Program-made: the position numbers and the translations under genes | Assembly (NCBI RefSeq): GCF_020745735.1 | Contig: NC_083411.1 | Coordinates: 34,927,263 to 34,991,262, forward strand | Reading direction: 5' to 3' | Length of the DNA: 64,000 nucleotides | Source: Hemiscyllium ocellatum | Lineage: Eukaryota | The notes under the pieces: generated by a model | Databases searched by the model: none | The model's input: the letters and a program-made list of their open reading frames with translations, nothing else | What the model was told of the DNA's origin: nothing | In this document: piece after piece, positions 1 to 64,000 of the stretch | How positions within the stretch are numbered: the first letter of the stretch is position 1 | Layout: each line of letters starts with the position of its first letter

Positions 1-169
1 GGGCTATAAGTTTGATAGTTTTTAATCCTGTTAATTTCACCCAAATGTTTTGTTCACCAGTATTAGTTACTTAAAGTTCATCACTCCAATTGTAATTTCA
101 CACAATCTTTCTGCCATTAAAATGCTTATTTCCATATTTTAATATCACATGACCATAATTGACACACTG

Positions 170-430
170 TTGTAAGGATGTGAATGCATTGGAGGGAGTG
201 CAGAAGATGTTTATGTGAAAGATTCAGGAATGAGATAATTTTGTAATGAAGAAACACAAAGGTGTTGAGACAGTTTCCTTGGAAAGGTGAAGATTACGAG
301 GAAATTTGAAAGAAGCTTTCAATTTCATAAATTTTTGGCAGGGGATATCGGGAAAGCCTGTTCCTATTAAAACGATTGAGAACCAGAAGGCACATAGTAT
401 TAAAATGTGTTTTGAAAAAGCAGCAAATAT
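170..430 (+). mobile_element. Old CR1 LINE 3' RT fragment (continues at ~3715-3955 after an insertion)
   Basis: aaggatgtgaatgcattggagggagtgcagaag = KDVNALEGVQK, matching CR1 KDVEALERVQRRF. The CR1 3' end resumes at ~3718 (gtgagaaataac...gaggcaggttcaattgagatattcaagagg). Confidence 0.6.
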
Positions 431-1066
431 TATAAGGAACTTATTTTAAGACTGTGAACGACAAAATAGAGAAAGGTACTGCTTTGAACCCAAAAACCTG
501 TGGAAAAAGATGTTGTAGTTTTTAAAATGAGGTACGGGAACTCATTGCATCTATAATGTTGCTTTATTAAAGCAGTTGGGAAGGTTTAAGATATGTGTGC
601 AAGGCAGTTTTGCCAGGAAAAGGTCTTTTGATAGAGAAACCTGCATGGGAAATTTGAGAGAGTTCAGGAGTGCTGAGCAGTTACAGTCACGTGATTGGTT
701 CCTGGGAAAGTAGCTGAAGACCTGTATATGGATAAACATCCAGCCAGCAAAGAGAAAACATCTCACACTTACCTTTTTGTTGATCCTGTTAGGAGAAGTA
801 ACAGAAAATTTCCTGGTAATTTTCTCATTCCCTATTTCCATGTAATTTGCTCACTGTCAATTCCTATGATGAAAGGAAAAAGGGGAGAAAATACTTTCAG
901 AGGTCCTGAAAAAGCAAATTCTTAAAATGAATAACGCACATTAGCAAATAATCAGATGGAGTCGAAAACAACTTGAAAAAAAAATCAGGTCATTGATGTT
1001 TGTTATCTAGAGTGGTATCACAGCAATGCTTCTTTGTCTGTTTTACCTTCCCTACTCATAATTCAA

Positions 1067-3243
1067 CAATAGAACATAGAACAATACAGCGCAGAACAGG
1101 CCCTTTGGCCCTCGATGTTGTGCCAACCTGTGAACTATTCTCAGCTAGTCCCCCTACACTATCCCAAAATCATCCATGTGCTTATCTAAGGATTGTTTAA
1201 ACCTCCCTAATGTGGCTGAGTTGACTACGTTAGCAGGTAGGGCATTCCACACCCTTACCACTCTCTGCGTAAAGAACCTGCCTCTGACATCTATCTTAAA
1301 CCTTTCACCCCTAAATTTGTAATTATGCCACCTCGTACACATTGACGTCATCATCCTAGGAAAAAGACTTTCACTGTCTACCCTATCTAATCCTCTGATC
1401 ATCTTGTATGTCTCTATCAAATCCCCTCTTAGCCTTCTTCTTTCCAATGAGAACAGGTTCAAGTCTCTCAGCCTTTCCTCATAAGACCTTCCCTCCAGAC
1501 CAGGCAACATCCTGGTAAATCTCCTCTGCACCTCCTCCAATGCTTCCACATCCTTCCCGAAATATGAGGGCCAGAACTGTACACAATATTCCAAGTGTGG
1601 CAGCACTAGCGTTAGTTGCAGCATGATATTGCAGCTCTGGAACTCAATCCCTCTACGAATGAAACCTATCACACCATATGCCTTCTTAACAACACTATCC
1701 ACCTGGGTGGCAACTTTCAGGGATCTATGTACGTGAACTCCAAGATCCCTCTGCACATTCACACTACCAAGAATCTTTGCATCACCCAGTACTCTGCCTT
1801 CCTGTTATTCTTCCAAAGTGCATCACCTCACATTTATTTGCATTGAACTCCATTTGCCTCTTCTCAGCCCAATTCTACAGTTTATCCAAGTCCCACTGCA
1901 ACCTGTAATATTCTTCCACACTGTCCACTACTCCACCAACCTTAGTGTCATCTGCAAATTTATTAATCAATCCACCTATGCCTACATCGAAGTCATTTAT
2001 AAAACTGACAAAGAGCAGTGGTTCCAAAATAGATGCTTGTGGCACATCACTAGTAACTGGACTCGAGGCTGAATATTTTCCATCAACCACCACTCGCTGC
2101 CTTCTTACAGAAAGCCAGTTTCTCATCCAAACTGCTAAATCACCCTTAATTCCATGCCTCTGCATTTTCTCCAACAGCTTACCATGTGGAAACTTATCAA
2201 AGGCTTTACTGAAGTCCATGTATACCACGTCAACTGCCCTACCCTCATTTGCATACTTGGTCACCTTCTCAAAAAACTCAATGAGGTTTGTGAGACATGA
2301 TCTGCCCTTGATGAAACCATGTTGACTATCTGAAATCAAACTATTGCTTGCTAGATGATTATAAATCTTATCTCTTATTATCCTTTCCAAAACCTTTCCC
2401 ACAGCAGAAGTAAGGCTCACTGGTCTATAATTGCCTGGGCCATCTTTACTTCCCTTCTTGAACAAGAGCACAACATTTGCAATCCTCTCGTCCTCTGGTA
2501 CCAAACATGTAGACAATGACAACTCAAATATCAAAACCAAAGGCTCTGCTATCTCCTCCCTAGCTTCCCAGAGAATCCTCAGATAAATCCCATCCACCCC
2601 AGGGGATTTGTCTACTTTAACTCCTTCTAGAATTGATAACACCTGTTCATAACTAACCTCGATCCTTTCTCGTCTAATATCTCATATTTCATTCTTCTCC
2701 TCAACAATATTCTCATTTAGCACCTCTCCTAACTCCACAGGGTCCACACTCAACTTCCCACTTCTGTCTTTGATTGGGCCTATTCCTAGCCTACTCATTC
2801 ATTTATTCCTCACATACCTATAGAAAGCTTTAGGGTTCTCCTTCATTCTATTTGCTGAAGATTGCTCGTGTCCTCTCTTTGCTCTTCTTAACTCTCTCTT
2901 TAAATCCTTCCTGGCTGATTTGTAACTCTCCATCGCCTCATCTGAACAATCTTGCCTCATCAACACATAAGCCTCCTTCTTCTTCGTAACAAGAGATGCA
3001 ATTTCTGTAGTAAACCACGGTTCCCTTACCGTATCACTTCCTCCCTGCCTGACAGGGACATATCTATCAAGGACACACAATATCTGTTCCTTAAACCTGC
3101 TCCACATTTCCATTCTCTGCATCCCCTGCATTTTGCTCCCCCATTCTATGCATCCTAATTCTTGCCTAATCGCATTATAATTGCCCTTGCCCTATCGATA
3201 ACTCTTGACCCGTGGCATGCACCTATCCCTTTCCATCACTAAA
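1067..3243 (-). mobile_element. CR1/HER1-type LINE, 5'-truncated, ORF2 RT broken
   Basis: ORFs 2799-3131, 1875-2642 ([41 protein letters not shown]) and 1154-1762 (PHLEYCVQFW). 3' stem-loop plus (GTTCTAT)n-like tail at ~1067-1125. Confidence 0.95.
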
Positions 3244-3271
3244 CCTGTTTCGTCTCTTTGTGTCAAGGGCG

Positions 3272-3445
3272 TGCAGGTCAGGCAGCCTCCAAATCAATGT
3301 TTAGGGCAAAAGCCCTTCATCAGGAAAGCCTTTCATTCTTGAAGGGCTTTTATCCGAAACGTCAATGTTCCTGTTCCTCGGATGCGGCTGTGCTTTTCCA
3401 GCACCGCACCCTTGGCTCTAATCTCCAGCATCTGCAGTACTTTTG
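3272..3445. mobile_element. Palindromic PLE terminal-repeat remnant with two inverted, degenerate hammerhead motifs
   Basis: agggcaaaagcccttcatcagga (minus-strand CTGATGAAGGGCTTTTGCCC) faces gaagggcttttatccgaaacgtc (plus). Flanks match the PLE ends at 16260-16357 and 47545-47641. Confidence 0.75.
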
Positions 3446-3989
3446 CCTTGTCTCTTTGTGTGTCTCAATGTGTATTCGCTTTTAGAGTTGTAAGTTGGCA
3501 ATTCATTTTTGTAACCTTTGATTAAAAATAGATAGATAAGTTATTTTCTTATTAATTGAAAGAAAAACTTGGTATGAATTTTCTTTTTACCTGAAGCAGA
3601 AAATTAGGTAAAATTAGACAATTTGGTGCTTTAATCAAATTTTCTCATTTGCGATGATTCCAGGACAGTGGAACTTGTTTTCCAAGACACTATCCCAGTG
3701 AGTCATAACATTTTATAATGTGAGAAATAACATTTTCATACAGTTAGAGATTGGAAAGCACAGTCTGCAGAATGGTAGAGGCAGGTTCAATTGAGATATT
3801 CAAGAGGGCTTTAGACAATTATTTAAATAGAACCAGGTGGAGGGTTGAGACAAGGAAAAGATGGGAAATTAGCACTAAGATAAAATGTTCAGAGAAGCTG
3901 TGCAGACAGAAAGGGCTGGACAGCTTACTCCTGCACTATAACAATTCTGTGACTCTGACTTTGCCTTTGATCATCTGCTGGAGAAATTG

Positions 3990-4440
3990 CATACATGATT
4001 TTGTTACCTGCACACTCATTGAATCTAATCAGCTCCTGACTGGTCTCCGACATTCTACCCGCCATAAATATGAATTCATCCACAATTCTTTTGTCTATAT
4101 ATTAAGGTGCAGCAATGTGCTTATTATGAAATCTCCCCATTGCTTTGCCCTGCGCTACCTCTAATTTCATCCACCCCTCAGCCCTTCAAAACATCTGCAT
4201 TTCTTTAACTTTAACTTGTGCATTTCCAGTTTTAATTACTCCACCCTTGTAGCTTTCATTTGCCTTGACCTCAAGTGCTGGGAATACCCTTCCTTCACCA
4301 CTGTACCTCTCTCTTTTGCTATTCTCCTTTAAGAGACTCCTTTAAGCCTACTGTATTGAACAAGTTTTTGGCCATCTGACCTAATCTTCATTATTTACAT
4401 CCTGCCCCTGTGAAGAGCTTTGCAATGTTTCATTAGATTG
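3990..4440 (+). mobile_element. L2/CR1-like LINE 3' fragment, highly decayed
   Basis: Similar to 24910-25380 (ctcctgactggtctcc...ctcctttaagagactcctt). Confidence 0.4.
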
Positions 4441-4939
4441 TAGTTAATCATTTTTGTTGTACGGCAAATCTTCTATTATGAAGATAGTTGAAGACAACCC
4501 TTGTAAACATCTCTACATTTTGGTGTTTCCACCATTTACTCTCCTATCTTTGCCTCCAAGGGATCCATACTTATATTCATGAAAAATATTCTTTTTTCAT
4601 ATACTGTTTCATTTGTCGATGGGACGCAGGCATTGTTATTCAACTGGAGATGTGGCAATGAGCTGCTTTTGTGAACTATTGCACTATTTGAGGTGTCGAG
4701 ACACTCACGGAGCCATTTCAAGATTTTCATCCAGTGACATACGAGATATGGTAAAATGGTTCCAAGATAGGGTGGTGTGTAGCTTGGAGGGTTAGTTGAG
4801 GATAGTCGTGTTCCCTTGTATCTGCTGGCTTTGTCCTTCTAGATGGTAGAGGTTATGTGTTTTGTCTGAGAAGCCTTGGGAAATTACTGTGAAATGTCTT
4901 GCAGTCTATATTTCATATATCTTGGCAAAGTCCTATTTC

Positions 4940-5450
4940 TCTCACTATTATGTAAAAATGATCATTAAATATGACCCTCTGCTTTCTGTCCCTTATCTTT
5001 TTAATATCTGTACAATCACTGTCCCTTCAATCTTACGTGACTTAATTTTGTAAAAATGGATATAATGGAGTTTTGTCAAATACCTTTAGGTGTGCATAGA
5101 CAGCTTCTATGTCATGTATGCTTCCTAAGTAAAGAATATCCCTGAACATTCATTTCCCATCTGGTCACCCTGCAACAACATCTCCGTAGTGGGAACTGAA
5201 TTTAACTTGATTTGTGGCACCAAATCATCAGCATTGCAGATAGAGAGTGTTCCTAGCTTTGTTCTTTTTTCAGAAAAGTGTTATTTGGCTTTCTGATCCT
5301 ATTGGTTTCTGTCTTCATTTAATCTGCCTTCTAATTCTGCTTGCTGCTTTTCTATATCCTGTTTCCAGTTTAGCTTTTTTCCAATCTGAGCTCCCCCTTC
5401 CAAGTTCCCATCCCATGACCAAACTAGTTTAAACTCTCCTCAACAGAACA
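4940..5450 (-). mobile_element. Old CR1 fragment spanning ORF1 end, linker and endonuclease start
   Basis: Minus strand reads ggagagtttaaactagtttggtcatgggatgggaac, the same junction as the copies at 12293 and 62776. Decayed endonuclease sequence follows. Confidence 0.6.
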
Positions 5451-5474
5451 AAGGAAGCTAGGGATGTGATTGTT

Positions 5475-6825
5475 GGGGCCCTTACTGAGACATTTGTATG
5501 ATCGATAGTCACAGATAAGGTGCCAGATGACTGGAGTTTGGTTAACATGGTACCACTATTTAAGAAAGGTGGCAAGGGAAAAGCCAGGGAAATATAAACC
5601 AGTGAGCTTGACGTTGGTGTTGGGTAAGTTGTTGGAAGGAATCCAGAGGGACAGGATTTACATGTATTTGGAAAGGCGAAGACTGATGAGGGACACTCAG
5701 CATGGCTTTGTGTGTGGGAAATCATGTCTCATGAACTGGATTGAATTTTTTGAAGACGTAACAAAGAGGGCAGAGTGGTGGACATGATCTATATGGACTT
5801 CAGTAAGGCGTTTGACAAGATTGCTCACAGGAGACTGGTTAAAAAGGTTAGGTCTCATGGAATACAGGGAGAACTAGACATTTGGATACAGAACTGGCTC
5901 AAAGGTAGAAGACAGAGGGTGGTGTTGGAGGGTTGCCTTTCAGAGTGGATGCCTGTGATCAGTGGAGTGCCACAAGGATCCATGCTGAGTCCACTACTTT
6001 TCGTCATTTATATAAATGATTTGGATATGAACATAGGAGGCATGTTTAGTAAGTTTGCAGATGACACCAAAATTGGAGGTGTACTGGACAGTGAAGACAG
6101 ATACCTCAGGGTACAATGAGATCTTGATCAGATGGACCAATGGGTTGAGGATGGCAGATGGAGTTTAATTTAGATAAATGTGAGTTGCTGCATTTTGGAA
6201 AAGCAAATCAGAGCAGAAATTATACACTTTATGGTAAGGTCCTGGGAAGTGTTGCTGAACAAAGAGTTGGGAGGTCATGTACAAGATATTAGTTAGACTA
6301 CTTTTGGAATATTCTGCGCAATTCTGGTCTCCTTCCTATCGGAAAGATGTTGTGAAATTTGAAAGGGTTCAGAAAAGATTTACAAGGATGTTGCCAGGGT
6401 TAGAGGATTTGAGCAATAAGGAGAGCTTGAATAGGCTGGGGCTTTTTTTCCCTGGAGCGTCGGAGGCTGAGGGATGACCTTACAGAGGTTTATAAAATCC
6501 TGAAGGGCAGGATAGGATAAATAGATAAAGTCTTTTGCCTGGGTTGAGGGAGTCCAGAACTAAAGGGCAAAGGTTTATGGTGAGAGGGGAAAGATATAAA
6601 AGGGACTCAAGGGCAACTTTTTCCGCATGGAGAGTGGTGCATGTATGAAATAAGATGCAAAAGGAAGTGGTGGAGGCTGGTACAATTGTAGCATTTGAAA
6701 GGCATCTGGATTGATATATGAAAAAGAAGGGTTAGAGGGATATGGGCCAAGTGTAAGCAAATAGGACTAGATTAGATTAGGATATCTAGTCAGCATGGAT
6801 GAGTTGCACTGAAGGGTCTGTTTCC
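5475..6825 (+). mobile_element. CR1 LINE RT region to 3' UTR, decayed
   Basis: ORFs 5527-5787, 5775-6119 ([23 protein letters not shown]) and 6277-6477. 3' UTR ends gaagggtctgtttcc with no tail repeats. Confidence 0.9.
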
Positions 6826-7232
6826 CAGGGAAAAGGGACTTTGTCCTATCCATGCCCCTCATGACTTTACAAACTCTGTCATGTCACCCGTCAGCCTCCC
6901 ATGCTCCAGGGAAAATAGCCCCAGCCTATTCAGCTTCTCCCTATAGCTCAAATCCTCCAACTCTGGCAATATCCTCATAAATCTTTTCTGAACCCTTTCG
7001 AGCTTTCCAACATCTTTCCAATAGGAAGGAGACCAGAATTGCAAGCAATATTTCAAAAGTGGCCTACCCAATGTCCTGTACAGCCGCAACATGACCTCCC
7101 AACTCCTGTACTCAATGCTCTGACAATAAAGTAAGGCATACCAAATGCTTTCTTCACTATCCTATCTATATGCAACTTTACTTTCAAGGAACTATGAATC
7201 TGCACTCCAAGGTCTCTTTGTTCAACCACATT
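6826..7232 (-). mobile_element. CR1 LINE fragment, inverted relative to the preceding copy
   Basis: ORF 6859-7092 (LRLYRTLGRPLLKYCLQFWSP). Confidence 0.85.
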
Positions 7233-7234
7233 TC

Positions 7235-10200
7235 CTAGGATCTTATGTTTTCAACTGAGCCAGAAGGCATGCTTAAAGCTATGATTACTTTACACAGTGG
7301 ATAAAATATTAAATGCAGAATAAGAAAGTGAATCTCAAAGCAAGTATCTAAATTGGTATAGGTTTGGAGACTATGTACCACATCCATACAGTGATACAAA
7401 ACCAATCTGCTTATATACACCAAAAAAATTCAAGAAGGAAACAGTGTTAAAACCAAACAGGTCATTATGAATCTGTACGTACATATCTTAATTTAATGAA
7501 GCAATAGAATGCAAAAGCCATCCAATCATTTCAGTGGGTAAAGCCAGCCAAGGGCATTCTAGTCATCAAATTGGATGTTGACAGCAGAATTTTACAATTA
7601 CCTCTAGATTGAAACTTCAGTAAGCTGACATTTATTTCACCATTTAGGCATTATTGCTTCAAAAGATATCTTTCAGAGAACAATGTCAAAATACATTGGA
7701 AAGCATGGAGGAGTAATATATCACATGAGTGACATACTAATGCATGGAGCTAGGAAGAATATGTCCAAAAGTTAAAACAGTCATTAAAGTGCTTCAACAT
7801 GCAGTTCAAACACTGAATGAAAAATCTATATTTGCAAAATCTAAAAGAAAATTTCTTGGCACTTTACCCAAGCTAAAGGAATTGCAGTTGATTATCTAAA
7901 ACCTGGATTATTATGGAATATTCACCACCTAGCAACATAACAGGTCATTAAAGATTCCTCAGGAGATTGAATGAAGTAGGTAAACCTATTTACCAACGCA
8001 AACATAAATTGTTGGAGAAACTCAGTTGGTCTGGCAGCATCTCTGGAGAATAAACACAGTTAACGTTTTGAATCCAGAGATCGAACATAATGTGTGGCTA
8101 CTGACCATGTGGGAAGTTAATGCATTTTCAACAGTTTCGGGGAGAGTACCATTTCAGGTGCAAAAGAACTGGAAAGCATGGAGCAAATATTTAATCAGAT
8201 TATTTGATGGGGTTGCAGTTAAGATAAAAATCAGAATCAGTTCAGAATCAGAAGAAATGGCTGAGATGCTACCCAAAATTTAACAATTCAGACTGAAGGA
8301 TGATGTACTGCTAAATGTGCAGCTGAAATACAAAATGACATCAGACATAATGTGAAGGATACCAATGGATGCAATAGAACAAACAGCTTTAAATTTAATT
8401 GAAAATCTTGAAGCTTATACATCAGAAGTGTCAAAGCCAGATAGAAAACAAAGCTACAAGAGATTCAAGAAGAACAAGAATATGAAGTCTGCATCCACAT
8501 TAATAAAAATTGTTGAGAAAGATGGCTGGACTCTTTACCTAATAAGTACCCCATAGTGTACCAGCTTTGGACTATTCTGTGACCAACTTAGACATCTTAC
8601 TGTCATCAACAACTTGGAATTTTTCATTTAGACATTAGTAATAGCAAGAGCTCTTCAAATTGAAACTTTCAGAAAATTCATCAGAGAAATTTGATCATTT
8701 CTAAGTGTCTTGTGAGAATGCAATCAGTCTGGTGGCCAGGTATTGCACACTTTCAGAAAATGATTGCTCATTGCATTTCATGTGCAATGAACAACCTAAG
8801 GAATAAATAACTACAACCATCATCTTTTTCATTAGAACCATTGGAGTGTTCAGAAATAGATTAATTCAAGTTCAACATTAAGATTTTCATTATCATAGCA
8901 TATTACTCAAGGTGGATTCATAACAACCATTTGTAGATCACAGCAGAGGCAGTGAACAAAAACAAAATCTATTCAAAGCATAGTATTCTGAACAATGCAA
9001 TTTCAAAGAATGGTCTACAGTTTGCGAATGAACAGTTTAAAACATTCGCATGTTTATACAATTTTATTCACGTTGCAAGCCTACTGTTCTCTCTTCCAAC
9101 TAATGAGGAGAGAGTAGTCCAAACAATTAAAAAAAGTGTTATTGAAGAAGAAATATTTAAATCTTCCACAATTAATTTACAAATCATTGTCACCACAAAA
9201 CAGATTGTCACCAAATTTATTGATGGGTAGGAGGTTAGTGGCTAGATCAGTAGCTAGCACTACTGCCTTATGTGCTGGGGATCCAGGTTAAATCTCAGCC
9301 TCAGGCAACTGTCTGTCTGAAAGTTGCATGTTCTCCCTATGTCTGCGTGGATTTCTGCTGAGTGCTGTGGTTTCCTCCCACTGTCCAAAGATGTGCAGGT
9401 TAGGTTGATGCCTGTGTTAAATTGTCTGTGACGTGCACATTACATGGATCACATGGTAAGTGTGAGGTTATGGGAACAGCATGGAGGGCTGGTTCTAGGT
9501 GGGTTGCTCTTTGCTGCAGATTTGATGGGCCAAATGGCCTCATTCTGCTTGTAGGGACTCTATGGTTCTAAGTTACACAACTTCCATCTCTGTCTCAGGA
9601 ATTACAGCTTAACATTCTTGAGAATGAGAGCAAAGTAACAACCTGCTTCAAACTTTTACTAGAAATTACAAAGAACAAGATCTATCAGAACTATAGCTTG
9701 TTGAGAGAGTAAAGATATAGATCAACAGAGAAGAGGAATAATCACACCAAGAAACATCAAGCAAGGTCAAAACAGATCATGGGATGATAAGGAGGAATCA
9801 TGATACATTGATTTTATTGAACAAGAAGTTAATGGAACTATTTCTCAGAAGAAAGGGATCAAAAAAATTTCAATAACCAGTCAGAAGAGAAATAGGGAAA
9901 CTAAATGAAGGAATACTGCAGAAAATGAGTGATCTTAAAACGAGTTCTAAACAAGATGAGTAAGATCGACCACAACACCACAGAAACTAACCCTGTTACT
10001 GTCTGAGATTTTTGGGAAGATGATTATGTATTTTCTAATGAAGAGGATTATAACTTCACAGAAGATGTAGAGTAATGGGATTACCATCAGATGCATATCT
10101 AATCAGGATATAATGATGTTCTGGTCATGTGTGAGTGACATAATGAAGTAGAAAGAACAGGAAAGTAGAAGAAGCTCTATCTGAGCACGAGCGAATGCAT

Positions 10201-10255
10201 GAATAAAAATAACAAGAAAATTCTTGCAGAATGTTTCATGACTCAAGCACTACTT
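7235..10255 (+). mobile_element. Decayed Gypsy/Ty3 LTR retrotransposon (RT, RNase H, integrase, probable 3' LTR ~10067-10255)
   Basis: RT motifs: KLD..S..LQLPLD (~7568), IFQRTM (~7668), GVI.HM(S)DIL.HG (~7710). Integrase motifs: VWWPG (~8727), YYSRWI (~8901), ORF 8952-9230 SKNGLQF...ERVVQTIK (SDNGPQF..ERAVQTIK). TGTAG after a purine run at 10067. Confidence 0.8.
9240..9570 (+). mobile_element. Diverged HE1-like V-SINE inserted in the Gypsy integrase
   Basis: gttctccctatgtctgcgtggattt...tttcctcccactgtccaaagatgtgcaggttagg core; CR1-like tail. Confidence 0.75.
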
Positions 10256-10929
10256 CTTTGGAAGAGCAAAAAGAATTTGGCCCTAATTACAAACCAATCA
10301 GTTTCGTCTTATGTTAGCCCCTGATCAATGCTCAAATTTTCTCTGCACTTCTTACTCATTGTTTTATGACAGTCATGTACTTTCTAGATATTATATTCAG
10401 CTTGGTTGACCTTCTGATTCTCAAGCAATTCATCATAGTTTGCAGATGGAAAATATATTTCACAACATTGAAAGAAAACTAAACAACTGTGAACTTGGCA
10501 AGAAGAGGAGTTGGTTGTTTCAGTCATATAGTGAAGCCCAAATCAAATCCATTTATGTTTCCAATCACATTGAATGAGCAACATATGGAGTTGTGTTAGT
10601 CCTCATCATGTAGCTGTGGTCAATCAGTTACAACTTGCCCACCTGTGGTTTTCACTCTGTCTCACACCTGCACAAAAAGAAAGAATAAAAAAGAAAAAAA
10701 AGAAAAAGAAGTTCCAACTTTCCAGATTTCTCTATTCCAGAGATAGTTTATTGAACAACAGTCATGAGAAAAGTGAAAATAACGTCTCCATAAGTGAGGT
10801 AGTGTAAACATTAGCATCTGGTGGACATAAGGTAAGATGAGGTCATAGTATCAATCAATACCTTTTTTAGCTCTTTTAAAATCCTGTAGGGATCTTAAAA
10901 CTAAAATAATCAAATTTATTGAATTGCCC

Positions 10930-13900
10930 CTAATGAGATGAATACAGCAAATCAGGAATCCAGAAGGTTCCAAATTAATCCTTGGGGAACATGGATTCAA
11001 ACCTAACCTCCATCTGGTGGAAGTTAAATTCAGTTGAAAGCCATTTTACCAGAGCAGCCAGGAGAGAAGAAGTGGTGAAGCGAGGGCTGCCGGGAAGGGT
11101 GAGTTTTCCCAAATTAAAAGGGACTTACCTCGAGAGTGGGGCCTCCATTTGCCGAGAGGTGCGAGGGAGGAGCGAAGGACTTCTAGGAAGTCGTATATTT
11201 GTGTGGTTGCATTACCCGAAACACTACTCGGGTAGTGTCTCCCACCCATCCTCCTCCTCTGACCAAAAAAAACGTTCTGTGCACCAGATCGGTAAGGTAA
11301 TGAGTTTATTTTTTATTCCTTATTTTTTCAACAGTCTCTTTGGGAATTTAGAATAGTGGGAATGGAGGTTAGGGCAGTTGCATGTTCCTCCTGCAGAACG
11401 TGGGAGGTAAGGGTCACCACGAGTGTCTCTGCTGACTACATCTGCAGGAAGTACGCCAATCTCCAGCTCGAAAACCACGTTAGGGAACTGGAGCTGGAAC
11501 TGGATGAACTTCGGATCATTCGGGAGGCAGAGGGAATTATCGAGAGGAGTTACAGGGAAGTAGTCACTCCTCAGGTACAAGAAAAAGGCAAATGGGTTAC
11601 AGTCAGGGGACAGAAGGGGAACCGGCAGGCAGTGCAGGGATCTCCTGTAGCCATTCCCCTCAACAATAAGTATACTGTTTTGGATACTGTTGGGGGATGG
11701 GGGAGGGGACTTACCAGGGGAAGGTAGTGGGGCACAGGGCTCTGGCACAGAGTCTGTCCCTGCTGCTCAGAAGGGAAGGAGGAAGAGGAGCAAAGCAGTA
11801 GTCATTGGGGACTCCATAGTTAGGGGCACAGATAGCAGGTTCTTGGGGACGTGAGAGACTCACGGTTGGTGTTTGCCTCCCAGGTGCCAGGGTTTGTGAT
11901 GTCTCTGATCGTGTATTTGGGATCCTTAAGGGGGAGTGACAGCAGCCCCAACTTGTTGTCCACATGGGCAACAACGACATAGGTAGGAAGAGAGGTGAGG
12001 ATTTAAGGCAGAAATTCAGGGAGCTAGGATGGAAGCTTAGAGCTAGGACAAACAGAATTGTTTCTCTGGTTTGTTGCCCATGCCACATGCTAGTGAAGCA
12101 AGGAATAGGGAGAGAGAGGAGTTGAACACGTGGCTACAGGAATGGTGCAGAAGAGAGGATTTTGGATCCTTGGATAATTGAGGCTCTTTCTGGGGTAGGT
12201 GGGACCTCTACAAGCAGGATGGTCTTCATCTGAACCAGAGGGGTACCAATATCTTTGGGGGGGGTGGAATTCGCTAAGGCTATTGGGGTGAGTTTAAACT
12301 AATCCAGCAGGGGGATGGGATCCAAAATTGTAGTTAGAGTATAGTAAAGATTGAGAGTAGGGAGGTCCAAAATCAAGTTTCAGGGATGCAGGATGGTACT
12401 GGCAAGCAAGAAGTTGGTTTGAAGTGTGTCTACTTCAACGCCAGAAGCATCAGGAATAAAGTGGGTGAACTTGCAGCATGGGTTGGTACCTGGGACTTCG
12501 ATGTTGTGGCCATTTCAGAGACATGGATAGAGCAGGGCCAGGAATGGTTGTTGCAGGTTCCAGGATTTAGATATTTCAGTAAGAACATCATAAAAGATGG
12601 TGTGGGGGGTTGGGGGGGTGGGGTCGCATTGTTGGTCAAGGACAGTATTACAGTTGCAAAAAGTATGTTTGGGTCTTGTCAACTGAGGTAGTATGGGCTG
12701 AGGTTAGAAACAGGGAAGGAGAGGTCACCCTGCTGGGAGTTTTCTATAGGCCTCCAAATAGTTCCATAGATGTAGAGGAAAGGATAGCAAAGATGATTCT
12801 CGATAGGAGTGAGAGAGACAGGGTAGTTGTCATGGGGGACTTCAACTTTCCAAATATTGACTGGGGACACTATAGTATGAGTACTATAGATGGGTCAGTT
12901 TTTGTCCAGTGTGATTAGGCAAGATTTAGGAAGCATAGGATGGGAAGGAAACTGCAGGGGATGGGCACTTTAGAAATGTGGAGCTTATTCAAGGAAAAGC
13001 TCCTGAGTGTCCTAGATAAGTATGTACCTGTCAGGCAGGGAGGAAGCTGTAGAGTGCGGGAGCCATGGTTTATGAAGGAAGCGGAATCTCTGGTCAAGAG
13101 GAAGAAGAAGGCTTATGTTAAGATGAGATGTGAAGGCTCAGTTAGGGCACTTGAGGGTTACAAGGTAGCCAGGAAAGACCTAAAGAGAGAGCTCAGATGG
13201 GCCAGGAGGAGACATGAGACGTTGCTGGCTGATAAGATCAGGGCAAACCCTAAGGCTTTCAATAGGTATTTAAGGAATAAAAGAATGATGAGAGTAAGAT
13301 TAGGGCCAATCAAGGATAGTAGTGGGAAGTTGTGTGTGGAGTCAGAGGAGATAGGGGAAGCACTTCATGAATATTTTTCGACAGTATTCACTCTAGAAAA
13401 TGACAATGTTGACGAGAAGAATACTGAGATGCAGGCTACTAGACTAGGTGTGATTGAGGTTCACAAGGAAGAGGTATTAGAAATCCTGAAGAGTGAAAAT
13501 AGATAAGTCCCCTGGGCTGGATGGGATTTATCCTAGGATCCTCTGGGAAGCTAGGGAGAAGATTGCCGAGCCTTTGGCATTGATCTTTAAATTGTCATTG
13601 TCTACAGGAATAGTGCCAGAAGACTGTTCAAGAAGGGGATTGGAGACAACCTTAGTTATTATGGATCAGTGAGCTTTACTTCAGTTGTTGGCAAAGTGTT
13701 GGAAAAGGTTATAAGGGATAGGATTTATAATCATCTAGAAAAGAATAATTTGATTAGGGATAGACAGCGCAGTTTTGAGAAGGGTAGGTAGTGCTTCACA
13801 AACCTTATTGAGTTCTTTGAGAAGATGACCAAACAGGTACATGGAATAGTGTAGGTTAGATGGGTTTCAGATTGGTATGACAGGTCGGCGCAACATCGAG

Positions 13901-14060
13901 GGCCGAAGGGCCTGTACTGCACTATAATGTTCTATGTTCTATGAAACTATTAAATTGAAAACTGGTCTTAACGATGGTGATCATGAGATTATTAATATTA
14001 CTGATTGCCATCAAAATCCGTCTAGTTCTCTAATGCTCTCTCGGGAAAGAAACCTTGCAT
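10930..14060 (+). mobile_element. SacSINE1/DeuSINE-like SINE split by the CR1 at 11040-13942
   Basis: Head at 10930-11035 (ggattcaaacc...ggtggaagttaaattc). Body resumes at ~13945 (gatggtgatcatgag...gattgccatcaaaatccgtctagttc). Colinear with 14393-14720. Confidence 0.55.
11040..13942 (+). mobile_element. CR1 LINE retaining 5' UTR and ORF1 (Zn/leucine-zipper plus SGNH esterase) but internally deleted in ORF2
   Basis: ORF 11356-11727 (CSSC..WE...YICRK...LENHVRELELELDEL). GDSIVRG at ~11808. Endonuclease ORFs 12386-12918 (NARSIRNK, SETW, MGDFN). 3' stem-loop and gttctat tail at 13880-13942. Confidence 0.93.
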
Positions 14061-14392
14061 GGTTTTTGAGAAAGGTAATGGTTTTGAATCTCTGTGGCAA
14101 GGCAGTGGGCTGGACAGTGGTTAATTTTCACCCAATTGCCTGCCTCTCTTGTATGAAAAGTCCTCACCCATGTGTCCTTGAAGAAGGATTATGTAATCTC
14201 TAAAGCCACTCTTCAGATGTTCTGTGACAGGTTGGCTCCACATGAGCTGCTATGTATTATCAAACCACAAAATGATATTTTGATTTAAATTTTAGAAGGT
14301 ACACAAAATTTTAATTTTTTTACAATGCCCCTTGGAGACTTCGAAAGTAATTTTGTTGAACACGTTCATTTTAAAATAATAGACGCTGTACT

Positions 14393-14890
14393 AGGTGATG
14401 GCCTAGTAGTATTCTCACTAGCTAATTAATCCAGAGACCCAGGTGCTGCCCTGGGGACCTGGGTTTAAATCCTCCCATTGTAGGTGGTGGAATTTGAATC
14501 CAATTTAAAAGCCTAGAAGTAAGAGTCTAGTGATGACCATGGAACCATTGTTGATTGTCAAAATGTCCCATCTCATTCATTCATGCTCTTTCAGGAAGAA
14601 AACTGTTATCTTGCCATCAAGATGGCTGACCCTCAACTCCTGTCTTGGCAGTGAGGGATGGGCAATAAATGTCGGCCTAGTCAGAGATGTCCATGTCTCA
14701 TTAATGAATTCACCAAAAAAAGACAATAATCTGATCTACATTTGACTTAAGATCTACAGTAATGTGGTTAACTCTTAACTTTCCTCTGAAATGACCTCAC
14801 AAGACTATCAGTTCAAAGAAAGTTAAGGACGGGCAATGTACATTGGCCTTGCCAGGGACATTAAATTCCAAGAAGAAATAAATGAAAACA
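14393..14890 (+). mobile_element. SacSINE1/DeuSINE-like tRNA-derived SINE with duplicated 3' part
   Basis: gtgatggcctagtag...ctgggtttaaatcc head, tgatgaccatggaaccattgttgattgtc core, gggatgggcaataaatg tail. Confidence 0.7.
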
Positions 14891-15041
14891 AAGAAATTAC
14901 CAATAAAATTGCAGCTACTGTAATTTTCACTTCAACAAAAATCTGAATCTACTTAAATTAAATGTGAAGTAGCAAGTAAGGTAAGTTGATATCATCTATA
15001 AATTGCAAATGGAATAGCAGATAGAACTGAGACCCTCTTAC

Positions 15042-15291
15042 TGATTTAGTTAACAGTCCACTCTACATGTAGGGCCCCAGTTTTGGACACAATTCTTTTA
15101 AACAAAATTTCTATCCTTTTCCTTCAAGAGTATAGTGAATTTCTCCAAAGGCAGTAGATTTTGTATGAACAGGGCTCTATCTGTACAATCTTCCCTGCTT
15201 CCCTTCTCAACTTCCAATGGCCGTGGTAGCATGAATCTACCAGAACCACTTTTACCTCTAAATACAATAGCTCTTTCTGGCCCATCAGTCA
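15042..15291 (-). pseudogene. Candidate decayed NACHT-like exon (Walker A region)
   Basis: Acceptor tttgtttctttcacttctaag and donor ca/gtaaga. Translation IVFRGKSGSGRFML...LLPLEKFTILLKEKDRNF, then a frameshift to CLKELCPKLG. Confidence 0.35.
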
Positions 15292-15775
15292 CTTAGAAGT
15301 GAAAGAAACAAACATATTTATTTGCTTTAGGGCTTCAGGAACCCAAATGGCCAATTTGACTTGTTGACCGTGTCTTCTTTCTAGCTGTTTTGTTACATAT
15401 TTGGTAAGCACATGGCCTCTGTACATCAATTCCTTTATTTCTTCCAATTTAGGGTCACCAAATCACTGAAGCCAGTATTCATAATCTAAACATTATAATT
15501 GATTCATTTACATTTCATACAATCTCTTAAAAAAAAGGTCATTTTAAAGATTTTTAGAAACAATAACAAATTCCCCCAAAACATTTCAAGAATTACAAAT
15601 TTTGCTTGCTGTTACTAATTCTGGTTTAAAGACCATCACACTCTGTACTTCACAACACACATTGGCTTTGTAATCAATACATTGAGTCTGTGCAATAAAA
15701 ACACATGAAACTCCATATATTTCAATTTCAAGTGTAAATGACATCTGCTCTGCACCATCAGAAATGGTCAAAAGT

Positions 15776-16357
15776 TTGTCCAGCAGGCTAAGATAAAAGG
15801 TAGGGAGGAGGGACTTGGGGGAGGGGCGTTAGGAATGCGATAGGTGGAAGGAGGTCAAGGTGAGAGTGATAGGCCAGAGTGGGGGTGGAGCGGAGAGATC
15901 AGGAAGAAGATTGCAGGTTAGGAAGGTGGTGCTGAGTTCAAGGGATTTGACTGAGACAAGGTGGGGGGAGGGGAAATGAGGAAACTGGAGAAATTTGAGT
16001 TCATCCATTGTGGTTGGAGGGTTCCTTGGCAGAAGATGAGGCGCTCTTCCTCCAGCCGTCGTGTTGCTATGGTCTGGCGATGGAAGAGTCCAAAGACCTG
16101 CATGTCCTTGGTAGAGTGGGAGGGGGAGTTAAAGTGTTGAGCCAAAGGATCGTTCCATTTCCAATGCCCCTCCCCCCAAGTCCCTCCTCCCTACCTTTTA
16201 TCTTAGCCTGCTGGACACACTTTCCTCATTCCTGAAGAAGGGCTCAATCCCAAAACATCGATTCTCCTGCTCCTTGGATGCTGCCTGACTTGCTGCGCTG
16301 TTCCAGCAACACATTTTCAGCTCTGATCTCCAGCATCTGCAGTCCTCACTTTCTCCT
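15776..16357. mobile_element. PLE 3' fragment with inverted terminal repeat
   Basis: 15776-16144 minus strand (ORF 15918-16145 AQHFNSPSHS..LEEERLIF, GIY-YIG C-terminus), then the same terminal repeat on plus 16155-16357 with a decayed hammerhead at 16228-16264. Confidence 0.85.
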
Positions 16358-17959
16358 CGAATGTCTGCCATAGCTACCATATAATTTTGTTTGTGGTCTC
16401 ACTCTTACTTTTTTTGCCTGTTTCTAGTCAACAAATAACTACCTAGGATATGTTAATGATTAAATGGACATATTCTGACTGGATGATTTACGTCACTTGA
16501 TGCACCAGTTATTTAATCCGGAATTAGCCATTATTAACATGAATTAGGAAACAACCTTTGAAAGAACAAGCCATCAGTTGCATCTGCTTATCTCTTTGAT
16601 AGCCACATATGAAACTATTTTTGGAATTCTCAATCCAGTCTTTTTTCAAACAGAAATGGACACTGCAGACCCAAACCACATGAAATATCTCTTTACCAAG
16701 TTAATTCCTCACTTAATCCAACACAAATTCCTACTAAGTTATCATTCTAAAATCAATGAATGATTCACATGAGAAATTGAATATTGGCACAGGGATGCTC
16801 TTCCGAGTCTCACATGTTTGTTTTGTTTTTAGATGGTAGCTACCTCATCTGTAATCACTTGATATTGACATAAGGGGCTGTAGTTTCCTGTTGTCAATCA
16901 AGTTGGAATGGAGGCAGCTTGGCAAAAAAAATGACACCTGTAACTTCCATGCCAGTTTACTGCCTCTATTTACAAATTCTGATGATTTTCTGGAGTGTAG
17001 TGATAAAATGGAGTAAGCAGATCAGAAGTTGAAATCATCTGACCCCATTTAGTTGGACAGTTTGGTATCACTAAGAATCTTATTAAGAATTTGTCTTCTG
17101 CTTCTAAGATTTTCAAGGACGCAGGTGACTTTAGGAGCTCTCTGAAGCTGACCAACTAGGAAACACAATTTTGTTTAAAGTAAAAATGTGCAAGTTTGGA
17201 CAATAAAGAATGCCTGAATTGTGAGAAAAACTTTGTAACCAACAGTTTCTCTGCTCTACTTCATTTCCTGACTCTCCATTTCTCAATGTTTCCATAGATT
17301 ATTTTTAGATTTTAAAAGCACCCAAGGGTATGGGGAGAAAGTGGGAAGATGAGAGAAAGGACTGACCATGAGCTTGTTGAATGGTGCTTGTTGAATATTT
17401 TACAATGTTGCTATGATTCTATGTTTTCAATGTTTCCAAAGCCACTTTGAAGATAATAAGCCTCACATTTATTAGGCCACATGCAGACGGGAACCAAAAT
17501 ACTGGCCTCTGACTTAAGCCAGAAAAAGGGCCTGTTTCGCTTTTATATCACTTTTATATCCAGCCCCCAACTCCAACTTCAACTTGGGTAGCATCTTTCA
17601 TGTCATTAAGATCCAATGAAAATTACCAGAACACAGAACATTGGAAATGGTGGTGGTCCTTGACCCAAAATCACACCCATGACCCACTTCTCAACTTCAA
17701 CAGCAAAATCTTACCCCTATAGATGGTCAGCATGGAACATGTTTTCAGATTTCCTGAAATTGACATTTCTTGAACACAAATGTTCTTTCAGTTTAAAAAA
17801 AGTATTCTTGCCTCTTGTTAAGAATGAGCTTTAAATCAGATGTGATGTGCCATTAAAATCAAGCTGAATTGGATCCTCTAGATGAACCTGAGTTAGTGAG
17901 AGAAAGAGGCTTATTCGGAGGTCTGCAACCATCACAAACGACAATTATTGAGAAAAATC

Positions 17960-18920
17960 CCTCATGGACAGTGGGCATCACTGGCTAGGCAACTATTTAT
18001 TGTCCATTTCCAATGCCATGGGGAAGTGGTGCTGAGCTCCCTTCTTGAATTGCTGCAGTCCTTGACTTGTTGCAAGGGAGTTCCAGGATTTTGACTCAGT
18101 AACAGTGAAGGAACAGCAGTATTGTTCTAAGTTAACATGCTGTGTGACTTGGAGGGGGATTTGCATGTGGTGTTCCCATACATCTGCGGTTTTTTTCCTA
18201 CATGGTAAGCGTCTCTGGCTTTGGAAGTGCTGTCAAGGGAGAATTGGTGAATTACTACAACAAATCTTGTTGTTTGCTCATACTGCAATCCTTGCGGGTA
18301 TCAATAATGAAACAAATAAATGATGTAAATGGTGAATGGGACTCCGTTCAAATGTGGGCGGCACGGTGGCACAGTGGTTAGCACTGCTGCCTCACAGCGC
18401 CTGAAGACCCGGGTTCAATTCCCGACTCAGGCGACTGACTGTGTGGAGTTTGCACGTTCTCCCCGTGTCTGCGTGGGTTTCCTCCGGGTGCTCCGGTTTC
18501 CTCCCACATTCCAAAGATGTGCGGGTCAGGTGAATTGGCCATGCTAAAATTGCCCGTAGTGTTAGGTAAGGGGTAATGTAGGGGTATGGGTGGGTTTCGC
18601 TTCGGCGGGTCGGTGTGGACTTGTTGGGCCGAAGGGCCTGTTTCCACACTGTAAGTCTAATCTAATCTAATCTAATCTAATCAAATGGACTGTTTTCTCC
18701 TGAATGGTGTCGAGTTTCTTGAGTGTTATTGAGCCGTGTTCAAGTAGACATGTGGAGACTATTCCATCACACTCTCGATCTGTGTCTTGTAGATAGTGAA
18801 CTGGCATTAGGCTGATAGGAGGTGAGATTCTCACCACAAAATCCATGGTTTCTGACCTGTTCTTGTAGCCACAGTGTGTACAAGGCATTTACATTTTAGC
18901 ATCTAGTCAATGAAAACTGC
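17960..18920 (-). mobile_element. Decayed CR1/L2-clade LINE 3' part sharing its tail with the DeuSINE-like SINE
   Basis: gtgggcatcactggctaggcaactatttattgtccat is antisense to the SINE tail. Same family as 22430-23680 (+). Confidence 0.55.
18356..18680 (+). mobile_element. Young HE1-type V-SINE, full length
   Basis: A box TGGCACAGTGG, B box GGTTCAATTCC, V-core, LINE-like 3' gggccgaagggcctgtttcc, (TCTAA)n tail, TSD tcaaatg (18348-18354 / 18681-18687). Confidence 0.93.
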
Positions 18921-19244
18921 AGATGTTTATCATGGGGAATTCAGTTAATTCAATTTCTAAGACCATAAGGCCTGGGAGTAAAAGTAGACCATTCAGCTTA
19001 ACAAGCTTACTTTGCCATTCAGTGAGATCAGAGTTAATCTTAACATTTTCAAGTCCACTTTCCTGGCTTTTCCCTGATAACACTTTGATTCCATTATTGA
19101 ATAAAAGTTTATCTATTTCAGTTTTGAATATACTTAATAGATCAACATCTACAGCTATCTGCAGTAAATGATTCTACAGATTCAACACCCTTTGAGAGAA
19201 GAAATCTTTTCTCATCGCTGTCTTCAGTATGTGACTCCTTATTC

Positions 19245-19399
19245 GTAGTCACTCCTAGTGTGACTCCTAGTTACAAACACCTGATCAACGGGCAGCATCT
19301 CGAAAGCTCATACATCCAAATAAAGCTGTTGAACTATTACATGGTATTGTGTGATTTTTAACTTTGTACAACCCAGTCCAACACCAGCACCTCCAAATC
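19245..19399 (+). mobile_element. PLE-type terminal repeat (hammerhead family C) with 11-bp TSD
   Basis: cac-CTGATCA...GAAAGCTC core; homologous to 23755-23882; TSD actccttattc at 19234-19244 / 19400-19410. Confidence 0.65.
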
Positions 19400-19647
19400 A
19401 CTCCTTATTCCGAAATTATTGCCTTTGGTTGTCGACACTTCCATAAGGGGAAACAGGCCTGCCACATGTACTCTGTCAAGCTCCCTAAGAACCTTATATA
19501 CTTCAATCAGGTTGCTTCTCATTTTTCTATTTTTCAGTGAGTACAGGCCCAACCTACTCAACCTCTCCTCATCAGATAAATCCCTTGATACCATTAGATA
19601 TTGGGTATCAGTCGAATGAATCTTCACTGGACTACCTCCAAAGACAG

Positions 19648-19695
19648 TATATATATATATATATATATATAGATAGATAGATAGATAGATAGATA
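19648..19695. repeat. (AT)n(AGAT)n compound microsatellite
   Basis: Direct reading. Confidence 0.95.
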
Positions 19696-19984
19696 TCTTT
19701 CCTGAGATAAGGGTCCAAAATTGTCGACAGAATTTCAGCTACAGTCTAACTAGTGCTTTATATAGTTTTAGCAAAATCTCCCTACTTTTATATTCCATTC
19801 ACTTTGACATAAAAACCAACATTGCATTTACTTTCCTTATTGACCACTGAACTTGTATGCTTTCACTTTGTGATTGACTATACATGTTGTTAAAAAATAA
19901 CTACATGTATTGGAAATTGCAATGACTCTAGGCCACATTATGTCAATAGTACTGAAGACTCATGCTCCTGAACTAACTATAGTT

Positions 19985-22335
19985 TAGATCAGAGTGGTGC
20001 TGGAAAAGCACAGCAGTTCAGGCAGCATTCTAGGAGCAGGAACATCGACATTTCGGGTAAAAGCCCTTCATCAGGAATACAGACAGAGAGCCTGAAGGGT
20101 GGAAAGATAAATGAGAGGAGGGTGGGGGTGGGAAGAAAGTAGCATAGAGTACAATAAGTGAGTGGGGGAGGGTGGAGTGGATAGGTGGAAAGGAAGATAG
20201 GCAGGTAAGACAAGTCATGGGAACAGTGCTGAGCTGGAAGTTTGGAGCTGGGGTGAGGTGGGGGAAGGAGAAATGAGGAAACTGGTGAAGTCCACATTGA
20301 TGCCCTGGGGTTGAAGTGTTCCGAGATGGAAGATGAGGTGTTCTTCCTCCAGGCGAAGGGTGGTGAGGGAGCGGCAGTGAAGGAGGTCCAGGACCTCAAT
20401 TTCCTCAGTTGACTGGGAGGGGGAGTTGAAATGTTGGGCCACAGGGCGGTGTAGTTCATTGACAAGGGGTGTCCCAGGGATGTTCCCTAAAGTGCTCTGC
20501 TAGTAGGCGTCCAGTCTCCCCAATGTAGAGGAGACCGCATCAGGAGCAACGGATACAAGAAATGATATTGGTGGATGTGCAGGTAAAACTTTGATGGATG
20601 TGGAAGGCTCCTTTGGGGCCTTGGATGGAGGTGAGGGAGGAGGTGTGGGCACAGGTTTTGCAATTCCTGCGATGGCAGGGGAAGGTGCCAGAATGGGATG
20701 GTGGGTTGTTGGGGAGCGTGGACCTGACCAGGTAGTCATGAAGGGAACGGTCTTTGCGGAAGGCGGAAAGGGGTGGGGAGGGAAATATATCCCTGGTGGT
20801 GGGGTCCGTTTGGAGGTGGCGGAAATGTCAGCAGATGATTTGGATTATGCGAGGGTTGGTACGGTGGAAGGTGAGCACCAGGGGCATTCTGTCCTTGTTA
20901 CGGTTGGAGGAGTGGGGTCTGAGGGTGGAGGTGTGGGATGTGGATGAGATGCGTTGGAGGGCATCTTTAATCACGTGGGAAGGAAAATTGCGGTCTCTAA
21001 AGAAGGAGGCCATCTGGTGTGTTCTGTGATGGAACTGGTCCTCCTGGGAGCAGATACGGCAAAGGCGGAGGAATTGGGAATACGGAATGGCATTTTTGCA
21101 GGAGGTAGAGTGGGAAGAGGTATAAACCAGGTAGCTGTGGGAGTCGGTGGGTTTGTAAAAAATGTCGGTGTCAAGTCGGTTGTCATTAATGGAGATGGAG
21201 AGGTCCAGGAAGAGGAGGGAGGTGTCAGAGATGGTCCAGGTAAATTTAAGGTCAGGGTGGAATGTATTGGTGAAGTTGATGAATTGCTTAACCTCCTCGC
21301 GGGAGTATGAGGTGGCGTCAATGCAGTCATCAGTGTAGCGGAGAAAGAGGTGGGGAGTGATACTGGTGTAATTATGGAAGATGGACTATTCTATGTAGCC
21401 AACAAAGAGACAGGCATAGCTGGGGCCCATACGGGTGCCCATGGCTACCCCTTTGGTGTGGAGGAAGTGGGCGGATTCGAAGGAGAAATTGTTAAGGGTG
21501 AGGATCAGTTCGGCCAAACAAATGAGAGTGTCGGTAGAAGGGTACTGTTGGGCATGTCGGGAAAGGAAGAAACGGAGGGCTTGGAGGCCCTGGTCATGGC
21601 GGATGGAAGTGTAGAGGGACTGGATATCCATTGTGAAGATGAGGAGTTGGGGGCCAGGGAAATGGAAGTCTTGGTGGAGGTGGAGGGCATGGGTGGTGTC
21701 TCGAATGTATGTGGGGAGTTCCTGGACTAGGGGGCATAGGACAGTGTCGAGATAGGTAGAGATGAGTTCAGTGGGGCAGGATCATGTTGAGACAATTGAT
21801 CAGCCAGGATGGTCAGGCTTGTGGATCTTGGGAAGGAGCTAGAACCGGGCAGTGCGGGGTTCCCGGACTATGAGATTGGATGCTGTGGGTGGGAGATCTC
21901 CCGAGGTGATGAGATTCTGTATGGTCTGGAAGATGATGGTTTGGTGATGGAGGGTGGGGTCATGGTCGGGGTGGGGGGGGGGGGGGGGGGGTGGTAGGAA
22001 GAGGTGTCCTTGAGTTGGCGTCTGGCTTCCGCGGTGTACAGGTCAGAGAGCCAGACTACCACTGCGCCCCCTTTATCTGCTGGCTTGATGGTGAGGTCAG
22101 GATTGGAGCAGAGGGATTGGAGGGCTGCACATTGTGAGGGTGAGAGGTTGGAGTGGAGGAGGGTTGAGGCGGTTAATGTCCCGGAGGCAGTTAGAAATGA
22201 AGAGGTCGAGGGCGGATAATAGGCCAGCAGGGGCTGTCCAGGTGGATGCAATGTGTTGGAGGTGGGCGAAGGGGTCCTCGGAAGGTTGGTGGGAGTCCTG
22301 ATTGTAAAAGTAAGCTCGGAGGCGGAGGCGGCAGA
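19985..22335 (-). mobile_element. Penelope-like element, Neptune-type (RT, Cys linker, GIY-YIG), 5'-truncated and frameshifted
   Basis: IKPADKGGAVVVW (21868-22251), MDIQSLYTSI...GVAMGTRMGPSYA (21386-21631), RYTDD (~21330), FPCHRRNCKTC (~20642-20689), CIRCS*CGLLYIGETG (~20510-20580), 3' terminal repeat with hammerhead. Confidence 0.92.
20044..20078 (-). ncRNA. Type I hammerhead ribozyme motif (family A) in the PLE terminal repeat
   Basis: Minus strand ATTC-CTGATGA-A-GGGCTTTTACCC-GAAA-T-GTC-GATG: core intact, GUC triplet present. Confidence 0.7.
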
Positions 22336-22429
22336 ACTAAGTATACCCCAGCTAAGCTTTTCAAGTATCGCTCTAATACTGGCGTCCGCTTAACAGTTGG
22401 ATAATTGCTCAGGTATGGCCTACTCACAA

Positions 22430-23680
22430 AACTTAGACAAATTTAAACCAGCCAACTATCACTGTCCTCTCAATCATCAAAAAAGTGAAAGCAGTGGCTG
22501 TTAACAGAGCTATCAAATGTCACTTGCTCAGAAGTAATCTACTCAATGATACTTGGTTTGAGTTCTGCCTCCTCATCTCATTACAGTCTTGGTGCAAACA
22601 TGGACAAAAAAAATCTCAAGTCCAAACATAAGGTGAGAGTGACATTAATGCAATAGTTGGCAGGATATGGCATGAGGAACCTGAGTGAAACTGCAGTCAA
22701 TAGAATCAGGAGGGGAATGTCTCTATTGGTTTCAGTTGTACTTAGCATGAAGGATGACTGTTGTGAGTTTTGGAGGTTAATTATCTCAGACTCAGGACTT
22801 TCTTTGGGTAGTGTCCTCAGATCAATTATCTTCAGTTGTTTCATCAATGATCGTCCCACTGACATAGGAGTCAGAAGTGCATGTTCACTGATGGTTGCCC
22901 AATTCAGAACCATTCACGTTTCTTCAAGTACTAAAGCAGCCTGTCCCATGCAGCAAGACCTGAACAAGATCCTGTCTTGTGGCAAGTAACTTTTATATCT
23001 CATAACTAGAAGGTCATGACCATCTCCAACAAAAGAAAATCTAACTATTGCTCCTTGATATTCAATGACATTACGGTTGCTGATTCTTCCACTGTCAATA
23101 TCCTCAGACCTACTATTGACCAGAAATTGAGCTGGACAAGTTATAAAATACTGTGAGTGAGTGAGTGAGAGTGGGTAAGAGGTAGGCATTCTACAGTGAG
23201 CAACTCAGTTGTTGCTTCCCCAGTGCATGTGCACTATATATAAAGCTCATTTCAAATAAACGATGGAATACTCTCCCATTGCCTAGATGTGTACAACTCA
23301 AACAATGCTCTATATTTGGAGTGCTCAGGACAAAGCATGGACTTTCCAACTAACATCTTTCACATTCACTCCTTTCACAAACAATGTACTGCGGCAGCAA
23401 TGTATACTGTATACAAGGTGCATTCCAGAACTCACGAAGCATCCTTCGGCAGCTTCACCTAAAGCTGAGATTTCTATCACCAAAAATAAAAGGGCAACAG
23501 AACACATCTGCTTGCAAGTTCCCTTCTAAGCCACAGACCGCCATGCCTTGGGACTGTTTCACCAGTCCCTCACGGTCCGAGGACTCTCTTTGTGCCAATA
23601 CTCTGGGTGTCTCTACACTGTACCAATGAAAACTGGCGCAGTCCAAGGATGTAACTCACAACCATCTTTTCAAATTTAAT
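22430..23680 (+). mobile_element. Decayed CR1/L2-clade LINE RT and 3' end
   Basis: ccagccaactatc (PANY); ORF 22657-22989 GSVLRSIIFSCFIND; atgttcactgatggttgc (about MFADD). Confidence 0.65.
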
Positions 23681-23882
23681 TAAGGATACAATATCACAAC
23701 TTCATGACAATGGATTCCTTTGGCTATGAATTCTGTGAGCATGACCTTAACCTCCACAACCACCTGATGAATGTGTAGCACTCCAAAAGCTAGTGCATAC
23801 AAATAAATCTGTTGGATTATAAGCTGGTGTTGTGTGATTTTTAGCTGTCCACCCCAGTCTAACACTGGCACCTCTACATTAT
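23680..23882 (+). mobile_element. PLE-type terminal repeat with hammerhead motif (family C) at 23761-23795
   Basis: CAC-CTGATGA-ATGTGTAGCACTCC-aAAA-GCTA-GTG; stem I CAC/GTG; palindromic AGCT stem III. Confidence 0.65.
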
Positions 23883-25489
23883 GTAGAGTAGAGCAGACTT
23901 TATTTGTCATTTCTACCATATACAATTGATCTAGCAAAAAAATCAGATTCTCCTGTGCCAAATTCCTAAGAGTGTATTAACCATTCTTGCAGAAATGATA
24001 TTGGCCAAATAAGCATAATTGTGCATGAGCAGTAAGATAGAGATCCAATCTGCTTCACCCTACTACACTGGACTTCTGTTATGAAATCTGTTATTTGAAT
24101 TCCAATTTAGTGTGATATGGTGTGTGGTTAAGTTCTGGAATGCATTGTCTAAGGGTCAATAAGTGCAATTCAGGCTCTAAAAGGGGCAATTGGATCATTA
24201 CCTGAAAACGAAAAATGCTTATGGATATGAGGAGAAGATAGGAGGGTGATATCAGGAAGTTGCTCCTTCAGAGAGTAAGTACAGACACAATAAGCTAAAA
24301 AAAAGGCTTCCTCTGTGCTGTATGATTCAATGATTTCTTCACCTGTTTTATATTTCAGATGGAGGTAAAGTTACAAAAGTCAGTCCCTCCAACACTTCCC
24401 TCAAACTGTTCTTCCTCCTAAAATCTTCCTGTTTTAAAACTAAAACTTGCCATTCTCACTCATCCTTGATTTTGAACTCCCTTATTATTATTAAGAATAT
24501 ATTGCAGTAAGTCAGATACAGGTGCCTGGATTTCAACTCACCCCAGACTGATGAGATGATAATTAACTCTGTTGGCTGAAAGATTCTTACAGGGAATAAA
24601 TTGCTGGTGGGGATGGTTTCACAGCACGAACCTTCCTAATTGAATACTATTTGGTAATCCTATTACCAAAGAAGAGACAGGAAGGCTGACCTAGGAAATG
24701 ACAATTTTAAAGTAGTTCAATTTAATTTTGACTGTATCAAAAAAGCTCAGTCATAAGTTGTACATTTTTATTTAAATTAACTGGTGGTCAGTTTTTCATT
24801 GTTTCTGAATGTTTGTATGGCTCACTCCTTCCTCAATATTGGATGAGCAGAATTTTTCTCTAACTACATGTTGAACTGACTGTAGCCATTGTCTTTTGAC
24901 GTCTTCTACAGACTCCAGCAGCTGTTGTTACCCTGATCCATGCCTTTGCTACTTTGAGTCCTGATTATTTTGCTGTTCTAACTGAACTCTCATTTCCCAC
25001 CCTCTGTAAACTTGATGTCATCCAAATCCCTGATGCATGCATCCAAAATTGCCCCAAGTCCTTCTCACCTGTCCCCGATTTTGTCTCGTGGTTAAGCAAA
25101 GTCTCAATTTTAAAATTCTTACTCCAGTTTTAAAACTCATCCATGGCATCAACCCTTCATATAACTGCAAATTCTGTCAGCTTCATAACATTTCCAGATT
25201 TTTGCTCTCCTCCAATTGTTACATCTTAAATATTAGTCTTAAATCACTCCAATATTAGCTGCGTATTTCTGGTTGCCAAGGGCCTGAGCATTAGAATTCG
25301 TTCCCTCAATCTCTTTCTGGGCTGTGAAATGCTTGGTGATGTTTACTGGTTTAAATGTGCCTTAGCTGTTATTGTTATTAGAACTAGGAATTTTTAAATA
25401 TGATGCCATAATAAAGTACTGTATGTTGGAGGGTACATGACATTTAGGAAGGACAGCAAGCAAGGACAAGGTAATTGTTTGTTTTTTAC

Positions 25490-26410
25490 ATAAATAATAT
25501 GGATGAGAATGTAGGAGGCATGATTCATAAATTTGTGGATGACACCAAATTTGTTGGTATAGTGCACAGTGAAGAAAGTTATCTCAGATTACAAACAGAT
25601 CTCGATTGATCTATCATTGGGTTGAAGAGTGGCAGATGGAGTTTAAGATGATGCGAGGTATTGCATTTTGGTAAAACAAACACAAGCAAGGCTTATACAA
25701 TTAATGGTAGGTTCTAGTAGTATTGTAGAACACAGAAACCTGGGGGGTTCAGGTACGTAATTCTTTGAAATTTGTGTCACAGGTAAACAGGATGGTTAAA
25801 AAGGCATTTAGCATGCTTGCCTTCATTGCTCAGATCATTACGTATGGGAATTGAGACGTCATGTTGAGCTTGTACAGGATGTTGGTGAGCCATCTTCTGG
25901 AATGCTATGTCCAGTTCTGGTTGGCCTGCTATAAGAAGGATATTATTAAATTGCAGACGGTTCAAATAAGATTTACCACAATGTTGCAGAGAATTGAGGA
26001 TTTCAGTTATGAAAATAAGCTGAGACTTCCTTCACTGGATTTCAGGAGTTTGAGGGGTGACCTTATTGAGGTTTATAAAATCATGACGGGCATAAATAAG
26101 GTGAATAGTAAGTGTCTTTTCCTTTGAATAGGGGATCTCAAAACTAGGGGGCATGTTTTTAAGATGAGAGAAGACAGTTTTAAATAGGACATGAGGAGAA
26201 CTTTTTTTATACATAGAGTGGTTCATATATAGAATTAACTTTCAGAAGAAGTGATGGATGCAGGTACAGTTACAACAATCAAAAGACATTTGGATAAGTA
26301 AATAAATAGGCAAGGATTGGAAGGATATGGGTCAAATAGACAATTGGGCCTAGTTTAGTTTGGAAACATGGTGTGGACTGGTTGGACCAAAGAGTCTTTT
26401 TCCATTCCGT
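25490..26410 (+). mobile_element. CR1 LINE RT 3' fragment
   Basis: aaatttgtggatgacaccaaa (KFVDDTK); ORF 25861-26127 (HLLECYVQFW, GDLIEVYKIM); 3' UTR. Confidence 0.85.
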
Positions 26411-26840
26411 TTTAATTGTTTGACTCTCTAAGCAGCCTGATAATTAATGACGATATTAGCACAATAGAAAAGGAAGATCTAAGTTCAAGAAACCAGGAGA
26501 GAGGTGGCTTTTGGTAGAGTTGTGAAACGACAAAGGCAAGAATCCATTCATGGGAGAGGCACACAGGCCTGCTCACAAGAACTATAATGCATGATGGCAT
26601 GTAAAGGAAGAAATAATGGGAGCTTTTCAGAAAAGTAGAATAAGGAGTATATAAAATGTTTTCATGATATGTTCTTAGACCAGCACATTTCCAGGCCGTA
26701 ATGAAAGAAGGCTGTTTAACACTTGGTATTGTGCAACAAGATAGAATTAATTAGTGACCTCTTAGTGAAGATGCCTCAAGATAGCTGGAATCATGATACG
26801 CTTTGAGTTTTATATTGGGTTGAAGGGAGAGAAGAGTGAG

Positions 26841-27629
26841 TGTAAGATGAAAGCCATACAATTAATACATATTGTTATTTTTTGAGAGTTGAATTTCTAG
26901 CATATAAGTATTGGTTTATTTTTGTGAAAATGTTTAAAATTAATTAGGTCAGTCTTTCAAAGTTTGTTTATACTGTGGGAGTTTATGACAAAGGGATAAA
27001 ATTATTAAGCATTTTGCTTTATAGAAGCTAGGATGAAGTTTTTTTAAAACTTAGTTCAAAAGCTTATAGATTCAGTTTGAAAAAGATCTGACAGGGGTCA
27101 GAAAAATGTAACATCTTCCTAGAAAAGGAATTTAGCTGACTTAAGGGAAATTTATTAGTATATAAAACATCAAGATCAGGAGTATTTTGATAGAACTCTG
27201 CTGAATATTAAAAGATTGAGAAAGTCGAGGCTGTCAGTTGTGTGCATAAGCCAGTGAAAAGGCTTCACAGCTCTTAGGATGGGAATTGAGCAGAAACTAT
27301 TCCATCAAACTTTCTGTTTGGACAGGGAAGAAAAATGTCTGAATTGTGATTAACTGTAAAATGATGTTTTTGAAGAATAGCTGGATTTTGTTATGCAGTG
27401 TGTTTTGAAATCTTTCAACCTGTTATACTTGGATAGTCTTGTTGGTTTTATTTTTCTTTATTTTGTGTAATAAACTGCTGTCTTATAGTTAAAACCAACT
27501 ATGAAGCCTTGTATACTTTCACTTCAATGATGGGTTATCACATTAAATTCAAAGAAGTATGATCTACCAAGCCTGATTTCATCGTGGGATCACAATTGTC
27601 CATTAGTAACATTATCAGGAATCACAGCA
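26841..27629 (+). mobile_element. Probable solo LTR
   Basis: TG...CA ends (tgtaagat...atcacagca), AATAAA at ~27469; interrupts colinear CR1 sequence. Confidence 0.4.
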
Positions 27630-27697
27630 GGTGGATGACTGGTGTTTTAAATTTAAGTGAGGCTAGTTTTAAGAACCTGAAAGGACAACTAGCTTTT

Positions 27698-28009
27698 GGG
27701 GTGGCACGGTGGCTCAATGGTTAGCACTGCAGCCTTACAGTGCCAGAGACCGAGGTTCAATTCCAGCCTCTGGTGACTGTCTGAATGAAGTTTGCACATT
27801 CTCCCTGTGTCTGCATGGGTTTTCTCCCACAGTCACAAAGATGTGCATGTTAGGTGAAATGGCCATGCTAAATTGCCCATAGTGATAGGTGCATTAGTCA
27901 GGGGTGAATGTAGAGGAATGGTTCTGGGTGCATTGCTCTTCAGAGGGTTGGTGTGGACTTGTTGGGCCGAAGGGCCTGTTTCCACACTGTAGGGAATATA
28001 ATCTAATCT
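27698..28009 (+). mobile_element. HE1-type V-SINE
   Basis: A and B boxes, V core, gggccgaagggcctgtttcc end, taatctaatct tail. Confidence 0.9.
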
Positions 28010-31000
28010 GAAGTGAACTGGCAAATCTGATAAGGAATAGGTCAATAGATATACAATGGTTGACATTTAGCAGGATATTTCAGAATACACATTTCAGATA
28101 AAATGAAGTCTATCCAAGGGGAGGACTCACCATCTCTTGTTTTAATTTAACAATTCAAGATAGTATCAAACGTAAAAGAAAAGCAGACAGTTGTGCAAAG
28201 ATAACTGGTCAGATGTTTGGATGGAATATAACAAATGGCAAAGAATGACAAAATAGGAGGGGAAATTAGAGAATGTTAGAAAGTTAACCAGAAATATGAA
28301 AACAGAAATTAAGAGCTTACTTTGATATTTTAATAAAGAAAACATCATTGGTCATAAAGAAAATGGATCTGAAAAATTCATAATACAAAATGAAGCAAAT
28401 GCCAAATGATCTGAATAAATATTTTGCATCAGTCTTTATTGTAAAAGCTCGACCTGACAGCTCAGATAAAGCTATAAATGAAGAAATGGAAAGGAGGGAA
28501 GATTTCAAGAAAATTACAAACATCAGAAAAGTGGCACTGCTAAAATTGTTTGAGCTGAGGGCTGACAAATTGTACTTCATCCCATGGTCATAAAAAAAGT
28601 GGCTTGTGAGACAGTTGATGAATTGAAAAATGTTGAGGTCCTTGCTCTGATCCCTGTGGCACAACACTTATTCCATTTTACCAGATCTTTCTATGCCTAC
28701 TCTCTGTTTCCTGTCAGCCAATCAATCTTCTATTCATGCTAAAATTTACCCCCTACCTACCCCCCCACCCCCCCATGTAGCTCTATTCTCTACATTACTT
28801 TTTGACATAGAACTTCATGCCTTCTGAAAATCTAAGTACACTGCATCCACCGGTTGAGAATAGAATGCTTCCTCAAATAATCCAATAAATTGGTGAAATT
28901 AGAATTCCCTTTGCAAAAGTATGTTGACACTGCTTGACTACCTTAACATTTTCAAAGTGCCTGGTTATAAATCTATAATAATATATTCTACACATTTACT
29001 GTGATAGATACAAAGTTACCTGTCCTGTATTTTCTTGCTTACTACTCCCTCCTTTTTGGAATAAAAGAGTTTTAATTGTTATTTTATGATCTAAATAGAA
29101 CATTCCCTAAATTGAGGAACAAGAGAGAAATTGAAGTGAAGGGGTTGAATGGAAGGCAGAAAGTGAAGTGTTGAAGGAAAATAAAAATCTGAAACAGAAA
29201 TATGCCAAAAAAATAGAGCAATGTTTGGAGAGCGAGGCCAAACATATCCCTTTGGATGAGAATAGTAAAAGAAGCAAGTTAAGAGCAGGAGGCTTAGACG
29301 TGGTGATCAAGATGGAAACAGAAGTAAAGCAGAAGTGAAGTAGTTTGGAGATAGGAACAGAAGTGAAAGAGGACAGGCAGGAGTGGTGGCAATCTGAGCT
29401 TTGAAGATTTGTTTGAGCCTCATTACCCACAGCTGCTTAGGTGTGAAAGGCTATAGCAAGTTTTCAAACAGATTTGACAATCACTCCAGTAAATCAAAAA
29501 GAAATTTTAAAAAACACCAAGGAAAGCTGCAATACATATAAAAGCCATCTGGAGTGTAACTTATCAGGACCTATACACAGGTAAAATTATAGCTTATGTT
29601 TGAGCTTATTTTTAATGCAGTGATTTAACAGATTAGGAAAACCAGATGGAGAAGGTTACACTTTCAGGAACATAGTTAACACATTGTCAATTGAACATTT
29701 TCTATTTGCTCCATTAATGATTCATTCCCAAGGTTTAAACATGTTTTTGGGATCGTTCTGAAGTTGCTCACCTTCAATTTTGCACTGTTCTTGGGAGCCA
29801 AAGATAAATAATTATCTACTAAGAATAGGATTGCATATCCTATTTAGCAAGCAGTGCTACAATAGTAGCTCAGCAATGGAACAAAAAAAGAATTACTGAT
29901 GCTTTTGGTCAATAGCTAACTGGATAGTAGATACTCCACAGAACAGCACATCTAAGCTGCAAATTTCTTTGTTTAGAATCATTCTCAATTTCACTACTTA
30001 TTCATTCATTGAAATTGACCAGTAGGCTGAATTGCAGATTTTTAACAAGATGCTGTTTATTTGCTCAGCTGATGAAAAAGAAACAGTTGTGACTGTTTCA
30101 AAGTTGAAGTTAAAAACCAAGTGAAAATATCTGAGAGTTTATCTGAAATACTGCTCATTTATTACGCAACAACTGCATTGGAATTTACACTTGACATGCA
30201 GGCTTTAAAAACTTAAGCTTAATGTCAGGTAATCATTACTTACTGATTTATGACTCAGTTAAATCCTGAATCTGGAGTTTGTGCATGTCTATAAATCCAC
30301 AGCTTCAACAGCATCTTCTAATGTAGTTCTTGGGCCTTCACCTTTGTTTGCTAACAACAAGCAGGAATTAATTTTCAGCTTTGGAAAATAGATACAAAAT
30401 GTGACAGAACAAAACCTTAAACCTTATATTCATTTTGCTAGTGAATAGTGTATCCTTCATGTAAAAATAGGTTGTTCCAATCAAAAAAAGAGTTGCTATT
30501 AGAGATAAGATAATTACAAGCAAACTGTTACCTTGTGAATTGATGTTTCTGATATAGAATGTTATTTACTGGATGTTTGTTGCTGGACTTTGAGTTGCCC
30601 TCTTGGTGATGTAGGAAGTTAAGGATAGTCCTGATCATTGAAAGTCACATTGTAACAAATGGAAATTTCAGTTCTAATGAGACCCACTGACGTTTTTCAC
30701 CACAGTGCTGAAAGTACAGTATGCAAATAAAGTTTTATTGTAAGACTGATTGTAGAATGAGAATGATTTATTGTCACCCTAAGATGAACAATCTGTGTAG
30801 TTCCACATGCGACAATATGAAAAACATACAATGCTTATTGGTTATTATCAGTCTGACCGCTTTCCTACAGATTCAGTCAAATGCAAATCTTGATACGTTT
30901 GTGTATAGCTATGATATTATTTTGATTAAGAGCATTTATAGGAATGCAGCCCTTTTGGGCTGGATTTTCATTTGTACATCCCAGTTTCATTGTCTGGAGA

Positions 31001-31223
31001 AAACAGGTGGCAGAAACCTAGAAACTGTCTATGAGGAGGTAACCAATAAAGTAGCTGCTTCAGCAAATCCCAACCAATTAGGATCAGTACATGGCTTCTC
31101 AATGCTGAAGGACAGCAGGATGCTCTCCAGCACTTAGAGTTCAGCAGTACTTCAATCAGTTATCACTGAAGGTAGGCAAAAGGCATGAATCTCAAGATGG
31201 AATTTTTACAGCAAACATCTTAC

Positions 31224-31632
31224 CATTTCAAGCATTCGTTGAGACACAAATTCTGTGGAGATATTGCCAGTTACGTTTTAGATATGTGACTCTCACATTG
31301 CTCTTTATGGATCTCACAAAGGCAGTTGCCTCATCTCTTGTTCTTATTCAACCACCTTCCCACAACTTTCCGAGCTAACACTGCTGACTTCTTAATCACA
31401 AGGTACTGTGAGAACCACTGTCAACTTCTTTGACAGATTGTAAGCTAAAGAAAAATCCAAACTGACATGGAAACCTACCTTCATTCAACATGTTGTAGAT
31501 GAAGCTTACATTCTGCCTCCTTGAAATGCAGATGTAATTGACTGACACCACTTCACAATCTGGCAAGATGCAGTTCTCACCAACACATAGCTACAACTCT
31601 ATTTATCTATCCTCAAACTGAACTGTCTACTT
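31224..31632 (-). pseudogene. Candidate decayed CARD/death-fold-like exon
   Basis: Acceptor tttttgtcag and donor atg/gtaaga. One frame reads ENCILPDCEVVSVNYICISRRQNVSFIYNMLNEGRFPCQFGFFFSLQSV with several stops elsewhere. Confidence 0.25.
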
Positions 31633-34600
31633 CTGACAAAAAATGCATTTAAATATATCAATGAAAGAACCTTCTAACCAGAGATCCACACTGAATAACA
31701 ATATCAGTGATATTATGGTCATCAAGGACATCGGATCCAGAAATGCAAACTAACTATTTTACATTCAAAATAACTCTTTAATTCTGAAGCCAAAATGAAT
31801 GATTTCTATTTAATACAGACTCTCACAAAGTTTTTAGAATTTTTAGTTTTATAGCTTATTTTATGGATATTGAGAAACACCCAGACTAGAGGTCCAGGGA
31901 TGGGTTTTATTCAGTGTTTTATACTCCTAAATCTGACTTTGAAGATAAGCATAGGTTAGCTTTTTTTTAACTTTAAGCTTATTTATTTTTCAGTTACTTC
32001 AGTATTGCCTAACAGCTTCACAATCAGATGCCTTGATTTATCTACAGCTAAAATTTTCATTCCTAAAATTGAACAAGTTATCATTTAAAACATATGAATT
32101 ATGAGCTAAATGGTCAGAAAAATAATCAGATTACAATTCTATAACCAAATAGGTAATAGTTGTTATGGGCAATTAGAATATCTATCTGGGTAATGTAAAG
32201 GAGTCTGAATGTTAAATGGAAAATGTATTGTTTCTAGCCAACATGCTTTCCATTTCATTTCATTATGCTGTATGAATTATATCTAGCTAATGATAGGATA
32301 CTAGCCAAACCATAGAGGGGTGAAGGGTCATTAGTGATGTGTTGTTCAGCATTTCATGCTTTGGCAGTAACCAATTATTATCAATGTCAAAACAAAGTCA
32401 GCTATCAATCATTATTATTGCAAGCCAAAAAAAACTTAAGAAAATTGGAGTAATTGTATCAATTTTGGCATTTTATTTTTCCATAGAGCTGAGTTTAATG
32501 CAACTTAGTGTAACACCAGTCCATTAGAGGTCAGTGGTATGCTGGAGATTGAGTTCATGTTTATTTGCCACGCTGTTCAGCAACCTATACTTAGTGAAGA
32601 CAGGAAGTGAATTGGAGTATAATAAATAAGTAGAAATATAGTGGCAAGAAAGGATAAAACTTTTCAAGCACCTCCTAAAACATTTAACAACCATACCAAT
32701 GGAATCATTGTTTCAGAACTGACTTCTATTTATTAGAGACACCACATCCTTCCATTCTTTCTCTTTTGAAATCCAACTATCTAAAGCTCGTTTACATTGC
32801 TCACTTCAATAGATTTTTCTGTAACTTGTTCCACAACTTTAATATTCTTCATGTAAAAAAAACACCTGACTTCTCTCACTCCTATTTTCCTGATAGTTTC
32901 TCACATTATGTAAAGGCAAGAAGCACAAACAAACAAAAACAAACTTTTAAAAAGAAAGAAACTAAGGAAGAAAGGGAGGAGGACAAATGTGTAGAGAATT
33001 ACTAAATACTGAGTTGGAGGGCAGGTCAAAGGAGAAGGCACTCTAACCTGCAGAATTAGTTGCAACAGATTCTAATGATACTGCTAGCCAAAATCATGTC
33101 TATGTAGAACTGTTCAAGATTTCATTGAATCTTGACTATTTTATGCATTCAATTCTTGAATGTAGTGTCACCATATGTAGTGTCACCACAAAATGTGCAC
33201 TGAAAAGGATACAGAATAAGCATACAATGTTGTGCGATATTATCAGTGAGTTTGAATCTGAAATACTGTAAATTTGATCCATACTTAGGTTACTGTATCA
33301 AGGTTCAATTTCTGAACAATGTTTGCAAATCTGACAGGACATCCAATTTTGGAAAGACTAACCCATAGTACATCATGGTCCATAAACTGACATGTCTTTA
33401 TCAAATACCATACTCAATTTCTGGTATCATTTCTACACATTCTGGAATTGATGGGTTGACAGAATCATGTCAGATATTCAGTCCAAAATCTATATTGGTC
33501 TTCTAGGAGAACTAATTGTTCATTCAGCTGACAGAGCATGTTACGGGTGATAAAATTATCAGTTACTCTTAGAAGTAAAACTTCCCATGAGAAATTGCCT
33601 TTGCAGTTATAGAGGCGCTTACATATTTTAAATTATACTGAAAAGTTTCAAATTTCCAGATTTTATTTTGGATAGCAAGTAACTTAAGCTTAAGCTTGTA
33701 GCCCCCTTATTTATAGAACAAGGATGACATTTGAATCAGTTTTTCCCTACCTGCATTTGCTTCATTTCAATTTGGATTTCAGCCTTTTCAGATAGCAGTT
33801 AGCTATGGAACACCATTAACACAGAAGTTGTCAAATTGTGGGCCGAAACCCTCAGGGAGGCACATCGTGGCTAACATGGGAGGCATATTGAGAATGCTGG
33901 TTGCATTGCAATACTGGTAATAACAGCAATACATATTCTGTCCACTGGTGGTGCTATAGCACTCCCCTCAATCTGCAGGCTGATTCCTGGCCTGTCTGTC
34001 TCCAAACCTGCTTGCCGCAGAACTCACATTCATTTTCAATATAAAACTGTTGGTATTTCAGAGCAGTATACATTCATTTTTGGAATTTGTCATGAACCCC
34101 ACGGTTTTGTGCTGTCAGTCAATGTCCCGCTATCCCCTTGTCTCTCCAATTATGCTTCGAGGATGTATTAAAATACTTTTCTCCCAAATTCTGTAATTTT
34201 GCAGAATGTAATTATTTTCCCCCTGCATCAAAGTCTGCATGAGCTACCAAGTCTCTGTGATGTTTGTAAATAACCCCCACTTTAAAATATCATTGTTACC
34301 ATAAAGTAATTTTCCAACCAGGCTTTCTCACTCATCTCTGAAAAGCCACGTGTTATTTGCTTGGATTTTATACTGTCGTTTGGTCTTAAATTGAGATGTA
34401 AATTCATAATTCAGCTCAGAGTCAAGAGCCCTTGATCTCTGCACACAACAAATTAAATGTGCAGTTTACCTACTACAAAAGGTATACACAACTGTTTCTT
34501 ATCTGTCTCACTCCCAAACAATCTGCACAAAAGTATGTTATAATCTTTCCTGTGAAGAATTTTTTATCTTGGCCCCAGAGCATCCTGAGCCCAAATACAG

Positions 34601-37365
34601 CAGAGACAAACTTTTATCCCTTCAATAAGTTTATGAAATTGACTGTTTGACGAGAAAATTCCAAGAATCTTTTTCTGCTTGCTTCCAAAAAAACTAAATT
34701 TAGCAAAATAGGAGCTGATCTAAGGAACTTTGTTGCCCCCGAGTTCTAATGATACGATGGACTTCATATAAAAGTCCAAACTTGAAATGGAGTTTAAACA
34801 GATAGAGTGTCAAATCAAAAGCATTTCAAGTTACCAGTTATATCTGCAGTGTGATAGAATCTGAGATTTCAAAGCTGTTCTCTTTGAGTCAGATCATTAC
34901 CAAAAGAATGACTGAACATTCAGATTTCCCAGGAATCTGAAATTAAAACTGAAAATAAAATATCAGCATTAGGCTTCAGGGAACCGAAGCTGACTGAAAA
35001 TCAGAAAAAAAGCACAGATCCATTTGAACTTAAATCACCCATTCGTGCAACTCAGGCAATAGAATGGACAGAAAAGTTGAACCTGGGAGTGGAGATAAGG
35101 AAAATAAGATTACAGTCACTGTTTTACTTATTATAAAAAAGGAATTGATTGATGAGAGCTACCCATATAGTCCACAGAAATATTTCAGGTGGATCTCAGA
35201 AAGATAGTTCTAGTCTGATAATTACTATATGAGCAGAACTAAGGAGAGTCTGCAGACCTGAGCCATTCTCATGATGACCATACATATGGAATTCAGATTG
35301 GTTAGTCCTGTTAAGTATCAGAGACAAAATCCTTGAAGAATAGGAGCTGAAATTCTATCTGAAAAGTTTTAGTACTTTGAATAACTTTGTTGCTAAAATT
35401 AGTGCCATATATGCTCAGTGAATTACAAAGAAATTCATTTTGTTGTATTTGCCATTTAACGTGTAGTTTATATTTACTGTAATTTGCTTGTTAAATCATA
35501 TTTAAGTTATATTGATTTAATTTGATAGCTAAAGCAATTGTTTGAAAACATTCAACATGGCCCATGGGTTTTCTTATTGAGGTCATACAGTAAAGTCAGT
35601 TCTTTTGTTTTGTTGTTTTGCATTGAAATTATAGCAAAGCAAACATTTATTATCCAACAATATTGGACTGAACCTGGCTTTTTTGGGCCACATCCAAGTT
35701 GTGTCAAGGTTTTGGAGGGACTTTTGCTACAAAATTATTCACCATGTCTTACCAAATTAACAACCTTCCCTCACCTGAGCACTCCTACTTTCTGATTCCT
35801 CCTCATCTGACCATGCACTGTTCTTGGATGAATTTGACATTCAGCAAATATCCATCAAAAGACTGGCAACCCCTGCACTGTGTCATCATTAAAGGGCTGT
35901 TGTGTTGTGTTTCTGAACAAATATTGCCAGTACTGGGCAATGCCAGATTAGCTTTGTATCATGGCACAGCAGCAAAATTGTCATGCTGCCTTTAACACAT
36001 AACCAGTATAGCTGACATTCCTCGCAGATACAACCCCAGTCTCACACCCTGGTCACTGTTTAATAACCAAGCCACATAGTTTACCAGTTTATTATTACAT
36101 CGTATCCAAACACCTTGTTTAGTCATCACTAATTTATCCCCAATGCCCCTTGCCCACTGGAACCCCGTATCATGCCATTATCCAGACCACAGTACATCAG
36201 GATGTTGTGGCACACTTTGTTCAGACAATATGGGGAGCCTGCCCACTTTTACACTTTATCTCCAACTGTCCTCCCTACCCAAGAGAGCAAACATGACTCC
36301 TTAATGATGGTCCCTGTTCTTCTATGCTCCCTCTATGGAGGCCAAAGAGATGGTCCCTACCAATAACTTCTCCCCTTTCTGTAACCTTATATGTCCCCCA
36401 ATAGTATTCTTTATATCCCCATAGACATTCCCCCTTCAATATGCTTGTTCTCAACTCCACAAATGTCTTCGCTTTCCCTCTCCAAGCATTGACATCCCTA
36501 ACCCATTTGGTAGTGATCTCCCTCCCATCGCTCCCCCTTGCACTCTGCTTAATGATTTACAGAGTGATCCCCAGGATTATATCCATCCCAATCTTTAACC
36601 AACTTTACAAGAGATGCCTCAACGTGACTGATCAGACACATAACCTCAATCTTTGTAGATGTTCAACTGATGGCATGTAAGTCCCCTGACTGTTGCTGCT
36701 GCCCTGACAGGGTGGCCTATTGCCCACTCCTTGGACTGCACTCAGATAAATTTCTACTGGGTCACATATTTTTGATTACTGATGGTAGCCAAGCCTCTGG
36801 GCCATGTGCAGACTGTGAGCCCCCCTGAATGATAGCAACTTGACTTTGGCTGACTGACGAGCAACCTCCAGCCAAATTCTGATATGGCTATTTGGTTGAA
36901 TACATATGCAATGTGCAGGTAATCAGAAAATCCTGCAGATGTGAAATTGATTTCTTAGTGCACTACACAGCGAGGCAGAGATTTCTAATAGTGAGTATGA
37001 CAAGCAGCCTGTCTGTGTATCAGTGGAAAAAAAAACATAGCAATAACGCAGTACTGAGAGCCTTTGGTTGTGGCTGAAATGTCAATATGCTAACAGGCAA
37101 GGTGAGGCATGAATACAGATAGAGGCAACTATACAGATAGACCCAAATTGCTGAGATATCAAACGGGTCTCCCTAAGAAGTAGTCTGGTTCAATTAGTCA
37201 GTTCGCTGCCTGTCACTGCACATAACATATCCCTGCTGCAGCCCTACAATGCTAGATGCCAATGAGCCCTGCAGTACAGTTGTATATTTCCTGAGTGGCA
37301 TGCACAGGTATCAGAGAAATGGCATGGTGGTTATGACAAATGTTGGATGGCGATGTCCTTGGTCA

Positions 37366-38368
37366 AGTTCCACCTACTTTGTACAGCCTTTAGTTTATAA
37401 CAGAAAGCCTTTCTATCCTTTTTGTCAGTGCAGATTGCAGTATTTGAGCCTTTGTCATCTTCCATTTTTTCTTCAATGGCAAACCATAGTTTGAACTTGC
37501 TGCTTTAATTCCTGGTATGCAGCTCTCTGTCAGAAATATGTCATGAATCGTGCAGACGTGAGCAGTACATATAGTGGTCACAATCAGTGCCCTAGATTGT
37601 GCCCTGAGGCGTGACATGGTAATGAGCTACATGGAGGCTGCTCACAGTCAGAAGTGAGCTGAAGTCACCAGGTAGCCATGTTGAGATTTATTGACATCTA
37701 GTTTATTCAGCACATTTGACAAGATAGGAAGCTGAATATTAATGAGTTGAGATGCAGCATTAATAAAGTATTTGACAAGCTGGAAAACCTCCTTAACTGT
37801 GAACACACTTCTCAAGAAACTCCCCTCACCTGAGGTACAAAACATGAAGCAAGATTTTCCGGATGACAGGATAGGACTCATCAGACTTCCTATCCAATCT
37901 TCCCACAAATCTCACCATAGTTCACATTGTTCTGAGCCCTATAAATATTCCACCCACTGTATCTTGGAATAACATATTTAAAGTATGAATCACCAAAAGG
38001 AGGAAATTCAGCAAATAGGTTTGGCAATCTCTGTCTTATCAGCAAATGCTACAAAGGCACAATTGGGGTTGAGTTGAAATGACTGGCCCAATATTTCAAG
38101 ACTTTTGTTGGATCAGTTAGTAACTCTGTGCCAACTTCAACAGTATAAGGACAGTTCCACCTACTTTGTACAGCCTTGAGTTCACCACAGAAAGCCTTTC
38201 TATCCTTTTTGTCAGTGCAGATTGCAGTATTTGAGCCATTGTCATCTTCCATTTTTTTCTTCGATGGCAAACCATAGTTTGAACTTGTTGCTTTAATTCC
38301 TGGTATGCAGCTCTTTATCAAAAATATGTCATGAATCGTGCAGAGGTGAGCAGTACACATAGTGGTCA
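37366..38368 (+). repeat. ~215-bp direct duplication (37366-37580 and 38153-38368)
   Basis: Near-identical blocks agttccacctactttgtacagcc...atagtggtca. Confidence 0.9.
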
Positions 38369-38640
38369 GAAGCAAGCTCATTGTCATTGTCATCAAATCA
38401 ATCTTGACTTTTCTTTTAGTTAAGACAATTATGTTTGCAAATATGGTATATACAGCTTTTTTGAGGCTTTGATACATGTTTTTAACAACACTTATTTGTG
38501 CATCGATGTTGCATTCACCTGACCAGACCAGTTTAAATAGTCTCACCTGAAAGATTATAACTCCTGCTATACTGAGACACTCTTTCGGCATTGTAACAGT
38601 TTTCCAGATAGGGTGACATATTCATGTCTTGGGCAAGACC
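37770..38640 (-). mobile_element. Decayed RTE-clade LINE fragment
   Basis: ORF 38049-38591 KAFCGELKAV...GTELLTDPTKVLKYWASHF, matching RTE KAFYDALKAVYG..LLTD..IL.RWAEHF. Confidence 0.7.
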
Positions 38641-39505
38641 TTCAAGCTATGAATGTCTTTTTCAGAAGTGCTAGTTCACCAACTAAATCAAACTGTCACT
38701 AAACAGTGAAAATCAATGTGGACATGATCTAAAATTACATATTTCATATTCAATATATTAGTGATCTGAGATTAATTGAGGATTTCAAACCAAATAAATT
38801 ATATTAAAAGTGGAGGATGTTTTATTTACAAAACATGATGACCAGTGATTGTTTCCACCCACAGATTTTTCTATAACATCTTGTCCTACACTCTACTGTG
38901 ATTAAAAACCTACACAAGGATGGCACTGTCTGAATGGTATCTGGAATCTGAGCAGCGTACGTAACAGTGTGCCTGCTTAATGAATCAGATTGAAGAATTG
39001 GTATTGAGGCATCAGGAAGTGGAAATTTGAATATTTAAATCACATGCCAAATAATTTATAGCAAGTGAAATAAAGGAATGCAAAAATGAGGTAAATCATA
39101 ACTATTTCCTTTCATGAAAAAAACATTTCCAGCAATAATTAAGATGTGCAAGAATGAGATGCCAGATTTTCAATCCTGGAGAAGTTGATTGGCATTATTT
39201 AAGCTCATTGTGCCATTAAAGAGTTGCAATTGCTAAAGTAAAACCTTTTCTGATTTTGTAGCTAAGGTGTAACTTTAGCATCCTATGCTGTTTCATACAT
39301 TTGTGTCAGATTTAAGATGGAATTACAGGGAAAGGGTATTTGGGTCATCAACTTTCTGAGATTCAATTTAAGCCGCTATTCTATTTTAATATACAGGAAG
39401 TGCCAATAGTCTCACCATTACTTTTATTACAAGGTCTGAACTTCTATATTTTTGTTTTTTCCCCCCGGGTCGGTTGAATTTAATAGTGTCACAAAACATG
39501 ATCAT

Positions 39506-39521
39506 CCACTGGAGGGCAGCA
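39506..39521 (+). promoter_or_regulatory. Candidate CTCF site
   Basis: CCACTGGAGGGCAGCA, one mismatch to the CCASYAGRKGGCRS core, in non-repetitive sequence. Confidence 0.35.
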
Positions 39522-39684
39522 CAACTTGACTCAATTAGGGACCTCTACAAATGATTTGGTGTATTGGTAAATTGAGAGTGAAACTGATGGAGACAAAAAC
39601 TACCATCCAGTTCATATTGCCCCCGAGTTATCTTTAAATTTGAATCCACTTAAATTATTAAGGGTTCCAGTTTCAGCTTTTAGT

Positions 39685-40030
39685 GTTCATTTATTGGATA
39701 TGGGCATTGTTGGCTAGGTCAGTATTTATTGTCAGTCCCTCATTGCCTCAAAGGCATCGGAGAGTCAATCACCTTGTTGGGAGTCTGGAGTCACATGTAG
39801 GCCAGACCAGGTGTGGATGGCAGATTTCCTTCTCCTAAAGGACATGAATGTACCAGATGGGATTTTGTGACAATTGTTTCATGACTATTACTAAGTTGGC
39901 TTTAATTTCCAGATTTTTTTTGTTGAACGCAAATTTCACCATCTGAGATCTGAACCTATATCCCCAGAATGTTTGACCTGAGTTTCTGAGTTACTAGCCC
40001 AGTGACATGACCACTACACCATTGCCTCCT
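39685..40030 (-). mobile_element. SacSINE1/DeuSINE-like SINE
   Basis: Antisense Deu-like core ctggagtcacatgtaggccagaccagg...cagatttccttc; tRNA-like head at ~39945-40030. Confidence 0.8.
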
Positions 40031-42486
40031 GATTTATGCAGTTGCAAACAAATATTTAGTTCCTCACCTCTTACATTCTCATTGATGAAATTAAACATAC
40101 TCATGATGTGGATAAATACTTTGGATCATACACTAATTTTTAAGTAGAGGGTAGAGGAATCAAAGTCAAGTAGCAAATTTCAAATAACAAGGCTACACAG
40201 GTTGAAAGCAAGCATGTGACAGGTCTTTAAAAAATTAGGTAGTGGAAGATGCCATCTATCATTCTTAGGCTGTCAAGAAAATGGAAGCTATTTACAAAAT
40301 CTCAGTAATCCCTCCCACCGGGAAGAACATAAGCAGGGAAAGCAGGTGATTCCTACTAGATTGCATTATACCAACAAGAAATTTGGATGTTTGAGGCTAG
40401 AATCCTTGAAGTAAAAATCAGTCAATATAATTCTAAGAAGATCATTAATGTTGAATGTGAAGATACTGTACTCAACAACGCACAGTTGCCTATTGCAAAC
40501 ATCACTGTTAAGAAAACATGAGGTGAGATGTGCCTGTAGAAATTAGATCCAACAAAATTCTGTCAAAGCATTTGAAACAAAAAGAAATCCAATTAAGTTC
40601 ATCAATGTGATTACATGGCCTGCTTGCTTCTATTCAAGGAATTAGTGTAAATCGTTCATTTCAATACAACACTTTTCGTCCATTGAAGAGTCTTAAATGC
40701 TGTTTCCTATTAATAAAATCACTACAACCTTCCATTTTCCTTTGAGCAAGCTATGAAAGGAAAAATAATTGGCTTAGCCCTGATGCAGACATGGAAAAGA
40801 GAATTCAGAGACTAATAAATATGGCAAATGTAGTCAAAAAATTACTTAGGATGAGAACAGGACAGTATGCAGTCAATTAAAATGTTAAATCAAATATAGT
40901 AGTTCTGTGAAAATGGAAAAATATAAACATTGCAGATAATTGGAAGAAAGTGCTGTTTTCATAAAACTCAAACTCAAACAAAATTGGGGATCCAGACACA
41001 GAGGCAACCTATATTGTGCACATTCTACATAAATTCCCTTCGATGTAGATGACTATTTTAGACTACACTCAGTTCCATTGATATCACTCCTTTACATTTT
41101 GTCTTTCCACAGAAGTTACGCCTGTACAAAAAGCAGAATAATTGTGATCACAAAGGTAGTATCTACAGATGGCAAGTTATGTAGCCCACAAAATACCTGG
41201 ATAATCTGGTATCCAAGTACAAATCAATTTTAAAAGTTACTTCCGAAAGCAAGGAAACATGCATTAATTAACGGCTTGTGGGTTTGAATTTAAAAAGGTA
41301 ATTATTGATCTCTAGAACTGCAAATGTTGCTTCAATGTTTGAATCAGTTTGGGTTTTCAAAGACCTTCCACTACAGCCCATTTTTGCACCAAGCACTGCC
41401 TTTGTAACCAAGCATTTCAAACACATTTCACATCCGCAAATATATTCAAAGTCATAGAGAGCTGCATCAGCTATTTTAAAGGCTCAAGGATGCTAACAGA
41501 GGAAAATAAACCACAAAAGGAGAAATGGGCAATATTAGCCTTTGGCAATTGTAATATATAATGCTAAATTCAAAGGTCAGATTACACTGCTTCTGTTAAA
41601 CTAATGAGGTGATGAGGTAATGATCTTCAGATTTGAATTTTTAAAAAATACTTTACTTGTCCTTGGTAGTTCTTTTTTGTTTAGTTATTGTAGGTAATTA
41701 GATGTAGCAAAAAAAACCCTACAACTTTATCAATTGCCCAAGGAAAACCAAGACCATGTATCAATCAGCCTCAGAAAAGCAAAACCCCAACCCAATTGTC
41801 ACCATAAGTAAGAATGAACTAAATTTTTTCAACTGCTTAAATTACTTGAATTACATATTTAAAAAATGCTTAATTAAAGAATGGATTGCCTCTCATTTTA
41901 GAAATGTGTATTTTGTATTTGAAAAAAACATAAATAAAAGCATTTTTGCTTTATACAATTTATTTTTTACTTGATTATGTTAGGTCACTATGATTCTATG
42001 TCATTGGGGTATTCCAAAGTGTACAAACCTAATTAATACTTTGGAATTATAGTCACACCATTGTTGTACAGGGAAATATGAACTCAAACTGTCGGCAGCT
42101 GGACACCACAAAACAATAATGAGATAAAACAAAGAACTATGCATGCTGAAAATTGAGATAATCTAGTTATTTACTGTCATGCCCATCCACTGAATAATGT
42201 GCAAAGTGTTGGAAGGAGTTGCCAACAATGCCACTAAGCAGCACTTACTGTTTTACTCTCCAATATTTAATTCAGAAGTTTTAGCATGTACATTCAGTTC
42301 CACAACTCATCATAACCGTGGTCAAAACATAGATAAAATAATTGAATTTCAAAAATGAAGAGAACATAACTGGATTTGACATCAAGCCATTATTTGAAGA
42401 GAGTGGCATCGAAGAACATGAGCAAAACTGAAACCAATGGGAATAAAGGGAATAAAAATTGGAAGAACAGCAGATACTGTAAATCA

Positions 42487-42674
42487 GAAACAAAAGCACA
42501 AATTGCTGGAAATGCTCAGCAGGAGGTGTAATATCTGTGGAGAGAAATCAGAGTTAAACATTTTGGGTCGAATGTACTGAGGAAGGGTCACTGGACCTGA
42601 TACGTTAACTCTGATTTCTATCCAAAGATGCTGCCAGACCTGTTGAGCTTTTCCAGCAATTTCTGCTTTTGTTT
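42487..42674. mobile_element. ~190-bp palindromic PLE-type element with hammerhead motif (family B) at 42573-42610
   Basis: Arms aaacaaaagcacaaattgctgg...gagttaa / ttaactc...ccagcaatttctgcttttgttt. Core CTGAGGA-A-GGGTCACTGGACCT-GATAC-GTT-AACT. Confidence 0.75.
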
Positions 42675-43080
42675 GTGCTTGTATGTAGAATAAAGAGAAA
42701 CTCATTGTAGGTGTCATATGCTGCATAAAAGAAAACACTTGTAGTCATTTGGTTGGGCTGAACTAGAATGCCACTGAATTGTCAAGATGTTTTGTCTTGT
42801 ACTGGGCTAGACATATGCAGCAATGTCAAAACAAAGGGGAAGCATTTGATAATGTTTGAGTGGTGTGTTGCTTGGTTGACATTTCCGTGGAAAATGCAAT
42901 GGTTAGCTGCTGACTGGCAGTGAACAACTAGCAGTTAACAAGTTATTTAAATTTAAACTGGCAGGATTTTTGTGAATTCGTTCATAGGATGTGGGTGTCA
43001 CTGGCTATTTGACCCTAGTTGCCCTTGAGATTGGCTCTGATTGGTCAAGGTATTTTCCTCAGGAACAGACCAGAAGTTGG

Positions 43081-43084
<4 letters not shown>

Positions 43085-43135
<51 letters not shown>
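43085..43135. repeat. (GT)n microsatellite
   Basis: Direct reading. Confidence 0.97.
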
Positions 43136-43137
<2 letters not shown>

Positions 43138-43702
43138 ATGTAGAACATGTGTATTTCTGTTTGCTAAGAGCAAGACTTTTGTATGCAGCTTCCAGCACAT
43201 CTAGTACTACCGCATTGTAAACCCAACAAACAACATTAACTTAATTGTCGGCCTAATTCTTAGCACATTCTCAATTAGTCAGTAAATGTTTTCTGATTGC
43301 AGAAACACATCTAACAGAGGATATTGTGTTTTGAGTTTTTTTATCTTGGCTTTGTAGCGTGCACATTCCCCGTTTCTTCCAATAACAACGCCGAAAAAGA
43401 AGAAAAGAATAAGATGCAAAGAGGAACAAAAAAATAGTTAATATAGAAAGATGCCTCAAGTCAATTTACTATCTAAAGGATTGTGACTATACTGTTTCCT
43501 GACCTGAAAGTTTGAATAAACATGCTAAATACTGGAGAAACTCTACAGGTATGGCAGTATCTACTGAGAGTGAAACAGATTTTTGTGTCATGTTCAGAAC
43601 TTCACTTTCAATTCCTGCTCGAAAAGTCTAGGATGTTTTCCTGTCTTATATTTAGCTTGATAATGAATGGCACAGCTATTTATATTGATTTACTTTCCAA
43701 TA

Positions 43703-44601
43703 CAGAGGAAACTCGATTATCCGAACAAGATGGGTGGGCAGAAATTTGTCCATATAATTGATTCAACGCCTCTCCTCTGGGGCTCAGAGATTTTTGAAGT
43801 TTCCTTTTTTCCTCGCTCTGCCTGCCTTGCTCCCTCTCTCTGTCTCAGGGTTTGTTTCTGAGCAGACGCACGCTTATGTGCAAGGGATCTGCAGTATTGC
43901 TAAAGCAGCCCCCGCCATCAGTTTAATGGGATGGACACAGCAAGCACTTGCTCAGTCTGCTCCCTGTTCAGGAGACTCGCCAGCAGCACACTGCACATGA
44001 GGCCCCGCCACACCCTTGTCTGCCCCTCATCCGGCCCACTCCGCCCCTCTTCTACCCCCACCCCGCTTGCGCCCACTCCACAACCACACCCAGTCCATCT
44101 CCACCCCTGCCCCTGACCTCCCCTCTCCGCCTCCAACCCTGCCCCCCTGGGGCTGCCAGACTGGACACCAACAGCATGACTGCTGCTGCCTTTGGGGGTT
44201 GAGTCTCAAAATAGCGCACGCACACACACAGCCACACACACAACATTTTACTGCAACTTGTTGACAAGTTCCACCTTTGCCCTGTACAGGACAATGTTGG
44301 AGAAATTACCTGGGGAAGTGGGATTTAGGGTGCACCCCTGTGTAGAACTCCGGGGAAAGTGTGTAGGGTGAGAGAGGGCGGGAGGTCAGTCATTTGCAGA
44401 CAATGCTTGGGCTCCCATCGATGCCCAGGACTGTTCTGGGCAGCATTTTAGTAAGCCAGGCTCATTTTTAATCACTATAAACAAAAGACGTGATCATTAT
44501 TGAAACACCTCTTTGATGTAATTTTCTATCGGGACCTTGAAATCTTCTTTGGATAATCCGAAGTTTGGAGAATTGATATTCAGATAATCAAGGTTCCTCT
44601 G
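43703..44601. mobile_element. Non-autonomous Tigger/pogo-like DNA transposon (MITE)
   Basis: TIRs CAGAGGAAACTCGATTATCCGAA / TTCAGATAATCAAGGTTCCTCTG; TA on the left, CA (mutated TA) on the right; no transposase ORF. Confidence 0.75.
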
Positions 44602-45419
44602 CAAATGGCAACACATTTGAATACAAAATGTGCAACGTAAGCATTGAAACATAGTTATAGATGATGGTCTGGAATTTGCTTTGAAGAAAGCATTGAAGCT
44701 ACTGGTAGTCACTGTTGTTCTGGAATACATCGGACACTAAATTTCATGGTCTATACATATGGTATTAAGCAAGAACATCTCAAAATTACTTTCAAATTTT
44801 GACCTGTTCATTTACAAGTCTCAATGAGAGATACAAGACACTAAGATATCTCATAACTTTCTGCTTATGATATGTGACCACTGAACATACTGAAGGAAGT
44901 TAGGGCTGGTTTTTTCAGTGTAAGTGAAACTTTAAAAATCTTAATTGTCACACAATCTCTCTGAGATTGAAAATGTATTTTTACAAATGTGGAGTCTCAC
45001 TCCTGAGATTTAAAATATTGGCACAATTGTTTTTAACACCAAAAACTAGTATCAAAAATCTTTTTCCACTTTATCTTTTTTGCTTTTCTCTCTTTGAAGG
45101 GGTGATTTTTAATCAGGATCATGAGCAAAATATTTGTCCATTTCCCATCCTCACCCCACATTAAATCAGTAACGCAACACAATTTGAACCTAAAAGGCCT
45201 TCCTTGACACATGGGTAAGTTTGGTCCCTAATTAACTTTGTTGTTAGTGACTTCAGGGCAGGAAGGAAACTCAGTGACCCTTTTACTACTGTTATACAAG
45301 GGGTCAGTCACGCCAAAGGGTCAGTAGTGCCAATAGATCGACTGAGTAATGTGAGTTCTCACTTATATTATCAGTAGTTTCCCTCAAAACCTATGGTGGT
45401 GGGGCAAGCTGTGTCTCCC

Positions 45420-45960
45420 TGTACTGCTGTTTCCAGCGTATTCAATGAGGATTTCAAGTACAATCAAATTCTATCTGTGTCCTTTCCACTGGTGCATTCA
45501 GATTCACCTCAATGTGGCTGAAATCACGATTGGAATGGGCAGAATTGTGTGAATAGGCAGTGGAGTGTGGCAGGTTCAGCTCAGGCCAACCCATCACAGG
45601 AGACAATGGACAGGTATGGCTATGAGCCTCAGGGCAAAGATGCTGGCCCTTGGTTGTCCCAAGTAAGGAAGGTCTTTCAGGAACATCAGTGGCAGATGTG
45701 TTTCTGAATGTGTGAGACGCTTGAAACATTGCAGAGTCATAGGTAAACACTGGAAGATTCCAAGTGCACATGTCACTATTGTGAAAGCAAGAGGGGTTTG
45801 AAAGCAAGAGTTCCTCCAATGAGAGCATGACCATCTTCTAGGAAAGCTAAATGCAACATCATTCTGTGCTGAAGAAGGAGTTGTATGATAACATGTACAG
45901 GGAGCGTGCAAACCTTTGCAAATTCCATGAGCACAACATGAGCAGCACAATCATCATGTC
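45420..45960 (-). mobile_element. Decayed RTE-like LINE 3' fragment
   Basis: Degenerate RW.G...RLP-like segment on the minus strand. Confidence 0.4.
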
Positions 45961-46176
45961 AGACAATAAGTTCAAAACTAGAAATTACTAGAGAACCCAG
46001 CAGATCTGACAATATCTGTGGAGAGAGATAGCCAACATCAGTTCTGAAGAAGGGTAAGAAAAGGTGATATATAATCAGATGACCGAAGGTTTTAAAAATG
46101 GTCGGGAGGGGTAAGCGATTGATGGAATTGGAACACAGAGACAGAGAACAGCAGTTAGGCAGACAAAATGACGGAT

Positions 46177-46620
46177 GATCCTGGGGGTGAAGGGCTTGTC
46201 ATATGATGAATGGACTCTGGGTCTGTATTCAATGGAGTTGAGAAAGATGATGGGGAGTATGATTGAAACTTACAGAATAGTGAGAGGCCTGATAGAATGG
46301 ACACAGAGAAAATGCTTCCTCTAGTCAGAGAGACTAGGATCCAAGCACACAGCCTCAGAGCGAAGGGATTACACTTTAGAACTGAAATGAGGAAAAATTT
46401 CTTTAAACAGAGGGTAGTGAATTATGGAATTCATTGGCACAGAGGCCATGCCCGTGAGTGTATTTAAGATTGAAATGATTTCTTGATTAGTAAGGGGATT
46501 TAAGGTTATGGGAAGAAGTCAAGAGAATGGAGTCAAGAAACACTTCAGCTGTGACCAAATGGCAGAGCAAACCTGATGGGTTGAATGACCTGCTTCTGTT
46601 CCCATATCTTATGATCTTAT
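46177..46620 (+). mobile_element. CR1 LINE 3' fragment
   Basis: GLSYDE..LGLYSME.R; ttatgatcttat tail. Confidence 0.75.
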
Positions 46621-46927
46621 GGATAACAGTGAGCCAGGGAGAAAGAAAAGCTAATTATAAGGACCATCAATAGGTGAAAATGGGTTGGCTGTAATGAAAG
46701 TAACCCATGTGATGACAGGGCCTGGGGTGTGGGGGTAATTAAAGGACATGAAACATGGTGTTCAGGCACTATAAGCATTGAACTTGATATTGAGTCCTGA
46801 AGATTGCAGAGTTCTCAAGTGGAAAATGAAATGCTGTTCTTCCAGTTTGCACTGACCCTCACTGTTGTACTACAACAGGCCCGAGACAGCTGCTGGCCCG
46901 AGAACAGGGTGACATATTGAAGGGTCA

Positions 46928-47641
46928 AAGCTGAAAAATATGTTGCTGGAAAAGCACAGCAGGTCAGCCAGCATCCAAGGAGCAGGAGAACAGCACCTCA
47001 TCTTCTGCCTAGGAACACTCCAACCACAAGGGATGAATGCAGATTTCTCCAGCTTCCTCATTTCCCCTCCCCCCACCTTATCTCAGTCCCAACCCTCGGA
47101 CTCGGCACCGCCTTCTTGACCTGCAATCTTCTTCCTGACCTCTCCGTCCCCACCCCCCCTCCGGCTTATCACCCTCACCTTAACCTCCTTCCACCTATCG
47201 CATTCCCAACCCCCCTCCCCCAAGTCCCTCCTACCTACCTTTTATCTACTGTGAATCCTCTTGCAAGGATGCCTTCCTTGAAGAAGCTCTCTTCCTACCT
47301 CTACAAGGATTTCAGTGAGTCACTCTCTCACTGCACCCCCCAGGTCATTTCCTCTGCACAGAAGCTCTTCAGCCACGTTAAGATTCCTGATGAAGGGCTT
47401 ATGCCCGAAACGGCGAATTTCCTGTTCCTTGGATGCTGCCTGACCTGCTGCGCTTTTCCAGCAACACATTTTCAGCTACCTTTTATCTTAGCCTGCTTGG
47501 CACACTCTCCTCATTCCTGAAGAAAGGTTTTTGCCCGAAACGTCGAATCTCCTGCTCCTTGGATGCTGCCTGACCTGCTGCGCTTTTCTAGCAGCACATT
47601 TTTCAGCTCTGATCTCCAGCATCTGCAGTCCTCACTTTCTC
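46928..47641 (+). mobile_element. Young PLE fragment with inverted 5' piece and tandem terminal repeats; ~15-bp TSD
   Basis: 46928-46990 inverted repeat end; GIY-YIG C-terminus; two repeat copies; flanks CATATTGAAG(G/T)GTCA at 46913-46927 / 47642-47656. Confidence 0.85.
47381..47550 (+). ncRNA. Tandem type I hammerhead ribozyme motifs (family A)
   Basis: AGATTC-CTGATGA-A-GGGCTTATGCCC-GAAACG (47381-47412) and ATTC-CTGAAGA...GAAAC-GTC-GAATCT (47513-47550). Confidence 0.75.
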
Positions 47642-48382
47642 CATATTGAAGTGTCAGGCAACCAGAAGCTCAGGATCATTTTTGCAGACAGAATGTAGGT
47701 GTACAACAAAGTGGCAACCAGTCTGTGTTCATTTCCCCAATGCAGAGGCGACCACACTGTGAACAGCAAATACAGTAGATTAGATTGAGTGAAATGCAGG
47801 TAAATCGCTGCTTCACGTGGATAATATGTCTGAGGTGTTGGATAGTCAGGAGGGCTGAAGTAATTGGGCATGTACCACAGCTCCCTAATGTGATTGAAAG
47901 GCTATCCCAAACAAATGCACTGGGTTCCCAAATTCAGAGGCAGTTGTTCATTTAATTGGCCAGTGGTCTCCACAAAATGCGCTTGTCTGAACATCGGCTG
48001 AATATTCTTGGTCCAATATTTCAAACAAGAAAAATGTTGACATGGTTGAAATAAAATGTTGATTTTTAAAACTTTTTACTTGATATCTTTGCATTACTGT
48101 AACACAAGCTCTAGATGGTCATTAGAGCATTTGTCTGTTTACTATTTTGTGCAATGATAAAATTGTGAATCTAGAAACAGCAGACCAGTTCGATCTGGAC
48201 TGTTCTGCTCTTTCAGTACAGTGTTAATGGTGGATTCCTATTGGGAATAATATGGGATGGTAAAAGCACAGTCACTGCATAGGTTGAAGCATTTCTCTGA
48301 TGCTGAATGAAATCGGAGTATCAAAATCATACTGCCTACATGCTACCTGTAGCAACTGCAACAAAGCACACACGTCTGTTTT

Positions 48383-48705
48383 TTAGATTAGATTAGATTA
48401 CTTACAGTGTGGAAACAGGCCCTTCGGCCCAACAAGTCCACACCGACCCGCCGAAGCGCACCCACCCAGACCCATTCCCCTACATTTACCCCTGCACCTA
48501 ACACTACGGGCAACTTAGCACGGCCAATTCACCTAACCTGCACATTTTTGGACTGTGGGAGGAAACCGGAGCACCCGGAGGAAACCCCCGCAGACACAGG
48601 GAGAATGTGCAAACTCCACACAGTCAGTTGCCTGAGGTGGGAATTGAACCCAGGTCTCTGGTGCTGTGAGGCAGCAGTGCTAACCACTGTGCCACCGTGC
48701 CACCC
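48383..48705 (-). mobile_element. HE1-type V-SINE
   Basis: Reverse complement of the 18356 copy, with (TTAGA)n tail. Confidence 0.93.
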
Positions 48706-50019
48706 TACATTTTAGTCTGGTGTATTAACAATATGCAAACAACACTGTTTCATTCGATTTTAATTCAAATAAATCTGGATTGCAAAATAGGATGTATAAA
48801 ATTCACACTGAGACCTGATTTAGATGTTAATACATTTCTCTTGATGCTAATTTTAATGCCAGGGTGCCAGGTGCATGAGCATGCAATGATTGTTTCAATT
48901 TTTAGATTCAGAGTTTTTATTCCAGCATGCACAGCCTTCATTCATGTCACAGTGTGAGACAAAACCAGCAGATTTTGGGAGTTGTTTTGCTGCAAGACAC
49001 AATTACATTAATTTTCTTCTGAAGTGGCTATATTCACTGTTGTACCCATAGCAGCAAGGAATTTGTGTTCTATGCAAAAATATAACATGGTATGAAGGAG
49101 ACCCATGAGCAATCGCACAAATACAGGCATGCACAAGTATCACTGGGTCCTTCCAAACACAATTTTTAAGCATGAGAGAAAGAAGAAACATAAATCAAAT
49201 AATTTTGAATGGCTGAGAAAAATGCCAAACATAAATTGAATAACACCTCAGCACTAGAAGAAACAAGTTGATTTTTAAATTTCTTCATGGAATGTAGCCT
49301 CACTGCCAATTTCTAACTGCCCTTGAGAGTTTAGTTGTAATCCACCTTCTTAAGTTACTACTCTGTAACCCCACAGTCCTTTTAGGTAACGTAGCGATGA
49401 TGAAGGAATGGTTGATATGCATTTTGCCTCGAACGGGACATATTATGTGATGCGGCAATGCCAATGTTATTCATCGTAACATAAGAATTAGAAATTGATA
49501 ACATAGTATTGAGCGATTCAACAAATATTTGTAACTTCTCAATAAGTAATACTTTCGGGGGCACTTTAATGTCTGATCTAACATTAAACAACTGATTGTG
49601 AACCAGATGCTTCTATCAGTGTGTCATTTTTCAAGTTGGGCCCCAATTAAGATCAGATCACATACTATGCCACATTGATGATATCATGAACAAATCTCTT
49701 AAATTTATACTTACATATTGTAACTCTTAAAGATATACTGTATTTAAGACATAACAGAGCAGTGATGATATGTTTCCAAGTAAGGACGATTTGCATCTTG
49801 GAAAAGAATTTGCAGGTTGTGGTGTTGCCTCATACCTGATGTTCTTAAATTTATGAGTTGTTGTTGAAGAAGAATTTGTAAGTTTCTGTAGTTCAATTGT
49901 AGATGGTACACATTATAGCCAATGTGTTAAAGTCAGTGACTATTTGTGTTAATGAATTAACTGGCTGTGTTAATGGATCTTTCAGGTATTTTTGGCATTG
50001 TTGCTCAAGAAAAAGAGCC

Positions 50020-50440
50020 TAAGAATCGGGAAGCATTGCTGAAATTGTACAAGACATTAGTGAGACTGCATCTGGAGTACTGCAAACAATTTGGAAGCAG
50101 GATGTCGCTGTAATGGAGGAAATTCTTATGAAGTTCACTAGATTGATGACAGAGATGAGGGGTCTTTCTTATGAAGACAGATTGAGTGGTTTAGGGTGAT
50201 ACCGTCTGCAATTTGAAAGTCTGAGAGGAGATCTAATTGAGGTATCTAAGATGCTGAAGGGGATTGACAAAATATGTATAGAAGGGATGTTTCCTCATAT
50301 GGGGTAATATAGAACAAGAGATCATAGCTTTATGATAAGGAGTAACAGACTTAAAACAAAAATCAGGAGATATTACTAACCTATTATGGTGGCTGCAGGG
50401 AAATTGAATAAATTTAAGGTGGATAATGACTTGAATAGTA
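50020..50440 (+). mobile_element. CR1 3' fragment, decayed
   Basis: LKLYKTLVRLHLEYC; GDLIEVSKML. Confidence 0.7.
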
Positions 50441-53304
50441 ATGAATGGACACAACTGATTTGTCAGGCTAGTTAAACCTTTTGTATGGCCATGCACATAC
50501 ACTATTATAAAAAAAAGCTATTTAGTCTATTAACCACATTGAAATTTCAGAGCTGACTCATGACCACACAGTTTTGAAGCAACATTGCAACCTCTCCAAG
50601 AATGTAGAAGGATATTGATGCAAGTGACAGCTGGACTAAGATCAGTTTCATAACCACGACATGCAAATATACTGTTGAAAAAGCCTCAAACATGATTAAT
50701 TGACATTTGAGAAAGGTGAGGAGGAAGGACAATTGTATCACAACTGTATCTTGTCTCAGGGATGAATGGATCCAAATCTCACATCACATTTTAGAATCAT
50801 CTGTTGACTTTCCTGGCTGACTGGAGCACAGTATAGAACAGACTTTACATTAATAATGGTGCCACTTTTCAGATGGAATAACAAGTAAGAGCCAGTTTGA
50901 CAAGTCAGGATAGATATTAGAAGTCCCTTCAGCCTTATTTTTTAATAAAAAGCTCAGAATGTCTTAGTCCCATACACTACCTGAAATAAAATTTATTTTA
51001 TCTTGTTACAAGATAGCTGTAACTAACTAATACTGTAACTGATCTATTTGGATATTTGCCTACATATCAATTCCCATTGCATTTAAACTTATTGTCTATG
51101 AAATGCTTTGAGATATTTCAGAAAAACGTCATTCTTTCTTTAATACTGAGCCAAGCCTGAAAGCTAATACTTTGTTCAACTCACTTGTAAAAAGCTTTTA
51201 CCAACTAAGCTAATGTAGAAACAAAGCATGGTATACAGGTTATTAAAAGTTCAAACTGGACTAAGATTTTTTTTCAAATAAAGCATTGGACAGATTGATG
51301 CCATTGTCTTTTGTTTCCCAGTAACATTCAAATTGCTAGTCACCAACTCTCGTTTTCTGGTAACTGACTGAGACAGCACGATAATCTTCACAACGTTGAT
51401 ATTATATGAACCCAAGACTAGCTTACAACCATATATATGCATCTTTATCGAAAATGTCCATTTCCACCTCAGTAATATTATGCACCTCCATTTCTTTCTC
51501 AGCTCAGCAGATGCTGAAGCTTTAATCATGCCTTTAACTACTCCAATACATTCCCTGGCCCTCTCTGTAAAATTATGGTAGTCAAAAATTCTGTTTTTCT
51601 TACTTTTATTCACCTTCCCTGTCCACTGCTTTCATTGTCTCCTGGTTAGACTATGTTTAATTTTTTTTTAAAAAACTCTCATCCTTTATCAAATCCTCCC
51701 TTTAGCTCACCCCTCCCTTTTTCTGCCATCTCTCAAACTCCATAGCTTTTAGAGATATTTGTAGACATCCAACATTGGGTCTTGAGCATTGCAACATTAA
51801 TTGTTGTATTGGCAGTCATGTCTTTAGCTGCCTCTACTCTAAGGGTTCAAATTCTTTACTTAAGCCTTTCTTATTTTAGGAATCTCTGTGCTTCTCTGAA
51901 ATTTTCATTAAAATCTACTTCTTCAGTTCAAGTTTTAGCTGATCTGAAAAAATATTTTCTTTTGTGACCTGGTTTCAAGCTTTGTATTAATAACTTTCTC
52001 TGTTATATAGAAAAGTGTTATTCTGTTAAAGTTGATAAATACATATTGGCTGTTATTGTGTTCCTGTGAGCAAATCAGATTGCTGTCAACATGGGTCTGG
52101 ATACTTTTTTGGAAGAGGCTTCCAGGACTTCACAGCATCATCTATGGACTTACTTCCTAAAGACGAGCTGCAAATATGGCCTGCAGCTGAGACCCTTTAG
52201 CACTATTTTCTTGGCTCCTCTTAACAGCACATATTCTGAAGGCAACAGATTGAGATTGGTACACCAAAAAAAGGCACAAACATCAAAGTTGGTAAAGAGA
52301 ATTACAGCAACATCCAAGAGAAATAATCTGACAACAGACCTGTAAGTAGTCAATGATCGAATTAAAAACACAATAGAGATTGGATAGGGGAGAGGAAGCT
52401 ACATGCCTTTGATCATTTATTCATAAATATGCAGCTTTGGGAGTTGAAGAGAGGATGCAGATTGGAGTGTTGCACTCAAATGTAGCAGCACTGGTATCAA
52501 ATCAACACTGCAAACTGAATAATTTCATGACACAGTGCGCTGTGTATTTCTAGAGGATGTTATATGCAATCACACCAACACCTTTTCTAATATGACGTCA
52601 GTCACACTTCATGCCAGGAGGATTGAATGCTATGGATACTGTTTTATCTTAATGAGTCTTTAAGCAACTAAGAAAGAATGTTACTGAAACTCAATGCTGT
52701 TCTGCTAAGGTTTTTAATTTTTAATTGAAGCTGATAAAAATTACAATACATTTATCATTAGTGATAGAGAAAATGATCTGTTCCAGTTTCTATAAAAATC
52801 CCCAACACCATTAATGTTCCAAGAATATTATTTTATAATTGAAAAATTAAGGTCTGTGACTAACTACTATGTTATATTTTTATAATTACATTTCCTGCTC
52901 TATGCAGTTGCACCTGAACAGCATACATTATAAATCAAGTTGCCCATTCTTGTAAGAAAGTGAATTTGAAGTGAATATTCAACTGAGGAATCAAACAGAC
53001 TCGATTTCATGACTTCTTTTAATTGAAAATTCAAAATGAAGATCCAAGATTGTAAATTGTAAGAGCTGAGGTATATCAGTCAGTAAAGTTTCAGCAATGC
53101 GAAGACTCGACCTTAAATATATTAAGTTTAAAGGATGAAGAAATTAAATTAGAGGAATTAAATAAGATGTTCCATGAATTTTGACGTCCTGAAAAAGGAC
53201 ATTATTAGAATGAGCAACTGTTAATGTGTCTTGCCAAGAAAAAGTTTGCCCCGTGGGTTTGGGGATGGAAGACTATGTTCCTAAATATATTTGCACCTAC
53301 GAGG

Positions 53305-53601
53305 TTAGATTAGATTACTTACAGCGTGGAACCAGGCCTTTTGGCCCAACAAGTCCACACCGATCCTCCAAAGCGCAACCCACCTATTCCCCTACATTTA
53401 CCCCTTTACCTAACACTACGGGCAATTTAGCATGGCCAATTGACCTCACCTGCATATCTTTGGACTGTGGGAGGAAACTGGAGCACACCCACGCAGACAC
53501 AGGGAGAGTGTGCAAACTCCACTCAGTCAGTCGCCTGAATCGGGAATTGAACCCAGGTCTCTGGCGCTGTGAGACAGCAGTGCTAAACACTGTGCCACTG
53601 T
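53305..53601 (-). mobile_element. HE1-type V-SINE
   Basis: As above, with a small internal deletion. Confidence 0.9.
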
Positions 53602-54482
53602 ATGGCAGGGAACAATGATCTATAATAGTACAATAGCATTGCAAAGAGAGCTGAAAGTATTGTGATGGAAAGAAACTGGAAATTAAAGGGAAAAAAGATA
53701 CATGCATTGCAGTCAGCTGACAATTCTATTCGAAGCAGGAGATTTAGCTTACAGATCCCCATTTTTCTAGAATAAATTCAGTGTCATACTTCTAAATTTT
53801 GCAATTGTTTCATTAAGACCAGTCTCAGATGATGTTTCCACAAGCTATCGCATTTTCTGATATGATATCCCAAATGGTGAAGTCTTCGGATGAGAACAAA
53901 TAAACTGTTTCTCCTTCATTATTCACTCATTGCCTCAATTGGTTGCAACTATGTTAATTTAGGAAGGATTCACTCCTTTGGAGATACCTTTCTCCCATGC
54001 CAAATGAATTTATGTTTTATAAGAAGCTAATTTAACTAGGCTGCCTTGACTTAACAAGTATGTTAGTTACAAAACATGAGAATAAATAACAATATAGCAT
54101 GCATATAGACAGGTTAGAAATGAGAATTGAGTCCAGAAAATTGATAAATATTAGAAGATATGTGGATTGATCTTAGTGCATCATTCATGAAGAATTGATG
54201 GTAAAACCTAACCGTTAAACAGTTGTTGTTGGGATTCTTGACATTGCAACTAATTCCAATCTTTGGGTCCTATTTCATGTTGACAGCGGCTAACTGGTTA
54301 CACTCATAGCAAGAGAGTTCTTCTGTTGCCCTGCTTACATTTGACTGGCTTGCTGGTTATATGGCTTTTAGCACTCAGTGCAAAATATTCTTTACCATAA
54401 AGCAGGGGTGGCAACAGCTTTCTTTGACTATGACCATCACAGCACACTAGCATTCCAATCCAAGGTACAACATATAAGTCCC

Positions 54483-56188
54483 ATAGACTCAGAGTAATCG
54501 AGATGTACAGCACGGAAACAGACCCTTCGGTCCAACTCGTCCATGCCAACCAGATATCCCAACCCATTCTAGTCCCACCTGCCAGCATCTGGCCCATATC
54601 CCTCCAAACCTTTCCTATTCATTTATCTATCCAGATGCCTTTTAAATGTTGCAATTGTACTAGCCTCCGCCACTTCTTCTGGCAGCTCATTCCACAAACA
54701 TACCACCCTCTAAGTGAAAAAGATGCCCCTTAGGTCTCTTTTACATTTTTCCCCTCTCACCCTAAACCTATGCCCTCTAGTTCTGGATTCCCCCACAACA
54801 GGGAAAAGACTTTGTCTATTTATCCTATGCATTCCCCTCATGATTTTATAAACCTCTATAACGTCATCCCTCAGCCTCCGATGGTCCAGGGAATACAGTC
54901 CCAGCCTATTCAACCTCTCCCTATAGCTCAAATCCACATACCCTGGCAAAATCCTTATAAATCTTTTCTGAACCCTTTCAATTTTCACAACAGCTTTCCA
55001 ATTGGAAAGAGACCAGAAGTGCATGCAGTATTCTAACAGTGGCCTAATCAATGTCCTGTACAGCCGCAACATGACTTCCCAACTCCTGTACTCAATACTC
55101 TGACCAATAAAAGAAAGCATACCAAACACCTTCTTCACTATCCTATCTACCTGTGACTTCACTTTCAAGGAGCTATGAACATGCACTCCAAGGTCTCTTT
55201 GTTGAGCAACACCCCCTAGGACTTTACCATTAAGTGTGTAAGTCCTGCTAAAATTTGCTTTTCCAAAATGCTGCTCCTCGCATTTATCTAAATTAAATTC
55301 ATCTGCCACTTCTCAACCATCTGATCAATATCCCACTGTAATCTGAGGTAATCTTTTTTGCTTTCCACTACACCTCCAATTTTGGTGTCATCAGCAAACT
55401 TACTAAATATACATCTTATGCTCGCCTCTAAATAATTTACATAAATGACAAAAAGTAATGGATCCAATACCGATTCTTGTGGCATTCCACTGGCCACAGG
55501 TTTCCAGTCTGAAAAACAACCCTCCAGCGCCACCCTCCGTCTTCTACCTTTGAACCAGTTTTGTATCCAAATGGCGAGTTCTCCTTGTATTCCATGCGAT
55601 CTAATCTTGCTAACCAGTCTCACACGGGAAACCTTGTCAAACTTCTTATTGAAGTCCATATAGATCATATCTACCATTCTGCCCTCATCAATCCTCTTTG
55701 TTACTTCATCAAAATACTCAATCAAATTTGTGAGACATGATTTCTCACGGATAAAGCCATGTTGACTATGCCTAATCAGTCCTTGCCTTTCCAAATGAAT
55801 GTACATCCTGTCCCTCAGGATTCCCTCTAACAACTTTCCCACCAGCGATGTCAGGCTCACTGGTCTCTCGTTCCCTGGCTTGTCCTTATCACCTTTCTTA
55901 AACATTGACACCATGCTAGTCAACGTCCAGTCTTCCGGCACCTCACCTGTGACTATCGATGATATCTCACTAAGAGGCCCAGCAAACACTTCTCCAGCTT
56001 CCCACAGAGTTCTAGGGTACACCTGATCAGGTCCTGGGGATTTATCCACTTTTATGCATTTCAAGACATCCAGTATTTCCTCCTCTGTAATATGGACATT
56101 TTTCAAGATGTCACCATCAATTTCCCTACATTCTATACCTTCCATGTCCTTTTCCACAGTAAATACTGATGCAAAAGTAAATACTGAT
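54483..56188 (-). mobile_element. CR1 LINE, 5'-truncated RT
   Basis: ORFs 55288-56211 (QHGF..SCLTNL, YMDF, KFADDTK) and 54710-55309; 3' UTR at 54483-54620. Confidence 0.95.
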
Positions 56189-56214
56189 ACCAATGGAATA
56201 GACAAGCACACCTT

Positions 56215-58088
56215 CCTCTACTAGCACATATAAACCAGGGTTGAACTGACTTTTGACACCTGTTGTGTATTCTTGAAAAGGAAATCATAAAATATAACTG
56301 TTCATTAGACTGCTGTCTTTTCTCCAATCTTGTTTACCACTGAGATAATCCCAGGAGTTTACAGTTCAGCTGGTAGTGCATTACTCCCTTTGAAGTTCAT
56401 CCCTTTGTTGCTTCCGACATATAGGCTGATATAGGATGACTCTGAAATTTCAAGGTCTTTCTCTCCATACAACCATTGAGCTTATATCAGTAGTCATCCT
56501 TTTGCTTCATGTCCTTTACTTTTTAAAAAATGGTCTAGATTAAAATTGGATTTGCCTTTAAATGATCTCAGGTTATGATCCATCATCATGACACCTCCCT
56601 TGCTGATCTGTTCTCTTTTCATTAAAAAGTATGAAAAGAACAAAATATATAAACCAGGAACATATTTGTACACACACTTTCATTACTTCAGCTTTGGACA
56701 AAAACATCTCATCAATTCTAACTAGATATCTCAAAGTTCTGTACAGAGCATTTGCAATCATATTGGATTTCCTGACAGTATGGGTGTTTTTCTATGGCTG
56801 AAAGAATAAAATACCAACAATCTTTTTTCTAAAAAAACAAAGAGTGTTCTGTGTCTTAAACAGATCCACAAAAGATTGTTGACAACACAACCTTCAGCCT
56901 CTCTTCTAATTTTAAACATTTATCTCAATGTATTTGAAGACCAGTAATGAACCACAACTGTGGACAACTGTTACTGATGTATTTGGAGAAGTCCCAAATT
57001 GGTCTCTCTATTTATTTATATTATTATAAGATATTATATATCTTCCTGAAAGCAAGAATTCCCTACCCTATGTCATTCCCAGTTGGATAAACAAGTAAAA
57101 CTTACAAATTATCAATAATGGTCCTACTTGTTTTATGTAACAGCGCTCCAGTATGTTCATTTCCAGGTATTAAATATATTTTTACTCATTTCTCACTCCA
57201 GATTCACATCAATTACTATTTTAAAGGTTTGGTTAAAATTTGGAGCTGCAAGCACATACTCATTTGTTAAACTCGTCAAAATCTGTCTGACATTTCTCAG
57301 TCTGTACTAGCTTTGCTTTTTCCTTCAGTAGCTGTGATAATGGTATAACTATGCTAAAATATTGGGCCAATGTTCAGTAGAACACACCATCCCTAGAATC
57401 TCATGATTTCCTATTTTGGTTTGGGGTTCGAGGACTATGCTACTGCTTACATCTTTGCAGCCCTGGGCAGCATTTGTTCTTGAATCATTACATGCCTTCG
57501 ATAATTCAGTACACTTAGGCCTTAGCAAACTCACTCTTTGTGTGATTGATCACTGGCAGCTGCTTGTATATTCTGGAAGAAGATTTACAATTGCTCTGAG
57601 CCTCAGTGCTCTTCACAAATAGATAAGCCTGTTTCTAAAACAAAAACAGAAAATGCTGGAGCAACTCAGTAGGTCTGATAATATCTGTAGAGAGATAAAC
57701 AGAGTTAATGTCTTGAGTCTGGTATGACTCTTCCTCAATTTTTAGTTCAGCACAGGGTTAAATTGGCTTTTAACCACTGTTCTTGTGAGCTTTTGAAGGT
57801 GGAAGATATAAAACATATTCCTTGCACAAACTACTATCTTTTCTCTTATCATGTTCATAATCTGAGATAACGACCAGGAGATAACATTTCAGTTTGGACT
57901 GCATTTCACCCCTTTAAAGCCCGTCCTTTCGATACATCCTTGACAACTAAACTGCTGGGACATTCCAGGGTTGCTTCCTTCAGAAAACCTCTGAATTTAC
58001 ATCTGCAGTCATCTTTTGGCTGTATGTTCTTTTAAAAAAACACAAGTTGTATGTCTATGATCTAGGGTCATGATCAGTCTTCATGGCA
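56215..58088 (-). mobile_element. Ancient, internally deleted Gypsy element (RT-RNase H end, PPT, two diverged LTR copies)
   Basis: Minus strand VINHTKSEFAKA, EIMRFLGM, LLKEKAKLVQTEKCQ, YVLAAPNFNQTFKIVID, KSNMIANALYR; aagggagg PPT then TGTCATGA at ~56593; homologous block at 57745-58088. Confidence 0.7.
57637..57738 (-). mobile_element. Family-B PLE terminal half-repeat with decayed hammerhead
   Basis: Minus strand TTGAGGA-A-GAGTC-ATACCA-GACTC-AAGAC-ATT-AACT; arm homologous to 42487-42560. Confidence 0.55.
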
Positions 58089-58159
58089 GATCTTCCACGT
58101 TCAATCTCTGACCGATGTCATGCCCCATGAGCCCAAGGAAAAACTGATGGACAACTAGT

Positions 58160-58454
58160 GGGCAGCATGGTGGCACAGTGGTTAGCACTGTTGCTTCACA
58201 GCAGCAGAGACCTGGATTCAATTCCGGCCTCAGGCAACTGTCTGTGTGGAATTTGTACATTCGCCCTGTGTCTGTGTGGGTTTCCTCCCACAGTCCAAAA
58301 ATGTGCAGGTTAGATGAATTGGCTACGCTAAATTGCCCATAAAGTTAGGTGAAGGAGTAAAGGTAGGAGAATGGGTCTGGGTGGGTTGCCCTTCGGAGGG
58401 TCGGTATGGACTTGTTGGGCCGAAGGGCCTGCTTCCACACGGTAAGTAATCTAA
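58160..58454 (+). mobile_element. HE1-type V-SINE
   Basis: A and B boxes, V core, LINE-like 3' end. Confidence 0.9.
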
Positions 58455-58489
58455 ACATGAGAGCCATCTAATTTCTCAACCGCCCCAAG

Positions 58490-59575
58490 AGATGAATTAA
58501 TTATAATAGAATGCCGCACACCTATGAACCTTTTTAACTTTGTCATCCTCCCCACTGGTCTGCTATAGATTTTCCAATAAGCAGCTGTTCCCAATCTATT
58601 TTGGTCAGGTTCGCCTTATTTTAATTAAATTTGCTTTGCCCCTGTCCAAAATGTTTTTTTTTGGCAAACCATTTTTTTTTCCTTTTCCATAACAAATTTG
58701 GACTGGACTGTGACAATGCTATCATTCTACAAAGGTTATTTTGTACTTGATTTTCTTGAAGAGAGGTTGTAAAGGTAGAGGTGCCAAAGAATCTAGGTTT
58801 TAAGAAGACATTGGGTTTTTTAAAAACAGTTTAACAGTAAAAAGGGGAGAGCCAGCTCTGGCTCTCTAGTTTTATTTTCAGCTGTAACAGTAACAAATGT
58901 GTGAGCCCAAAAAAGTTGAATGCTTCCGTAAAGGATTCCTCGGACTTTCTCTGAAGTCCCTCCCTGGATGTTGTTCCACCTTGCCTGTAATAATCTGTTT
59001 GAATTTACCTTTTTGCCAAGGGATGTGTTTATGGCATGTTACTGTATTGGAACAGTTGATTAGTAATAGATACTGTATCAGTCAGTTAAGTTTTCCAGTA
59101 AAGCTATTCTAAATTCCACTTGCTTTTGTTTGTGTTTCAACTATAGTGTTTAAATAATTTCTGTTTCGCTTAAAGCAGAGTGGTTTTGCAGTTGCATTAC
59201 ACCTGGAATATCCACTCCACATCTGCTTTTAAAATAAGAAAATGTTCATGTCTATGCTACCTTCTTGAAATATTTTGAGGGGGGTCTGGTCTGATCGATA
59301 ACAGTATTAAGCTGCGATCACTGCCACTAAAACAATCCCTCACTCCAACCTTGGCCATCTTTCCAGCTTCTTTCCCTAGAATTGGTTCCTACATTGTCTC
59401 ATTGAATTTTTTTATGTGTTGACATTAAAATCACTCTTGAAAACTTTCAAGAAATTCACCTCCACTACACACTTTTAACATCATAAATAATATTGGAGAA
59501 GTTGAAATTTATTGGTATAATTACCCTGTTATGATTAATTATTATTAATTTCATGCACCTTAGTAAATTATCTAC
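58490..59575 (-). mobile_element. Old CR1 endonuclease fragment interrupted by a probable solo LTR (58709-59303)
   Basis: Antisense VGVRDCFSGSDRSLI (about GEH..SDHN); insert tgtgacaat...atcgataaca. Confidence 0.45.
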
Positions 59576-59887
59576 ATATGTGCTCCCTCTTTATTCCGGA
59601 GCTGAGTTCTCAGATTTTTGTCTTTCACCAGTTCTATCTTTGTTAATTTTAACAGTGCTTTCATGGTTCTGATGCCCTTTTCAGCTTCAGGGATTCATTA
59701 AGGATCTAAGATGGAAATATCAACTGGAAATTCACTATTGGCTCATGTCTGTTGCATGTCTGAAATTTTTGCTATTGTCAGTGACGTAGTTGCATCTAAC
59801 TGAACTATAGAACATAGAACATAGAAGGATACAGCGCAGTACAGGCCCTTCGGCCCTCGATGTTGCGCCGACCGAGTCCTACCTAAC

Positions 59888-62791
59888 CTATACTAGCCCA
59901 ATAACTTCCAAATGCCTATCCAATGCCCGCTTAAATGAACATAAAGAAGGAGAGTTCACCACTGATACGGGCAGGGCATTCCATGAACTCACAACCCGCT
60001 GTGTGAAGAATCTACCCCTAACATCTGTCCTATACCTACCACCCCTTAATTTAAAGCTATGTCCCCTAGTAACACCTGACTCCATCATCGGTAAAAGGTT
60101 CTTAGTATCTACCCTATCTAAACCCCTAATCATCTTATACACTTCTATCAGATCTCCCCTAAACCTTCTCTTCTCCAATGAGAACAGCCCCAAGTGCCTC
60201 AGCCTTTCCTCGTAAGATTTTCCTACCATTCCAGGCAACATCCTGGTAAACCTCCTCTGCACTCGTTCTAAAGCTTCCACATCCTTCCTATAGTATGGCG
60301 ACCAAAACTGCACACAATACTCCAGATGAGGCCTCACCAGAGTCTTATACAACTGCAACATGACCTCAGGACTCCGGAACTCAATTCCTCTGCCAATAAA
60401 GCCCAGTACACCATATGCCTTCCTCACAGCACTATTTACCTGGGTGGCAACTTTCAGAGATCTGTGCACATAGACACCAAGATCCCTCTGCTCATCCACA
60501 CTACCAAGTAGCCTACCATTAGCCCAGTAATCCATCATCTTGTTATTCCTACCAAAGTGAACGACTTCGCACTTAGCTACATTGAATTCCATTTGCCACA
60601 TTTCCGCCCAGCTCTGCAACTTATCTATATCCCGCTGTAACCTACCACTTCCTTCCTCACTATCCACAACTCCACCGACTTTTGTGTCATCCGCAAACTT
60701 GCTTACCCAGCTTTCAAGTCCTTCCTCTAGATCATTTATAAAGATAACAAAAAGCAATGGTCCCAAAACAGATCCTTGTGGTACACCGCTAGTAACTGCG
60801 CTCCAAGATGAACATAATCCATCAACTACTACCCTCTGTCTCCTTCCAGCCAGCCAATTCCTAATCCAAACCTCTAATGTATCCTCAATGCCATACCTCC
60901 GAAGTTTTAGCATTAGCCTACCATGGGGAACCTTATCGAACGCCTTACTAAAATCCATATACACAACATCTACTGCTTTACCCTCATCCACTTCCTTAGT
61001 CACCTTCTCAAAGAACTCATCAAGGTTTGTGAGGCACGACCTGCCCTTCACAAAACCATGCTGGCTATCCCTGATCACGTTATTCCTACCCAGATGTTCA
61101 TAAATCTTATCCCTTACCATTCTCTCTAAGACTTTGCCCACCACTGAAGTCAGACTCACTGGCCTATAGTTACTAGGGCTATCCCTACTCCCTTTCTTGA
61201 ACAATGGGACCACATTCGCTATCCTCCAGTCCTCTGGTACTATTCCCGTTGACAATGACGACATAAAAATCCAGGCCAATGGCTCTGCTATCTCCTCCCT
61301 AGCTTCCCATAGGATCCTGGGGTAAATGCCATCAGGCCCAGGAGACTTATCTATATTCATCCTTTCCAATATTCCCAAAACCTCTTCCCTGCATATTTCC
61401 AGGGCATCCATTCTAATTATTTGTGATTCCATATTCACATCAGCAACAGTGTCCTGTTCCTGAGTGAATACTGATGAAAAGTACTGATTTAATGTCTCTC
61501 CAATCTCCTCCGCCTCCACACACAACTTCCCACTACTATCCTTGACTGGACCGATACCTACCCTAGTCATCCTTTTATTCTTGACATACCTATAGAAAGC
61601 CTTTGGGTTTTCCCTAATCCTACCAGCTAAAGACTTTTCATGTCCCCTTCTCGCTTCTCTTAGCTCCCTCTTTAGCTCCTTCCTGGCTACCTTATAACTC
61701 TCAATCGCCCCTACTGAACCTTCACGCCTCATCTTTACATATGCCGCCTTCTTCCCTTTCACAAGGGACTCCAATTCCTTACTAAACCACGGCTGCCTCA
61801 CAAGGCCCTTTACACCATGCCTGACTGGTACATACCTATCGAGGACACGCAGTAGCTGCTCCTTGAACAATCCCCACATCTCATTAGTGTTCTTCTCTTG
61901 AAGCCTGTTTTTCCAATCCACACAACCTAAGTCATGCCTCACTGCATCATAATTTCCCTGCCCCCAGCTATAGCTCTTGCCCTGCGGCGCACGATTATCC
62001 CTCTCCATCACTAAAATAAAAGTCACCGAGTTGTGGTCACTGTCCCCGAAGTGCTCACCTACCTCCAAGTCTAACACCTGGCCTGGTTCATTACCTAGAA
62101 CCAAATCCAATATAGCCTACCCTCTTGTTGGCCTGTCGACATATTGTGTCAGGAAACCCTCCTGCACACATTGTACAAACACCGACCCATCTAATGAACT
62201 CGAGCTATAGCTCTCCCAGTCAATATCTGGGAAGTTAAAGTCCCCCATAACAACCACCCTGCTACCTTCACTCTTTTCCTGAATCATCCTCGCAATATTA
62301 TCCTCTACTTCTCTAGGACTATTAGGAGGCCTGTAGAAAACGCCTAACAGGGTGACCTCACCTTTCCTATTTCTAACCTCAGCCCAAACTACCTCAGATG
62401 GCAAGTCCTCTTCCATCGTCCATTCCACTGCTGTGATACTGTCTTTGACAAGTAATGCCACGCCTCCCCCTTTTTTACCCCCATGTCTGATCCTACTAAA
62501 ACATTTGAACCCTGGAACGTGCAACAGCCATTCTTGTCCCTGTTCTACCCACGTCTCTGTAATGGCCACAACATCGAAGTCCCAGGTACCAACCCACGCT
62601 GCAAGTTCACCTACCTTATTCCTTATACTTCTGGCATTGAAGTATACACACTTCAATCCACCTTTCTGGTTACAGGCACCCTCCTTAGAGATCGCTGCAT
62701 TATTCCTAACCTCCCTACACTCAAGGTCCTGTACCCTAAAGCTACAGTCCTGGTTCCCATGCCCCCGCGGAGTTAGTTTAAACCCTCCCAA
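59888..62791 (-). pseudogene. CR1 ORF2 (APE endonuclease plus reverse transcriptase) with one in-frame premature TAG at 62117-62119
   Basis: ORFs 62117-62791 and 59888-62110 are in frame: [49 protein letters not shown] and FADD are all present. Confidence 0.95.
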
Positions 62792-63463
62792 AGAGCACTA
62801 GCAAACCTCCCCCCAAGGACACTGGTGCCCCTCAGGTTCAGGTGTAGCCCATCCTTTTTATAGAGGTCCCACCTTCCCCAGAAAGGACCCCAGTTGTCCA
62901 AAAACCGGAATCCCTCCCTCCTGCACCATCCCTGTAGCCACGCATTTAACTGCTCTCTCTCCCTATTCCTCGACTCTCTATCACGTGGCACGGGTAACAA
63001 ACCAGAGACTACAACTCTGTTTGTTCTAACTCTGAGCTTCCAACCTAGCTCCCTGAAAGCCTGTCTGACATCCTCACCCTTCTTCCTACCTATATCGTTG
63101 GTGCCAATGTGGACCACGATCTGGGGCTGCTCCCCCTCCCCCTTAAGGACCCGGAAAACACGATCAGCGACATCACGTACCCTTGCACCTGGGAGGCAAC
63201 ATACCAAACGTGAGTCCCTGTCGCCCCCACAAAACCGTCTGTCTGTCCCCCTCACTATCGAGTCCCCAAGAACTATTGCTCTACCTTTCTCCACCCTACC
63301 CTTCTGAGCAACGGGGCCAGGCTCCGTGCCAGAGGCCTGAACCTCGTTGCTTGCCCCTGGTAAGTCATCCCCCCCACAAGTATCCAAAACGGTATACTTG
63401 TTCTTGAGGGGAATGACCGCAGGGGGTCCCTGCACTGGCTTCCTCCTCCCACTCCCCCTCACT
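62773..63463 (-). CDS. CR1 ORF1 C-terminal SGNH/GDSL esterase domain (5'-truncated)
   Basis: GDSIVRG, LPGARV, HIGTND and DGLHL motifs; ends EGLN*. Confidence 0.9.
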
Positions 63464-64000
63464 ATCTGGGATGCCTTGGATAAATTCACTGCTGCCAATT
63501 CTTCTTGATGGTATTGGTTTAGTTTACCGATTTATTGAGCTGAGATGAAACCTTTGGCAGTAAATAGGCTTGCTTTGATAAAGTGTATAGATTTGTTACA
63601 TAATACTTAATAGCTACTTATATTACATACAAGATATATGATAGTCTCTTGTGAGACATCTGGCTCAACATAATAGTAAGGACATGTTACTGTTAGCTCT
63701 ATGGAATTAAGCACTAGAAGAACAATTTAGAGAGATCCTTCATAACACACTGGTAAGGACCCATGAACATTTGTTAGCATCATTGCAAAATTGAGATTTA
63801 TGTATGCTCTTCTATTTCAAAACAAAACTTCTGACTCTGTGAGACAATGTTTCCAGAATTTGCTTGCCCTTGTACTGGATTGTTACGTGCAATTTTCCAT
63901 TGATTTTTAATTTGATCCCTTCCGGACTGTTATTCTGTTATTAATAACAATGGTGCCTTGTCTGATAAAGCTATTATACTTACATATTTATTGATATTCT

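What the first reader, a model, noticed from the sequence alone, without database searches (positions are those of the whole stretch)
47381..47550. Two damaged tandem hammerheads complement into one canonical ribozyme
Seen: copy 1 has a perfect core (CUGAUGA 47387-93, extra A, stem II GGGC/GCCC, GAAA 47407-10) but its cleavage triplet is GGC. Copy 2, 130 nt downstream, has a weakened stem II but an intact GUC (47542-44). Pairing copy 1 with copy 2 gives a 6-bp stem I (AGAUUC/GAAUCU) and a 3-bp stem III (ACG/CGU), a complete type I hammerhead predicted to cut after C47544. Established: PLE terminal repeats carry minimal type I hammerheads with a palindromic stem III that act as tandem dimers. 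Inference: this locus may still self-cleave if transcribed on the plus strand.
Basis: partly seen in the sequence, partly recalled or inferred. Interest (0 to 1): 0.85.

Follow-up and report, generated by a model that had tools for sequence, protein, structure and literature searches.

The report
Nested decayed Penelope hammerhead ribozyme relics
Two worn-out copies of the small hammerhead ribozyme motif carried by Penelope-like retrotransposons ended up 130 bases apart because one short element inserted into another; on paper they make one complete ribozyme, but this is the expected outcome for this known dimer-type motif and it is unlikely to be active.

Summary
Both motifs are minimal type I hammerheads of the kind described for Penelope-like elements (PLEs). 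They have the CUGANGA and GAAA boxes, an unpaired A after A9, no loop 3 and a palindromic ACGU helix III.

The pair is not a tandem duplication or a pair of terminal repeats.
- Copy 1 lies in a 228-nt insert (47248-47475) flanked by an exact 13-bp target-site duplication.
- The insert sits in the 3' UTR of an older 5'-truncated PLE copy (46923-47642), which has its own 9-bp duplication and carries copy 2.

In a double hammerhead, each active site combines the core of one copy with the substrate strand of the other. Both lesions (U16.1G in copy 1, G10.1A in copy 2) hit the same composite site, so the other site is simply unhit. At this level of decay that happens in roughly 40-75% of such pairs.

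Folding with 30 nt or more of extra flank puts copy 1's core in a 10-bp upstream hairpin (p 0.9). The hammerhead-compatible fold is then 10-22 kcal/mol above the minimum. Intact PLE mini-hammerheads are already weak in vitro.

This scan's first-stage readers flagged the same family in 323 notes elsewhere in this genome. Verdict: an ordinary relic of a known kind.

The parts
46914..46922 (.). Left copy of the 9-bp target-site duplication ATATTGAAG of the outer PLE insertion
   Evidence: Same 9-mer directly flanks both ends of the outer element
46925..46989 (-). Inverted fragment of the family's post-hammerhead 'tail', joined to the 5' end of the outer copy (the typical PLE inverted 5'-truncated partner)
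   Evidence: 65 nt, 91% complementary to 47548-47612; this arrangement is described for PLEs in PMC8557442
46994..47119 (+). Remnant of the C-terminal end of a PLE ORF (HLIFCLGTLQPQGMNADFSSFLISPPP..., stop at 47117-19)
   Evidence: Translation. It is 73% identical in protein to the C-terminus of the decayed RT / GIY-YIG-like ORF at 20218-22300(-). An RT-proximal piece of that ORF matches Atlas clusters carrying RVT_1 + HTH_animal + GIY-YIG (score 0.97)
47120..47247 (+). 3' UTR of the outer PLE copy, up to the nested insertion point
   Evidence: 46988-47247 is 88% identical to 16049-15791(-)
47235..47247 (.). Left copy of the 13-bp target-site duplication CTACCTTTTATCT of the nested insert
   Evidence: Exact 13-nt repeat with 47476-47488. 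Removing the insert plus one repeat restores continuous homology to the 16k(+) copy
47248..47382 (+). 5' part of the nested insert, 135 nt of unknown origin
   Evidence: No significant similarity to any family copy in either orientation, no other match in the window, nothing in the scan index
47362..47400 (+). Predicted competing hairpin: 47362-47371 pairs with 47391-47400, sequestering U7-A9, the unpaired A and the 5' strand of stem II of copy 1
   Evidence: 10 bp, pair probabilities 0.74-0.90 in the fold of 47340-47650; also in the MFE and centroid
47381..47420 (+). Hammerhead copy 1 (in the nested insert): intact core and stem II, U16.1 to G at 47413, so its own site is dead
47421..47475 (+). 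Shortened tail of the nested insert
   Evidence: The insert's family homology runs from 47383 and ends at ...CAG(CT), next to the right target-site repeat
47476..47488 (.). Right copy of the 13-bp target-site duplication
47489..47512 (+). Continuation of the outer element's 3' UTR up to its own hammerhead
   Evidence: 47476-47642 is 90% identical to 16191-16356 (alignment)
47513..47550 (+). Hammerhead copy 2 (outer element): A7 (neutral), G10.1 to A (A.C mismatch), C10.4 to U (wobble). The substrate strand CGUC is intact, with the predicted scissile bond after C47544
47551..47642 (+). Full-length tail of the outer element, ending ...CACTTTCTCC
   Evidence: Same end as the 16k copy
47643..47651 (.). 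Right copy of the outer 9-bp target-site duplication ATATTGAAG

Best explanation
The locus is a relic of two successive Penelope-like element (PLE) insertions. First, a 5'-truncated PLE 3' end inserted at ATATTGAAG. It carried the last ~40 codons of the ORF, the 3' UTR, a minimal hammerhead and a tail, and was preceded by a short inverted tail fragment. Later, a 228-nt element carrying a related hammerhead inserted in the same orientation into the UTR of the first, 35 nt upstream of the resident hammerhead, duplicating CTACCTTTTATCT. Both hammerheads then decayed, or were already imperfect. PLE mini-hammerheads have no helix III of their own and can form an active site only by domain swapping with a second copy. 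Each potential site is therefore core(A) + substrate(B). Here both disabling changes fall in the site core(2) + substrate(1), so core(1) + substrate(2) keeps all consensus positions. That is an accident of where two mutations fell, not a maintained function. The composite is most likely inactive or barely active in the cell. Shown: motif anatomy, family membership, nested insertion, predicted competing folds. Inferred: lack of activity and order of events.
For: Anatomy and coordinates. Dispersed family with consensus ATTC-CTGATGA-A-GGGC-TTTT-GCCC-GAAA-CGTC-GATT. PLE context: the ORF remnant is 73% identical to the C-terminus of a decayed ORF at 20.2-22.3 kb(-). By eye that ORF reads RYTDD and LLYIGET in its translation, and one piece matches RVT_1 / HTH_animal / GIY-YIG clusters. 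Nested insertion: exact 13-bp flanking repeat and restored continuity with the 16k copy. Outer 9-bp duplication. No period-130 array by TRF, and the segments before the two copies are unrelated. No sign of constraint: 6 of 38 differences in the hammerhead part against 3 of 52 in the tail. Chance estimate for one unhit composite site: 0.25-0.51 per site, 0.43-0.76 for at least one of two. Folding: (overall z-score 0.24, no better than shuffles). Helix I in 84 distinct unrelated instances of the same core is only about 4 bp, so pairs 5-6 here are chance extras. Genomic arrangement of the class: 98 of 120 loci hold a single motif, 19 adjacent pairs are all head-to-head inverted, and only 2 are direct. 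Literature: features and low activity of PLE mini-hammerheads (PMC4209133); protein-dependent cleavage, dispensable for insertion, with no RNA-seq reads beginning or ending at the site (PMC11167929); inverted/tandem PLE structures and tails (PMC8557442).
Against: The composite site does meet every consensus position of a hammerhead, with a perfect 6-bp helix I, so activity cannot be excluded by sequence. Nearest-neighbour folding ignores the tertiary stabilisation of the core and any protein chaperone, and I could not run a known active dimeric hammerhead through the same calculation as a control. The origin of the insert's first 135 nt is unknown, so its classification as a PLE-derived element rests on its hammerhead/tail part and its target-site duplication. 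The family consensus comes from only six copies in this window. Transcription of the locus is untested.
Confidence: 0.8

Rival explanations
1. One reading: the two damaged copies form one working double-hammerhead site, and plus-strand transcripts self-cleave after C47544.
For: All core positions, the G10.1-C11.1 pair, A15.1-U16.1 and C17 are present in the composite. Helix I has 6 bp, helix II 4 bp and helix III 3 bp. With the limits 47371-47560, helix I has probability about 0.9. Dimeric action is established for hammerheads with a weak helix III (PMC6155905; PMC7229834).
Against: In that same fold, G5-G8 pair with CGUC of the site, which is an inactive extension. With more flank, helix I is about 0.01, helix II of copy 1 about 0.08-0.12 and helix III about 0, and a 10-bp upstream hairpin (p 0.9) holds the core. 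Helix III is one pair shorter than in an intact dimer and closes a 128-nt loop. There is no loop-loop tertiary contact. Intact PLE mini-hammerhead dimers are weak in vitro, and the Anolis one needs PLE protein. A single cut would not release a unit. There is no evidence of conservation or of transcription.
Confidence: 0.1
2. The pair is a true short tandem (a local duplication, a template-switch product of one insertion event, or a 130-nt retrozyme-like unit), not a later nested insertion.
For: Same orientation, 130-nt spacing and 90% identity over 96 nt. Both copies share GAAU at helix I positions 1.1-1.4, unlike the other window copies. PLE reverse transcriptases are thought to make complex tandem/inverted products.
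Against: Homology does not cover a whole 130-nt period, and the 35 nt before each copy are unrelated. TRF finds nothing. An exact 13-bp direct repeat sits precisely at the two homology breakpoints, and excision restores the canonical sequence, which is the signature of an insertion. The insert brings 135 nt absent from other family copies.
Confidence: 0.08
3. The motifs are chance matches to a short consensus and not hammerhead-derived at all.
For: Rfam finds no hammerhead at the gathering threshold or at E up to 10.
Against: The Rfam result is uninformative here; by my reading its hammerhead models expect a helix III, which this class lacks. The pattern occurs 100-fold above expectation. The motif lies at a fixed place in a repeat family next to a PLE ORF end. 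The same core with the same unpaired A, and with covarying helix I between families, occurs in over 120 unrelated contigs.
Confidence: 0.01

Closest known systems
Minimal type I hammerheads (min-HHR) of metazoan Penelope-like elements (Cervera and De la Pena 2014, PMC4209133)
   Same: [quoted passage not shown]
   Different: This is a decayed pair created by nested insertion, not the two terminal repeats of one element. Copy 1 has lost U16.1 and copy 2 has lost the G10.1-C11.1 pair. The family seen here is, according to other first-stage notes, from a shark genome; I did not find it specifically described in the papers read.
Double hammerhead of newt satellite 2 and avocado sunblotch viroid transcripts (Forster et al. 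1988, as summarised in PMC6155905)
   Same: Two copies in one RNA extend a too-short helix III.
   Different: Those are true tandem units of one repeat with both sites intact and with demonstrated cleavage. Here only one of two sites is intact, the spacer is heterogeneous and nothing has been demonstrated.
Metazoan non-LTR retrozymes (Cervera and De la Pena 2020, PMC7229834; Li et al. 2026 preprint, 10.64898/2026.07.22.740005)
   Same: Short non-autonomous hammerhead-bearing units related to PLE terminal regions, with target-site duplications longer than 4 bp. Vertebrate versions work better as dimers.
   Different: Retrozymes are head-to-tail arrays of a complete 150-450 nt unit with canonical type I hammerheads, and are expressed as circular RNAs. 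Here there is no full-period repeat and a single cut could not release a monomer.
Poseidon PLE of Anolis carolinensis (PAc) hammerhead (Frangieh et al. 2024, PMC11167929)
   Same: [quoted passage not shown] Insertions end in a 'tail' downstream of the hammerhead, as do the copies here, which end about 60-100 nt past the site.
   Different: PAc is an active element whose hammerhead overlaps the start of its ORF and was shown to cleave with protein present. This locus is a truncated relic.

Membership tests
PLE minimal type I hammerhead (min-HHR) | Conserved boxes C3-U4-G5-A6-N7-G8-A9 and G12-A13-A14 | tested here: met
   CTGATGA/GAAA in copy 1 and CTGAAGA/GAAA in copy 2
PLE minimal type I hammerhead (min-HHR) | Unpaired nucleotide between A9 and 10.1 | tested here: met
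   A47394 and A47524. This is a family hallmark, and is A in 83 of 84 distinct unrelated instances
PLE minimal type I hammerhead (min-HHR) | G10.1-C11.1 closing pair of helix II | tested here: inconclusive
   Met in copy 1 and in the family consensus. Not met in copy 2 (A.C)
PLE minimal type I hammerhead (min-HHR) | No helix III or loop 3; palindromic 15.2-16.2, so that A-C-G-U pairs with a second copy | tested here: met
   GAAA-CG-TC in copy 2 and in the consensus. Copy 1 reads ACGG
PLE minimal type I hammerhead (min-HHR) | U16.1 and H17 at the cleavage site | tested here: inconclusive
   Copy 2 has GUC; copy 1 has GGC, which fails
PLE minimal type I hammerhead (min-HHR) | Location in the terminal non-coding region of an element encoding RT plus a GIY-YIG endonuclease | tested here: met
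   Copy 2 lies about 400 nt (about 170 nt without the insert) downstream of a PLE ORF end. A relative at 20-22.3 kb has ORF pieces that match RVT_1 / HTH_animal / GIY-YIG clusters. The GIY-YIG assignment of the last piece alone is weak (score 0.86)
PLE minimal type I hammerhead (min-HHR) | Self-cleavage after H17 | not testable with these tools
   Needs transcription and cleavage assays. Predicted folds disfavour the active form
Rfam Hammerhead families | Score at or above the gathering threshold of an Rfam hammerhead covariance model | tested here: not met
   No hit at the gathering threshold over the window, and none at E up to 10 over 47200-47750. This is expected, because the class lacks helix III
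Metazoan non-LTR retrozyme | Head-to-tail array of a complete repeat unit, each unit with a hammerhead | tested here: not met
   TRF finds no array. Only 96 of 130 nt are shared, and the rest is explained by a nested insertion with a 13-bp duplication
PLE pseudo-LTR pair | Two direct repeats flanking an RT-EN ORF, formed by partial tandem insertion | tested here: not met
   Both hammerheads lie 3' of the same truncated ORF remnant and no ORF lies between them

The most novel reading that the evidence does not exclude
A nested insertion of two independently decayed PLE fragments has by accident assembled one functional composite hammerhead. With help from a PLE protein or host chaperone, it would cut any host transcript running through 47381-47550 on the plus strand. 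That would show that dead mini-hammerheads can be revived in pairs by transposition.
Probability: 0.05. Interest if true: 0.4.

Novelty: already known. Interest (0 to 1): 0.12.

Why it matters
It matters little as a discovery. The motif class, its dimeric logic and its link to Penelope-like elements were published in 2014 and later, and this genome holds very many such copies. Three points are useful.

- 'Complementation' between neighbouring damaged mini-hammerheads follows directly from the domain-swapped double-hammerhead topology. It should not be scored as surprising elsewhere in this genome.
- The two clean nested target-site duplications (9 bp and 13 bp) document the PLE habit of inserting into PLE sequence. 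They also define a 228-nt hammerhead-bearing insert whose 5' half is unassigned.
- The folding results show how much a predicted helix I depends on the chosen transcript limits.

Tried and rejected
- **Rfam.** No family was found at the gathering threshold over the whole window. At E up to 10 over 47200-47750 there was no hammerhead, only chance miRNA, snoRNA and lncRNA matches.
- **Tandem Repeats Finder.** A run over 45-50 kb found no array at the locus.
- **Strict and fuzzy descriptor searches.** Searches of the window for further hammerhead families found only copy 1 and the 20k copy. The other family copies are too decayed.
- **The 135-nt 5' part of the insert.** I looked for a hidden inverted hammerhead or UTR homology with local alignments against all family copies in both orientations, using shuffled controls. 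All z-scores were at or below 2.3 and none was convincing. A look-up by sequence in the scan's notes returned nothing. A faint resemblance of 47359-47375 to the reverse complement of the hammerhead 5' half is noted but not supported statistically.
- **Pfam on the decayed PLE ORF pieces.** This gave only a sub-threshold RVT_1 match. The GIY-YIG domain is split by a frameshift and was not detected. The Atlas look-up of the C-terminal piece was weak (0.86).
- **Metagenome scans.** The first scan, with a stricter pattern, found nothing. The second found more than 120 contigs that share only the 26-nt core with this family. They therefore serve as class-level comparison and not as relatives of this element.
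- **Not attempted.** I did not try to identify the host gene or the transcription status of the locus. No tool here holds this genome's annotation or RNA data.

Full report
**1. The observation**

- Copy 1 reads AGATTC-CTGATGA-A-GGGC-TTAT-GCCC-GAAA-CGGC-GAATTT (47381-47420).
- Copy 2 reads TCATTC-CTGAAGA-A-AGGT-TTTT-GCCC-GAAA-CGTC-GAATCT (47511-47550).
- The two share about 96 nt at 90% identity, 130 nt apart.
- A loose hammerhead pattern occurs twice in the window against 0.02 expected.
Helix I (47381-86 with 47545-50) is six Watson-Crick pairs. Helix II of copy 1 is four pairs. Helix III (47410-12 with 47541-43) is three pairs, followed by a G.A mismatch.

**2. What the motif is**

BLAST of the locus against the window shows a dispersed repeat family, with further copies at 16191-16356(+), 20078-19994(-), 3333-3441(+), 3326-3273(-) and a fragment at 42627-59. 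Their alignment (A1) gives the consensus ATTC-CTGATGA-A-GGGC-TTTT-GCCC-GAAA-CGTC-GATT, followed by a conserved tail.

This matches feature by feature the minimal type I hammerhead that Cervera and De la Pena (2014, PMC4209133) defined for metazoan Penelope-like elements:
- the two conserved boxes;
- an unpaired nucleotide between A9 and 10.1;
- the G10.1-C11.1 pair;
- no helix III or loop 3;
- a palindromic 15.2-16.2, so that ACGU can pair only with a second copy.

The A at position 7 of copy 2 is harmless, since by established hammerhead knowledge position 7 is variable. Rfam finds nothing; by my reading this is because its hammerhead models expect a helix III.

**3. The element context**

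On the plus strand, 46994-47119 encodes HLIFCLGTLQPQGMNADFSSFLISPPP...stop. This is 73% identical to the C-terminus of a decayed ORF at 20218-22300(-). Read by eye, that ORF's translation shows RYTDD and LLYIGET motifs. One of its pieces matches Atlas clusters carrying RVT_1, HTH_animal and GIY-YIG at score 0.97. Pfam itself gives only a sub-threshold RVT_1 hit.

In the 20k copy, the hammerhead lies about 170-200 nt downstream of the ORF end, in the same orientation. So the family is the 3' terminal region of a PLE.

The 65-nt inverted tail fragment at 46925-46989 abuts the 5' end of the truncated copy. This is the inverted 5'-truncated partner described as typical of PLE insertions (PMC8557442). 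The whole composite 46923-47642 is flanked by a 9-bp direct repeat, ATATTGAAG.

**4. The pair is a nested insertion, not a tandem**

- Homology between the copies covers only the hammerhead and part of the tail. The 35 nt before copy 2 are canonical family UTR, while those before copy 1 are unrelated.
- Tandem Repeats Finder sees no array.
- The exact 13-mer CTACCTTTTATCT occurs at 47235-47247 and at 47476-47488, precisely at the two breakpoints of homology.
- Deleting 47248-47488 restores an uninterrupted match to the 16k(+) copy.

The 228 nt between the repeats (135 nt of unassigned sequence, hammerhead 1 and a shortened tail) are therefore a later insertion with a 13-bp target-site duplication. 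It landed 35 nt upstream of the resident hammerhead 2.

The 135-nt part has no significant similarity to any family copy in either orientation, and no other match in the window.

**5. Why 'complementation' is expected**

In a double hammerhead, helix III and helix I are both swapped between copies. One site is core(1) + substrate(2) and the other is core(2) + substrate(1). The dimeric mechanism is summarised in PMC6155905, and the topology follows from strand order.

Relative to the consensus, copy 1 has one disabling change, U16.1 to G, on its substrate strand. Copy 2 has one, G10.1 to A, in its core side, plus a neutral A7 and a wobble. Both changes hit the same composite site and the other site is simply unhit.

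With 5-10% per-site decay over about 13 essential positions, a given composite site stays unhit with probability 0.25-0.51. At least one of two stays unhit with probability 0.43-0.76.

The hammerhead part has diverged more between the copies (6 of 38) than the tail (3 of 52). This is the opposite of what constraint would give, although the difference is not significant (p = 0.16).

The fifth and sixth helix I pairs come partly from the insert's unique flank. In 84 distinct unrelated instances of the same core, helix I is paired only at positions 1-4 (0.94, 0.89 with C-G/G-C covariation, 0.71, 0.56), and positions 5-7 are not paired above shuffled expectation.

**6. Would it cleave?**

ViennaRNA results by transcript limits:

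| Transcript limits | Helix I probability | Other features | Hammerhead-constrained fold vs MFE |
|---|---|---|---|
| 30-470 nt more flank | 0.01 or less | Helix II of copy 1 at 0.08-0.12 | 10-22 kcal/mol above |

- A 10-bp hairpin, 47362-47371 with 47391-47400 (pair probabilities 0.74-0.90), occupies U7-A9, the unpaired A and the 5' strand of stem II. It lies upstream, so it would form first during transcription.
- In longer transcripts, the inverted tail at 46925-46989 can pair with 47548-47612, overlapping helix I.
- The region as a whole folds no better than shuffles (z = 0.24).

Caveats: nearest-neighbour models ignore the tertiary core and any proteins, and I had no tool-derived sequence of a proven dimeric hammerhead to use as a control.

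Independent of folding:
- Intact PLE mini-hammerhead dimers cleave weakly, and mostly at non-physiological Mg2+.
- The Anolis PLE hammerhead cleaved only with PLE protein, was dispensable for insertion, and no RNA-seq reads began or ended at its site.
- A single cut could not release a unit.

**7. Class-level comparison from elsewhere**

I assume these are host DNA in host-associated samples, but the source was not checked. They share only the 26-nt core with the family here, so they are other families of the same class.

Of the 120 contigs, 98 carry a single motif. All 19 adjacent pairs are head-to-head on opposite strands, and only 2 pairs are direct, at 534 and 554 nt. This agrees with the 2014 description. 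It shows that close direct pairs are the exception, in line with an accidental origin here.

**8. Verdict**

- The kind of feature is already known.
- First-stage notes of this scan list 323 entries on hammerhead/Penelope elements in this same genome, which they call a shark. Those notes are unchecked and were used only as context.

Noticed in passing
window 3273-3441: Two decayed family hammerheads head-to-head on opposite strands, (-) 3326-3273 and (+) 3333-3441, with their cores only about 10 nt apart. This is the same (-,+) orientation as all 19 inverted pairs seen in unrelated metagenome contigs.
   Followed up: partly
window 15773-16356: Another fold-back PLE relic. A (-) strand copy (ORF end plus UTR, 16155 down to about 15773, breaking off inside the first hammerhead box) is joined head-to-head at 16155/16156 to a (+) strand UTR-hammerhead-tail copy (16156-16356). 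That hammerhead has lost both CpGs (CAAAACATC).
   Followed up: partly
window 19994-22300 (-): A longer decayed PLE: RT-like and GIY-YIG-like ORF pieces broken by three stops and at least one frameshift, followed by a hammerhead at 20074-20047 with GAAATGTC (CpG decay). No upstream terminal repeat was found in the window.
   Followed up: partly
window 47248-47382: 135 nt at the 5' end of the nested insert have no detectable relative in the window or in the scan index. 47359-47375 faintly resembles the reverse complement of a hammerhead 5' half, but this is not statistically supported.
   Followed up: yes
window 1875-2642(-), 55288-56211(-), 59888-62110(-): Three ORFs with clear RVT_1 matches (E 2e-22, 4e-18, 6e-35). 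These are non-PLE retroelement reverse transcriptases; other notes on this window call them CR1.
   Followed up: no
L001-L120 (metagenome contigs, mostly Ga0126336-Ga0126343 and OFE*/OFH* records): The same 26-nt mini-hammerhead core (bulged A, GGG/CCC stem, ACGU) is abundant in contigs of a few metagenome projects, in at least three flank families (e.g. TCCA...TGGA and CCTGA...TCGAA). This is presumably animal host DNA; the host was not identified.
   Followed up: partly
L068:762-1323, L083:1449-2030: These are the only two direct-orientation hammerhead pairs among the 120 contigs, spaced 534 and 554 nt apart. They are candidates for true tandem (retrozyme-like) units.
   Followed up: no

Follow-up and report, generated by a model that had tools for sequence, protein, structure and literature searches.

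The window, i.e. the whole analysed stretch of 64,000 nucleotides of the Hemiscyllium ocellatum genome (contig NC_083411.1), carries on its minus strand a copy of a CR1 LINE and on its plus strand a decayed CR1 copy of a second family. Esterase-type CR1 elements are the dominant retrotransposons in most vertebrates. The features of the two copies are as follows, with the evidence given in brackets.

59802..63466, minus strand: CR1 LINE copy of the young family 1, 5'-truncated (99.56% identity to the longer copy L256 over 3665 nt)
62773..63466, minus strand: 3' part of ORF1, SGNH esterase, ending in ...WEGLN-stop (Pfam Lipase_GDSL_2, E 2e-14)
62779..62785, minus strand: overlapping heptamer G_GGU_UUA in the ORF1 phase, lineage-specific and non-conserved (sequence comparison)
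62776..62782, minus strand: slippery heptamer U_UUA_AAC in the ORF1 phase (sequence; conserved among families)
62773..62775, minus strand: ORF1 stop codon UAA, immediately 3' of the heptamer (sequence)
62756..62766, minus strand: G-tract, candidate stimulator, GGGGG-CAU-GGG (elsewhere GGGGG-WW-GGG), about 10-20 nt past the heptamer (alignment)
62657..62782, minus strand: linker of 42 codons, open only in the -1 frame and without AUG (frame scan)
62117..62656, minus strand: APE endonuclease from its start to a copy-specific nonsense codon (Pfam Exo_endo_phos; alignment with human L1 endonuclease)
59888..62116, minus strand: remaining ORF2 including the reverse transcriptase (Pfam RVT_1, E 6e-35)
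59802..59830, minus strand: (TTCTATG) repeat forming the 3' tail, without poly(A) (sequence)
12293..12320, plus strand: the same junction (TTTAAAC TAA and G-tract) in the decayed copy of the second family (sequence)

The element is a canonical vertebrate CR1, with an SGNH esterase in ORF1, an APE endonuclease and a reverse transcriptase in ORF2, a microsatellite tail at the 3' end and frequent 5' truncation. The ORF1 fragment in the window matches the ORF1 esterase of PDB 4c1b at E 3e-24, its closest named relatives come from sharks and rays, and full-length ORF1 in other family 1 copies encodes 308 aa. By eye, the junction also resembles CR1-labelled rows in the part of the PMC13343379 supplement that was available. 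The window copy itself is dead. It is truncated at position 63466 and carries a private stop, TAG at 62119-62117, where other copies have GAG; therefore the family and not this copy is the subject of the analyses below. The second-family copy is decayed and almost full length (11360-13860, plus strand).

The minus strand from 62788 to 62773 reads GAG GGT TTA AAC TAA. On re-reading, the claim of an earlier note on this DNA that ORF1 ends with a phased U_UUA_AAC directly before its stop proved correct. The same note described two overlapping phased heptamers; both are present in the window copy, but G_GGU_UUA was found in only 4/6 shark families and in none of 11 metagenome loci, and only U_UUA_AAC is conserved. 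The -1 frame opens past a TAG at 62800-62798, five codons upstream of the heptamer, with no ATG in between, and its translation FKLTPRG...LKCVYFNARS...ITETW continues into the endonuclease. The asparagine of the NARS motif lies at 62638 and the glutamate of ETW at 62557, while the first in-frame ATG of ORF2 is found at 62416-62414. Thus, as the note had stated, the first AUG lies beyond both motifs; of the span it had proposed (62640..62800), the end was right, but the start-codon argument reaches outside it, into the endonuclease. The ATG is codon 123 counted from the heptamer, in L256 as well, and lies 47 codons past the glutamate aligned with E43 of the human L1 endonuclease, a catalytic residue. 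In L256, the -1 frame is open for 964 codons.

The sequence TTTAAAC alone is common, occurring 28 times when the two strands of the window are counted together, and the heptamer exceeds chance only in its phase, position and conservation. That a frequent 7-mer ends a decayed repeat by mere coincidence would agree with this number and with the dead state of the copy, but it is very improbable, as six families and also distant hosts share the phase, place and frame, the 71 nt preceding the heptamer being only about 35-60% identical between the shark and the metagenome groups.

All six CR1 families detected in the shark genome have the phased TTTAAAC and the endonuclease in the -1 frame. Family 1 retained the exact heptamer in 30/30 best DNA matches (one of them the window copy) and in 30/30 protein matches; family 2, represented in the window at 12293, in 29/30; and family 3 in 20/20, with a second, largely overlapping set also giving 20/20. 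The stop codon of family 3 is placed one codon later, and its ORF1 (query P0066) is about 42% identical to that of family 1. Families 4 and 5 were derived from a random 400 kb of genome sequence, in which six esterase ends comprised three intact heptamers, one decayed and two partial. A distant query without the motif gave 122 matches, from which 100 copies were taken after the exclusion of 17 (already sampled, known family 3 or duplicates) and five more. In this set of mostly decayed copies, the exact heptamer occurs in 71/100, in phase in 68; by group, it is found in 54 copies of family 6 (n = 72), 16 of family 3 (n = 19) and one of the singletons (n = 9). No alternative heptamer occurs more than three times in 71 copies of family 6, and the site decays at the same rate as its flanks, as expected of mutation after insertion from an intact master.

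In the 100 old copies, the endonuclease was in the -1 frame in 42, in the 0 frame in 29 and in the +1 frame in 22, and seven had no endonuclease match. The commonest spacings between the heptamer and the endonuclease correspond to the -1 frame: a visual count gave 16 copies of family 6 at 125 nt, and nine copies of family 3 have 185 nt. Length changes concentrate at the G-tract in the old copies (L260-L359), with visible indels in the G-runs, and such changes may scramble the apparent frame relation of ORF1 and ORF2 and obscure the -1 relation when a consensus is built.

Outside the shark genome, a set of 54 metagenome loci included 16 vertebrate-type CR1 sequences covering the ORF1 end, which presumably are of avian origin; the remaining loci ended before the ORF1 end, were bacterial or belonged to other elements. 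The heptamer is present in 14 of the 16 and altered in L117 and L121, so that the survey of CR1 ORF1 ends suggested in the earlier note returned a phased TTTAAAC in every shark family and in most metagenome ends. It is absent from the esterase-bearing L2-like metagenome loci L120, L127, L147 and L151. In the PMC13343379 supplement, sampled as motif-selected sequence stretches of 400 characters, TTTAAACTA was seen by eye at the CR1 ORF1-ORF2 junction in 16/23 matches, mostly followed by the G-tract, a count that full sequences could change. The junction rows belong to alligator, crocodile, bowfin, bullfrog, chimaera, stingray, coelacanth, sawfish, catshark and dogfish, and the same stretches held one further TTTAAAC row and no other heptamer at an ORF1 end. 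ORF1 proteins ending in LN include entries from Xenopus, Hyla, snake and turtle. The search of viral contigs with three alignments and one pattern as queries returned no relatives, and the search of prokaryote genomes gave 29 loci with unrelated bacterial SGNH hydrolases only, which were left out.

The codon test was performed on 19 representatives, five shark families and 14 metagenome loci; L113 and L154 were excluded owing to upstream indels, and L121 was counted despite being out of register. The T before the leucine codon is present in 19/19, after seven different preceding amino acids, and the leucine codon is TTA in 19/19 and the asparagine codon AAC in 17/17. By comparison, TTA accounts for 1/56 codons across four other columns with a leucine majority. 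From the codon usage of each element, the heptamer triple would arise by chance in 0.2-3% per lineage; these counts are not independent trials, since the lineages share ancestry (two pairs are 88-90% identical). Taken at the level of codons, the constraint at the heptamer acts on nucleotides, and the site has the character of a recoding-type signal kept deeply at the CR1 ORF1 end, which on these comparisons we regard as real.

A similar pattern was visible in proteins. Among 145 esterase homologues with a DGLHL motif near the end, 92 finish in LN, and 91 of these are compatible with U_UUA_AAC. In 30 of the other 53, against 10.9 expected, the tripeptide at the corresponding position is compatible with a slippery site: eight end in QGN, which fits G_GGA_AAC, and five have xKN at one offset, which fits A_AAA_AAC. 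At the protein level, these ends predict heptamer swaps. The QGN ends belong to P0135, P0137, P0140, P0149, P0150, P0153, P0184 and P0220 and the xKN ends to P0155, P0176, P0198, P0226 and P0235, all distant eukaryotic esterase ORF1s.

The heptamer could also be kept for another reason, either as the Leu-Asn C-terminus of the esterase or as a DNA or RNA signal, for example a TTTAAA of the TATA or poly(A) type, with ORF2 made from a separate or spliced transcript. The leucine and asparagine are indeed invariant at the protein level, and TTTAAA resembles signals of both kinds; however, protein constraint cannot fix synonymous bases, which argues against the C-terminus reading, and the solved esterase of the ZfL2-1 type aligns only up to residue 299 of 308. 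A separate ORF2 transcript would still be AUG-less in five families. Weaker evidence comes from four possibly-RNA runs, which are contigs of low share and cover relatives only: no joint or indel recurs there at the heptamer; in these four of 18 runs (share 0.08-0.14), no variant falls inside 62770-62785 among 40 of the 173 rows listed. We consider this explanation improbable.

The linker between the heptamer and the endonuclease has 33-89 codons and is open in the -1 frame in 15/16 representatives, which had been selected because their endonuclease motif lies in this frame (shuffle probability 0.006-0.28 each). The +1 frame is stopped in 16/16, and the -1 frame is closed within 1-5 codons upstream of the heptamer in 9/16. 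No AUG is present in the linkers of families 1, 2, 4, 5 and 6 or in those of L129 and L131, while family 3 and 7/9 metagenome representatives have an in-frame AUG within the linker or at its end: 5 nt past the stop in L112, L113, L116 and L119, and later in family 3, L114, L122 and L130. A near-cognate start is likewise not conserved, with TTG, CTC or TTA at the same place and none of them in L324.

As some lineages keep a near AUG, ribosomes might instead stop at the end of ORF1 and restart at a nearby codon, AUG or not, that is in frame with ORF2, with the heptamer and the G-tract as the signal. Reinitiation has been proposed for L1, whose ORF2 is thought to be AUG-independent in its start (PMC5009743, as far as the part consulted goes), and in families 1 and 5, a 0-frame AUG within the G-tract begins a 35-codon ORF whose UGA overlaps a UUG preceding the endonuclease. 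However, this mini-ORF has only 9 codons in family 2 and 11 in family 4, families 3 and 6 and 9/9 metagenome representatives lack it at that place, and the UUG is replaced by CTC or TTA elsewhere, so neither the 0-frame AUG nor a UUG start was kept as a candidate. Five shark families have no AUG, and a restart leaves the phased X_XXY_YYZ, the linker open from the heptamer and the QGN and KN swaps unexplained. Overall, we judge reinitiation unlikely, yet less so than the two alternatives discussed above. The four loci with the AUG 5 nt past the stop have the heptamer as well and could use two routes to ORF2.

Given a conserved heptamer, an ORF2 lying one base off and often no start codon, ribosomes probably slip back by one base. 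We therefore propose, with a probability of about 0.8, that esterase-type CR1 expresses ORF2 by programmed -1 frameshifting as an ORF1-ORF2 fusion of 1270 aa. The signal consists of an X_XXY_YYZ heptamer in the upstream phase, a -1 ORF open from the heptamer and synonymous conservation; the earlier note's proposal of such a shift gains from the phased heptamer in six families, the nucleotide constraint, the open linker and the lack of an AUG in five of six families. Under this proposal, most ribosomes would finish ORF1 at the UAA and yield the 308-aa, 35-kDa protein (34.9 kDa as computed for L256). A minority would pause on U_UUA_AAC with Leu-tRNA on UUA and Asn-tRNA on AAC, slip to UUU/AAA and read on through ...GLN-LTPRG..., the variable linker, the endonuclease and the reverse transcriptase, giving in L256 the predicted 1270-aa, 145-kDa fusion (144.7 kDa computed). 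Tandem slippage is an established mechanism. It yields ...E-G-L-N-L-T-P-R-G, and the trans-frame peptide FKLTPRG given in the earlier note has to be corrected accordingly, FK being merely the -1 reading of the heptamer. A search for natural in-frame ORF1-ORF2 fusions gave two matches, both of which look like gene models. Against a need for the frameshift, ORF1 has been lost in many lineages of the CR1 group, according to the part of PMC13343379 consulted, and ORF2 can therefore function unfused.

The pause may come from the G-tract, with the adjacent stop contributing through its slow decoding. Of the 18 representatives with sequence there, 17-18 have G at positions +11..+14 and 15-17 at positions +18..+20. 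The -1 frame glycine codons of the tract are GGG in 13/16 and 14/16, against a GGG usage of 20-37%, for which reason we regard the tract as a nucleotide signal. This fixed position strengthens the suggestion in the earlier note that the G-rich tract could be the stimulator. The note had also seen no convincing downstream pseudoknot, and nested folding and duplex scans agree, as they revealed no stable conserved RNA structure 5-9 nt downstream, the mark of structure-stimulated frameshifting. Local folds of 11 downstream stretches contained no conserved hairpin, the z-scores of nine 110-nt downstream folds ranged from -1.5 to +1.7 (+0.7 for the window copy), and no shared long-range partner of the G-tract was found in 20 elements, the best partners varying between families. 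A three-tier quadruplex motif occurs in 0/16 and a two-tier one in 8/16, the latter also in 36/174 ordinary ORF2 windows. As in the protein-stimulated type, a single-stranded motif, here the G-tract, is conserved some 10-11 nt downstream. By analogy, it would most likely serve as a protein-binding site and less likely as a weak two-tier quadruplex. Two other candidates were rejected: a C-rich patch of proline codons about 650 nt upstream, which recurs in some elements as a possible G-tract partner without support, and a branch-point-like ACUAAC signal, which is confined to family 1.

Among known systems, the putative CR1 shift resembles the retroviral gag-pol shift, but appears to work without the downstream structure. 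The retroviral and coronaviral sites make use of a downstream pseudoknot or stem-loop at a distance of 5-9 nt. CR1 shares with them (e.g., the U_UUA_AAC of IBV) the heptamer, its phase at the end of a structural ORF and a start-less polymerase ORF in the -1 frame, as far as they are described in the consulted part of PMC5009743, whereas it has no conserved downstream structure and its host is a non-LTR element. According to the same part of that source, the heptamers most prone to shifting include U_UUA_AAC, G_GGA_AAC and A_AAA_AAC, the non-LTR cases treated are HeT-A, TART and L1, and PRRSV has a protein-binding stimulator 11 nt 3' of its shift site. The PRRSV nsp2 site (nsp1beta and poly(C)-binding protein) and CR1 both have a short motif without structure that keeps a constant spacing of about 11 nt from the shift site; the CR1 motif, known from sequence alone, is G-rich and not C-rich, and the heptamer differs. 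TRE5-A and TRE3-A of Dictyostelium are, like CR1, APE-RT LINEs, and require a -1 frameshift for ORF2 according to a figure legend (PMC5911963), but, as far as a review statement allows the comparison, they are L1-like amoebal elements without an esterase. Mammalian L1 likewise has a bicistronic LINE RNA with low ORF2 output, but its ORFs do not overlap, and, in the sources as far as consulted, its ORF2 protein is separate and made by unusual initiation and not by recoding.

The word "frameshift" occurs 0 times in the main texts of the CR1 papers PMC13343379, PMC4316615 and PMC3905857, and no proposal of CR1 frameshifting was found in the literature covered, including the consulted part of PMC5006619; CR1 papers from the 1990s and Kapitonov and Jurka (2003), outside that coverage, may contain a passing mention. 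How LINEs produce ORF2 is a long-open question, with a vague answer even for L1. If true, a retrovirus-like frameshift in CR1 would set the ratio of ORF1 to ORF2, place the esterase and the coiled coil on the reverse transcriptase and explain both the AUG-less ORF2 annotations and the difficulty of calling intact CR1 copies. The CR1 signal spans 30 nt and is accessible to ordinary reporter assays. If a structure-free G-rich stimulator is conserved across jawed vertebrates, it would add a new type to the known frameshift enhancers, and the host might control CR1 activity through it. A wider reading, which we find doubtful but put forward tentatively, is that the CR1 ORF1-ORF2 fusion pre-dates the shark-bird split, that a protein bound to the G-tract drives the shift and that distant animal relatives use G_GGA_AAC and A_AAA_AAC; a host or element protein on a structure-free G-tract would then represent protein-stimulated frameshifting outside viruses.

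Several minor observations concern the databases and the rest of the window. Two CR1 ORF1 homologues, P0006 (listed under Pseudomonas aeruginosa, with 73% identity to the shark ORF1) and P0069 (listed under a frog parasite), are probably contamination by host DNA. CR1 ORF1 sequence was also present inside the gene models P0030, P0271 and P0060, named ribosomal protein S24, hydroxyacid oxidase 2 and nuclear receptor coactivator 5, respectively, which are likely misannotated or contain exonised repeats. On the minus strand of the window, at 20500-22400, broken RT ORFs bear YTDD and GVAMG motifs, which we take to be a Penelope-like element. An interspersed repeat of 300 nt, which also matches the flank of L256, occurs five times (58161-58454, 53307-53601, 48384-48700, 27704-28009 and 18357-18674) and is probably a SINE.
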